From Eledone cirrhosa (Eukaryota), in the NCBI GenBank assembly GCA_964016885.1, contig OZ024740.1:206150001-206214000 (forward strand): a stretch of 64,000 nt of DNA, given 5' to 3'. Position 1 is the stretch's first letter. Every line of letters begins with the position of its first letter. Shown piece after piece: positions 1 to 64,000 of the stretch. Under the pieces are notes generated by a model that was given only the letters and a program-made list of their open reading frames with translations, searched no databases and was not told where the DNA came from. The position numbers and the translations under genes are program-made.

Positions 1-1192
1 CTAACAAGGTTTAAACTCAGAATGTAAAAAAAGATAACAAAATACCATAAAACATTTATTCCAACATTCTACTATTTTTATAGTAGAATTTCACGAAGGA
101 CAAACAGAGAGATGCTGTGCTGAAGAGGACCCATCCCACCCTTGCAAGCAGGGAAAAGTGGACGTAAAATAATGATGACTCTCACATATTGTTTATAATG
201 AATTAAAAACATAGATTAACTGAGATTATCTGTACAATTAGTAAACAACAACTCCCTCTAGAGTTTAAAATCTAAAAACTAATAAGCAAAGCAGGCAACT
301 CCAATAAGATCAACTAACGGAAATGTTTAAAGAATAAAGATTATGTAGAAAAGAGTGGATCTTGTCTTTAAAGTCAACTGATGAAAACAGGAATACTTTT
401 TTTCATTGTTACAAGCTCCTGAATATATAGAGAAGTATGGTACTTGTTTTTATTGTCCCATGAAGGACAAATAAAAGAAGCCAACCTGTGTGACTCAGAA
501 TATAAAGGGATATAAACAAACAACTACCAACAAGATATATTGTATAGCACTTGACCATCTATGACCTTTTTCATAATAACAATTATAGTAAACTGACTGA
601 TCTTTATTTGACTGGCCTTAGAAGGAATTAAGATCAAATTACCTCCAGTTGGGTTTTATTTCAGGAAGTAATGGGATGAAACTAAATACTGTTTGACAGT
701 TTTGCATGCTACCATTTCAATATAAAAAAGTAAAATGATTTCAACTGATGACTAAAAACATGATCCTAGCTTCACAGGAACTTATTTGTTACTATATAAT
801 AATTTATAACATTCTCACTACATCAGTTTAAAATGCTTTTATATGTTAGAACATATTTACCAATTTGAACAATATAGGTAATAGAGGGAGGAGATCAGTG
901 AGTTGGAAATGGTAGTGGCATGAGATGATGGGCAAAAAAATAGAGTATGTTCCATATGAAGCTCAGTAATTCAGCAACTTAACCTTGATTGGCTAGACTG
1001 GTCAGGTGACCATGTCTTAATCATGATACATTTTTGGCAGAGTGCCTTTCCTAATGCCAATGAAATGAACTGAAAAAATCTAATGAAAATCTAAGATGAA
1101 AGGAAAAGTCAATGGCAAATAACAAATATGAAGTCCAGTTTTCCACTGCTTTTCCCCATAAATTCTCTTATATTGAAATAACGTTAACTCAC

Positions 1193-1407
1193 TTTTCAAA
1201 TTGTTCATTCAAGATGTAGTTTCCTTCATCAGAACATTTAACAATATTTTGCAGCCTGTCAAGTTTAAAATTGAGATGAGATAACTTCTTTTGCAATGCT
1301 TCCTCTTTTGAACTTTGGATCATATCCACCTGATTAAGGAGTTGCACCTCTCGATTTTGCAAGGCTTCCAGAAGGCGACTCATTTGTGAGTGGATTTGTG
1401 ATCTTAA
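1193..1407 (-). CDS. NCOA4: NCOA4/ARA70-like, second coding exon (gene continues past the left window edge)
   Basis: AG..GT-bounded exon encoding LRSQIHSQMSRLLEALQNREVQLLNQVDMIQSSKEEALQ. This matches the ARA70 N-terminal coiled coil of vertebrate NCOA4 (VKAQIHSCISRHLECLRSREVWL.EQVDLI..LKEETLQ, recalled). Confidence 0.85.
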
Positions 1408-1514
1408 CTGGCAAAAGATAACAGATTAATAAATATACAAAAAAAAAACACTAAAAAATGCAAATTCAAAAAGATTTTATTTATCGGCTTAAATAAATAT
1501 AAGCTATTACTTAC

Positions 1515-1619
1515 CTCAGCAGCATTTTGATAAAGATCACACTTGGCTTTTTCAAATAAAGCATATTTTTCCTGGGTGACCTTTATAAGATGATGCTTCT
1601 GAACATTTGAGAATTCCAT
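1515..1619 (-). CDS. NCOA4: NCOA4-like, first coding exon (exon extends to 1672 as 5'UTR)
   Basis: ATG at 1619, MEFSNVQKHHLIKVTQEKYALFEKAKCDLYQNAAE, GAG|GTAAGT donor, phase-0 join to the next exon; CAG acceptor at 1673-1675. Confidence 0.8.
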
Positions 1620-3419
1620 TTGGTTAATTTTCTAGAATATTAATGGTGATGGACTCTTAAATGCAGAATAACCTGGAAAAGAAATATGTTGTCATTAATT
1701 AGACAAACAATAAATAAATTGTGATGATTACTTAAATGTTTCAATTATATTTATTTAATTTCAACAGTTTGGATAGTTCTGGAAAATCAGCTGAATGAAT
1801 TGCCAACAAATAACATGCTTAGGGGTATGAGATTTTTTTGTACATTTTTTGGAAGAAGGGGAAGTGTCAATGACCTTTGCAGGCCCTCTAAGACTAGTGA
1901 GATTGATGCCATTGCTGTTTAAAACACTAGTTTCAAATAAACCATTAAGTACCAATAAGAAGTACTGTATAAGCTATTAGTGTTTCCTTTTTATTAGCCA
2001 TTGCAACACACGTTACCAACCATCACCTTTCTTTGCTCAATTTCTAATTCTATGTTAAAAACATTTGTTACAGACACTCCAATTGCACATCTTTTGTATA
2101 AATTCATAACAGTTCATTCATTTAATGACAATGAGCACAAGTGTCCAAAGATATTTAGAATCTAAGTACAAACAAATATTTGAATGGCATTCAGTTATTA
2201 AAGAATATTTTACATTTTAAAATGTCTTTCATTTACATGTATGAAACTGCACCCAAATGGGGAACCTTGGCATATTTGTTTAACTTGCTTGGCATATTTG
2301 TTTGAAATAGTAGCCAATGCTCACGCCTTGAATCAAACAATCATCTAAAAGGAAGGATGCATTAATAAGGTGGACCTACATGTTCTTAAAATATGAATGG
2401 TTATAGCTGGAAGGTCTGCTTGATAAGGGTTGAACCTGGGCTAAACAACAACCAACCAAATTAGTGACAATTTTCCTGAAACTTGCCTACAAAACTAAAT
2501 TAGTTATTAGAATAGGACTATATTTGTTTCTTTTACCTTTAATGTTCTAAGAAACTTTGTTTTATATCTTGTCATGTATAGTATCTCTTTTATTTTCTGT
2601 TTTTAGGTGCATAAAAAAATAATGTAGACCCAGAGTAGATTAACAATTACTGGTAAAACTGATTTCTTACATTTGCACAAAGACAAAAAATTGTATGGAA
2701 AGAGTAAAGTTAAATGAATTGACTGCTGAAAAGGTCAACCTAGCAGGATTTGAACTCAGATTTTAAGAAGACATAACTAAATACTGAAAGGCATTTAATC
2801 CAAGAGTCAATAGTTTCTACCACACTATTTTGATAAAGTAGTTCCCCATCAAACAGAAACAATACAGGATTGAGAGGGTCCTTTAATATTGTTGAAGACA
2901 TTACAGCATCTCTAGTGCTGATACCATGGTAAAATGTACCTAGTACACTCAATTTAATAGTTGATGTTGAGAAAAGCATCCCGCCATAAAAACCATGCCA
3001 AAATTGGAATGTACAACTCATCTAGAATGGTAGTACCTTCGAATGAGAACTGATTTGACCTTAATGACATGTCCAATCCATGTCAGTATGAAAAGCAGAT
3101 GTATGATGATGATAATCCCCATTAAAAAGTAATAATTCTGTTGAATTATTGACTATATAAGGTAATATAATGATGGGAGGTTAATTATTATAATTAGGCA
3201 CATTCAAAGTAAAGATCATTTTAGCCAGTTTTGACTTTTTAGAAATGGTTAAATACAATTTTAGGTGCATGTGATAAATTATATTTACTATAGCTTCTAA
3301 ATTATATTGGGGGGGGGGGGGGGGGGGAATAAAAGTCTCCTAGACAAGTCAATATTGCAATCATAACCTGCAGCTTTATTTGTTAGTCGGATAGAACTAT
3401 TAAAGCTTAGAGACAGGCA

Positions 3420-5190
3420 TGGAAAAACTGGAAAATGAAAGCAACAAAGATCAATACCAGATAGCTAAATAGCTAAAAGAGAAGCTAGACAACAGATATA
3501 CATGGTATGCAAAGAAGCCCAAAACAGTAGGTTTGCCTATGTCCTGCAAGAAGAGGTTCAGAGGCATTAAATGTCCCACATTACAAAGCAGTGTGTCAAT
3601 ATGAATCCAGCTGTTGTAGCAGAAAACTGGGTTTGAAATGACAGCGGTGCAATTAACATCACTGATGCTCAAAAGAACATAGACAAGAAATGCTATTATG
3701 AGAGGTTGCTGAATGTGGAGAATGGGAGGAAGAGAAACTACCTCTAAATTACACAACAAAAGAACCAGCTATCAAATTGACAGTTATAGGGTCAATGGAT
3801 GCAATCAATGAGATGAAAAATGAATAATCACTGAGATGTTGAAATGGTCTGAGGGTAAACCAGTTACCTGCACAATCAATCAACTAATACAGGATGGCAT
3901 AACAGGCAAAACAGTATACTCATTAATTGCTACAAGGAAAAAAGTGATGTGCTAGATAGGAGCAACAACAGGGGCATAAAACTGATAGACAAAGTTACGT
4001 AAATGACAGAAAGAGTTTTAGTACAACTAATTAGGGCAAAAGTCAAATTAGATGCAGTGCAGTTTGGTTTTTTGCCAGGAAAGAGCATCACTTCTGACCT
4101 CGTTCTTCTGAGACAACTACAAGAAGTTCCTAGCTAAGTGTAAACCACTATATCTAGCGTTCATTGATCTAGAAAAGGCCTTTAACTATTATCTGTCATT
4201 TGGTGGTCCTTAAGGAAATTAGGTGTAGAGGAATGGCTTATGAGAGCAGTGTAAGCCATGTACAGAGGAGCTGTCAGTAAAGTGAGAGTAGGTAATGAAT
4301 TTACTAATGAATTCAATATACTAATAGGTGTTCATCAGAGCCTGATCCTGTTTATTATAGTTCTCCAGACCATAACAAATGTGTTTATGACTGGCTGTCC
4401 ATGGAAACTTCAGTATGCTGATGACCTGGTTCTTATAGCTGAATCTGTGAATGAGCTCGAGAAGAAATTCTGTGGAAATTTTGTGGAAACAACTTAGAAT
4501 CAAAAGAGCTTCAAGTAAACTTGGTAAAAACCAGTTTTAGTAAGAAGTGAAGAAGACAGAATCCTGATTCCATCAGTGAAGTGGCCTTACTGGATATGCA
4601 GAAAAGGAGTAGGTAGAAATATTATATGATATACACAATGTAAATCTTGGGTACACAAGTGGAGTAGTGGGATAACTAGCAGACTAAATAAAAGGTAGAC
4701 TTTGTAGGTGGCAGATGTACAGTAATTGTTGGTAATAAGAATTTTAGAAAAATAAACTTTTTCCAATTCCAGGATGGCTTTGTAGAAGTGGTTGATAACT
4801 CCTGCTGCAGAGACTGCTTTGAAAGCACAGTAGCTAGAATACGATACATGAAATGTGCAATGCTGCATGGTATTGAGACATGGGTAGTGAATGAAGAGGA
4901 CATGCACAGGTTGAATAAACTGAGAGAAAAACTGGGTATAAGAGGAATCGGGTGTAGTGTGCAAGTGAAAAAATTGCATTGGTATGTCCATGTAATGCAT
5001 ATGGATGATCATTGGGTAAAGAAGTGTCAAGAAATACCAATGGAAGGAAGCTGCAGTAGGAGATCAAATCACTGAAGCTCTCAGAGGAGATGTAGAAGGA
5101 CTGCTTCAAGTGAAGGGATGATATACTGTGAAAAACCCATCCAACTCATGCAAGAATGGAAAAGTGAATGTAAAATAATAATGATGATAA
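3420..5190 (+). mobile_element. Decayed RTE-clade LINE
   Basis: Broken RT motifs (QFGF.PG, AFIDLEKAF, LQYADDLVL, MLHGIETW) and a (GAT)n-type tail; homologous to the element at 51545-54672. Confidence 0.85.
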
Positions 5191-5202
5191 AGACATTATA
5201 AA

Positions 5203-5485
5203 ATAATTGTTTCTACTTTTGGCACAAGGCCAGCAATTATCCAGTGTATTACTGGTACTTTATTTTATCGACCCTGTAAGTATGAAAGGCAAAGTTAACC
5301 TCGGCGGGATTTGAACTCAGACCATAAAGACATTATAAAATAATTGTTTCTACTTTTGGCACAAAGCCAGCAAATAATGGTTTCTTAAATGGACCACAAT
5401 TTGGTAAGATGAGTGTAGTTGATTAAATTGTCCCCAGTGCCTGACTGGTACTTATTTTATCAACCCTGGAAGGGTGAAAGATAAA
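5203..5485 (-). mobile_element. Stacked partial tRNA-derived SINE copies
   Basis: Reverse complement of the 13203 SINE body and tail, with the tail segment repeated. Confidence 0.8.
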
Positions 5486-5503
5486 GGGTATGTCTACATT
5501 TAA

Positions 5504-5700
5504 CTCTTTAGCCTTTACATCACTCTATATTTACTATTGTATTTTCATGGTAAATACTTTATCTCACATAATATCGAACCTACGAGATTTTGATATTATT
5601 TATTTTGAGAACAATACCTTAACATAAGTATGAGTAGCTGGTTTGAACAAAAAGAATGAGAGAATTCTGGCCAGATACAGCCAGTTTAAATGCTAAAGGG
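5504..5700. mobile_element. piggyBac-type MITE
   Basis: TTAA at 5500-5503 and 5701-5704; termini CTCTTTAGC..GCTAAAGGG; same family as 29107-29301. Confidence 0.8.
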
Positions 5701-6271
5701 TTAAACAAAACAAAATGTATACAGAGATATAAAGAATATATAAGGGGATAAAACTGTAAACAGTACCTTCATGTGTACAACATAGCTGCCATTTAAGTGA
5801 TAAGTTGTCTTTTTTAAGAATGTAAACAGTAGAAAGAGATGGTAAATCGTGAACATATTTTAAATATCAAACTGACACAGGTATGATGAATAGTGAACAT
5901 ATTTTAAATATCAAACTGACACAGGTATGATGCAACTATCTAATATAAAATCTGTGTAAATGTTTCTTTGTACAACAAAATAAATGTGAAAAAGATAATT
6001 GAAATGATGATGATAATTATGTGATCTACCCCATGCTAATGTGGAAAATGGACATTAAACGACGATGATGATGATTTCCATGACTTGACCTTTTCTAATA
6101 TTTTGACAAGGCTTCACCTAATTTTAACAATGTCTCACACAAATAAACTAATACTCTATAAACAGTTACCGATTCATTCTTCTTTGTGTTACAAATATCA
6201 AAAGACACTTGTAACAAGAATACGTTGCAGCTTATGAAAGCAGCTTTGAAGCAAACTACAGATCAAAAGCA

Positions 6272-6380
6272 TCCGCCGAGGTTGACTTTGCCTTTCATCC
6301 TTACGGGGTCGATAAAATAAAGTACCAGTAATGCACTGAGTAATTGATGGCCTTGTGCCTAAAGTAGAAACAATTATTTT
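6272..6380 (+). mobile_element. 5'-truncated tRNA-derived SINE
   Basis: Near identical to the 3' half of the SINE at 13203. Confidence 0.85.
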
Positions 6381-6819
6381 CACTAACATTTTAATAGTTA
6401 TAATGCAATAAGAAATTCCCAGATGAGCAGGCAACAAAAATCAGGTCACAACACTTGATTGATTAAGAGAGAATTACAGCACAATGACACCACCCTTTAG
6501 ATACAAACTAATATTTTTTATGAAACCAGTTAGACTAGCTCAATGACTCAAAACTAAATTAAATTCTATCAGCATGGAGTAAGCATGGCTCTGTAAGCCT
6601 TGCAGAAGGTAGTTCATCCATGAGGGCAGTAGCTCCAAATAAAATAAGACTGTACAGGGCAAATGTGGGCTCCATAAATCATGGAGAAGGCAGCTTTCTG
6701 GAAAGGCAGTGGATCCAAATAGAATATGACTGTACAGGGCAGATGTAGACTCTATAAGCTGAAATGTAGGCAACCTGTCTAGGAGAGCATTCACTCTGAA
6801 TAAAAACTAATTCACTTCA

Positions 6820-7530
6820 GTGAATAAGAATAAAAAGTGAGTTTAGTGAGGAATTCAAAGGTACAGGTAGGAGTGCATCACAGTTCAGTTCTTTGCTTAC
6901 TCCTGTTTATTCTAGTCCTCCAGGTCATAACAGAGGAGTTTAAGACTTTGTATGTAGCAGATGTTCAGGGTCAATTGATAGTAGGTGCCAATAATAATAA
7001 AATAATATAAACCTTTTCCAATCCCAGGAAGAATCCACAGAAGTAGTTGATAGCTTCCGCTACCTAGATGATATAATTAGTAGTGGAAGAGGGTGCTACG
7101 AGAGCTTAGTAGCTAGAATAAGGACAGGATGTACAAAATGTTTCTCCCTACGAATGAAAGGTCAGCTGTATGACACCTATGTACAAAGTCCAAGGCTGCA
7201 TGATAGTGAGACATGGGCAGTGAATGTAGAGGACATGCTTTGATGGATATGCAATGTTAATGTGTAAGAACAAAGCATGTATGAACTGAGAGAAACTGGG
7301 TGTAAGAGGAATCAAATGTAGTGTGCAGGAAAAGAGATTGCATTGGTATGGACATATGATGGGCATGGATGAAGAAGTGCCAAGTAATGCCAATGAAAGG
7401 AAGCTGCAGGAGAGGAACACCTGGATGCATGTGATGAGAGCTGATCTCAAATGAAGCTCATAGAGGAGATGATAAAGGAACACAACAAATGGAGAGATGC
7501 TGTATTGAGAAGGACACATCCAACTAATCA
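6820..7530 (+). mobile_element. Decayed RTE LINE fragment
   Basis: Remnants of VGVH, VDSFRYL, LHDSETW and RLHWYGH motifs. Confidence 0.75.
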
Positions 7531-9239
7531 AATATATATTTTTCTATTTAGATGAAACATTAAATTATGTTCATATAATTCATTAAATATATGAATGTAT
7601 GGAACTAGAGGAGAAATAAGAGAAATAGAATATAAAAATGTTTGCCACAATATGAAGTGATAGTTAAATGTTAACACATTTAATGTTAACTCTAACAAGT
7701 ATAGTATACATTACATAAAATGCAGAGAATTTAAGTGTTAATACTAGCCTTAACCTACTTTAGTCAAAAGAAATTTTTTTTTTTTTTTGTAAAACATGAA
7801 CTTAAACTAAATCAGAATTAGAATAAGTGGGCTAGAATTGAGAACATGATGAAATAAAAGAAAAAAAATTAAATAGGCAAACACACCCAACTTTATAGTC
7901 ATTCAACATGAAATCTATTCTATAAAATTAGCTTGTCCAGAAAAGTAATATATCATATCTTAAGTGTCAGGTTTCCTTTCATATTATGATTATGCCCCGA
8001 ATATATGGGAGTGTAAAAACTGAAATGGTTATCTACAGATATAAAATGGTAGAATCATTAGAAAGTAGCTTTACTTTTGGCTTTCTGCAATCTGAGTTTG
8101 AATCCCACTAAAGTCAACTTTGCTTTTCATTTTTGCAGGGTCAGTGAAATAAAGTATCAATCTAGGGTGCTAGATTGATGGAATTGTTAGACCATTGTGG
8201 TTTTTGTTTCATCTCTTTGCATTCTGAGATCAAATCTTGTTGTGGCCTACATTGCCTGGTTTAACACCACCTTTCTGGTGCTTAAATGCCTTTAGCTGAG
8301 CATTCAGTTCAGACCTCCACTTTGACAACCCATTCTTTCCTCCCACCTGTCTCGGAGGCCCTGGAAAGTGTCTTGGGAGTTGCCTTTCCCTCCCTGACTA
8401 AATAGTAAAAAATAAAAAAAAAGACTGCATAACTGATGTAGTTGATGTAGTCTTTCTTATAAATACTGGCAATAACCCATGCTAGTGTGGAACATGGACA
8501 TTAAATGATGATGATGATAGCCTGGTCCTAACTGAATAAAAAATTAACTGGGAAAAATAATAAACAAACTGAGAGCTGATGGTTGTGTTTTTTGTGGGTT
8601 ACTAGGAAACTAAATAAAGAAAAGAAGTTTAAGAAACTTACATCTGCAATGTTAAGTGTTTAATTATGTTATAACACTTAACATAGCTGGAACATTTGTA
8701 TATATTTTAATTAATCAACACTACAATATGTATAATTGTTCATTTCATTATTTTTATACTAAATATCAAAGATTGATTGCATTACAAAATTTTATAAATT
8801 AAATATTCATCTAAGCTTGTTATTATAAGTATTACTGTTATTGTTATTATTGTTAGTTATCTTATTTATGCATTCTTCCCTGTCCTGACTGGAAAACAAT
8901 TCCTATCAAGTACAGCCAGCCACCATTACTTCAATTACATAACAAACTACCATATACTTCCTCACCTTCCTGTTCAAAAAATTCACACTCCAAATACATT
9001 ACTGTCCTCTCTTTCACAACCTCCCCTGCTAATTTGGTCACACCACCTTGAACAAAGAGACACAATAAAGTAATGAAGATTCTTTAACCTTGCAGGGCAC
9101 AAGACAACCTTATTAGTGTTGGTGCAATGATAAAATGCACCAACTTGCCTCAAATCCATGCTAGCGTGGAAGATGGACGTTAAATGATGATGATGTATAT
9201 TAATTTAGCTTTTTGAGGCTATTGTCATATGACCTAATT

Positions 9240-11095
9240 CCGATAGTGTCAACCTATCCTCTAGGGCTGCTATATATGACTGTGCGGTCAGCTGTTATTT
9301 TGCATTTATTTATATTTTTTATACTGCTTTGTATTGTTTTTTTTCACAATATTTTTCGAGAACATCAATTTAAACATGCCATCAAAACACCACCAATCTA
9401 TCGGGAGAGCGAGTAGGTTCGCCAAACGGATGAAATCTTATGTGAAGAAGAAAATCAAGAACAATATGAAAAAAGATTCAAGAGTAAAAGGGCATGGCAA
9501 CAAGAATGCCAATCACAACACTCTGACATTCAGCAGAATATGAGAGGGGAAACAGAAAGATTAAGACAAGAAAGATGATTGCAACTTTCTGAAAGTGAAC
9601 AGAACCTGAGATGGGAAACAGAAAGATTAAGACAAGAAAGACAATTGCAACTTTCTGAAAGGGAACAGAAAGATTAAGGAAAGAAGAAAGATGATTGCAA
9701 CAAAGGGAGGTTGAATATGAAAATCACTGAAAAGTAATAAGAGTTACAATGCAAGCTTGACAAGCCCAAAGAAATATTCAAGGCAGAATAAAATGAAGAA
9801 AATCTAATTGAAGATCAAAGAATTGCTTATGAAAAACTTTTGAACAGAATCAACCAGAATGAAGGAAGCCTTTATTTTTTGGATGCTCCCAGAATAACTG
9901 GTAAAACCGTCATAATAAACCTAATTTTGGCAAAAATAAGATAGCGAAAGCAAATTGCTTTGGCTGGAACATCAAGTGGTATTGCTACTACCTTACTTGA
10001 TGAAAGCAAAACAGCACACTCAATGTTCAAGTGCCATTGAATGTCATAAGAGAAGAGTATCCTTTGTGCAATATCAAAGAGAACAGCAAAAGCAAAGCTT
10101 TTAGAGAAATGCTCTGTGATCATATGGGATGGGACCATTCTTTAAGAGACATTAGAGGATGTAATGAAATCATGGGAGGAATAACAATAGTGTTTGCTGA
10201 TGACTTCAGACAGATTCTCCCCGTCGTTCCTAAAGGCACGTGAACTGATATTGTAAACACTTGCCTCAAAGTCTCAACTATATGGCAAATAAGTCCAGCA
10301 ATTAACCATGAGGACAAACATCAGAGTGTAGTTATACAATGATGCAGAAATTGATACTTTTGCAAAGCAACTAATGACACTAGGTGATGGAAATGGCTGT
10401 TTGAGTGAGCAATTTCAGCTCCAAAAAATAATATGGTAAATCAACCAATACCTACTGGATATGCTCCTAGGGGAGGTTCATACATATGTCTCCCTAAACA
10501 AAGTTGAAGAGGATGATAATGCTGTTAATTATCCTGCAGAATTCCTTAATAGTCTGGAACTTCCTGGACTTCCTCCACACAAATTGATGTTAAAGATTGA
10601 AACTCCCATCATCCTTTTGAGAAACCAGGACCCACCACATCTATGCTGTCAGACAGATGGTGAACCATCTCCTAGAGGTCACTATTCTTGGAGGCAATCA
10701 TCAAGGAGAAAATGCATTTATTCCCAAGATTCCTCTCATCCCTTTCTCTACTGAGCTGCCATTCAAATTCTCAAGATTTCAGTTCCCTGTTAGAGCTAAT
10801 TTTGCTGTGACCACAAATAAAGCTGAGGGTCAGAGTTTCAAAGTAGTAAGATTGAATATGAGAGAATCGCTTTTTATCCATGTAGGTTGTTCATGAGTGG
10901 GATCACCTAGAAATCTTCATATACTATGCACGAATGGTAAAACAAAGAATTTGGAGTATCTGGAAGATATTTTGCTTTTGTTTTGTTTTTTGTCATACAC
11001 ACATACCACGTTCTTGCCTCATACTGTACAATGGATCCAATATAATCATTTTCTTTTAGCATGTTTACTCGGGCAAAACTAAGTATCTCAACTAG
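9240..11095 (+). mobile_element. Decayed Helitron (PIF1-type helicase remnant)
   Basis: Frameshifted helicase motifs FLDAP.ITGKT, SSGIATTLL, DFRQILPVVPKG, YPAEFLNSLELPGLPPH, QFPVR.NFAVT.NK.EGQS; 3' end CTAG|T at 11092-11096. The 5' boundary is approximate. Confidence 0.85.
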
Positions 11096-11096
11096 T

Positions 11097-11140
<44 letters not shown>

Positions 11141-11224
11141 GAAAAGTATAAAAATTATTGTAGCAAGAAGCCAACAGTATTCCATAATATATATATATAT
11201 ATACAATTTAAGTATATATCTTAA

Positions 11225-11605
11225 GTATGGTCATTTGGTACACGGTAAGGGTAATTAGAGACATACCAAGGTCGAGATGATCCTTTTCTGAGTATCAAAC
11301 ATCACTTGGTATCGATGCCTCCCAGATGGGCATCAACATGAGAGGCGATAGTTAAACTTGAGCAGATGGTTGGTCAACTCATTCTCGAGCCTTGCCTTAA
11401 AAATGTTAACTGAGAGTGTGTCAACTGTTTCTTGTTTGAGGTTGTTGGAAAGGTTGATCGCACGTGCAGAAAAGAAGTGGTTCCTAGGACTTGGTTGGTG
11501 ATGCACCTGGAGCATCCGGTTGTGCCCTCAGGTAGTCCTGCTGAGTGCCTCTCTGAACAGATGGGGCATCTTCTAGTGTACTGTATTTTATCGAACTCAT
11601 TTATC
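11225..11605 (-). mobile_element. CR1-type LINE 3' fragment
   Basis: RNHFFSARAINLSNNL...VDTLSVNIFKARLE matches the C-terminal motif typical of CR1 ORF2. Confidence 0.7.
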
Positions 11606-11614
11606 ACACATATA

Positions 11615-11840
11615 TAGTCTGTCTTAAGCCAGAAGGCTCATTTGGCCAGTGCTTATCCCAGTCTCATGGAATGAAGCGACATACTACAAGACTTCCCCAT
11701 GGACAGGACGCCAGTCCATCGCAGGGTTAAACCCCCAGCTAGTGTTTTGCTCAAGAACACAACACGAAACTCAGGAATCGAACCCACAACGTTATGATCG
11801 TAAGTCCAACACCCTTACCACTAGGCTACGTACCTCCTCT
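11615..11840 (-). mobile_element. tRNA-derived SINE with CORE-like and V-domain-like segments
   Basis: A box TAGCCTAGTGG and B box GGTTCGATTCC, followed by CTTGAGCAAAACACT and CCCTGCGATGGACTGGCGTCCTGTCCA. Confidence 0.65.
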
Positions 11841-12084
11841 ATATATAGATAGGGGGGGGGGGGGGGGGTATAGGTGATTAAAGTAATTTTCAGAACATTA
11901 CTAGTGATTATTTTAATGCACTTCCGAAGGGTGAAAAGTTAAACCAAGTGGCAGTGGGATTTGAACTCACAACAGTGAAACACCACGGATCCAATCAAAC
12001 AATCTATTACCCAAGAACTTCTTCATCGCTAACAAAAAAGAAATGTCTTGATAAAATACAATTCCTCAAACTCTATACTCGATA

Positions 12085-12162
12085 TGTCGGCTCTACGCAC
12101 GACGATGCTTTAGGATCGCTGGTTTAAGAGGACCCCGGCCTCGTTGAACAAGAGCAAGAAGA
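12085..12162 (+). mobile_element. Extreme 5'-truncated LINE 3' end
   Basis: 11-bp TSD TATACTCGATA at 12074-12084 and 12163-12173; CAAGA-repeat tail. Confidence 0.6.
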
Positions 12163-12995
12163 TATACTCGATACACATGTTATAATTTTATAATTGCACA
12201 CTGACACTGACCTCCCTTTTTTTAGACATGCGCCTCTCAATTCATGGTAGGGGTGCCATACACTCAGTCAGGCGTGGGAGGGATTCTATCGTTGATTTAA
12301 ATTGAATATATAATGTAAAAAAAAAATTACTTATTTAAATTATTCCTTAGTCGAACGATAAATTAATGGTTTCTTATTTAGGCCCAAGTCCAACAAATTT
12401 GGGGGAGAGGAAAGTCGATTAAATCGACCTCAGTGCATTATCGTTACTTCATTTTATCGACCCCGTAAGGACGAAAAACAAAGCTAACCTTGACATAATT
12501 TGAACTCAGAAGATAAAGGATCGTAAATCTAACGATATAAAAATGTCAACTTAAAAAAATAACACGAGAAAAATGTTCCTGTCTAAATGTGGAGGATGTT
12601 TGAATGTCAAAATCCAGTTGATCATTGCAGTATACATGTGAATAACATCAAAAGGTTGAAGAAGTTATCTATAGTTAAAATTATTATCAATCTAAATGTT
12701 ATTAGCCTTCTTGTCTATTTTTTTTTTCCGGTAAAATCTGTAATATGCATATAAAACTAAGAATTCTGAAGAGATGTGTGTTTTTTAAGCCAATAAAGAT
12801 GGGTGAATAAAATGTAATGATATACGGCAACATTATATTACCGAACAAACGTTTAAGGGTAGAATTATACGTTACATAAGGATAAGAAAGATGTATAGAA
12901 TAATAAAATGAATCATGATATATCAAAAAGATTTAACTGAGTACAATTTTAAGAAGAACGGACATGTTAGGGAAAAAAATTAATTCAATACATAC

Positions 12996-13165
12996 CAAAG
13001 AGGTCGACATATAAAGATTGTCTCATTAAGAAAAGAGAATGACGTGAAACGAAGAGTCGGCAATTTCCGTTAAACATCGGCTATCTACGTCATAAATTAC
13101 TGGCAGCCTCGTTTTGGGAGAAATGTGTTGACGTGATATGTAGGTAATAACAAAGATGGCGACTA
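12996..13165 (-). promoter_or_regulatory. Probable NCOA4 promoter and non-coding first exon
   Basis: Unique, CpG-containing segment with three TGACGT (CRE-like) sites, a YY1-like AAGATGGCG and a TTG|GTATGT donor at 12995 pointing toward the NCOA4 acceptor at 1673. Confidence 0.5.
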
Positions 13166-13197
13166 TAAGTTTATTCTTTATTATTATGCTTCCTATC

Positions 13198-13388
13198 CCT
13201 AAGGGGCGGTGGATTGGCAGTATCGGCAGAGGGTCGGACGCCATGCTTTCCAGCATAGTTACGTCCCTTTACGATCTGAGTTCAAATCCCGCCGAGGTTG
13301 ACTTTGCCTTTCATCCTTACGGGGTCGATAAAATAAAGTACCAGTAATGCACTGGGTGATTGCTGGCCTTGTGCCTAAAGTAGAAACA
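13198..13388 (+). mobile_element. Full-length young tRNA-derived SINE (Meta/MESC-like central domain)
   Basis: A/B boxes (TGGCAGTATCGG, GAGTTCAAATCC); central GAGGTTGACTTTGCCTTTCATCCTT..GGTCGATAAAATAAAGTACCAG; 18-bp TSD at 13180-13197 and 13389-13406. Confidence 0.9.
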
Positions 13389-13449
13389 ATTATTATGCTT
13401 CCTATCTATCTAGCAGTGTACTAGGCTCATAGCTGGCTTCATCGATCCA

Positions 13450-14604
13450 GTGAATGACAACGTGATTTCCATTGGGAAAACCACAGGCAATGCGTTCAGT
13501 GGAACAGGTATAGAGCTGGTAGTGCAAATGAAGCCTGAACGCATCGCCCAAATACCCGACAGAATCCTATTAGAGGGCCACGGGTATATAAACATTAGAG
13601 TGGAGGGGAGAAGGCCGTCCTGCCATATCTGTGCAGGCAGAGGGCACCTGAAGGCCGCTTGTCCCCAACTCAACAAAAAGAAAACCCTGCTACCAACACC
13701 AGCTCCACCACCACAACAGATAAACAAACAACAAAACTCAGTCCCACCCAACCCGTCCCTCAGTAAAACCACACCACCACCACAACACAAACAGTCACAA
13801 CACATTACCCCAAAACAAAATACAGGCCCACCCAACCTCTCACTCAATAAAACAACACAACCACCGCAGACACAACACACAACACAGTCTAACATAGTGA
13901 CATCCATCTCCCCCACAAAGAAAACCAATACGGAAACATTACCAGCAAACATACCTCTTCCCTCCAACACTGAAGATAACCCAACGAATTCGGAGGAAGA
14001 AACGGAGTCCTTCAGACAGATTAAAACGAAAAAAAGAAAACATGTGCAAAACACACAAGGCCAAACAACCCCTACCAAAATCTCAACACAATCCAACAAA
14101 ACAGAAAACACCCCTCCAGCAACAAACAAAACCAAACCTGCCCCTCCCCTCTTCGAAACACTCACACCATCCGAAAAAAAGACACACTATACTTACATCA
14201 ACAGAAACAATAATAAATTAAATGAACTCATAAACAATAATCCTTCGATACAAACCGAAGGTGTAAACTTTGTTTCTTCAGAAAACTACCCACATTTAAA
14301 ATTAATAAAGATCCCAATGAACCTCTACCAAAAACTAAAAAAGGATTTTAAGGAGGACGTAGGACCACCCTCTGTCAAACCCATAAACCGCGTCCTACTA
14401 ACAAGCTTTCCCCCTCCCCTTCCCTCCCCAACACAACTCCAAACACCCCAACCCCACCACACACTGACGACCCCACACCACCACGAGACACCCCTTCACC
14501 CAACACCCCCGACCCCATGGAAGTCGTGCAACCCGAACCCCGGGAAGCGGAAAGGTAGGTCTCTACACTCTCCTTTGGCTCTGCCGCCCACATGGATGTG
14601 TTAA
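13450..14604 (+). CDS. LINE ORF1 (5'-truncated): zinc knuckle plus Pro/Thr/Gln-rich region
   Basis: CHICAGRGHLKAAC knuckle; 384-aa open frame. Confidence 0.8.
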   Translation: MNDNVISIGKTTGNAFSGTGIELVVQMKPERIAQIPDRILLEGHGYINIRVEGRRPSCHICAGRGHLKAACPQLNKKKTLLPTPAPPPQQINKQQNSVPPNPSLSKTTPPPQHKQSQHITPKQNTGPPNLSLNKTTQPPQTQHTTQSNIVTSISPTKKTNTETLPANIPLPSNTEDNPTNSEEETESFRQIKTKKRKHVQNTQGQTTPTKISTQSNKTENTPPATNKTKPAPPLFETLTPSEKKTHYTYINRNNNKLNELINNNPSIQTEGVNFVSSENYPHLKLIKIPMNLYQKLKKDFKEDVGPPSVKPINRVLLTSFPPPLPSPTQLQTPQPHHTLTTPHHHETPLHPTPPTPWKSCNPNPGKRKGRSLHSPLALPPTWMC

Positions 14605-17528
14605 GAGTAGGATGTTTGAATGCACGTGGCCTGGGCTCAACTTGGAAGCAAGCAAAGCTTCTAAATGACCTCAGGCCACGTGGTATAAATGTAATGGTTA
14701 TCTGTGAGACTCGAATCAGCGTCGTGCGGCAGCTGGTCCCCACCTTCGATGACTTTGAGGTGCATGCATCTCTCTGTCAACCTGGAGGTGGGGGTGGGGT
14801 TGTCGTACTGCTGCAAAAACACCTGGGTCTTGCCGTACAGGTTGTGCACTCGGACCCGGAGGGTCGTTTGTTGGTGCTAGACGTTGGCAGTAGTGAAAGT
14901 GCGGCCTTGAGACTGGTCGCCGTCTACTCCCCTTTCGGAGCTGAACGGCCCGACTTCTTCCAGCGTTTGGAGACTTTTCTGGGAACGTCGCGTTCCCTGC
15001 TTCTAGCGGGGGATTGGAATGACATCCTAGATGCACGTTGGGACTATGAAGGAGCATGTCCTAATAGAGGGGGGTGTAACAGCCTCAAGGGGTTACTCGA
15101 CCGTTTTAACTTGGTCGATAGATATCGACTAGATTTTCCAACTGTGCCTACCTGGACTTGGAGAAACCACAGTGGTCAATCTAGATCGTACTTAGATAGA
15201 TTCTTAGTTAGAAGTAAGGATAGGGACATATTAAGCTGTCCAGAAATGCGCACGGTTGGCTACACGGATCACAAATTAGTGACCTGCGTAGTCAATCTCG
15301 AGAAAACACATAAACAGGATCCCGGTTACTGGAAACTTAATTTGTCTTTACCGGCAAAAGAGACTTACAGAAACCGGATTAGCAGATTAGTTGAGGAGAG
15401 GTTGACGGGTGCAATCGTCAACAACCGATGGTGGACATCTCTCAAAAGAGAGATTAGAACAGAATCAATAAGTTATAGCAAGATGTTAGCTGCCGATAGG
15501 AATAGAAACGAGAAAGAATTAACAGGTAAATTAGAAGAGGCAATCAAGAGCGAAGATGTGGCCAGAGTGCTGGCATCGAGGACGGCCTTGAACCAGTTTT
15601 TCGATGCAGGAAGGACGAGAACAAGGGAGATAGTATAAATAATTTTCGGCCCATAACCCTGCTAAACACAGAGTTAAAGATTTTGGCCAAGGTGTTAGCA
15701 AAGAGGTTGGCGCTTGTCGTGGGTGGCCTGGTAGGAGATGCGCAGACATGTGCTATCCCATCCAGGTCCATTCACGATAACCTCCACCTGATGCGATACA
15801 TCATAGAGAGGGTTGGCAACAAACCCGGCTTCGGTGGGGCCCTGATCAACTTGGATCAGTCTAAGGCCTTCGATAGAGTCGACCATGGTTACCTGGATGC
15901 GGTGCTAGCGGCGGCTGGGTTCGGTCCTGTTTTCAGAGGCTGGATCACTGCCTTACATAGCAACTACATCTGTTCTAGGATCAAGGTGAACGGCTACCTT
16001 TCGAAGCCGTTCGAAATCACACGATCCATTCGACAGGGGTGCCCTCTCTCCTCCCTTCTGTACGTATTGACTCTCGAACCTTTACTGAGGAAGTTGGAGT
16101 TGTTGCAGGGTATCCCCCTGGAACCAGGATTGAGCAAAGCGGTGTCGGCCTACGCCGATGACGTAACAGTAATGGTATTGACCGACTCGGAGATCGAGGC
16201 GATCGGTACCTTACTGGAGGATTACGAAAGGTTGTCAGGAGCGAAACTGAACCGGGAAAAATCCATCGGGCTGCAACTCGGAACGTGGAGAGGCAGACCA
16301 ATGCCTCCTGACGGTGTCGTCGGACACTGGACGGAGGGCCCGGTAAAGTTGCTTGGGGTCTGGTTTGGACCGGACCTCCAGGTGGAAAAGAACTGGAACG
16401 AGGTTACGAACAAGGTGTCTGCACTAACCCAGAAATGGGCCAAGTGTAAGCTGTCCCTAAAAGGCCGGGCGGAGGTGGCGAACATTTACATAGTGTCCGT
16501 CACTTACTACCGCCTGACTGTCATGCCTTGCCCTAAGGAAACACTCACCACCATGGAACGCATGCTCTTCCAATTTCTTTGGAAGAAGCACCCTCCTATG
16601 GTGAGAAGATCCATCTGCTGCCAACAACCTTCGAAAGGAGGGCTGGGGATGCCGTGGTTGATGATGCGTAGGCACGCATTAAGGCTACGGCACCTACAGG
16701 TATTCCTCACTGGTCAACCGGTGTGGGCTCCGTTCGTGAAACGAGCCTTTCCGAGACTCGTCTCGCTCACAGAGCTACAGTCCAGGGTCAAGCAAATATC
16801 CGGAAAACTGGGAGACTGGCACACTGAGTGTGCTCAGGCGCTCAGGGCTCTCTGGCAAGCAGGCCAGGCCATCGGTGGAGAATCCACCTCATCATTCTAT
16901 AGAGGGCTGGTGGCTAGCAGGGGCGATGACACCCTTGGAGAGTCGCTGGACATGGAAGAAGACGAACTGGCCAGCCTGTTCGGTAGGACTTTCGGCCCAG
17001 GACCAATGGACAACTTCCAGAAGTCACTGGCCTGGCAGTGCTACCGGGGGGCTCTACCCGTTCGAGAGAGGCTCTACAGACACGGGCGCCCGGGCAGGGA
17101 TCCCTCAAAAAAGATTTGCCCTAGATGCGTGCATCACGAAGAAACCGTTGCGCACGCATTGGTGCAATGTCCGGGCGTGGCTGATCTGTGGGGCTACGCC
17201 GAACGACTGCTGTCGCGGGTGGTGCCGATTCAATTGACCGCCGAGTCCGTGATGACAATCAAACCGCCTCTTCACAAAGGAAGCAAAGGTGGTTTTTCTG
17301 TGCGTAATAGCCATGTTGAAAGAGGTTGTTTGGTGGACACGATTGAAAGGTCTGAGGTCAGGCAACTTCCTCTCTGGCCATAGTCTGGTCTACTTCTTCC
17401 GATATAACTTCGGAAGAAGGATAAGAATGGAGAGAGAGGTGCTTGGCCACAGGCAGTTTTATGAAAGGTGGGTGATAGTGGCGAGAATGGCTCGTGTAAA
17501 TGGGCCTTCTCTGTATACCATCCTGTAG
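14592..17528 (+). pseudogene. LINE ORF2 (APE endonuclease + RT + zf), disrupted
   Basis: LNARGL, ICETR, AGDWN, SYLDRF, TDHKLV; FRPITLLN, LDQSKAFDRV, RQGCPLS, YADD; CPRC..EETVAHALVQC. The EN-RT linker is deleted with a frameshift near 15620, and there is a second frameshift near 17280. Confidence 0.88.
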
Positions 17529-19127
17529 GTAAAGAAGTAAAGGAGAGGGGAGCACCTTCTCCATGTGCTCCCCGGGCAAAGGATTGCACACTTTTTCGGG
17601 GGTGTGTGCAACCCCCATCACGTCCCCTCCCTTTGGAGGTTATTTTCGATTATTTTCATGTTACACCCTTTTTACTCGATTGTATGTAAACTCCCCCTTT
17701 GTATTTGTCCCTTCTTTTTATGCCTTTATGGTAAATAAAGAAATATATCTATCTAGCAGTGTACTGATAAAGCATTACTACAAACAATTACCAAACTAAT
17801 TCACTGCTACAGCCATGAAAATGAATGCTCCATCCACCACCTCACTCTACCTTAGCTTCGATTTACCGGCGACGCCAGTTGTCATTGTCACCAGTTTAAA
17901 AATATTCAAGTTAGAAATGCTTACTTAAGCCTCTTGCTTTCGTCTCATCCCTCGATAAGTTGATTGCAGCCTCTGTTATGTGGGTTGTCAGCAAATATAT
18001 CTGTGACAGTGTCGTTCATGACCAACGGGTGTACGGAAAACGCGTTACCATTGCTGGGGTCCTGTCTAGTTGGGAGCCAAAATCGTTGATATGCCTGCAG
18101 AGGCCGTAAGATCGTTTAATTATACTGTTTATTTCCTTATGTCAGGGGCACCTACAAGAACTGAAATGACACACAACGACACATGATGTCCTCTCTGATC
18201 AATCTTAATACCAATTCTCCAGCTTAGCAGTAGTCACACACCCGAGATCACGTACACTCGGGGGCGCATCGTTGTCCAGTTTGGGGGATATCAGTTCAGT
18301 TGAGTCAGTTACCGTACTGTAGCTCATATGCAGCAGCCAATTGTGCAAAATTTTGTTGATTTTATGCATCTGCAAACACACACTCCTTATGTTTATCAAT
18401 AACTGTTCCATTTTCGTGGCTTTTCTCCCAATTTTGACGTACACACCCCTCTTTTTTTTACGTCGGAATAGTATCAGTACTAAATAATAGCTGTTATTTA
18501 ATAAAAAGGGTCTTCCTGACAGCGCTTATGACATTGCCAACAATATTTTAGTTTATAGGTCTATATTGCCAATTTGTTATTTGACATATCTCACCAATAT
18601 TTCTCATGAAATATTTTCTGTCAAACTTCAATGTGTGCCAAAATATCGCATGTCCCTTCTCAAAGCATGCAATGCGTGTATACTTTACCATTCGATGTGT
18701 TGTACTGTGTGTAAGTAGGTTCGGTATTTATACAAAATTGTCTTGGTAATAGTCAAGCCTTTGGAAACAATTTTTCCAGAGAGACTCTACCTATGTTACT
18801 TGTAATGGTAACTAGATGTAGCAACATAAACAAGGAGTCAGCAAAGATAATTAAAAACTAGTGGCGGTACACAAACAGAAAGCAAAACTGAACCCCACAC
18901 ACACACCAATTCCAATCAAATGACGTTTGTGAAAGTGAAGATGCTGTGTAGCATCATTTACCATTATACTGACCACAAAGTGGTGCATCCCCAAAAAGTA
19001 TATCATACACAAAACGCCAGCATCAACAGTTTTCCAAGAGATGTCAACATGAATGTGGACCTGTTATTTTTCTCTAAAATATTTTTTCCCGATTCCGCCT
19101 CCTCAATCTTTTTAATTTCTCATTCTT

Positions 19128-19163
19128 TCTTCTGATGAAGGACTAGCATCCGAAACGTTAAGA
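19128..19163 (+). ncRNA. Minimal type I hammerhead ribozyme motif in a Penelope-like terminal repeat remnant
   Basis: TCTT-CTGATGA-A-GGA(CTAGCA)TCC-GAAA-CGTT-AAGA: conserved core, stem II, palindromic stem III, 4-bp stem I. Confidence 0.6.
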
Positions 19164-19719
19164 CCCTCTTCCTGCTATTTCAAGTGTTAAACTAATATAT
19201 TCCTTCCATATACTGTTCCATTTGTTTTGTTATTTCTGTTTACCTTTATATATATATATGCAAAAAGAAAGCAGAAACAACAGAGCAGACAACAATGAAA
19301 AAATATATGAGTTTAACACTTGATATATTCAGAAGATAGAATGAAAAATAAAACATGAGATAGAGAGTGAAAAGAGGAAGGAACAATAAATTCCTGGCTT
19401 TAAGGGTATCGTGAGTTATTTTTATAGGGCTTAGAAAAACTGAAGGACCACTGCAATAAGTGTGTGAATCTGATGTTGAATAAAATCATAATTAACTGAT
19501 CAAATCATAATTAACGTTTGCAGCAGATATTTTGATCTTGGTGGGGCAGTACTACAAAATACTTCAGCAATGCTGAAGTATAACAATCTACCAATTTATT
19601 GTATCACTTAACCTTTAACTCTACAAAATACTTCAGCAATGTTGGTATAGTCACTGCCTCCATCTCTCTTGCTCTCCCTATCTCTCATTATTATAAGAAA
19701 ATGGGGGCCCACATGTTGG

Positions 19720-19870
19720 CCACCCTGCAGCCACGATGGACAGAATAGAGAAGGCATTTCCACGGAGGATGGTGAGGGAGACGCGTTGGAAGAGCCATTC
19801 CAGCTCGTATGGCTTGCCAAATCCATGTAGATGGTGGTGAGTAGGGAGGTGGTCCTAGGGCCAAGGACAC
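19720..19870 (-). mobile_element. CRE-clade LINE 3' fragment
   Basis: ELEWLFQRVSLTILRGNAFSIL, the typical CRE C-terminal motif. Confidence 0.7.
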
Positions 19871-19899
19871 CAGAAAATAAAGCATGTGTGTTCAGTCAG

Positions 19900-21300
19900 C
19901 CAATATACACACACCTTATGACTCTCCCCATACCCCACAATGAGCTACTAGTTGCCACTTTCCCTCAATGACACCCCATGACCAAAATAACTTTTGTGTA
20001 TGGGGAGCCCCCCAAGGGCTATGATCATCTGACTTAACAAATCTCAAATTGTGATAACCTGTCCAAACTAAGCCTGTGTAGAAAACGACTTGATCCATCA
20101 ATTTTATACCTCTGTAGTTATTCCTTTCCAGAGCATCATCTTTTTGTAACATTTAATGATTAACAGCTACACTAGTCACTGGGTATGACACCATTATGAA
20201 TTAACTGATTGACTACCTTTAGTCCTACTTCATTAAATAATTTCAATATCTTAGTGTCTGACTTGGGTAGTGCAGCAGCTTTTCCACTTTTTATATACCT
20301 AATTCCCTCTTTGAACTTATAACTGGCCTCTCTATTGTCTACTGGGAGTAGTCCCTCTTCTTTCCACTCATTCTCCACATTCATCAACCTCTCATAACAA
20401 TTTCTGGCCTATTTCTTCTGAATGTTAGTAAAGCTAAGTGCCAACAAAATCCCAATTCACACTGACACTGCTTTGCAATACAGAACACTCCATGCTTCTG
20501 ATTTTCATGTTGCAGGACATAAGCAAACCATTTGCTTTCAGCTTCTCTTTTAGTTACTTGATATTGTTCTTTACTACCTCCATTTTTCTGACTGTTTCTT
20601 AGCTTCAATGGTTTTATCTACAGCACTATTCCATCACCAAGTCCCCTGTAATATAGCCGGTACTTACAGCAGGTTATCACATAGAAACTTCTGTATCCAT
20701 CTCTCACCTCTGATCATATACATAATGTAGCGTTTGTCTGACCTTTAGCTTTCAGGATATCCTACATTTTTTATTCTGATGTAATTAATTAGTTAAACTG
20801 GGTCATGACTATTTATAACAATCTGTTTATCCTATTTTCTAATGAGCATGAAATCAATCTGGCTGGTTGGCCAGTATCCTGAATTAGTATTACAAATTAC
20901 TTAAGACATTTGCCTCACAGAATTCTAGAAATCTTGATCAATTTCTTGAGTCATATCCATAACAGCCATTCTGGTACCGCATAACATGTCCATTGAAGTC
21001 ATCTGAAAGTGGTTCTCATAGAAACAGTTATTTTGTCTTTACTTAGTCCTTATTTTAGTGCATAAGTGGATATATAACTGTTGTCATTCTATTGTGTAGG
21101 TCTATTGTGAGATTGATAAATCTGTCACATACTCTAACCACCTCAATTACCTTATCTATTCACTTCTCAGCTAGTAAAATGCCTCGTCCACCTATTGCCA
21201 TTAAGTTCCTATTTATTGTAATAAACTAAATTGGTTCATTCATGATTTATAGGACAAATAAACTTACTAGATATTACAATCTCTAGAAGACAGGGTCATT
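19900..21300 (-). mobile_element. Decayed RTE LINE
   Basis: DALERNNYRGIKLMDQV, SQIDFML and related motifs shared with 51545-54672. Confidence 0.75.
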
Positions 21301-21665
21301 TATACCACTGATTGTAAGTAGCACTCACTGGCAACCAGTAAAGCATTTAAAATAAGATTAACTGTTTTCTCCTGTAGACACTTCAGACTTAGTCTTTTAT
21401 TAGCTTTTGTTGCTGCACAAACTGCTCCTAACTAATCCCTAGAAACTGTACAAACAAAACAAGATGTAAATATTTTAATAATTTATTCAGAGAAAATTTA
21501 CATACAATATCAGTGTTATAAAAATCCATGGGTATGTACAAGTGAAACCACATAAATGAAAAAAAAAACTTTCTGCAGTCATTGGATAAGTTTGTGATTG
21601 AATGTGTGAAACAAAATGACATGATCAGTTGTCACCCAATATCTATGGAAGCCACAACTGTCTCA

Positions 21666-21703
21666 TCAGTTGCTATCACTAAAAGTCTTTTTCTTCCCTG
21701 ATC
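21666..21703 (-). CDS. NCL: Nucleolin exon 14 (last coding exon)
   Basis: GSGKKKTFSDSN*, resembling the nucleolin GKKTKFE-type terminus. Confidence 0.85.
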
Positions 21704-24700
21704 CTTAAAATGATAAAATAAAATTTAAAAATTAAGGAAATTAGTATTAAATTATCTACATGATTTATAGTCCACAACAGCATTGAGGGTATGTTTGAAT
21801 TTTTCCCACTGACCAATCACTCCCCAGGCCCTAAACATCCCAGAAATCGATGGAGCTCACCATGGAGTTCGTATTCTGACTAATTTTTCGCCTCAGTTTT
21901 AGACATATCATGCAACATCAGAGGCTTTGTTAATTTTTTTAATAAGTTTTATTAGCACCCTCGATGCTGTCACGGATAGTTAATTAGTATTAAATTATGT
22001 ATATCAAACTTCAAATACAAAACAAAATCAAAAGTGAAAATGTTTTACATACCACCACGTCTACCGCCACCACCACCACGTCTACCACCACCACCGCGTC
22101 CACCATAACCTCCACCTCGTTTTCCACCAAAACCTGCACAGACAAATTTGAAACTAAGAAAATCATGAACCTAAACTATCTTAAGACAATCTAATACCTT
22201 TCTCATTTTATACAAAGTTTAAGTATGATTGAATTATTTAGTGATGCTTTAAAATGAATGGTTAATAGTAATTTAGTTGGATTTAGTTTACCAAATAGTC
22301 AACAAATGATAACTTAATTCCAAAAGAGGAAGTGGTTATTGATATTACTATGTACTGAGCAACTCAGTAATTACAACAATTTTATATTTAGACAAATATA
22401 GAAGTCCAATTCATCACCATTTTTACATCTGCTTTTCCATATTGGCATAGATTATACAAGACTCTTTTGAGATATATTCTGCAAGGTAAGATGCTCTTGC
22501 TAATGCCAACTCATACTTTATTTATAAGTATGATATATACCTCTCATCATTGTTGCACAGTTATACTATGGGCACATAAACAAATGTCAAATTGCTTTAC
22601 AGTGTTGATATGAAGATATATACACACAAGCTTCATTGCTTTTCCATTTTCCATCATAGAAACTTTTTTCTCAACAGGGTTATTTGTTCCCTAAACTTCT
22701 TCCATCTTATTCCTAGTATAGCTACTATGCTCTCAGAGTAACTACCACCACTGCTAATTAGGTCTCCTAGGTAACATAAGCTATCAAATACTTCTAGAGT
22801 ATTTTCATGAGACTGGAAAAACTATATTTCATCAGGTCTCTTATTACCAACTATCCCTGTACAACTGCCACATACAAAGTCTACCTTTTCTGTTAATCTG
22901 CTTTGTATCCCACTACACCTCTTGTGTACTCATATTATACACTGTGTACATTGTACACCGTTCGTTTCAACTCCTTTTTTACATATCGAGCATTATACTT
23001 CCTTGAAGAAATCAGTGTTTTATCTTCTTTCCTACTTACTAAAACACTTTAGTCTTTGCTAAATTCACTTTGAGCCCTTTTAATTTTAAGTTATTTCTGC
23101 AAAGATTTTTTCTCTAGATCTTCCATATTCGGCAATTCATCAGTATACAGAAGTTCTTAAGGGCAGCCAATTTTAAACTCCTTTATTATGGCATGATCTG
23201 GAACACTATGTTAAACATGAGTAGGCTGAGGATAAAGTCATAATGAACACTCACTTCCCATTGAATTCCTCATTACTTACTGTCACTTTACTGAGAAGGT
23301 TGCTGTACATAGCTTACACTGCTTTCATAAGCTGCACATCTACACCAAGTTTCTTTAAGGGTCACCAGATAACATGTTAAAGGTCTTCTCCATGGCAACA
23401 AAAGCTATATATAGTGGTTTATACTTAGCTTAGGAACTTTGATAGTACTCCTGTCTGGCACAAATCCAAACTGCATTCATCTAATTTGACTCTTGCCTTA
23501 ATTAGTTGTGCTAATGACAATTATCTGAATATATTCTTACTAACAAGCTTTCTTCATAAAAGCTGTAAAAAGGACAGCCTAAGAGACAAAGCATGCCCAT
23601 ATTTAACCTATAAGCATTTACATTATTCTATATATACTATTGTATTTTTGTGGTAAAGACTTTATCTCACATAACATCAAATCTTTCAAACCAACACCAT
23701 ATACAATCAATTTATTATTTTGCACTAAATATGTTTCAATTTAATCTAAGAGAAGATAAATCAAAATATACTACTGTACCTCCACTCCTTCCACCACCAT
23801 CACCTCTGTTTCTGGCAAAGCAACAGCGAACAGTTCTCCCGTCAATAGTAGTGTCACCATATTTTCTCAAAGCCTTTTTTGCTTTTGAAACAGACTCAAA
23901 TTCCACAAAGGCAAGTCTAAAAAAAGAAATTATATCCCATTTTCAAAGCAATCAACATAACTGGCATTAAAAGAAAAATACTCAAATATACAGCCAAATC
24001 CCATCCATCCTAAACAATGTGTTGTCTTGTTTATTTCCTTATGGGTATAGGAAACTGAACAAGGAACAGTAAGTTATAAATTTCTATTTCAACACAAACT
24101 GTTGAACTGTAGAATGTTTTAACTGAAGTGAGTATGTAATAATAATTGTTACTACATTAGGCACAAGGCCAGCAATTTGAAGGGGAGGGAATAGTTGATT
24201 AAATCGACCCCGTGAGAATGAAAGGCTAAGCTAACCTCAGCAGGATTTGAACTCAGAACGTAAGGAGATGTAACTCTATTCCGCAAAGCATGGTGCCCAA
24301 CGCTCTACCAATACTGCCAATCCACTCCCCTTGAGCATGTAATAATAATAACATTGAACATAATTCTGTGGTGACAGAAAGAATTCTGTACTCCTCAAAC
24401 TTCAAACGTGTTGAATAGAACTATGTATCCCCGTTTAGCTGAAGCATACTATATAGGCAAAAAACATGGGCACACTTGAAACACGTGATTGTGATATGAT
24501 TGGCTGTCATTAAATAATTACACAGCACTTGTTAGATAACACTCAATATGAGTTCAATACACGACACAATACAAAACAATGTAGTTGTTTTTACTCACCC
24601 TTTAGGCTTTCCTGAATCTGAAAAAACTGGTAATCGAATAGCAGTAGCATCTTTGAAAACAGACTGCAAAGAATCCTCTGTTGAGTCATAGGATAGATTT

Positions 24701-27700
24701 CTTAATAGTAGTACATTAGATTCCTCAGGTTCTTCAATTGAGAAAGATAAAGATAATTGTATTAACATATGCACAAAGATGTTTCAACACAAATTTCCAT
24801 CAAATAAAGATTCTTCAGTTTGATCTTGCATTGAAAGAGAGAAAAGAAAACCATATTAATACAAGCACAAGTATTTTACAACACTTTCCATGTTGGTACG
24901 GTTTGGACAAGTCATCACAGTCAAAGCCATTTCTCATTTGGAATTGTTACCCTCCTAAACAAATTAAGGACCAAAGAAAAGACTGGTATTTTATGGACCC
25001 CAAATAAAGCTTGATAAGATTTGAACTCAGTCAGAACAAATTATATTCCCAACGTAATGTAGTCCTTTTATCAAGAACTCTCTAGACCAGTGGTTCTTAA
25101 CCTGGGGTGCCAGCACCCCCATGTCATGCTAGATTCAGTTCTTAGGGGGTGGGGGCAGAGAAGAAGCAATATTTTCAAAAATTTGTGTCTATTAATCATA
25201 GTCGTGATCATCATTTTTACATCCACTTTTCCATGCTTGCATGGGTTGGACGGGTCCTTCTCAGCACGGCATCTCTCCACTTGTCATGTTCCTTCATCTT
25301 AGTATTAATAAATAATCAGCTACCATTATTAATTAAATAATAGCAGCTAAGTAGCTGATAATTTGACCTGAAAATTCAAATTCTTTTGTCTTATGTGCTA
25401 GACCTATGGGTGCAGGATGGAATTTAGAAATCTCAAGGGAAGGTGGGAGCAGGGGATAGAAAAAGGTTAAGAACCTCTGCTCTAGATCATATTGAGATAA
25501 ATGATTTACCTGGTTAACAAATTCTTCACTGCTAACATCCTTCAACTCTCAAACCAGCAAGGGAATGTTCAGATAATTTACTACACCAAATAAAGTAGAC
25601 TTAACACAGACCCCTACTTCTTAAGCTGTGAAATGCTGGACAATATGTATTCAACACAAATAGAATAATCATAAAGAGAAAATAACTAACGATTAGTTTA
25701 AACTAATTTGAAGCTAAATTTTTTTCAAATAATAGTCAAATAAAGAAAAACAAAAAATACCATCGTTAAAGCCTCTTCTTTTCTGTGAACCACCTGCATA
25801 ATCCAAGAACAATTTTCGGTCCCCAAGCTCAACCCCTTGTTTGTTTTCAACGGCATCTTTTACATAATCAGCACTATCAAACTCAACATAGGCAAACCTG
25901 AAGAAACAAAAACAAGTACATTACATACATGAAATAAATTTTCCAATGTTATTTACAGCTAAATCATTTCTATTAAAATTTATTTATTTTTTACAATGTC
26001 TTTGCTCTACCGATTGCTAACAACTTTATCTGATACTAGCAGTGGTACCCAGCGTTGCACGGGATAATGTATTTTGGAACGCGGGCCACCAACAGACCTA
26101 ATCGTGGAAAAACTGCATGCCTGGACAATATGTAAAGAAACTAAAGATTTTCCTCGATGAAGCAGGAAAAAGGCAGGTTTTCACCTAGGGGATCAAGAAA
26201 ATGAATTTTTTTATGTGCATAATATGCCTTGAAATTTCGGGAAAATCGGCTAGACTCAAAAAAGCCCTAAAAAGCTGAAAAAAATGCAGTTTTTCACCTA
26301 ATGCGAGCTCTAGGGGATCAAAAAGTTGAATTTTTTTATGTGCATAACACTCCCTGAAATATAGGTAATACACATGTAAAGTTTGAAAAAGATCGGTTGG
26401 GTACTTCTCAGGTGTCACACACACACACATACATACATACATCGTTCCTCAGTTTTATATACATATATAGATTAAAATAACAGATTAAAATTTAAGCAAA
26501 GAATCGTTGCTTTCACCCTTAACGGGATCTTCTGAAACTAAAAACATCAATCTGTGAACGCAGAAGTAAATATTTCGAAAAACGTTGCAACCGAAGGAAA
26601 ACAGGAAGACGATATTTTGGTTCGTGAAGACGTTCCCTGGCAATGAATGGAAAATAGCGAACATAATACGTCATCAATGTTCGTCAGAATGTCGTAATGC
26701 AGACAGACAGCCAGGCATACAGACAGATATTATAAGAGCGCGACGGAGATGGATAACCGGCGCCTAACACCCCTTTAACAACAGAAAATTGAAAAATAAA
26801 AGCTGCAGTTAATATCTTTAGACCGCAAGGAATATATAAATGCAAGTTTGAAGTCAATCAGAGTAGAAATGTGGATTTGTATAGACTGCAAAAATGAGGA
26901 CACACACACACAGACAACATCAGTTTTATATATATATATGGCAAAGAGTAGAACATTAAAACAAATGATTATGTAATTCAATAAAGCTTACCCTCTGTGT
27001 GAATTTCCTTTGAATGGAATTCTCACATTTCGTGCATCAGGAAATATCTCCATTAGAGTGCTCCTAATACTATCTTCAGAATCGTCAAATGACAGATTCT
27101 TCACAAATAGTGATTTTGAATCATCCTCTGAAAAAACAAAATTTCATAAACTTAAATTTATATTGTTCACTAAACAACAGGTCATGGTATTCTGAACGAT
27201 AAAGAAAAAGAAAAATCAAGAAAGCAAGCCAAATCAACATACCCTTAGTTCTTTCTGGCTTTGATGCTCCTAAAGGTCTACCCTTTTCAAATGCTAATGT
27301 AGACCCTTTAAATTCAAGATCTTTCATTGCTAAAACTGTATCGAGATCATCTGGATTAGCTAAATCAATGTGTGCAAACCTATAAAAGAAAGCAACAGAA
27401 ATGAATTATGGCAGAGAAATGGTGACAAGCAGAAAGTGTAAAATGGTTAATAAACTTATTGGAATACGCACATTCTATCATCACGCTTGCGAACAGCTGT
27501 AAATTCAATTCCCTTCTTTTTAAGAAACTTTTCAAATTTCTCAACTGACGCTCCTAGGGGAACATTTCTGCACATAACTGTCACAGTTTCTGAAAGAGGA
27601 TTAGAAAATAAGGTTGTTAGCAATAAATTGAAGGGGCATAGCATATTGGTTAAAGGTCAGGGTTCACAATCGTAAGGCTGTGAGACTGATTCCTGGACAG

Positions 27701-30700
27701 GCTGGCAAACTTTATTTCATATTGCTTCAGTGTCCACCCGGCTGACAAAAATGTGTTATACCTGTAATTCAAGGGACCAGCCTTGTCACAACTTGTGTCA
27801 TGCTCAGTTTCCCTGAGAACTATGTTAAGGCTGCACATGTCTGTGGAATGCTCAGCCACTTATAAGTTAATTTCATGAGCAGACAGTATCGATTGAATCA
27901 GCTGGAGCATTCATCATTGGAAACTAGAGATGTCCAATAATAGAGTAACTCATGAATAACGTCTTCTTCTTCACCCACTTATTCTTGAGAAGGTCGTGTG
28001 GGCAGAGTCCTCAAACACTCCTTCCAGTGGGTCCTGTCAGAAGCAACTGTCTCCAACTGATCCAGCTGGATCTCCAAGCATGACCAGCCAAGCTCATGGA
28101 TGTTATCCAACCATCTTGCTCAAGGTCGATCCCTGGGTCTCTTGCCGGTTGGTCTTGCCCATAGAATCTGTCCAGCAATTCTTTCCTGAGACATGTCAGT
28201 TATAAAATATGTGTTCATTTCGGTAAGGGTCAGACGCCATGCTTTGAAGCATAGAGTTACCTCCCTTTATGATCTGAGTTCAAATCCCGCCGAGGTTAAC
28301 TTTGCCTTTCATCCTTACGGGGTCGATAAAATAAAGTACCAGTAATGCACTGGAATAATTGCTGGCCTTGTGCCAAAAGTAGAAACAATTATAATTTCTA
28401 TTAATCAACAAGAGTCATAGACAGAGAGGTTTGTATTCAAAATTTAAATATCCTTACCATCAACTTTAGGTTTTTTTGCATCTTTACCAGTATCTGCTTC
28501 TGCTTTACGCTTCTTAGCATCTTTTGCACCTGATGTCAATAAAAAAAAACAGATTTTACAGATATGTCCCATATAGGTAAGACTTTATTTCAAACTAATT
28601 CACAAATGGAAACCCCAGCATACATTGTTCTTATGAAACACAAACAATCATAGACAAAGCAAACTATACTTAAAGGAAACTTCATACACAAATCATATGA
28701 AGTGGTGTTCAATATATTAAATAGCATTATATAAGTACATATAGTATTCACCTCCACCACAACCTTCCAATACAATTCCCATGGGCACAGGCTGAAGAAT
28801 ACATCTGGTGTGCAAAACCTTCACCCCCCTTCCACACGCCCACCTCCCTAATCCTAACACTGTAAGGTGGTTGTGTATGTGTCACAACAAAAAGCACCCA
28901 GCCCACACTGTAAAGTGGTCGTGTAGGTGTCACGCCAAAAATCACCCAGTACTCATTGTAAATGTGGTTGGCATTAGGAAGAGCATCCAGGCGTAGGAAC
29001 CAAGCGAAAATTGGTTCTGTATGAGCAAGACATGATCATCTGACCTCAACTTGCCTCAAATAGGACAACCCGTGTAACCCATGCTAGCATGGAAAATGGA
29101 CGTTAACCCTTTAGCATTTACATTACTCTATATTTACTATTGTATTTTTTAGGTAAAGGCTTTATCTCACATAACTATCTCACATATTGAAACTCTGAGA
29201 TTTTGATATTATTTATTTTGAGAACAGCCAGTTACGGCTGGTTTAAACAGAAAGAAGTGAGAGAATTTTGGCCAGATATGGCCAGTTTAAATGCTAAAGG
29301 GTTAAATGGTGATGATAATGATGGTGATATCTAAAAATGTAAGATAATGCAGCAAATATTCTGAATATGTAATACCAATTAATTAGCAGACAGAAAAAGG
29401 TGAATAAATTGAGAATGTTAGAGAGAAGCCACAAATTGGGAGAATCTTCAGAAAGTAACTTGAAAATACTTACCATCTTTCTGTTTAGCACCTGTTTTTC
29501 CATTGGCTTTTGATTTAGGAGAATCATCTAATTTTAAAAGAGAGAGAATTTATGGTTTTAGTTTAATACTAGAAAAACAAAGTTGTTAGTGAAACTATCA
29601 TCAACCATTAACTGAATAAAAAGACTGTATACCTTCACTAGATTCTTCTTCTTCACTAGAATCTTCTTCATCCGACTCACTTGACTCAGCAGCTACTGCA
29701 GTCTTTTTTACTACTTTTTCTTCTTCTTCTTCTTCTTCTTCCTCCTCCTCTTCATCATCATCATCATCGTCGCCGTCGTCATCTTCATCGTTGTCACTCT
29801 CTTCATCCTCGCTGCTTTCTTCATCTTCATCTTCCTCTTCTTCACTGTCACTAGATTCGACTTTCTTTTTGGCTGTGTACAAAACAAAAATAAATATTTA
29901 TTGAAAGAACAAAGCTGTATATATATATATATACACTCACATAATATCGACACTAATACACACACACTTCACTTTGCGTTCCAAAATCGTTACCAAGACT
30001 ACCAAACAGTTTATCCTATTTACTTTCATTTAACTTTGCCTTTCATCCTTACGGGGTCGATAAAATAAAGTACCAGTAATATACTGGGTAATTGCTGGCC
30101 TTGTGCCTAACGTAGAAACAATTATTTTCATTTACATTTATGGCGGTGAATTGGCAGTATCGGTAGAGGGTTGGACGCCATGCTTTCTAGCATAGTTTCG
30201 TTCTTTTACGGTCTGAGTTCAAATCCCGTTGAGGTTAACTTTGCTTTTCATCCTTATGGGGTCGATAAAATAAAGTATCAGTAATGTACTGGGTAATTGC
30301 TGGCCTTGTGCCAAAAAGTAGAAACAATTATTTTCATTTACATGGACTACCTTTTATTTTCTGTATCTATCCTTTGTGATCCTGTCTTTATTTTTGTACT
30401 CCTGAAGGGCTAAAGCCTGACACGTCAAACTTAATTTCCCCTTTTCCACATAAAGTGTGAAACTAATAAGACTTTTTATACCTGTTTGTTGTTTGCTTGA
30501 ACTATATTTATATATATAATCTCTACTCTATTTAACACAGAAAATTCCATAGAATTTCTTCAAATTGTATGCTAGATCTAATATAGAATAAGATCTTCTA
30601 CCTTAGACATCTCACATCCTTTAAAAAACACAACATTCAACAAACTACTGAAAATAATGCACTGTGCTTCACATATCAGATTCATAATCATCACCATCTA

Positions 30701-33700
30701 ACATCCGTTTTCCCTGAGAGCAGCTGTTGAGTGGATCATAACAGACCAAATCTGTATTTAATTGGAGCAACAGACCTTTTCATATACTCTGTAAAGTGGT
30801 TGTGGTTGGTGATAAGTCGGTCATCCAACTGCAGAAAACCTGCCAAACAAAGGATTTAGAGGACTCTTTGGCTGTGAGAATGACAACCTCCCCAGCACTA
30901 GTGCCACAACAAAATGTATCTGATGGACTCTGCTAAGTGTGGGAATACATGTATGTATTAATAATTGAAAAACAACCTAGATATGTAAGAAACTACATAC
31001 AACCACAAAAATAATACACCTGAACACTACATCATCCAATTACTATTTCTTCCCCCATCAAAAATGTTTGCAGTATGAGACCAATATATGCTACAGAAAT
31101 GCTTATATGATGAGTAGAATTTTCATGATATAAGCCTAATGAAACATTTATATGTCTACATACCAGGAGTAAATTATTACACATTATCACTCTATCACTC
31201 TGATCGATCGACACGATCCCAGACTCCATTCACTTGCCGAGTTGGGTGAACCTTGTCAAATTGGACCAAGGAAATTTTTTGTTTCCGTTGCTGATACAAA
31301 GAGCAATATGAAATAAAGTGTCTTGCTCAAGGACACAATGCATCACCCGGTCCAAGAATTAAACTTGCAACTTCACAATTGCGAAGCCACATGCCTTCAC
31401 AATTAACAATATTACACACATATAATATTCATCAAATGTTACCAGATGGATCTTTGCCTTTTGGCAGCTTCTTAGCTTTTATGGCAGCTGGAACTTCCTA
31501 AAAATAAAGAAATATATATTTTTTTAATAAGCATATTTAAAAATACACATTTTTTTTATTCCATAAATTTATTTATAATTAATGTCTCCTAGCTTTGATA
31601 CAACATAGACAAGATGAAAAATACAATAAAATAAATAAGAACTTACAACTTCCATTTCTTCTGATTCTGAAGCAGAATCATCTGAAGATTCTTCAGGTTC
31701 TACAGGTTTGGCAGACTTGGCTGACTTTTGGGGAGTCTAATACAAAAGATTAAAAAAAAAAATTATTAATTGAAACAAATTTTGACACAGAAGTAGATCA
31801 TAAAACAGACATAGCATAGCAACTGGAACATATTCAGAATAAACTCAACTTTTACACTAGATCTTAATTTATACCAATACAGCAAGACATTCTGCTCTCA
31901 CTTCCAGAGATGTCTTTCATGCTTAACATCCTGTACCACACGAAACAGCATTAGCAAGACATTCTTGAAAACTACAAAACAGCTACAAAACTATGACTGC
32001 ATTGCATTAAAAATTTCATTTTAAGTTACTGTAAATTTTCACAATGATGTCCACTAGTAAAAATACTATAAACATCTGAATTAAACCCATTTAAAAAATA
32101 TTTTTCCACTAAATCATTACAGGATGTTATGGGTTAATTGATTAATAGACCCATCCAACCCATGCAAGCATGGAAAAGCAGACATAAAACATTGTTGATG
32201 ATGATGATGATAATGACGATGATACTTTGTGGACATTTATTATCAAACATAGACTTATGCTGAAAGTATTATCTCAAAGTTGTGTACACTACTCTCTCCC
32301 TCCAAAAAAACAAAATGCAGGGAAATTTATTTTTATATAATATTCACATATCTGCACAGTGATCAGATCAGTTGAAAGTCATCAGTATTAGAAATTTAAA
32401 AGAAACATGTGAGAAAAAATACTTACAAGTTGTCAATTATAAATTATTGACAGGATAAACAATGTTTCACAAGATTAAAATAGTTGGCTAAAAATGTTGT
32501 TAAGTGCTTGAATTTCATGAACTATTTTATCCTTTTAGCATTTACATTACTATTATATTTTCATGGTAAAGGTTTTCTCTCACATAATTTTGATGATGAT
32601 ATTATTTATTTTGAGAACAATACCTTAATGTCAATATGAGTGGCCGGTTTGAACAGAAAAAGGTGAGAGAATTCTGTCCGGATATGGCCAGTTTAAATAC
32701 TAAAGAGTTTAGGATCAACCAATCATTTAAGGATTAACCAAACATTTTAGGATCAACCAATCATTTAAGGATCAACCAATCATTTAAGGATCAACCAATC
32801 ATTTAAGGATCAATCAATCATTTAAGGATCAATCATTTAAGGATCAATCAATCATTTAAGGATCAACCAATCATTTAATGATTAACCAATCATTTTATAG
32901 CAACAAACGGTATGTAAATATTTTGACACAATGGTTGACAGTTCAAAAAAAGTGTTTGTGAAAAAAAACTGTTCAGAATGTTCAAGTTCACATTTTTCCA
33001 AATATTTCTTGTTATTTTAACTGCGACATCATGAGATATTGAAATCCTATTATTGCTCGCATCTAACCAGTGCCAAATTTATACCATTGTGCTTAGGTGT
33101 GTTTAAGCATAGAGCCCCGTTGGCAGGGGAGGGAGGGGGGAGGGCTATCTTCCTGCAAAAAAAAAATGTTTACCTCCTTCAGGGCCCAAGTAAGGGGCAT
33201 CATAACTTAACTAGTACAGGGCCTCATTTGTCCTAAATCCAGCACTGCATCTAAATTAGTTTCAAACAATGAAATCAAAACCTAAGCATTAATATGTAAG
33301 CTCAAACATTACAAAAGCTAAAACATAAGTTGGATAAACAAATCTAGATTTTTATTATAGGCACCTGCATGTTAATATTTTAATATTCTATGAGATATAA
33401 TATTCATACTCTTTCTAAATACTATTCTCTTGAGGATAAAAATGTTCATACAATCCTGTAAGAAAACTATTCTGACCATTAATTCTCATTCATGACAAAG
33501 CAATTAAGATAACTGAACAAAGTGCAATGACAGACAACATAAAATGTAATGGTATATATAACTGAAAAAAGTGCATAATCTTTACCTCATACCCCGGCCT
33601 CATGGCGCAGCTTAGTCCTCACCGTAGGCTCACAATACCAGTTAGTGGATGTTGTTGTAAGACCAGGTTGACACCAGATTGCACACAAACCAGGAATCCA

Positions 33701-35945
33701 TTGCAGCATTCAGTATCATGTGATACTCGGTACCAAAATGATGTTTGCACGGTAACCATTTATCGAAACACGGCCAAATCAAACAGATATCGTAGCCAAT
33801 GGCTTATTTTCGGTAGCCCTCGAGCCAATGGCATTACTGACGGACACACGAGGAACCACGACAGCCAAATTCACCACCGAATTGGTGAAACGGTACACGT
33901 ACCAAGCGACACCATAAATGCAAGAATTTACGAAACCACGGTCTTCCTTACTTAATCAGTATAATACAATGATTTATCATTATTGTAAATCAAAGAGTTT
34001 CAAAAATTATTTATTCCTTTTTCTTTTTTAATGAATATTTGTATGTGTGAAATAGAAGTGACTCAATTTTGTTAACAGAGATCTACGTCAGAATACATGT
34101 TGAATAGTATTTAAATACACACAGAAATCATAACTGCTTATATCTACAGCAGTTTTGTTATTTTTATAGGAATGTAGATAGTTATCTTTCTGAATTGTTT
34201 CAAACAAGTGACTTTAAATGTTGTTGTGATAGGCCCCTTGGCTCCATGGATTTTCATGGGTTGTTTTGTGGCCTGAAATTAAGTCACTTGACTTGCCATA
34301 CTGAGCTGAACCTAATTGTCAAGTGGGGTGTGACTCATTTCAATAGTCCCTAAATTCTAGAGCCAGCTGGATTGTCCGGGGTTGATGTGAAAAGGTAAGA
34401 TGGCCTTCCTCTTTTCCCTGATGTAAAATGCTATCTTATTCGGGACACCATAGCTAGAGACTCTTTTGCTCCTTCCAATATCCTGGATGCTATGGTGAAG
34501 GTCAAAGCATCCACAGCTGAATGGAATGAAATTCTAAAATTGCATGAATTATCAGCAAACTAATATTCTCAACCCCAGTGTCATTGGAGACATTTGGGGG
34601 GTAACTGAGCTGCTAACAATGAGGTTCTTAATGTTGGTGGCTCACCTTACTAATGTATCAGGTGATGCCAGTGATGGTGCTTCGGTATTCCAGTGCTGGT
34701 ATTATTATAGAAAACACCCCCCACCGATTGTAGCAGGAAATCATTTTTTTTCCTTTGTTTTTTTTTGTGTATGCTATCAATTAAACTTACCTCATATGTT
34801 ACAAAGGATTTTTTTCCTGGAAAACGGAGGAGGGGAAAGGATGTCCTCGGACTCTCCCCCCCCCCTCTATGGGGGTTAGGATTAGAGTTAGGGGGTAAAT
34901 AAAACTCTGGGAGGAAGGGAAAGTTCAAGAGTTCATTCCTCTTTTCCCCTCCATTTTCCATGAAAACAAGAAGTCCTTTGCAACATGTTCCGAGGTAAGA
35001 TTAGTTGGTAGTACAGGAAAAATCCGAGGGAAAAAATGGTAAAGAAAACTCTGGAGAGGGGGGTGGGGGTAGCACAGAAAAAACCCAAGTTATTCCCACA
35101 GAAGTGGAGATGTTTTTTCTATAAATTTACCAAGTGCCTTAACATTGCTATCACCTTCGGCAATACTGAGTGTCAATTTATCTAAAACATTATTAAACGG
35201 ACATAACAGAGCTCCTTCTTGTGATTCAGTATGCTGGGATCACCCCTCCTCCTGTTTTCTTCTTTTCATTTAAGTATATCATAGAATAAACATGTTTCTT
35301 TGTTCCGGACAATAACGTATTATTTATGAACTGGGTATAATTGCTTAAAGTCCATGTAAATATATCTGAAATTACCATTTTAAGGAACTAACCCATGTAA
35401 AAACTCGATATTATCCATGTTAACCGAAATCTGTGTATTTTCCCATTACATTTGTTTATTTGTTTTTATATTTGTTTATAAGCGTGTATGTATGTATGTT
35501 TGTTCTTCTGGTTTTATAATTTTATAAGTTTTTACCAATAGAGAGAGAGTCGGTTTCTAACATAAACAAGCCTCTCTCATAGGAATTAGGTCGATATGTG
35601 TGCATATCTGCATACGTACGTGTGTGCAAGTGTAGATGTTATTGTTTGTGTGTTTGTATGTATATATGTATGTGTGAGTTTTCTCAATACTTATCGCTAT
35701 ACGGAATCTAACAACAGAAATCTGTAATGATTAATTTAGTATTAGTGGGAGGAGATGTTAAAATATTCACTCTCGCATTTCCCATTAAATGTCCTTAAAC
35801 ATGTAGACTCCGTCTATTTGCATGGATTTCAGGTTTTATATTACAATTTTAACCTGCTTACAAATAAATCAATATATTGAAAATATTTCGCTTCTAAATA
35901 AGACAGGAAACTAACATAACATACCTTATTCTTTTTAGCAGTCAT
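21666..35945 (-). CDS. NCL: Nucleolin, 14 coding exons (whole-gene span including introns)
   Basis: All exons are GT-AG bounded and phase-compatible. Domain order: basic/acidic N-terminus, long D/E tract, bipartite NLS, three RRMs, GAR domain, KKKTFSDSN C-terminus. Confidence 0.9.
22053..22133 (-). CDS. NCL: Nucleolin exon 13 (GAR domain)
   Basis: GFGGKRGGGYGGRGGGGRRGGGGGRRG; CAG acceptor, GTATG donor. Confidence 0.9.
22410..23520 (-). mobile_element. Decayed RTE LINE in nucleolin intron 12
   Basis: MQFGFVP, FDSLCYLGDLISSGG and Cys-rich remnants, followed by an RTE tail. Confidence 0.75.
23780..23916 (-). CDS. NCL: Nucleolin exon 12 (RRM3 C-half)
   Basis: (KG)LAFVEFESVSKAKKAL...IDGRTVRCCFA, containing RNP1. 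Confidence 0.9.
24143..24330 (-). mobile_element. tRNA-derived SINE (older copy)
   Basis: Homologous to the 13203 SINE. Confidence 0.75.
24599..24731 (-). CDS. NCL: Nucleolin exon 11 (RRM3 N-half)
   Basis: SNVLLLRNLSYDSTEDSLQSVFKDATAIRLP..SGKPKG. Confidence 0.9.
25088..25479. mobile_element. hAT-Charlie-type MITE with a nested RTE tail
   Basis: TIRs CAGTGGTTCTTAACCT / AGGTTAAGAACCTCTG; 8-bp TSD CTCTAGAC/CTCTAGAT. Confidence 0.85.
25761..25897 (-). CDS. NCL: Nucleolin exon 10 (RRM2 C-half)
   Basis: (RG)FAYVEFDSADYVKDAVENKQGVELGDRKLFLDYAG. Confidence 0.9.
26036..26471 (-). mobile_element. Non-autonomous Helitron
   Basis: A|TC 5' end at 26471; 3' hairpin CCCGTGCAACGCTGGG followed by CTAG|T; internal microsatellite. 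Confidence 0.8.
26992..27127 (-). CDS. NCL: Nucleolin exon 9 (RRM2 N-half)
   Basis: DSKSLFVKNLSFDDSEDSIRSTLMEIFPDARNVRIP..SHRG. Confidence 0.9.
27243..27379 (-). CDS. NCL: Nucleolin exon 8 (RRM1 C-half)
   Basis: FAHIDLANPDDLDTVLAMKDLEFKGSTLAFEKGR. Confidence 0.88.
27472..27589 (-). CDS. NCL: Nucleolin exon 7 (RRM1 N-half)
   Basis: TVTVMCRNVPLGASVEKFEKFLKKKGIEFTAVRKRDDR; GTGCGT donor gives the required phase 2. Confidence 0.85.
28220..28392 (+). mobile_element. tRNA-derived SINE
   Basis: Near identical to the 13203 copy. Confidence 0.85.
28458..28529 (-). CDS. NCL: Nucleolin exon 6 (bipartite NLS)
   Basis: AKKRKAEADTGKDAKKPKVD. Confidence 0.88.
29107..29301. mobile_element. piggyBac-type MITE inserted in an RTE tail
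   Basis: Perfect 14-bp TIR CCCTTTAGCATTTA with TTAA TSD; further copies at 5504, ~23605 and ~32530. Confidence 0.88.
29474..29527 (-). CDS. NCL: Nucleolin exon 5
   Basis: DDSPKSKANGKTGAKQKD; GTAAGT donor. Confidence 0.85.
29633..29872 (-). CDS. NCL: Nucleolin exon 4 (acidic tract)
   Basis: KKKVESSDSEEEEDEDEE...EEESSE; phase 1-1. Confidence 0.9.
30030..30332 (+). mobile_element. Two tandem tRNA-derived SINE copies
   Basis: Truncated copy 30030-30125 and full copy 30141-30330, flanked by repeated TTTCATTTA. Confidence 0.85.
31443..31497 (-). CDS. NCL: Nucleolin exon 3
   Basis: EVPAAIKAKKLPKGKDPS; phase 0-1. Confidence 0.85.
31647..31736 (-). CDS. NCL: Nucleolin exon 2
   Basis: TPQKSAKSAKPVEPEESSDDSASESEEMEV; GTAAGT donor. 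Confidence 0.88.
32708..32894. repeat. 19-bp minisatellite (TAAGGATCAACCAATCATT)n, about 10 copies
   Basis: Visible tandem units, one of them shortened. Confidence 0.9.
33068..33247. mobile_element. hAT-like MITE
   Basis: Imperfect TIR CAGTGCCAAATTTA / TAAATCCAGCACTG; 8-bp TSD CATCTAAC/CATCTAAA. Confidence 0.65.
33586..33950 (-). other. Candidate structured poison exon in nucleolin intron 1
   Basis: AG acceptor at 33952-33951 followed by in-frame TAA; donors GAG|GTAAAG (33585) and GGG|GTATGA (33592); CpG-rich with several hairpins. Confidence 0.45.
34340..34700 (+). mobile_element. Highly decayed CRE-clade LINE fragment
   Basis: Remnants similar to 41300-41940 (LTNVSGD, .FQ). Confidence 0.5.
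35925..35945 (-). CDS. NCL: Nucleolin exon 1 (start codon)
   Basis: ATG ACT GCT AAA AAG AAT AAG|GTATGT = MTAKKNK, phase 0 into exon 2. Confidence 0.75.
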
Positions 35946-36239
35946 TTCACTTTGTTTTCAGGAATATTATATCGTTCAAAATTCCACTTGTTTTGAAATT
36001 TCTCTCTAAAAGATGAGTCGAAGACCTAATTAGTATCAACGTATAGCAACTCATGTAGTTTCGTATCTACTTAAAAAATGATGTTTATATTTGATTTTAT
36101 TGTTAAATAAATAAATAAAAATTATTATTATTTATTAATAAAGAAATAATTAATTTTAATGTTATTAAATTATTTATTGCGGAGTAATGAAAATCTGGAT
36201 AAGTTACTTATAATCACCAACAACCTTATCAATCGGTTG

Positions 36240-36416
36240 GGCGGTGGATTGGCAGTATTGGTAGAGGGGTTGACGCATAGAGTTACGACCCTTGCCATTC
36301 TGAGTTCAAATCCCGCCGAGGTTAACTTTGCCTTTCTACCTTACGGGCTCGATAAAATAAAGTATTAGTAATGCACTCGGTAATTTCTGGCCTTGTGCCA
36401 AAAGTAGAAACAATTA
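36240..36416 (+). mobile_element. tRNA-derived SINE upstream of nucleolin
   Basis: Homologous to the 13203 copy. Confidence 0.85.
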
Positions 36417-36889
36417 TCAAAATTAGTTGACCCTAAACACTTATTTGCTAAATGTTATCAGATTTAGTTATGTAAAGACATTTATAACAATTTTTATGTT
36501 CTATTTAAGACATAAGAGCTGGATGAAAACTAAAAAATGCCGACTAGATATATATTTTTAGATATATATATATTATTCACAGCTGTATAAATAACATTAC
36601 TAGTTGTTTATAATTCTTATTATATTTTATAAGGTCAAACAATACTAGTAACCAAGATAAAATATATATTATACTCATTGTATTAATGTTTTTGTCCGTT
36701 TGTCACACAAACACTAGTCTCTTGCAAAATCGTTCTTTATAGAATTAATGGAAAGCAATTAAAATTGTTTTTATTCATTACCCACACACACGTGTACATG
36801 TATATCGAGATAATAATTGAAACGGGTGTGTGCCTTGATGTTCTCACTCTTTCACTCACTGCCTCCGTCTCTCTCACTATTATATGCAA

Positions 36890-37050
36890 ATGAAAGCCCA
36901 CGCGCTGGCAATCCTCGCGGTCCCGGAAGATGTCGAGGGAAACGCGTTGGAAGAGCCATTCCAGTTCGCGAGGCTCACACCTGCGAGTAACCAACTCCGT
37001 GTCGATGGTGGTGAGTAGGGAGATGGTCCTACAGCCCATAAAATCAACTC
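36890..37050 (-). mobile_element. CRE-clade LINE 3' fragment
   Basis: EPRELEWLFQRVSLDIFR. Confidence 0.7.
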
Positions 37051-37461
37051 AGCAGCTTCTGGTCCTCAAGCAATTATTCCCGAGAAGTTTTAACAGGCAG
37101 AGATCTTCTAAGAAGTCAAATCTCTCTAATATGTTGTTTTTTTTTTTTTTTAAGCTGTTAATTGTTCGAACGACTGCGTACTGTTATGTGGTGTTTAGCT
37201 AAATTCATCATTATCAAGCAGGCCTCTAGTCAGAGACATCCCTCGCCTTTTTCTTTTAAAACAACAAGGAGTAATTTAAGGGAGATCTGGCTGCTATTTC
37301 TAGCAGGTTGAACGATCACATAAATGTGCCCTTGCTAGATTATCACACGTGTTAATCCGACACGGAAGAGCGGTGCCTGTTATCACTTTAGTCTTTGACA
37401 CACTTTTAAAATTGTCTCAACAAAGGGTGGATAAAAGTCGACAATCTAAAAGCAAAACATT

Positions 37462-37638
37462 GGGCACTACAACGGAATTGGCTGTCAGAAGTGAAAGTAG
37501 AAGAATGTGGTGTCACGTATTTGCAACTTGAAAAATATGAATTCTACATTATACCCCAACGTAAATGGAATTAATCATCGCGATATTTCCATCGCTACCG
37601 CTAATGGTGTCGATTAGAAAAGGCACATTTCTAGAAAC
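37462..37638 (+). mobile_element. Deleted Merlin transposon remnant
   Basis: TIR-like GGCACTACAACGG..GCTGTCAG, plus MNSTLYPNVNGINHRDISIATA and VSIRKGTFLE matching the transposase at 47707. Confidence 0.75.
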
Positions 37639-37639
37639 A

Positions 37640-40187
37640 AACGACATCCAACACATTCCAGGCTCATTGAACACAGCGGCTGACGCCCTGTCTCGATTGC
37701 CGATCAGTTCGATTGCGTCATCCCACGACATCGATTTAAATCACTTGGCAGCAGACCAACCTGCACAGGAATCGTTGGATATTACATCAGCCGAATTTGT
37801 GACGAGTAGTTTGAAATACCTGCCATTGCCCACCGCAGACGGACAGATTCTCTGCGACGTTTCCGTGGATTCACCGAGACCATTCGTCCCGTTAAACCAT
37901 CGTCGTACTGTGTTTCTTGCTTTACACAGCATTTCCCACCCAGGATCTTCTGCCACAGTAAGGCTCATAACAGCCAGATTCTTCTGGCCAAATATGAGGT
38001 GCGATATTACTGCTTGGTGCCGTTCCTGCATCGCTTGCCAGAAATCGAAAATCCATAAACACGTTAAGGCTCCGCTCGGTACTTTCAGTAGACCGGACGC
38101 CCGTTTCTGGCACATTCATGTGCACATCGTGGGACTTTGGCCAGTCAGTAGTGGTCATACTTATCTATTGACTGTTATTGATCGTTTTTCGCGATGGCCT
38201 TGTAGCGGTTGTCTCCCTTGTTTGGATTAACATCTGGACGGGAAGTGGAACCCTTTCTGTAACTTCCGGCAGAGCCCTATAAAACGAATAGCTCTCGGTT
38301 CTCTGCCTCTCATTGCCCTTTCGGCACCAGGCCAAGAGTCTCTCATTTGGCCTTCCGGTGCCTGGCCTTAGTCAGGCGTCCTCTGCCAGCCGCGTTTGCC
38401 GGCGGGAGGTTATGTAGCGGTTGTCTCCCTTGTTTGGATTAACATCTAGACGGGAAGTAGAACCCTTTCTGTAACTTCCGGTCAGAACCCTATAAAACTA
38501 ACAACTTTAAGTTCTCATTCTCTCATTGCCCTTTCGGCACCAGGCCAAGAGCCTCTCATTTGCCTTCCGGCGCCTGGCCTTAGCCAGGCGTCCTCTGCCA
38601 GCCGCGTTTGCCTGGCAATCAAAACGGTAACGACTAACTTTGTTTCATTCTATCATCTATTTCTTTGACATGTCAACTATACTATCTACCATTGTTAATT
38701 AAATATTATACACTCAAATCATGTCTCGTTTTGTTACATTCATACAACCCAGTATCTTCGCTATAGCCTAAAGCCATACCCTTGAAAGACATCACTGCTG
38801 AAACAACAGTGCGTGCCCTAGTATCAGGATGGATTGTCCGCTTTGAAGTGCCAACCACGATTACAACGGACCGTGGAAGGCAGTTTGAATCGAATCTCTT
38901 CTATGAATTAACGAAGATCATGGGTGCTAAACGCATCCGAACAACTTCGTATCATCCTGCATCTAATGGAATGGTGGAGTGTTTCCACCGACAACTAAAA
39001 GCTGCTCTACGGACTTCTTCTGACTGTACGCGTTGGAGCGAGTACTTCCCCATTGTGTTGTTGGGGATCCGATCATCAATAAAGGTGGACCTTGGATTCT
39101 CCCCGGCCGAATTATTGTATGGTGCTCCTCTAGCGTTGCCTGTGAAAATGCTTGCCCCTGTCGATCTTGCTGCACAAGATCCGATTTCCTACGTGTCCCA
39201 TCTGTGTTCGTATTTCCAGGACCTGCCGCCGATGGACACGAGGAAACAAACTGTAAAAACTGCAGTCCCGAGGGATATTGCCTCATGGACCCACGTGTTC
39301 GTGAGGAACGATGCTGTGCGACCTCCTCTCACACAGCCGTACTCTGGACCCTCCCGTGTATTAGCCCAAACTGATAAACATTTCACAGTAGACATTGGGG
39401 GTTACAGAGAGACGGTTTCTATCGATAGACTTAAGAGGGCCCACACAGATGCTCACACACCTGAGCCACAAATGCCCCCATCTTTCTCCTTCGCACACAC
39501 ACCTGCTCCTTCTGCCCACATTCACCTACATACAAGACCACGACCCGGTCCGGTCGAAGAGACCACTGGCCCAAATAATTCTGCCAAACTTTTTTCATAT
39601 GAACTGGCCACTGGCCCAATAAAATTCTGCCAAATTTTCTTTTATATGAACTGTCCACTGGAGCCTTTTTGTTTGCTTTTTCATTGAACTATGTATGCAT
39701 ATACTTTTTGAATTTTTGTTACTCTTTCATGCCTGTGCTTGGATCCCATGCTTGTGGATTCGCTAGTTACCTTCGGGCTTTTCGCCTATCGTCTGGAGGA
39801 GGGTACTGTAGCACCCCCACCCTCTTGCGGGGGACATCAGAACTAAAATAAGACTTGCGTCCCTTACAGGAGGTAAAAGGAGTTACGCCACTATAAGTAA
39901 GAGGCTGAAAGATCAACTCCCTCTCTTTGATGCTTCGCAGCAGTCTCGTTAACAACACACCAGAATGCAGAGCAAATCCTCAACTCACCACAGCCTAAGG
40001 AGACTGCAGCCTCCTCACAAAGAATGGTAAAATATATGTATGTTTCATTATTCACTTCCATGAAGTAAAACACAAATATGTTTACTAATACCAACCATTC
40101 TAAACGCCAAATACTATAGTGGTAACCAAAGGTAATTTGTTAAATGTTAGTTTCTTTCTGACTAAGCGCCGATATATTATTACTATA
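37640..40187 (+). mobile_element. Gypsy/Ty3 LTR retrotransposon 3' part (RNase H end, integrase, PPT, probable 3' LTR)
   Basis: ADALSR, HHCC finger, IDRFSRWP|KAIPLKDITAE, ITTDRGRQF, YHPASNGMVE, VSIDRLK; PPT GGAGGAGGG then TGTAG at 39807. The LTR end is approximate. Confidence 0.88.
38201..38765 (+). mobile_element. Nested, internally deleted LTR element (partial 5' LTR + PPT + 3' LTR)
   Basis: 4-bp TSD GCCT (38197-38200, 38766-38769); termini TGTAGCG..CGCTATA; repeats start at 38201 and 38413. Confidence 0.85.
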
Positions 40188-40439
40188 TTATATAGTGGTG
40201 AGAAACTCTTGGAAGAGCAGGACAGCAGAAGGTCTTCAGAGAAGAACTCACCCTCAAACAAGTGTTTCAGCTCTTAACTTCTCACACTCTACGGGGACCA
40301 AGCAGCATCCAGTCAGACTCCTGGGATCCCCTTCTGTTGATGTTTAGCCATTCGGATATCGGAGATTTGTATATTTAAACTGTGTGGAGATTTTATTGAC
40401 AGGATTTAGCTGGAACTTCTCTCTGTTGCCTCAGATTTC

Positions 40440-40620
40440 CAAGCCTGTGGCATTCGAGAAGTTTGGGAGTTCGACAGCTAGCTGCAAGGTTCTTGTATTC
40501 ACTGGCGGCTTGCCTAACTGAGGTAACTGGTGATGCCCGTGAGGGTGCTTGGCTGTTCCAGCACATCAGTCTCGCCATCACCTGAGGTAACGCTGCGAGT
40601 GTGCTGGCTTGTCTCAAAAA
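40440..40620 (+). mobile_element. CRE-clade LINE 3' fragment
   Basis: LTEVTGDAREGAWLFQHISLAIT.GNAASVLAC. Confidence 0.75.
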
Positions 40621-41299
40621 CTATTAGAGCGGTTTTCCAGTGCTCCTTGCGATATCGTTATTTTTTTATCTGGTAGCGGTTCGTTTGTCCACCCTTTTCG
40701 CCTGCCCTTTGTTGTATGTGGTCCTGGGTGTGTGTATTACCAGCTTGCATGTGTGTGCGTGTTTTTTTGTTTGTTTTTCCTTTCCCTTTTCTTAATAAAT
40801 AATTGAATCTCGATCCGCTGTATTTAACAGGTCAGATCTTAATGATATATATAAACACTGTCAAAAGGAAAAAAACACTTTGTTATAGAAACTGGAGTCT
40901 AAGCTAAACACACCAGCTTTACATTTGGGGGAATGTATTTGCTTTAACTAAACAACCATGGCGATGTTTCACCTCGAGTTTATAAAATTAAAGTGAAAAG
41001 AAAAACCCAACAATAAACTGAAATTGAATGGAGCTTGAAAGTTGTATTGCAGCCTTAAACAATAATCTTTCTTTTCTCTGACTCATATCCGACTCCCTGG
41101 CTTTGTCGAGCTAATCTACTAGTTAGCAGCAACTGAATGCAGGTGGTCTATTGTGAGACACTAAATTAATATAAAAAGAGTATCGATATTTAAAAATTCA
41201 AATACCCACAGATGTTTTAGTTTTAAAATCGTAACAAGCAAAAACTATTTATGGACATCCTATTGAACTTTCATTTTACTAGCTTTTACTCTCTTTATA

Positions 41300-41940
41300 A
41301 GCGCGGCGATGTGAGACGGATGAGGCCCTACTACAGTGGGGAAAACTAGGTTTGTCAGTTCCTGATACTGATGAGGATAGGCGGAAGCAGAGAGTATGGG
41401 ACAATCTGCGTTCGAGTGATACCATCACTACTATTGCAAGCCCAAAATTCTCGGGGTACTGAATTGATGCCCTGCCTGTAGCCAACATTGGTGGTCTTCT
41501 CAGTCTAGACGAGCTCCGCATCTCTATTGCTCTCAGAGTGGGAGCCAACATATGTGGGAGTCTGAGATGTCGCTCTCGTAGGCCCTTCGACTCCACAGCC
41601 CTCCATGGTTTGTCTTGCCGCCTGAATTCTGGTGGCTTCGCCTGTCACACCAAGCCAAACCAGATCATTAAGCGGGCCATAGCTCTGGTAAATGTGAGAG
41701 TAACTGCTTCTGTGGCTGAACGGAATGAAATTCTAAAGTAACAGGACTTATAGGTAAACCATTTTTTTTTTCAGCCCGTGCGTTCAAGGCGTTTGGTGGA
41801 ACTGGTCCGCTGACAGCAGCATTCTTGTCATCGTTAGTGGCTAACCTTACCGAAGTGTCAGGTGATATCCGTGAGGGATGCTTGGTTGTTTCAGCGCCTT
41901 AACCTCATCATAACTCGAGCGTGTTGGATTGTCACAAAAA
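41300..41940 (+). mobile_element. CRE-clade LINE C-terminal (zinc finger / restriction-like endonuclease) remnant
   Basis: DALPVANIG..LDELRISIALRVG..C..HGLSC..H..NQIIKRA and LTEVSGDIREG.WLFQRL. Confidence 0.75.
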
Positions 41941-42039
41941 TTTCCGATGACTCTTGTGGTGTGTGACTGATTGACGTATTTAGTGTTGAATTGATGGTGT
42001 TTTTTTCTCTTGCTTTGATTATACATTATGTATTATATC

Positions 42040-43260
42040 TATAAGGTTCCTTGCAAGTTTGTGTTATGAGAGGAGCTGGGCTGTCAACTGATCACCATCT
42101 GCAACTTGAAACTACCTAAAGCCAAAGAAGCCCACAAAACTGGCAGGTCATGGCGACCTCCAGGATAAAGTGAGAAGCGTTGGTGGATAAGGAAGTAGGA
42201 CCAGGTATGTAGATACTATTGCATCCAAATTCAGAGGACTCCCTGCGCAAACTGAGGAAGTTGAGACAGTGTAGATTTTTCAGCTCAGGAGTTTCGGCTT
42301 CAGCTATTAAATGTTGCGGGCGAAAGAGGATTTGGCATGAGGACCCCTTTGTTCAATCAAAAAGTCAACGATGCCATCCGAGCAAAGAAGGGGGTCTACA
42401 AAGCTTGGCTTGAAAATGAGTCCTTCTTCTTGTACTTGCGGTACAAGCAGATACGAATAATCGCAGCAGAAACAGTAAAGGCGTCCAAAGACATTGGAGG
42501 ACTTTGGGGTTAAGCTGGAATCCGACTTCAGACCAGCAAATAAAGTGCTCTGGCAGACCATCCGCCGACTTCGCAATAAGAAGTCTTCTTCCACATCTGC
42601 TCTCAGGAATGCGTCTGGGGTTCTTTTCTCTTCAGAGAAGTGCATCCTCGCGAGGGGGAGAGAATACTTTGCTGATCCCCTAAACCCGATCACAACAGCA
42701 TCTCCTGATGTACATGAGGTGCATCTGGGAGCGATTACAAATCGCTTGGAGGCTGCGGTCACAAAGGCAGTGAAAGAGCTCGAATGTGGCAAGGTCGCTG
42801 AGGAAGATGAAATCCGGCCCGAGATGTTCACATGAAAATTGGGATTATCACTTACGCTTAGGTGCCTTTCCAGAGACGAAGGCTACCCAGTACACACGAG
42901 TCAGCCAGAGAATACCTTTTCTATTTAAAGCATCGGTTTTGGACCGATGGTCAGCTTCTTGTTTCCCTGATGTTTCTATATGAATGCCTAACTATCTGTT
43001 CAGATAAATGGTGCTAAATCGAAACCATTCGATGTGGGACTCGAACTCCAGCAAAGGTGCGTACTATCACCTCTCCTGTTCATTATTTTCATGAATAATA
43101 AAGCGCATAGCTCGGAGATCAGAGAGTCACTCCAGGTAGAGCTGCTACTTCTCTGAATTGAGAAATCATATCTCCTATACTATGCGGTTAGAATGTGTCA
43201 GGAAAGACTCGCTGAACAGATTTTATGGGCAAAACCAAGAAGAAGGTGGTTCCTAGCAAT
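42040..43260 (+). mobile_element. Deleted RTE-clade LINE (second family)
   Basis: LSTDHHL, GKVAEEDEIRPEM, LQQRCVLSPLLFIIFM. Confidence 0.75.
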
Positions 43261-44534
43261 AATTAATCAATTGCATGCATGTACTTCTATGTAATCTTAT
43301 ACATTTGTTATATGATAATTACCAATCTTTAGTTGTAGAAATGACATTATGTTTCAGTATAAAATGTCTAACATTATCGAAAGTATTCAATAAAAGGAAC
43401 GAAACTTTTACCATTATAATAGTAAAATAATAATAATATTTCCATCCATACTAATAATTATTAGTCTACCAGCTAGCAGTGTGTTTAACAACAATGGTGG
43501 TTTTTAAACTATGGATGGAATAAAGTATCATCTATTTTTAATTATTTCTCTTATTTCCATCCATAGATATAATTACAAACTGTTTGTTTAACCGGTGTTG
43601 ATCACTATTAGTGACAAGTGCGCTGAGGATAACGCGAATGATTTCTTTTAAAATGTTGACACAACATTAATGTGAAAAATTAAAATATTCAAAAAAAAAA
43701 AAAAGGTAAGAATATTGAATCTCATCCTATATTTTAATTTGGGTGATTATATATCGTATAAATACAGGGATGATTTTCATGTGTGATTTTTCAGAAAAGG
43801 CTCAATGACAGAGAAAGTTACCTTTTATGTAAACAAATTTAACAACCTGCTAGAAACGGCAGCTAAATTGCCTTCAAATTACACTCTTAAGAAAAATGAG
43901 ACATTGGATAATGTAGTTCTTGTTATATTAAGTATGAATAAAAAAAAGATGGGATGGTCATGGCTAGAATATCCTTGATTAATAGGTCTGGTCGATCAGA
44001 ACTGACAACGCAATAACATTGTAATGAAAATAAAAATTACATTAGATCTGTAGATATGTTATCAAAGAAGAATGTATAGACATGGTTATAATAATAGGAC
44101 ACGGTAAAAGACTCCACGTGTGCCATGTGTAGGCGTGAATTTTAACATTTTCTTGTTATATAAGACAACACGAGGTCAGCAATTTCAGTGAAAGGTTAAA
44201 GTCGATTATATCGACCCGGTATTTAACTGGTACTTTATGTTATCAATCCTGGAAGGATGAAAGGTGTACGTCACGTGTATTTGTATATATTTTCTGTCTA
44301 GTTTTGTGATAAAGTTTAATGGTCTTCTATGCAGGTATATATATATATGTATTACTTATATAGTGGCTATCAACTTGTTGCTGAATATGATCACCTTTTG
44401 CGTCTCCTTAATCTTTCACCTTATGGATTCTAGAACCTGTTACAGTCTTGCTGGTTCTATCGAAGATCCAACAGCTGTATGGCACAACTACAATTTAGTG
44501 CCCCGCCACCGGCGTTGATTCCTCATACAATCTA

Positions 44535-44702
44535 TAATAATTGTTTCTACTTTAGGCACAAGGCCAGCAATTACCCAGTGTATTACTGGTACTTTATTTT
44601 ATCGACCCTGTAAGGATGAAAGGCAAAGTCAACCTCGGCGGGATTTGAACTCAGATCGTAAAGGGACGTAACTATGCTGGAAAGCATGGCGTCCGACTCT
44701 CT
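44535..44702 (-). mobile_element. Young tRNA-derived SINE
   Basis: Almost identical to the 13203 copy. Confidence 0.88.
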
Positions 44703-44852
44703 AAATTTATAATAATACATATTTTTTAATGAAAGATTGCTGGGGTACATTTTCCATTTCGTAGAATATGGTTATATTTAACTTTAAGCAAAAGAAATAA
44801 TTTTTTAAAATCATTATTAATTATTATTGTACAGTTTCCGTTCATTAATTAA

Positions 44853-45003
44853 ATAATTGTTTCTACTTTAGGCACAAGGCCAGCAATTACCCAGTGCATT
44901 ACTGGTACTTTATTTTATCGACCCCGTAAGGATGAAAGGCAAAGTCAACCTCGGCGGGATTTGAACTCAGATCGTAAAGGGACGTAACTATGCTGCAAAG
45001 CAT
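44853..45003 (-). mobile_element. Young tRNA-derived SINE
   Basis: Almost identical to the 13203 copy. Confidence 0.88.
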
Positions 45004-45019
45004 AAATATATATATATAT

Positions 45020-46311
45020 ATATAAGTATGTACACGTACATACATATATGTATACAGACGTACAGTAGTATGTATATATATGTACATACATGCACACACA
45101 TATATATGTGTACGTATGAATTCACCGATCATTTATTATAATGCTCGGTGTGTTTGTAAACAAACATCCCGTATTAAGCCGTAGTGTCCAGCAACCATCG
45201 TTGCTCGTTTGTTCAACACTGACAAAGGAACGCTGTACTAGTTTCAAGCTTATTAGCTATCGTCAGCAACGTATACCTTCCTGCCAGATTGTTGAACATA
45301 TATACTTACCTTATGCATATTAACGGCTGAGTAGCCCAATTTGCATATCGAGTGGGTTAATCGGCCGGGTGCACCAAAAACGATAAACGGAAAAAATGAA
45401 ACGAAATTTCATTTCCCACTCTTAGTACGGCTGTTACTTAAATATAAGTATGTACACGTACATACATATATGTATACAGACGTACAGTAGTATGTATATA
45501 TATATATATATATACATACATGCACACATATATATATATGTACGTATGAATTCACCGAACATTTATTATAATGCTCGGTGTGTTTGTAAACAAACATCCC
45601 GTATTAAGCCGTAGTGTCCAGCAACCATCGTTGCTCGTTTGTTCAACACTGACAAAGGAACACTGTACTAGTTTCAAGCTTATTAGCTATCGTCAGCAAC
45701 GTATACCTTCCTGCCAGATTGTTGAACGTATATACTTACCTTATGCATATTAACGGCTGAGTAGCCCAATTTGCATATCGAGTGGGTTAATCGGCCAGGT
45801 GCACTGAAAACGATAAACGGAAAAAATGAAACGGAATTTCATTTCCCACTCTTAGTACGGCTGTTACTTAAATATAAGTATGTACACGTACATACATATA
45901 TGTATACAGACGTACAGTAGTATGTATATATATATACATACATGCACACATATATATATGTACGTATGGATTCACCGAACATTTATTATAATGCTCGGTG
46001 TGTTTGTAAACAAACATCCCGTATTAAGCCTTAGTGTCCAGCAACCATCGTTGCTCGTTTGTTCAACACTGACAAAGGAACACTGTACTAGGTTCAACAA
46101 TCTGGCAGGAAGGTATACTTGCTGACGATAGCTAATAAGCTTGAAACTAGTACAGCGTTCCTTTGTCAGTGTTGAACAAACTCATTTACAATGAGTGTAT
46201 ATATATATACATACTACTGTACGTCTGTATACATATATGTACGTGTAAATACTTATATTTAAGTAACAGCCGTACTAAGAGTGGGAAATGAAATTTCGTT
46301 TCATTTTTTCC

Positions 46312-46315
<4 letters not shown>
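45020..46315. repeat. ~425-bp tandem repeat (2.5 copies) followed by inverted unit fragments
   Basis: ATGCTCGGTGTGTTTG recurs at ~45141, ~45571 and ~45992; 46092-46181 and 46197-46315 are reverse complements of the unit. Confidence 0.9.
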
Positions 46316-46342
<27 letters not shown>

Positions 46343-46392
46343 GGCATTCCTTACTTTTGGCACAAGGCCATCAATTACCCAGTACATTACTG

Positions 46393-48092
46393 GGCACTAC
46401 AACGCTATTAGCTGTCAGTCCAAGCAGCCGATGGAAACAGGCGAATGTGACGTCACTCGTCAAACATCGTTTATTTCCGTATTACTACCACGCGTAAGTG
46501 GAGTTTTCACGCATTTTTTGGAGAGAGAGAGAGAGGGGAAGAGAGAGGAAGACTTAAAAGGGCCAAATTATAAAACAAATAGAAAACAAGTCATGGTTAT
46601 AAAGCATATCGATGTAAGTGGGGTTACTTAAATGAAAATATAGGTGGCCCTTAAAAGGGCCAAATTAGAAAACAAATTTAAGTTAATTAGAAAACAAGTC
46701 ATGGTTATCAAATAAATTTGATTTATTCATTTATATTTTCATTATTCACCAACCTTATTCAAAAGCATGTTTAGAAACATTTTTTTCACCAACCTTATTC
46801 AAATGCATGGAATCAGATGACGGATATGTTCTAATAACTTTTGGAAAATTTCTCCTTTAAATTCATACCGCCACATGAATTCAATGAGATGGTTTTGAAG
46901 CACATTTCTGGCTGTCCCGTTTTCCCTTTTATTCCTATTTTATACGTGTTTCCACAAGCATTCTATGTGATTCGTTGTGGCAAATGTTACTGGATCAACA
47001 AAATTGATCGAATGGTTCACCGTCAAATGTTGATAGCCTAGCTGATCGATCGTATTATAGGAACGCCATAGATCAGATATTCTGGTTGTCCCTGACAATA
47101 TACGATCCTGTATAATGGTTAAAAGTGTCTCCGCTGTCCTGTCTTCTACTGCTACTAAAATACATCTTCTGGTACTTCTTTCCAAAGCACCAAAAACCCA
47201 CTGTGTTTTCACAGAATGGCCACGATGGTATTTCCTTCTCACGAATGCGCTTTCATCAATCTCGACAATTCGGTTTGGCCCGCCAAGCTTAATGTTTTGT
47301 GCCACATAGTACTCTGCACATACATCACGGCAAAAATTTCGCCAATCTACTACGGCCACATTCGCGATACGACATTCCTCTGAAATCTTCTTGGCTAAAT
47401 CTTCTTTTGCCCAAAAATATAATATATCAACTATCTGTTCACACTTCAAATTGCTATTTTCTAAAAATGTGCCTTTTCTAATAGAAACCTGTTTTCTACA
47501 AGGTCTTTTACATGACCAGATAATCCCATCTGACACATTTTGTTTCGCTACTTCCAACATACGTTGACCACATGAAGGGCAGACCTTTTGTGTATTCAGA
47601 AGTCCGTGAATGTTCAACCAATTGACGGTATCTGCTGTAGTAGCGGTAGCGATGGAAAGATCGCGATGGTTAATTCCCTTAACACTTGGATATATTATAG
47701 AACTCATTTTTCAACTTGCAGATGCGTGTATTATCACAAAGTGAAGATTAAAGTTTATTTATTTACACGTGGTGTTGGTGATGATTGTTGCTGATTGGTG
47801 GGGATTGTCTCCATGGGGACTGTCTCCATGGGGACTGACGCTTGTCTCCATGGGCACTGTATCCATGCTTTTGAATAAGGTTGGTGAAAATAATTTGTTT
47901 TCTAAACATTTCTTCATAAATATATAGGGTTGGTGAAAAATATTTGATAACCTATATTTTCATTTAAGTTAACTCCACTGTTGGTGAAAATGACTTGTTT
48001 TTTATATTGATAACCATAATTATGAAAATATGTGACGTCATTCGTCAACCTTCCCCTACTTTCACTTCTGACAGCTAATACCATGAACTGTA
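46393..48092 (-). mobile_element. Merlin (IS1016/IS1595-related) DNA transposon
   Basis: Terminus GGCACTACAACGCTATTAGCTGTCAG at 46393; inner TIR match CTGACAGCTAATA at 48068; subterminal GGTTGGTGAA repeats; transposase ORF. Confidence 0.88.
46799..47707 (-). pseudogene. Merlin/ISXO2-like DDE transposase with one premature stop
   Basis: CPSC..WSC..C zinc finger, VEIDES, WVFG, ISDLWRSY, HLTVNHS..FVDP, TNHIECLW. TAA at 46942-46940, after which the frame continues (HLIEFMWR) to TGA at 46799. Confidence 0.88.
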
Positions 48093-48167
48093 AAAATACA
48101 GTTCATGGTATTAGCTGTCAGAAGTGAAAGTAGGGGAAGGTTGACGAATGACGTCACATATTTTCAT
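48022..48167. repeat. Perfect palindrome, 71-bp arms with a 4-nt loop
   Basis: 48022-48092 is the exact reverse complement of 48097-48167. Confidence 0.95.
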
Positions 48168-48176
48168 GTGTGTGTG

Positions 48177-49293
48177 CAAATTTCAATAATATTATGACAC
48201 CCTAATGGGGGTTAAACGCCCTATAGTGAAAAGTTTGGCCAATAAATGGAACAAGATTTTACGAACTCCTCCTATGATTTTGGAGATAGACCCCCATAAC
48301 CATATATATTCTGAAACTACATTGCCCAGGGTACTTGTATAAGTATATTTCATTTTAATCAAAGGGTTCATCGGGGGCACAAAACCGCCGCTGAAACTTT
48401 ACCTTCGATTTATATGAAATTTAAACCATAGGTAAATGACAAGATATGATGCCTATTCACAAAATTTCAGCAAATTTCAATAAAATTAAAATACCCTAAT
48501 GGGAGTTAAACCCCCTATTAGGGTTCACTGGTGGCACAAACCCCTGCTGAAAATGTTTTCCCTTCGATTTATATGCAATTTAAACCATAGGTAAACGACA
48601 AGATATGATGCCTATTCACATCATTTCAGCAAATTTCAATAAAATTACAATACCCTAATGGGAGTTAAACCCCCTATTAGGGTTCACTGGTGGCACAAAC
48701 CCCTGCTGAAAATGTTTTCCCTTCGATTTATATGCAATTTAAACCATAGGTAAACGACAAGATATGATGCCTATTCACAAAATTTTAATACTATAAGACA
48801 TCTTAATGGTGGTTAAACCCCCTATTAGGGTTCCCCGGGGGTACAAACCCCCACTGAAAACTTTTCCCTTTCGATTTATATGAAACTTAAACCATAGGTA
48901 AATGACAAGATAAGCCTATTCACAAAAGTTTTCAATTGATATTTTGAAAAAAATTATTTACAAAAAACAAAATAAGAATAAGATTTAATAATTGTTTCTA
49001 CTTTAGGCACAAGGCCAGCAATTACCCAGTGCATTACTGGTACTTTATTTTATCGACCCCGTAAGGATGAAAGGCAAAGTCAACCTCGGCGGGATTTGAA
49101 CTCAGATCGTAATAATGCAATTTTGATTTGATATATTACAAAAAATGATGTTTTCCAATTTTTCATGCATTATATTTTACATTGAGTAATATTGAGTTTT
49201 TCTCCATAAATTATATCACTGATTTAAAATCAATCATCATTTTCTTACAAAAAAAATGTGTGAAACGCAGCAAGGCGCTGGTAATTCGGCTAG
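48177..49293 (+). mobile_element. Non-autonomous Helitron-like element with internal ~159-bp tandem repeats and a nested SINE (48987-49110)
   Basis: Four related units in 48177-48926; 3' GC-rich hairpin-like segment followed by CTAG|T at 49290-49294. Confidence 0.65.
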
Positions 49294-49319
49294 TATATAT
49301 ATGTGAGTGTTTTTATATA

Positions 49320-50325
49320 TATATATGTGTGTGTGTGCTCATTATGTAGGAGAGGTGTAGGTAGAAACTCCATCCTCTGCCCTATATGCAAACTATGGGT
49401 ACACAAGAGATGTAGTGGGATCTCAGGAAGTTTAGTTAAGAATGTAGGCTTTACATGTAGCAGTTGCACCAGGACAGTAAGCAGGACAATCACTGAAAAC
49501 AAGTGACATCAAAGTCTGGGAGGACTTGGTAAAAACAATACCGAATTAGCAGCGGGGGGGGGGGGGGTGTTCTGAAAGAACGGGATGGAAGAAGTTGAGG
49601 GAGCTACTGCCACAGCTGGATACAAAAGGCTTTTCCCTCAGAATAAAAGGTAGACTGTATGATGTGTGCATATGAACGGCAATGTTGCATGGTAGTGAGA
49701 ACTGGGCGCTGTGTGTAGAAGACTTGCGTAGATTAGAAAGGGATGAAGCTTTTATGCTCCGATGGATGTGTAATAGTAATATACGTGAACAGCAAAGCAT
49801 AAACAAACTGAAAGAGAAACTAGGCATAAGAGGAATCAAATGTTGTGTGCAGGAGAGGAGATTATGTTGGTATGGACATGTGATTCGTATGAAGGATGAC
49901 AGCTACATAAAGTCTCAGAAAGACTTGAGATGAAGTGATAAAAGCCGACCTTGCCCAATTGCACCCCTGAAAGGCAATGACACAGGACCAAGATCTCTGG
50001 CGTTATGAGGTAATACAGAAACCCCAACTTCCCATGGGCCCAGGCCAAGGCTGAAACATACATACAGTATGCACCACTCCATCCCACCCGCCAATATATC
50101 TTTCATGAGAACAGGCTGAAACACTGTAAAGTGGTCGTGATGGTGACACGGTAAAAAACACCCAGTCCACACTGTAAAGTAGTCGTGGAGGAATCACAAC
50201 AAAAAACACCCAGTACTCACTGTAAATGAGCTTGGCATTAGGAAGGGCATCCAGCTGTAGAAACCAAGCCAAAATCAGTTCTTTATGAGCAAGACATGGT
50301 CACCTGACCTAACATTGCCAACAAT
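49320..50325 (+). mobile_element. Deleted RTE LINE 3' part
   Basis: CRRGVGRNSILCPICKLWVHKRCSG and MLHGSENW; 3'UTR homologous to 51545-51850. Confidence 0.85.
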
Positions 50326-50328
50326 AGA

Positions 50329-50706
50329 AGGCACATGGCTCAGTGGTTAAAGCATTGGGCTTGCAATTGAAAGGTTGTGAGTTTAATTCTCGGACCGGGT
50401 GATGTGTTGTTTCCTTGAGCAAGACACTTTATTTCACATTGCTCCAGTTTACTCAGCTGTAGAAATGAGATGATAGGACTGGGGTCCCTACCATTCCACT
50501 GCAAAGTGGTCGTGGAGGTGCCACGGCAAAAATAAAAAATCAGCACTCACTATAAATGAGGTTGGTGTTAGGAAGGGCATCCAGCTGTAGAAATCAAGAC
50601 AGAATCAGTTCCCGTATGAGCAAGACAAGGTCAGCCGACCGGACACTGCCCACAACAGGACAACACATGCTAGCATAGAAGAACTGACATAAAATGATGA
50701 GGATGA
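50329..50706 (+). mobile_element. CORE-type SINE with RTE-derived tail
   Basis: tRNA head TGGCTCAGTGGTTAAAGC; CORE-like CCTTGAGCAAGACACTTTA..CAGTTTACTCAGCTGTAGAAATG; tail shared with the RTE 3'UTR. Confidence 0.8.
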
Positions 50707-51113
50707 AATATAACAGAGTTTTATAGCTTGCTTGAAGCATTGATGAATAGGAAACACCAATTTAAATTTTCAAAACCAAGTTGAGGGCCTTTGAACCCCA
50801 GGCTATTGCAATAGCTGCTCCTGATTTTAGATGTAGAAGACAGGACCTTTGGTACCACACAGTGACGTCCTGTTCGAGAATTGGTCCAGCTCTCGATGCG
50901 AAAGTTTGGTCTTAGTCCCCCCCAAGATTTTCCATATGTATATCATTGCATATCTCTCCCGTCTTCATTCCGAGGAGTAGAGTTTCAGTTCTTTTAGACT
51001 CTCCCAGTAGTTTATCTCCTTCATCGTGGCAACCTTCTTGGTGTAGCTTCATTGGATTGCTTCAAGCTCCATGGTTAGTTTGATACTAGGGGGTGACCAC
51101 AGCTGGGAGCATT

Positions 51114-51470
51114 CATCATTTCATTTTACGTCCACTTTTTTCCTGCTTGCAAGGGTGGGACGGGAACTGATTCTGGCTTGATTTCTACAGCTGGATGCCC
51201 TTCCTAACACCAACCTCATTTACAGTGAGTGCTGGGTGCTTTTTTCCCGTGGCACCTCCACATCCACTTTACAGTGTGGGCTGGGTGCTTCTTTGCCGTG
51301 GCACCTCCACGACCACTTTGCAGTGGAATGATAGGGACCCCAGTCCTATCATCTCATTTCTACAGCTGAGTAAACTGGAGCAATGTGAAATAAAGTGTCT
51401 TGCTCAAGGAAACAACACATCACCCGGTGTGAGAATTGAACTCACAACCTTTCGATTGCAAGGCCAATGT
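51114..51470 (-). mobile_element. CORE-type SINE with RTE-derived tail (inverted copy)
   Basis: Reverse complement of the family at 50329. Confidence 0.8.
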
Positions 51471-51544
51471 TCTCAATATGTATACATATATATATATATA
51501 CTCACACATATATATAAACTAATATATACACACACACACATTAT

Positions 51545-54500
51545 ATCATCATCATCATCATCGCCGTTTTACGTCCGTTCTTCCACTCTAGCATGGGTTA
51601 GACGGGTTGTCCTGTTGTGGGCAGTGTCTGGTCGGCTGACCATGCGTTGCTCATACAGGAACTGATTTGGCTTGATTTCTACAGCTGGATGCCCTTCCTA
51701 ACTCCAACCTCATTTACAGTGAGTGCTGGGTGCTTTTTCGTGGCGCCTACACATCCACTTTACAGTGTGGGCTGGGTGCTTTTTTGCCGTGGCACCTCCA
51801 CGACCACCTTGCTGTGGGGGGTGTGGGGGCATATTGTCTATATGCTTCAGCTTGTACCCATGGGAGGTCGGGTACTCTGTATTACTGCGTGACGCCAGAA
51901 GTCACGGTCGTGTGTCATTGCCTTTGAGAGGTGTAATTGGGTAAGGTTGGCTTTTATCACCTCATCCCAGGTCAACTTGGGTCTCCCCACTCCGCGGTTT
52001 CCATCAACTTCTAGTGCTCTGCACCTTTTTATGCAGCTGTCATCCTTCATACACATCACATGTCCATACCAGCGCAACCGCCTCTCCTGCACACAGCATT
52101 TGATACCTCTTATGCTCAGTCTCTCTCTCAATTCATTTATGCTTTGTCGTTCATGTATATTACTGTTACACATCCATCGGAGCATGCAGGCTTCATTTCT
52201 CTCTAATCTACGTAAGTCTTCCACCTTCAGTGCCCAGGTCTCACTACCATGCAACATTGCTGTTCGGATACACGCATCATACAGTCTGCCTTTCATTCTG
52301 AGGGAGAAGCCTTTTGCAGCTAGCAGTGGTAGTAGTTCCCTAAACTTCTTCCATCCCGTTCTTACCCTAGTTATTGTACTTTCTGAACACCCACCTCCGC
52401 TGCTAATTCGGTCACCTAGGTAGCAGAAGCTGTCTACTGTTTCTACAGAGCCCTCCCAGAGATTGGTGGTACTTGTTTCCTGTGGCTGTTTGCTGCTTGC
52501 TGTGTCAGCACAGCTGCTGCATGTGAAGCCTACATTCTTAATTAAGCTTCCTGAGATCCCGCTACATGTCTTGTGTACCCATTGTTTGCATTTGGGGCAG
52601 AGAATGGTGTTCCTACCTACACCTTTCCTACATACTGAGCAAGGCCATTTCCCTGAGAGGATCTGGGTTCTGTTTTCTCGTCTACTTACAAGGACCTTAG
52701 TCTTTGTCTTGTTGACTTTGAGACCCTTTCTTTCTAGTCCCTGCTTCCAAGTTTGGAATTTATTCTCTAGTTCTACCATAGATCCAGCTATGAGTGCGAG
52801 GTCATCAGCATACAGGAGTTCCCATGGGCATCCGATCTTAAACTGCTCCGTTATTGCCTGCAGGACTATGATGAACAGGAGGGGGCTAAGAACTGAGCCC
52901 TGGTGGACCCCGACCTGTACGCTAAATTCCTCGCTATACTCATTGCTAATCCTAACTTTGCTGACTGCTCCCCTAAATATGGCTTGTACCGCTTTCACAA
53001 GCCATTCATCTACTCCTAGTTTTCTAAGAGCCCACCAGATTACAGCACGTGAAACTCTGTCGAAAGCTTTCTCAAGGTCGACAAATGCCAAGTAGAGTGG
53101 CTTACTTTTAGCTAGGTACTTTTCCTGTAATTGCCTCACAAGGAAGAGGGCATCAGTGGTGCCTCTTCCTGGTACAAACCCAAATTGCATCTCGTCTATT
53201 TTCACCTGGTCCCTAATCAACTGTGCTATAACTCTTTCTGTTACTTTCATGACCTGGTCCATCAACTTTATACCTCTATAGTTTCCTCTATCTAGTGCAT
53301 CGACTTTACCTTTGTAACAGTTGACAATGAGGCTACTGCACCAATCTTTTGGTATGACACCTTCTAGTATTACCTGGTTAACAATACGTGTGGTTATAGT
53401 GTGACCTACAGACCCAGATGCCTCAGCATCTCGGCAGCTATACCCGATGGACCGGTTGCCTTCCCCATCTTCATATCTTTGATTGCCTTACTTACTACGC
53501 TGCTGCTGACTTGTACTGCTGGCCCCTCTATAGGGTCTACTTGGGGTAGGATCTCTTCTTCCCATGCATTCTCCTCATTTAGTAATCTATCATAATGACT
53601 CTTCCATGCATCTTTCTTCTCAGCACTTGTGAGGGCAAGCTCACCTTTATCATTCCGGATACACTTCTCTCCAATGACAATTACAACTATCTCTGACACA
53701 CTGCCTCGCAATCTTGAATACCTCCTGTTTCTGGTCCTCACGTTGCAAAACATGCTTGAATTTTCTATCCTCTGCTTCCCTCCTAGCTAAGTATACTTGT
53801 CGCCTAGCTTCCCTCTTGGTCTCTATGTAATGTACCCTGCTCCCCCCCCCCCGTTCTTCCATTCTTTCCATGCCTGTCTCTTGGCCTTAACTGCTTCATC
53901 TACCTTATTGTTCCACCACCAAGTCACTCTCCTCCTGCTTGAGGTCTTACTCCAGCCACAGACCTCATCCGTCGCCTCTAGTAAATTATTTTTTAGGAAC
54001 TCCCAGTTCTCTTCTACATTAAATGTCTCTATCTGTTCTTCTTTACTGTCGTAGGCGTTGAGTAAAATATCTTTAAATCTGTTACTGGTTGAGGGGACTT
54101 TCAGCTTCCAGATCTTTCTTCTCCCGGTTGGCCTGTTTCCGGGTTCGTCTAGTTCTGACCGTGAGGTCGCTGACAACTAAGCTATGTTGGGGTGTACATT
54201 CCTCACTAGGGAAGGCTTTTGTGTTTACGACCGTCCATCTGTCACGTCCTCTGATGAGGATAAAATCTAACTGACTAGAGTGCTCCCCTGATCTATAGGT
54301 GATCAGGTGGTTGTCGGGTTTTTTAAAGTTTGTGTTACATATCGACATGTCATTGGCGTCGCAGAATTCTAGAAGTCTGAATCCTTCCTCATTCCTTGTG
54401 CCAACCCCATGGCCTCCATGTACTCTATTGAAGCCGCGCAGTGTTTACCTACATGTCCGTTAAAATCTCCTGCGATGATTAGGAAGTCATTGTCGTCTGT

Positions 54501-54672
54501 TAGAGCAGTAGTGTGCATTAGGGACTCGTAAAACCTATCCTTAAGTTCGTCTGACAGCCCCGATTGGGGTGCGTAAGCTGATATTATTGTGGTAATTGTT
54601 TTATTCAGGACTAGTCTGAGTTTAATGATTCTTGCATTTAACTTGTACACTGAGATTACTGTATCTACCCAC
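51545..54672 (-). mobile_element. RTE-clade LINE, 5'-truncated, few disruptions
   Basis: APE motifs (ISAYAPQ, AGDFNGHVG, SQLDFIL), RT motifs (FVDLEKAFDRV, VHQGSVLSP, YADD, FCYLG), 3'UTR and (GAT)n tail. Confidence 0.93.
51847..53265 (-). CDS. RTE reverse transcriptase (open 472-aa segment) with an inserted PHD-like finger
   Basis: RT motifs plus a C4HC3 pattern at 52641-52510. Confidence 0.85.
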   Translation of the reverse strand: MMDQVMKVTERVIAQLIRDQVKIDEMQFGFVPGRGTTDALFLVRQLQEKYLAKSKPLYLAFVDLEKAFDRVSRAVIWWALRKLGVDEWLVKAVQAIFRGAVSKVRISNEYSEEFSVQVGVHQGSVLSPLLFIIVLQAITEQFKIGCPWELLYADDLALIAGSMVELENKFQTWKQGLERKGLKVNKTKTKVLVSRRENRTQILSGKWPCSVCRKGVGRNTILCPKCKQWVHKTCSGISGSLIKNVGFTCSSCADTASSKQPQETSTTNLWEGSVETVDSFCYLGDRISSGGGCSESTITRVRTGWKKFRELLPLLAAKGFSLRMKGRLYDACIRTAMLHGSETWALKVEDLRRLERNEACMLRWMCNSNIHERQSINELRERLSIRGIKCCVQERRLRWYGHVMCMKDDSCIKRCRALEVDGNRGVGRPKLTWDEVIKANLTQLHLSKAMTHDRDFWRHAVIQSTRPPMGTS

Positions 54673-54723
54673 TTGTCATAATATATATATATATTATATA
54701 TATATATAGTAATAATAATACAT

Positions 54724-55280
54724 ATGAAGACTAAAATCCAAAGAGGGCTCGATAGGGATAAATATATATCAATTATATAAGAACCGTAGAGCAAATATTT
54801 ATTAAAATAACAGATTAAAGTTTAAGCAAAGAATCGGCTGCTTTCACCCTTAATGGGATCTTCTGAAACTAAAAAAAAAATCAATCTGTGAATGCAGAAG
54901 TAAATATTTCGAAAAACGTTGCAACCGAAGGAAGACAGGAAGACGATACTTTGGTTCGTGGAGACGTAGTTTTAGGTATTTCTTCTTGCTTGGTACGGGT
55001 ATGTTCTTTGTAGAAATATTCAGATGTTTCTGCATGATGAATATAAGTCAATAGAGTACTCAGTCAAGGGAGCCAAATAGTAATAATAATAAATTTGAAG
55101 ACTAACATCTAAAGAGGACTCGATAAGGATAAATATATATCAAATTTATAAGAACCGTAGAGCAAATATTTATTAAAATAACAGATTAAAGTTTAAGCAA
55201 AGAATCGGCTGCTTTCACCCTTAATGGGATCTTCTGAAACTAAAAAAAATCAATCTGTGAACACAAGTAAATATTTCTAA
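54724..55280. repeat. Direct duplication of an unclassified interspersed repeat
   Basis: 54724-54910 is repeated at 55096-55280; the same family occurs at 26472-26640. Confidence 0.75.
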
Positions 55281-55419
55281 GCCGACCTTTCCCAATTGCA
55301 CCTCTCAAGGGCAATGACACACGACCATGACCTCTGGCATCACACAGTAATACAGAAGACCCGACTTTCCACAGGAACATATAGATAATATTTGTGTTCC
55401 TTTCTTTTTTTATGTCCTA

Positions 55420-56032
55420 TCAACTAATCCGACCTCCAAAATGCTTGCAATTGACTATTTTTTTAGCATATTAACAACAAATATGATTTCCACTGCAATT
55501 AAAAATGACTAGCTTTGACCACCCACTTTCTGCCTTCATTTTTCTACAAAGCTAATCATTGACGATAGGTTTCAAAGTTATATTCATTCATAATATGTGA
55601 AAAAAATAGTCAACTGTGAGCATTGGTGTGATGTAAATGATAGGAGTAGGTGTTCTATAATAAATTTACCATATGGTGAAGTATATGGTGTGGATTAGGG
55701 TAGATTAATGTGCTATGGTGTGATTTGTTATAAGTGAGGATTTAAATTTCCACTTTGATTTATGTTAGAAAAAAAATTTTTTCTTCATTTTTACATGTGC
55801 TATCAACCTCCAAGATGCTCGCAGTGGACTATGCTTTTAGCATATTAACAAAAAATATGACTTCCACTGCAATAAAAATTGACTAGCTTTGTAAATGGTA
55901 TTTCCACCCACATCCTCCCTCTTTTTTCTACAAAACTAGTCATTTTCATCAGGTTTCCATGTCATAACCATTGATAATATGTGCATGAAATAGTAATTTG
56001 CATGCACCATTTATGTCAAATTGGGTGGTAAG

Positions 56033-56064
<32 letters not shown>

Positions 56065-58045
56065 CCAGATGAAGATTTGTCACACCAAAATTAATAACTT
56101 GGTGTGATGTAGTATGGTGTGGTTTGGTGAAGTTTCTACAAAGATAGTCATTTTCGACAGGTTTCCATGTCATAATTACTGATAAGTGGAAAAAAAATAG
56201 TCAATTGGGAGCACCTTTAATGTCAGATTGGGCGGTAAGCGCACACACAAAAAAATAAAGGAAACGGGAAGAAAATGTTTCACACCAAGATCAATAGCTT
56301 GGTGTGATGTAGTATGGTGTAACCTGGTATGGTGTGGGTTGGTTTGGTTTGGTGAAGTTATGAAATGGAAACCAATTGTAAACGATAGATTCCCATGTCA
56401 TATTCATTGATAATGTGTGGGGAAATTGGTCATTTGCAAGCACCTTTGATGTTAGTTTGAGGTGGTAACTACAAAAAAAAAAAAAAACCAGGTAGCAAAT
56501 TTGTCACATTGATATCCATACCATGGTGTGATGTAAATGGTAGGAGTATGTGTTCTGTAATAAATTTACCATATAGTGAACTATGGTTATGGTGTGGATT
56601 GGGGTAGATTAATGTGCTGTGGTGTACTTTGTTATAAGTGAGGATTTAAATTTCCACTTTGATTTATGTTAGAAAAAAAATCTTTACTTCATTTTTGCAT
56701 GTGTTATCAACTTCCAAGATGCTCGCAGTGGATTATGCTTTTAGCATATTAACAAAAAATATGACTTCCGCTGCAATAAAAAATGACTAGCTTTGTAAAT
56801 GATATTTCCACCCACATCCTCCCTCTTTTTTCTGCAAAGCTAGTCATTTTCATCAGGTTTCCATGTCATAACCATTGATAATATGTGCATAAAATATTAA
56901 TTTGCGAGCACCATTTATGTCAAATTGGGTGGTAAGCACAAAAAAAAAAAAAAAAAAAAAAAAATTGCCAGATGAAAATTTGTCACACCAAAATTAATAG
57001 CTTGGTGTGATGTAGTATGGTGTGGTTTGGTGAAGTTTCTACAAAGATAGTCATTTTCAACAGGTTTCCATGTCATAATTACTGATAAGTGGAAAAAAAA
57101 TAGTCAATTGGGAGCACCTTTAATGTCAGATTGGGTGGTAAGCACACACACAAAAAAAAAAAAAGGAAACGGGAAGAAAATGTTTCACAAGATTAATAGC
57201 TTGGTGTGATGTAGTATGGTGTAACTTGGTATGGTGTGGTTTGGTTTGGTTTGGTGAAGTTATGAAATGGAAACCAATTGTATACGATAGATTCCCATGT
57301 CATATTCATTGATAATGTGTGGGGAAAATAGTCATTTGCAAGCACCTTTGATGTTAGTTTGAGGTGGTAACCACAAAAAAAAAAAAAACCAGGTAGCAAA
57401 TTTCTCACATTGATCTCCATACCATGGTGTGATGTAAATGGTAGGAGTAAGTGTTCTGTAATAAATTTACCATAATATGGTGCTGTTTGATATGGTGTGG
57501 TTTGGGGTAGAATAATGTGGTGTGGTGTGCTTTGTTATAAGTAAGGAATTAAATTTCCACTTTGATTTATGTAAGAAAAAAATATTTTCCTTCACTTTTG
57601 CATGTGCTATCAACTAATACAACTTCCAAGATGCTCGCAGTGGACTATGCTTTTAGCATATTAACAAAAAATATGACTTCCGCTGCAATAAAAAATGACT
57701 ATCTTTGTAAATGGTATTTCCACCCACATCCTCCCTCTTTTTTCTACAAAGCTAGTCATTTTCGACAATTTTCCATGTCATAATTATTGATAATATGTGC
57801 GAAAAATAGTCAATTGCAGCACCTTTGATGTCAGATAGGGTGGTAAGAACACACACAAAAAAAAAAAAGAAACAGGAAGAAAATTTTTCACACTAAGATC
57901 AAAAGCATGGTGTGATGTAGAATGGTGTAGTTTGTTGTGGTGTGGTTTGGATTGTTGTAGTTATGACATGGGAACCTATTGCAAATGATAGCTTTCCATG
58001 TTATATACATTGATAATGTGTAAAAAAATATCAGATTGGGTGGTA

Positions 58046-58089
<44 letters not shown>

Positions 58090-58290
58090 AAAAAAAACAG
58101 GAAGAAAAATGTTCTCACTGAGATTAATAGCATGGTGTGATGTAGTTTGGTATGGTGTGGTTTGGTTTGGTATGGTTTAGTTTGGTGGAGTTATAACATG
58201 GAAACCTATCATAAATTTACCAAGGTATGGTATAATCTGGTTTGGTGTAGTGTAGGTTAGTGTGGTGTGGTGTGTTATTGTGTTGCATCG
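55420..58290. repeat. Complex satellite, ~904-bp higher-order period
   Basis: TTAAATTTCCACTTTGATTTATGT recurs at ~55742, ~56646 and ~57549; units are built from related ~200-bp subunits with pentamer tracts. Confidence 0.85.
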
Positions 58291-58397
58291 TATAGCATGA
58301 TTCTCTTTAAATTAAAATCATTAAAATGTAATGCCTATCTTCTATATCTTAAAGAGTGACCTTAAATGTGATTGCAAATGACTTTTTCTCTGGATTA

Positions 58398-61300
58398 ATG
58401 TTAGATTTAGGGTTAGTGTTAGGGTAAGTTTTACTGTTAATGGTAAGTTTATTGTTAGTGACTGTGTTACTGTTAGCATTACTGTCACTGTTAGTGTTAC
58501 TGTAACTGTTACTCTTACTGTTACTGTTTGCATTACTGTCTGCATCAGCGTTAGCATTTACATAAGCGTCTATGTAAGCTTTTGTGTTAGTGTCTATGTA
58601 GACTGGTGTTAGCATCTGCGTTAGTGTTTGGATTAGCCTTAGTGTTTGCGTAAGTGTCAGCGTCTGCATTGGTGATAGTGATTGTGTCAGCATTTCCCTT
58701 AGCGTCTGAGTCAACATTAGTGTTTGTTTCAGTGCCTACGTCTACGTCAGCTTCTGAGTCAGCATTATCATTAGCGTCCGCGTCAGCATGCACGTCAGCA
58801 TTTGCATTAGTGTTTGAGTCAGTGTTAGCATCAACGTTTGCATTTGTGTAGGGGTTAGCATTTGTGTCAGCACCAGCATTCACATTCACATTAGCGTTTG
58901 CGACAGCATTTCCTTTAACGTCTTTGTCAGCATTTCCGTTAGCGTCTGTGTCAGTGTTTCCGTTAGCTTCTACGTCAGTGTTTACGTTAGCGTCTGTGTC
59001 AGTGTTTCCGTTAGCTTCTACGTCAGTGTTTACGTTAGCGTCTGTGTCAGTGTTTCCGTTAGCTTCTACGTCAGTGTTTACGTTAGCGTCTGTGTCAGTG
59101 TTTCCGTTAGCTTCTACGTCAGCATTTCCGTTAGCATCTATGTCAGTGTTTCCGTTAGCTTCTACGTCAGCATTTTCGACCGCGTCAGTATTTACATTTA
59201 CATCAGCATCAGCGTTTCAGTTAACGTCTGTTTACGTTAGCGTCTGTGTCAGCGTTTACGTTAGCGTCTGTGTCAGCGTTTCCGTAACGGCTACGTCAGC
59301 GTTTTCCGTTAGCATTGGCGTTTCCATTAACCTTTCCTGTGGCGTCCGCATCATTGCAGCGTCTGCATCTCCCATATAGGCGTTAACTTCACCATTTGCA
59401 TTTACCTTAGCCCTAGCGTCCGCATCAGCATTTGCGTTAGCGTCAGCATACACGTCAGCACCGGCAAAACTGCCTCAACATTTGCGTCAGCCTTAGCTTG
59501 GCTTTGGCTTCAGCAATCCGCATCAGCAATTGCGTTTTGGAGATCAGCTTCGGCGGTAAGGGTAAACGCTAACTTCTACGCCTGCTTCTACGTAACAACT
59601 ACGTCAGCGTTTTGTTAGCTTCTACGTCAGCGTTTACGTTAGCTTCTACGTCAGCATCTACGTTAGCTTCTACATCAGCATCTACGTTAGCTTCTATGTC
59701 AGCGTATACGTTAACATCTATGTTATCGTTTACGTTAGCTTCTACATCAGCATCTACATTAGCTTCTACGTCAGCGCTTACATTAGTGTCTGTGTCAGCG
59801 TTTGTGTTAGCTTCTACGTCAGCGTCTGTATTTACATCTACATCAGCGTCAGCGTTTACATTTGCGTCTGTATGATCGTTTACGTTAGCGTCTGTGTCAA
59901 CATGTGTTAGCATCTGTGTCAGCGTTTATGTTAGCGTCTGCGTCAGTGTTTATATTAACATCTGCGTCAGTGTTTACGTTAGCATCTGTGTTAACGTGTG
60001 TTAGCATCTGTGTCAGCGTTTATGTTAGCGTCTGCGTCAGTGTTTATATTAACATCTGCGTCAGTGTTTACGTTAGCATCTGTGTCAACGTGTGTTAGCA
60101 TCTGTGTCAGCGTTTATGTTAGCGTCTGCATCAGTGTTTATATTAACATCTGCGTCAGTGTTTACGTTAGCATCTGTGTTAACGTGTGTTAGCATCTGTG
60201 TCAGCATTTTCATTAGTGTTTGCATCAGTGTTTGCTTTAGCTTCTACGTCAATGTTTACGTCTGCGTTAAGGTTCACATTAGCATCGCTGTCATCGTTTG
60301 CGTCAGCATTTACGTTTGCTTTAACATTTGCATCAACATTTGTGTCTGTGTTTACATTAGTGTCTGCATTTGCTTTAGTGTTTGCATCAGCGTGAACATT
60401 TGTGTCAGTGTCCACATCAGTGTTAGAGTCTGTGTAGCATTTACATCAGCGTGTGCGTCAGAGTCTTTGTCAGCATTCGCCTTTGCACCTGTATCAGTAT
60501 TCACGTTAGTGTTTGTGTCAGCATAAGCAATTGTGTCAACATTTGCGCTAGCGTTTGTGCCAGCATAGCCATCTTCGTCAGTGTCAGCGTTGGCGTTAGT
60601 GTTTCCATTAGTGTTCGTATTTGATTTTGTATTAGTGTTAGCATTTTTGTTAGTGTTAGTGTTCAGGTTAGTGTTAGTGTTAGTGTTTAGGTTAATGTTG
60701 ACTTAGTTTTCTGGTTAGTGTTAGTTTTCAGATTAGGACTCGTGTTACTTTTAGTGTTAGTGCTCAGGTTAGTGGTTTATGGTAGTTTTAGTTTTAGTGT
60801 TCAGGTTAATGTTCGTGTTAATGTCAGTTTTAGTGTTAGTGTTTACGGAAGTGTTGGTTTTAGTGTTAGTGTTAGTGTTAGTGTTTTATTTTGTGTTAAT
60901 GTTTGTGTTAGTGTTTCCATTAGTGTTAGTGCTAGTCTTTGTTTTTCTGTTAATGTTAGTGTTTGTTTTAGTGTTGAGGTTAATGTTAGCTTAGTTTTCT
61001 GGTTAGTATCAGTTTTAGTGTTAGTGTTCAGGTTAGTGTTAGTGTTTTTTTTAGTGTTAGTTTTTATGGTAGTGTTAGTGTTAGTGCTCATATCAGTGTT
61101 AGTGTTTGTGTTACTGTTTATGGTAGTGTTAGTTTTAGTGCTAGTGTTTAGGTTAATGTTAGTTTTAGTGTAAGTGTTCAGGTTAGTGTTAGTGTTAATG
61201 TTAGTTTTAGTGTTAAGGTTAGTGTTAGAGATTGTGTTAGTGTTTGTTTTTGTGTTAATATTTGTGTTAGTATCTCTGTTAGCATTAGTGATTGATGTTT

Positions 61301-62300
61301 CCATTAGTGTTAGTGATTGTGTTAGCGTTAGTCTTTGTTTTTGTGTTAATGTTAGCATTAGTATTTCTGTTAGTGATAGCATGAGTGTTTGTGTTAGTGT
61401 TCAGGTTAATGTTAGCTTAGTTTTCAGGTTAGTGTTAGCGTTCAAGTTAATGTTAGTTTTAGTGTTAGAGATTGTGTTAGTGTTTGGTTTTGTGTTAATA
61501 TTTATGTTAGTATCTCTGTTAGTGTTAGTTTTAGTGTAAGTGTTCAGGTTAGTGTTAGTGTTCAAGTTAATGTTAGTGTTAGTTTTAGTGTTAAGGTTAG
61601 TGTTAGAGATTGTGTTAGTGTTAGTATTTGTTTTTGTGTTAATATTTGTGTTAGTATCTCTGTTAGCATTAGTGTTTGATGTTTCCATTAGTGTTAGTGA
61701 TTGTGTTAGCGTTAGTCTTTGTTTTTGTGTTAAGGTTAGCGTTAATGTTAGCATTAGTATTTCTGTTAGTGTTAGCATTAGTGTTTATGTTAGTGTTCAG
61801 ATTAATGTTAGCTTAGTTTTCAGGTTAGAGTTAGTGTTCAAGTTAATGTTAGTTTTAGTGTTAGTGTTAGAGATTGTGTTAGTGTTTGTTTTTGTGTTAA
61901 TATTTGTGTTAGTATCTCTGTTAGCGTTAGTGTTTGTTTTAGTGTTGAAGTTAATGTTAGCTTAGTTTTCTGGTTAGTATCAGTTTTCAGATTAGTGTTT
62001 GTGTTAGTGTTAGTGCTCAGGTCAGTGTTAGTGTTTATGGTAGTGTTAGTTTTAGTGCTAGTGTTCAGGCTAATGTTTGTGCTAATGTTAGTTTTAGTGT
62101 AAGTGTTCAGGTTGGTGTTAGTGTTTACGGTAGTGTCAGTTTTAGTGCTGATGTTCAGGTTAGTGTTAGTGTCAGTTTTAGTGTTAGTGTTCAGGTTAGT
62201 GTTTGTGTTAGTTTTCAGATTTTGTGTTTGTGTTAGTTTTCATGTTAGTACTAAGTTCACTGTTAGGGCATGTGTGAGTGCAAGTGTTAGGGTAAGTTAT
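58398..62300. repeat. Degenerate hexamer tract (TTAGTG / TCAGCG variants)
   Basis: Continuous 6-bp periodicity with 24-, 48-, 94- and ~366-bp higher-order duplications. Confidence 0.9.
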
Positions 62301-62704
62301 TTTTAAAGTTCGGTTTTAGCTTAAAGTTAGGTTTTCTACTTTCCAGGAAAAAAGTTGATCCTCTCTAACTTGAGTGGTGTGATATAGTGTGGTAAAGTAT
62401 AGTGTTTCATAGTCTTGTGTGGTGTTGTCTATTGTTGTATAGTGTAGTATGGTATATTGTTTCATAGCATGGTCTGATGTGAGGTCGTACAGTGTTTCGT
62501 AGTGTGGTGTTGGATAATGTGGTATGGTATAATGTTTGTCAGTGTGGTGTGGTGTGGTATGGTATAGGTTGATGTAGTGTGGCTTAGTTTGATTATAATA
62601 ATACAAATAATAATAATTGTTCTTCTTGTTCATTTTCTTTGTCTTCTTCTGTGCCTTTGACTTCTTCTGTGCTTTTGACTTCTTCTTTGCCTTTGACTTC
62701 TTAA

Positions 62705-63045
62705 TAATCATAAGAATTCTTTCACAGATCCAAACAAAAAATCTTCAACTTCACTATCAGGCTTACTCTGGCAACTTAAACATGATAACGTTGGGTATTC
62801 GATGTTTTGGAATATTGTCTCAAGAGGGATTCCTTTTAATTCCTCATCTGAGACATGTGACCTCTGTGTGGAGGAGATATTCTTTATATTAAAATCCAAA
62901 AATTCCCTTAATTTAAGGAGCAATTTATTCAGTTGCTGCAGACATAGATTGAACTCAACGTTTAAATATAAATTTAAAATGTAGTATAATTAATTAAGAT
63001 ATTTAATTAATGTATGAAACCTGACGATAAATCTTTCGATTCCTT
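62705..63045 (+). mobile_element. Penelope-like element 3' fragment (GIY-YIG C-terminus)
   Basis: HKNSF..STSLSGLLWQLK..WNIVSR..CDLCVEE..LNLRSNLFSCCRH, followed by a truncated CTGACGA hammerhead-like core at 63021. Confidence 0.75.
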
Positions 63046-64000
63046 CAACTTTTTCTTTTAAACCTTCTTCATAAATATATACTAATGATGTAATTAAACT
63101 ACCCTAAAATGTAGATGCTCCCAATCTATTGAATAAATTTTACGCAAGATAAACTTCTATACTAAATATAAGAGCATCCGTAGAACAACAGGGTCTCCTA
63201 AATCCTTTAAATGATTTCTGCTAAATAAGTTTTGTTGAATAAATTTTGGTTCTTTTGTTTGCTTTTTGATTCTGATTGCTTCTAATGAACTTGGCAATAT
63301 ATTGTCAGATAAATTGGAAGGGTAGATTTCTGTGGTTGATATAGGAAGCATACTGTGTTTTTACGGCCCGAGATACTCTAGGGAGTGATGAAAATATTTT
63401 TAACGTTTTGATATCTCTGTGCTGATATATGGATATCTGGTTGTCTCTGTACAAAGGCCATATGTATTAATATGCATATGGAATGATTACAGAGTAGATT
63501 TTATCTGTCCATGTACCTATATGTGTGCATACATATATATCTATATGTATGTGTGGGTATAGTTCTGGATATGTTACAGATATGCATAATATTCTATACA
63601 TGAACGATAATCATGTATGTGAGGGCAAGAATATTAATCGTTTATTTTTTTATGTATATATATATATAGTAAAATCTTTTAGAACACAAGGAAAAATTTT
63701 TTTTCTGTGAAACAAGAAATTACAGAGTTGATCACGTAAAATCATGGGTATGTCTATAGTATCAACTAGAACTTGAGATGACCTCTTTTTCTCTTTCTTT
63801 CCTTTTCCGGAAAGTGCATATGCATGTGTATGTATATACTTATATATTTCCGTTTTTTTTGAAGTTTTATCTCAGTTTTGGTACATCGACCTCAGAATTT
63901 TAAACTAAACATATGGTCATTATTGAGCAAAATTATTTTCACACATTATATATCTATGTCTCATTCATGAATATTGATATTTACATTATATTACCCAATT

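What the first reader, a model, noticed from the sequence alone, without database searches (positions are those of the whole stretch)
33586..33952. CpG-rich, multi-hairpin ~365-nt element in nucleolin intron 1 that would splice as a poison exon
Seen: a compositional island with about 19 CpGs against almost none in the AT-rich flanks, and no TE hallmarks. It holds several short inverted repeats (33712-33727, 33794-33804, 33870-33889, 33892-33903) and a duplicated AGCCAATGGC. In the gene's sense it starts at CTGATTAAG|TAA, a stop directly in frame after MTAKKNK; the next AG also gives a stop after 55 codons. It ends exactly at tandem donors GGG|GTATGA and GAG|GTAAAG. Established: many RNA-binding proteins autoregulate through conserved stop-containing exons coupled to NMD, and nucleolin binds stem-loops in pre-rRNA spacers. 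Inference: a nucleolin-sensing structured RNA switch (pre-rRNA-spacer-like decoy) or an unannotated intronic ncRNA. The polypyrimidine tract is weak.
Basis: partly seen in the sequence, partly recalled or inferred. Interest (0 to 1): 0.75.

Follow-up and report, generated by a model that had tools for sequence, protein, structure and literature searches.

The report
Conserved second donor in octopus nucleolin
All three nucleolin genes of this octopus-type genome keep the same 400-letter non-coding stretch in their first intron, better conserved than the protein-coding parts and centred on a pair of predicted splice sites, so it likely serves as a switch that diverts nucleolin RNA into a form that would be destroyed.

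Summary
It occurs three times in the 3-Gb genome, once in intron 1 of each of three nucleolin paralogues (88% and 83% identical). Its 3' half and the 64 nt after the donor differ by 3-8% between paralogues, against 26-38% at fourfold-degenerate sites. Both tandem donors are invariant and score like real donors. The proposed acceptor scores below all 33 real acceptors and its in-frame TAA is not conserved. Folding is no better than shuffles, there is no covariation, no Rfam match, no rDNA likeness and no nucleolin recognition motif. RefSeq proteins of two Octopus species include isoforms that start at the exon-2 methionine, so an alternative 5' structure exists there. Best reading (0.42): a distal alternative 5' splice site that extends exon 1 into an early stop, working like L10ARE-type feedback. 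Close rival (0.30): an internal promoter and first exon (two invariant CCAAT boxes). No RNA was laid, so splicing, decay and the sensor are untested. The scan noted this element before in another octopus genome.

The parts
35925..35945 (-). First coding exon of nucleolin (MTAKKNK) with the strong proximal donor
   Evidence: Same exon in paralogues A and B; Octopus and Argonauta proteins start MA(A/G)KKNK or MTPRKNK; donor is rank 1 in intron 1 in all three
35776..35921 (-). Moderately conserved start of intron 1; a CACGTG box in paralogues A and B is changed in this copy
   Evidence: blastn W-B 82% over 50 nt and 80% over 35 nt; A-B 70% over 193 nt
34270..35050 (.). Repeat-rich, copy-specific spacer with a strong cryptic donor (GT at 34790)
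   Evidence: High summed contig depth in DNA-like runs, a 67% match elsewhere on C15, donor score 11.3; limits approximate
33948..33952 (-).
   Evidence: Score -0.6; CAA in A, other letters in B
33708..33912 (-). 5' half of the conserved element: motifs kept, spacers variable
   Evidence: 8-15% substitutions between paralogues, 2-5 gap openings
33823..33832 (+). CCAAT (NF-Y-type) box 1; on the RNA strand a near-palindromic 10-mer
   Evidence: Invariant in three paralogues
33794..33803 (+). CCAAT box 2, 29 bp from box 1 (30 in A and B)
   Evidence: Invariant; two consensus boxes in 0.2% of shuffles, any repeated 10-mer in 5%
33586..33707 (-). 3' half: near-invariant block ending at the donors
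   Evidence: 3, 4 and 7 substitutions in about 121 nt; also held by contigs of organisms B-F
33629..33677 (-). 49 nt identical in all three paralogues; holds four (A/U)C(A/U)(A/U)C words (33671-33648) and three of the four CUGGU words
33601..33603 (-). ATG kept in all three paralogues; its frame to exon 2 is not kept
   Evidence: Phase 2/0 for the two donors in W and A, 0/1 in B after a 2-nt deletion
33580..33595 (-). Tandem predicted donors 7 nt apart (exon ends 33593 and 33586)
   Evidence: Invariant GT in all three; scores 9.0 and 7.2, ranks 4 and 8 of 228 GT in intron 1
33510..33585 (-). Conserved intron flank after the donors, with an invariant U-tract-CAG at 33570-33562
   Evidence: 3, 3 and 6 substitutions in the 71 nt 33592-33522; alignment
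31647..31736 (-). Exon 2; its Met (31655-31653) is the start of the short RefSeq isoforms

Best explanation
The element is a conserved non-coding block in intron 1 of all three nucleolin paralogues that likely acts as a regulated distal 5' splice site, whose use would extend exon 1 into an early stop and would likely send the message to nonsense-mediated decay as negative feedback on nucleolin level. Shown: the conservation, the invariant donor pair, the lack of a conserved acceptor, and a stop 33-38 codons after the start if the exon-1 donor is skipped. Inferred: when a sensing protein is abundant it binds the single-stranded words upstream of the donors (UGGU/UGGC array, UCAAC/ACAAC/ACAUC cluster) and shifts U1 from the exon-1 donor to the donors 2.3 kb downstream (1.6 and 2.0 kb in A and B), which join exon 2. 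The sensor is predicted to be nucleolin or an SR protein; this step is the weakest. The 5' half may in addition be a DNA element (CCAAT pair).
For: One copy per paralogue, same intron. 3' half and donor flank 2.5-8.5% divergent against 24/89, 35/91 and 22/86 at fourfold sites and 15-18% over coding exons. Conservation is highest on both sides of the donors, as at regulated splice sites (established knowledge; alternative introns of C. elegans rp genes are unusually conserved, PMC4937301 section 16). Donors score in the range of 27 real donors. No conserved acceptor. Read-through stops after 34, 33 and 38 codons. Frameshifting indels, including 2 nt between the ATG and the donors in B-type copies of this genome and organism B, show that frame does not matter. 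Sense-strand words: UGG(U/C) 13/12/12 against 5.7 expected (P 0.0007); (A/U)C(A/U)(A/U)C 4/5/5 in the 3' half against 0.8-0.9 (P 0.004 or less); both chosen after looking. RefSeq XP_014779559.1, XP_036359142.1 and XP_029636669.1 start at the exon-2 Met, 31-34 residues short.
Against: No transcript was seen here, so donor use is unshown. The two competing donors would be 1.6-2.3 kb apart across an unconserved spacer that in this copy holds stronger cryptic donors (11.3 and 9.6). Two invariant CCAAT boxes and CpG retention (14 of 18 in the core against 1 of 9 in flanks, Fisher P 0.003; P 0.11 under a two-class constraint model) fit a promoter at least as well. The short RefSeq isoforms are known only as proteins; they fit any alternative 5' end and may not involve this element. 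The word enrichments are post hoc (family-wise P 0.08 for the best 4-mer, 0.58 for 5-mers), and the paralogues are not independent samples. No nucleolin recognition element is present. A stop so near the start may escape decay (recalled). Gene conversion between neighbours A and B could add to their likeness, though not easily to that of the copy on C1.
Confidence: 0.42

Rival explanations
1. Internal promoter and alternative first exon: the 5' half binds NF-Y and bHLH factors, transcription starts near 33740-33700, and a short exon splices by the tandem donors to exon 2, giving a nucleolin without its basic first 7-34 residues or a uORF-damped message.
For: A donor without an acceptor is what a first exon needs. 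Two invariant CCAAT consensus boxes 29-30 bp apart (P 0.002 in shuffles). Patchy motif conservation of the 5' half. CpG kept in the core while flanks lost them; octopus methylation lies on gene bodies and spares many promoters (PMC9476566 passages). The 1.4 kb upstream of exon 1 shows no W-B match, one 20-nt A-B match and no CCAAT consensus in any paralogue. Short isoforms are annotated in two species.
Against: The strongest constraint is on the 3' half and the intron flank, not on the boxes. The ATG's frame is not conserved, and one of two donors 7 nt apart is in frame by chance two times in three. No protein with the predicted MR(P/S)GYE or MKR start among the 17 octopod sequences printed or the one; one search found no short ones. 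The CpG signal drops to P 0.11 under a two-class model. No TATA in the core.
Confidence: 0.3
2. Cassette poison exon with a weak or copy-specific acceptor.
For: An AG lies at about the same aligned place in all three copies; A and B have good acceptors 406-517 nt before the donor (10.3, 7.3, 6.7); every frame of the core holds stops.
Against: In this copy no AG within 520 nt before the donor scores above 2.4, and the lowest of 33 real acceptors scores 2.6. The good sites in A and B are not shared. The proposed 5' end is the least conserved part.
Confidence: 0.12
3. Intronic enhancer only (as for the Myc boxes in mouse nucleolin intron 1); the donors are incidental.
For: CCAAT pair and ACGTG/CTCGTG words; mouse nucleolin is activated through two conserved E-boxes in intron 1 (PMC3141027 passage).
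Against: Does not explain invariant donors at the centre of the most constrained block, the strand-biased words, or the short isoforms; no CACGTG in the core.
Confidence: 0.09
4. A free-standing small RNA (snoRNA-like, or an antisense RNA from the TATA-like word at 33553-33561 on the + strand).
For: An irregular hairpin (33691-33595) and an 8-bp pairing that brackets the conserved block are predicted in all three copies, with mostly wobble-compatible changes.
Against: No Rfam match; hairpin z -0.4 to -1.6; covariation equal to controls (221 and 105 of 500 shuffles); box C word in one copy only; longest perfect antisense match to the rDNA unit 10 nt; the upstream motif of this genome's U6 and MRP genes, about 45 nt before TATA, is not at that spacing here.
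Confidence: 0.06

Closest known systems
L10ARE of C. elegans rpl-1 / vertebrate RPL10A (Takei et al. 2016, PMC4937301; abstract and sections 14 and 16 read)
   Same: Ribosome-related RNA-binding protein gene; conserved intronic stretch between two alternative 5' splice sites; one choice gives a premature stop.
   Different: L10ARE is 39 nt, with binding and NMD shown. Here the block is about 400 nt, abuts the distal donors, lies 1.6-2.3 kb from the proximal donor, has a tandem donor, and nothing is shown at RNA level.
Ultra-conserved poison exons of SR proteins and TRA2B (PMC12632421; 11 passages read)
   Same: Very high conservation of a non-coding exon-like block in a gene for an RNA-binding protein, behind a short first coding exon.
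   Different: Those are cassette exons with an acceptor; no conserved acceptor here. Identity is 92-97% over about 190 nt between paralogues, below the definitions quoted in that paper.
Myc E-boxes in intron 1 of mouse nucleolin (PMC3141027, passages citing Greasley 2000)
   Same: Conserved regulatory sequence in nucleolin intron 1; a CACGTG box lies near the start of intron 1 in paralogues A and B.
   Different: The element itself has CCAAT boxes and no CACGTG, and ends at splice donors.
Nucleolin recognition element, (U/G)CCCG(A/G) in a stem-loop (PMC12293987, passages)
   Same: Would be the expected handle for self-binding.
   Different: Absent from all three copies; these proteins show three RRM-like units, so their specificity may differ (inference).

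Membership tests
L10ARE-type alternative-5'-splice-site feedback | Two competing donors in one intron | tested here: met
   By sequence only: proximal donor 11.8, distal 9.0-9.7 and 6.8-7.2 in all three paralogues
L10ARE-type alternative-5'-splice-site feedback | Conserved stretch between the donors | tested here: met
L10ARE-type alternative-5'-splice-site feedback | Premature stop when the distal donor is used | tested here: met
   Stops after 34, 33, 38 codons; expected of any intron read-through
L10ARE-type alternative-5'-splice-site feedback | Distal donor used on exon-1-bearing RNA and raised by NMD block | not testable with these tools
   Needs RNA reads; short RefSeq isoforms are indirect
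L10ARE-type alternative-5'-splice-site feedback | The gene's own protein binds the element | not testable with these tools
   Canonical NRE absent
Cassette poison exon (SR/TRA2B type) | Conserved acceptor | tested here: not met
Cassette poison exon (SR/TRA2B type) | Conserved donor and conserved flank | tested here: met
Alternative promoter / first exon | Promoter motifs upstream of a donor with no acceptor | tested here: met
   CCAAT pair (consensus recalled); no TATA in the core
Alternative promoter / first exon | Protection from CpG decay | tested here: inconclusive
   P 0.0007 to 0.12 by model
Alternative promoter / first exon | Capped 5' ends in the element | not testable with these tools
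   Needs CAGE or RACE
Pre-rRNA-like nucleolin decoy | (U/G)CCCG(A/G) stem-loop or likeness to rDNA spacers | tested here: not met
   (rDNA stretches of C12 and C25 with 18S, 5.8S, 28S and spacers)
Known structured ncRNA (snoRNA, U6/MRP-type gene) | Rfam match, conserved boxes, covarying structure or type-3 promoter | tested here: not met
   three close sequences give little power for covariation, and bipartite H/ACA guides were not searched
Transposable element | Many dispersed copies | tested here: not met
   3 of 3 candidates, all in nucleolin genes; the search skips very common words

The most novel reading that the evidence does not exclude
Octopod nucleolin regulates its own splicing: the protein binds the UGGU/UGGC array in intron 1 and switches all three paralogues to a donor 2 kb downstream, a shared dosage loop for a core ribosome-assembly factor that my searches did not find described.
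Probability: 0.2. Interest if true: 0.65.

Novelty: new member of a known kind. Interest (0 to 1): 0.42.

Why it matters
Nucleolin sets the pace of ribosome assembly, and feedback on its own pre-mRNA did not appear in the searches run (listings and abstract starts only, library lacks most subscription papers). A block kept through a gene triplication and a move to another chromosome marks a control point that one RT-PCR with NMD block and one 5' RACE would resolve. The mechanism class is well known from ribosomal-protein and SR-protein genes, and this scan has already noted the same element in another octopus genome, so the surprise is moderate.

Tried and rejected
Run search: no RNA holder listed; 9 rows hold the stretch or part of it. 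Laying 8 of 12 listed runs on 32950-36230 gave only contigs; none shows a splice joint; exon 2 was outside the stretch. X3 covers intron 1 continuously and holds a paralogue piece, so it reads as DNA. X6-X9 each give one 192-209-nt piece at 33504-33697 whose ends look like restriction-fragment ends (inference), so their lack of cover elsewhere means nothing. Rfam: 0 matches in the window at gathering score; 16 weak matches in 20000-37500 at E up to 10, none in the element. rDNA: best E 6.2. Antisense U6/MRP-type gene: promoter spacing does not fit; U1/U2-type promoters were not fetched. H/ACA reading: an ANANNA word at 33581-33576 is kept, but what follows is too short for a second hairpin (by eye). 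Telomerase template words absent. Coding exon: indels and stops in all frames. Paired CCAAT pattern in the genome: 14 matches, 3 are these copies; the two others I read are repeats and 9 lie in one tandem array, so uninformative. Metagenome scan with a 24-mer: 0. Search for short proteins with another N-terminus: 6 candidates, none scored. In one search three exons and one exon were read in the wrong frame; only values are used. Several intron-start controls are out of register (no GT), so they are rough. Tree of 13 RRM peptides: copy A groups with one Argonauta paralogue at 91/93, below the starred level; the other two are unresolved, so the age of the triplication is only suggested.

Full report
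Host gene. The minus-strand gene at 35945-21663 has 14 exons with GT-AG introns and is open for 482 codons. One exon is 96% identical to Octopus bimaculoides nucleolin. Annotated Octopus and Argonauta proteins mostly begin with the same K-rich seven residues, so 35945-35925 is the first coding exon and the element lies in intron 1 (4188 nt).

Observation. The structural claim is weak: MFE z is -0.88, sliding 110-nt windows over the conserved part reach no shared low z, and three of the four named inverted repeats are altered in the paralogues.

Copies. A genome search gave 3 of 3 candidates: this one on C1 and two on C15, 39 kb apart and facing each other. Each C15 copy lies between the K-rich exon and exon 2 of its own nucleolin paralogue, A and B. 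Apart from the element and the first 50-190 nt, intron 1 of B does not align with the others. It is therefore neither a dispersed repeat nor an rDNA piece.

Constraint. Fourfold-degenerate sites differ at 24/89 (W-A), 35/91 (W-B) and 22/86 (A-B); coding nucleotide identity is 0.82-0.85. The 5' half differs at 8.2, 14.7 and 10.6%; the 3' half at 3.3, 5.8 and 2.5%; the 71 nt from the first donor onward at 4.2, 8.5 and 4.2%. 49 nt are identical in all three (33677-33629). Contigs from organism B (one study) and organisms C-F (one study) carry the block; in C-F 33504-33697 has 12 other letters and 3 gaps in 191. One-base and two-base indels and stops in all frames exclude a coding exon.

Splice signals. 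The TAA is CAA in A. A and B have good acceptors further upstream, at unshared places; this copy has none within 520 nt. The donors after 33593 and 33586 score 9.0 and 7.2 (real donors -0.4 to 12.1) and are invariant; organisms C-F carry a change at 33594 that gives a GAG before the first donor. So the conserved signal is a donor pair without an acceptor.

Indirect sign of an alternative 5' end. RefSeq lists isoforms of O. bimaculoides (457 against 491 aa) and O. sinensis (472/471 against 503/502 aa) that start at the exon-2 methionine; a Logan protein in the cuttlefish cluster starts at the matching methionine (573 against 606 aa), which could also be a cut contig. I saw only proteins, so the link to the element is inferred. 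If the element is the source and those species keep the ATG at 33603, the first donor is the one used, since the second would put that ATG in frame.

Mechanism. A donor without an acceptor is reached either by extending exon 1 or by starting transcription inside the element. For extension with decay: the tightest constraint straddles the donors; frame is free to change; sense-strand word clusters lie just upstream (UGG(U/C) 13 against 5.7; (A/U)C(A/U)(A/U)C 4-5 against 0.8-0.9; UCAAC and CAUC are SRSF3-bound words in PMC10321290, passages; the W-C-W-W-C consensus is recalled); read-through stops at codon 34-39; and the pattern matches rpl-1/RPL10A (PMC4937301). For a promoter: two invariant CCAAT boxes 29-30 bp apart, patchy motif conservation, CpG retention in a copy whose flanks lost CpG (14/18 against 1/9; P 0.003, or 0.11 under a two-class model), the long unconserved spacer with cryptic donors, and no shared motif upstream of exon 1. 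The motif tests were chosen after looking. I put extension with decay at 0.42 and the promoter at 0.30; the two halves may well do one job each. Before I favoured the promoter (45%); two earlier scan notes on another octopus genome gave the alternative-donor reading and the L10ARE paper, and report one use of the donor in an assembly, which I could not check. The frame tolerance, acceptor scoring and word clusters that kept me there are my own tests.

Rejected: nucleolin-recognition-element decoy (motif from PMC12293987; absent); known ncRNA; antisense U6/MRP-type gene.

Literature. Ten searches, seen as listings with abstract starts; none showed splicing feedback of nucleolin or this cephalopod element. 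Read further: PMC4937301 (abstract, sections 14 and 16); passages of PMC12632421, PMC3141027, PMC9476566, PMC12293987 and PMC10321290. No supplements were read; genome-wide tables of cephalopod conserved elements in supplements (for example of PMC9023564, listing only) could contain this block.

Verdict. Interest 0.42.

Noticed in passing
G000:C15:27503300-27522000 (+) and 27535400-27545650 (-); window 21663-35945: Three nucleolin paralogues; two face each other on C15, the third sits on C1. Argonauta has three consecutive accessions, so one copy may have moved in this lineage.
   Followed up: partly
L020, L021, L022, L032 (about 80 to 65 nt before the RNA start): U6 and RNase MRP genes of this genome share a TATGCAAAT(G/T)AG-like word about 45 nt before the TATA box, a likely octopus snRNA promoter element; the RNase P gene lacks a clear match. 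About 30 U6 matches lie in an array on C19.
   Followed up: partly
L035:1960-1750 (minus strand; G000:C3 near 142181000): The same upstream word followed about 200 nt later by an Sm-site-like U-rich run, with no Rfam match there: a possible unlisted small nuclear RNA, or a repeat.
   Followed up: partly
window 35776-35810 and the matching places in L002 and paralogue B: CACGTG E-box about 100-120 nt into intron 1 in A and B, changed in this copy; recalls the Myc boxes of mouse nucleolin intron 1.
   Followed up: partly
window 33570-33562: Invariant U-tract-CAG only 24 nt after the second donor, with a CACTAAC branch-point-like word at 33646-33640; no shared donor or poly(A) signal follows. Unexplained.
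   Followed up: partly
window 33703-33696 with 33529-33522: Invariant 8-bp complementarity that brackets the most conserved block and would loop out both donors; no covariation to support it.
   Followed up: partly
window 30541-30664 and 31977-32078: Intronic blocks 72-73% like paralogue A; the second maps to a different intron in A.
   Followed up: no
window 32711-32895: 19-bp minisatellite (9.9 copies) grown from a unit present once in paralogue A; it holds six CCAAT consensus matches.
   Followed up: no
L015/L018 7074-9949 and L016/L019: Rfam matches for 18S span about 2870 nt and for 28S about 6340 nt, far longer than the models (1831 and 3401): very large expansions or insertions in this rDNA.
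   Followed up: no
window 58650-60300: CpG-rich stretch with o/e 1.2-1.7, stronger than the element.
   Followed up: no
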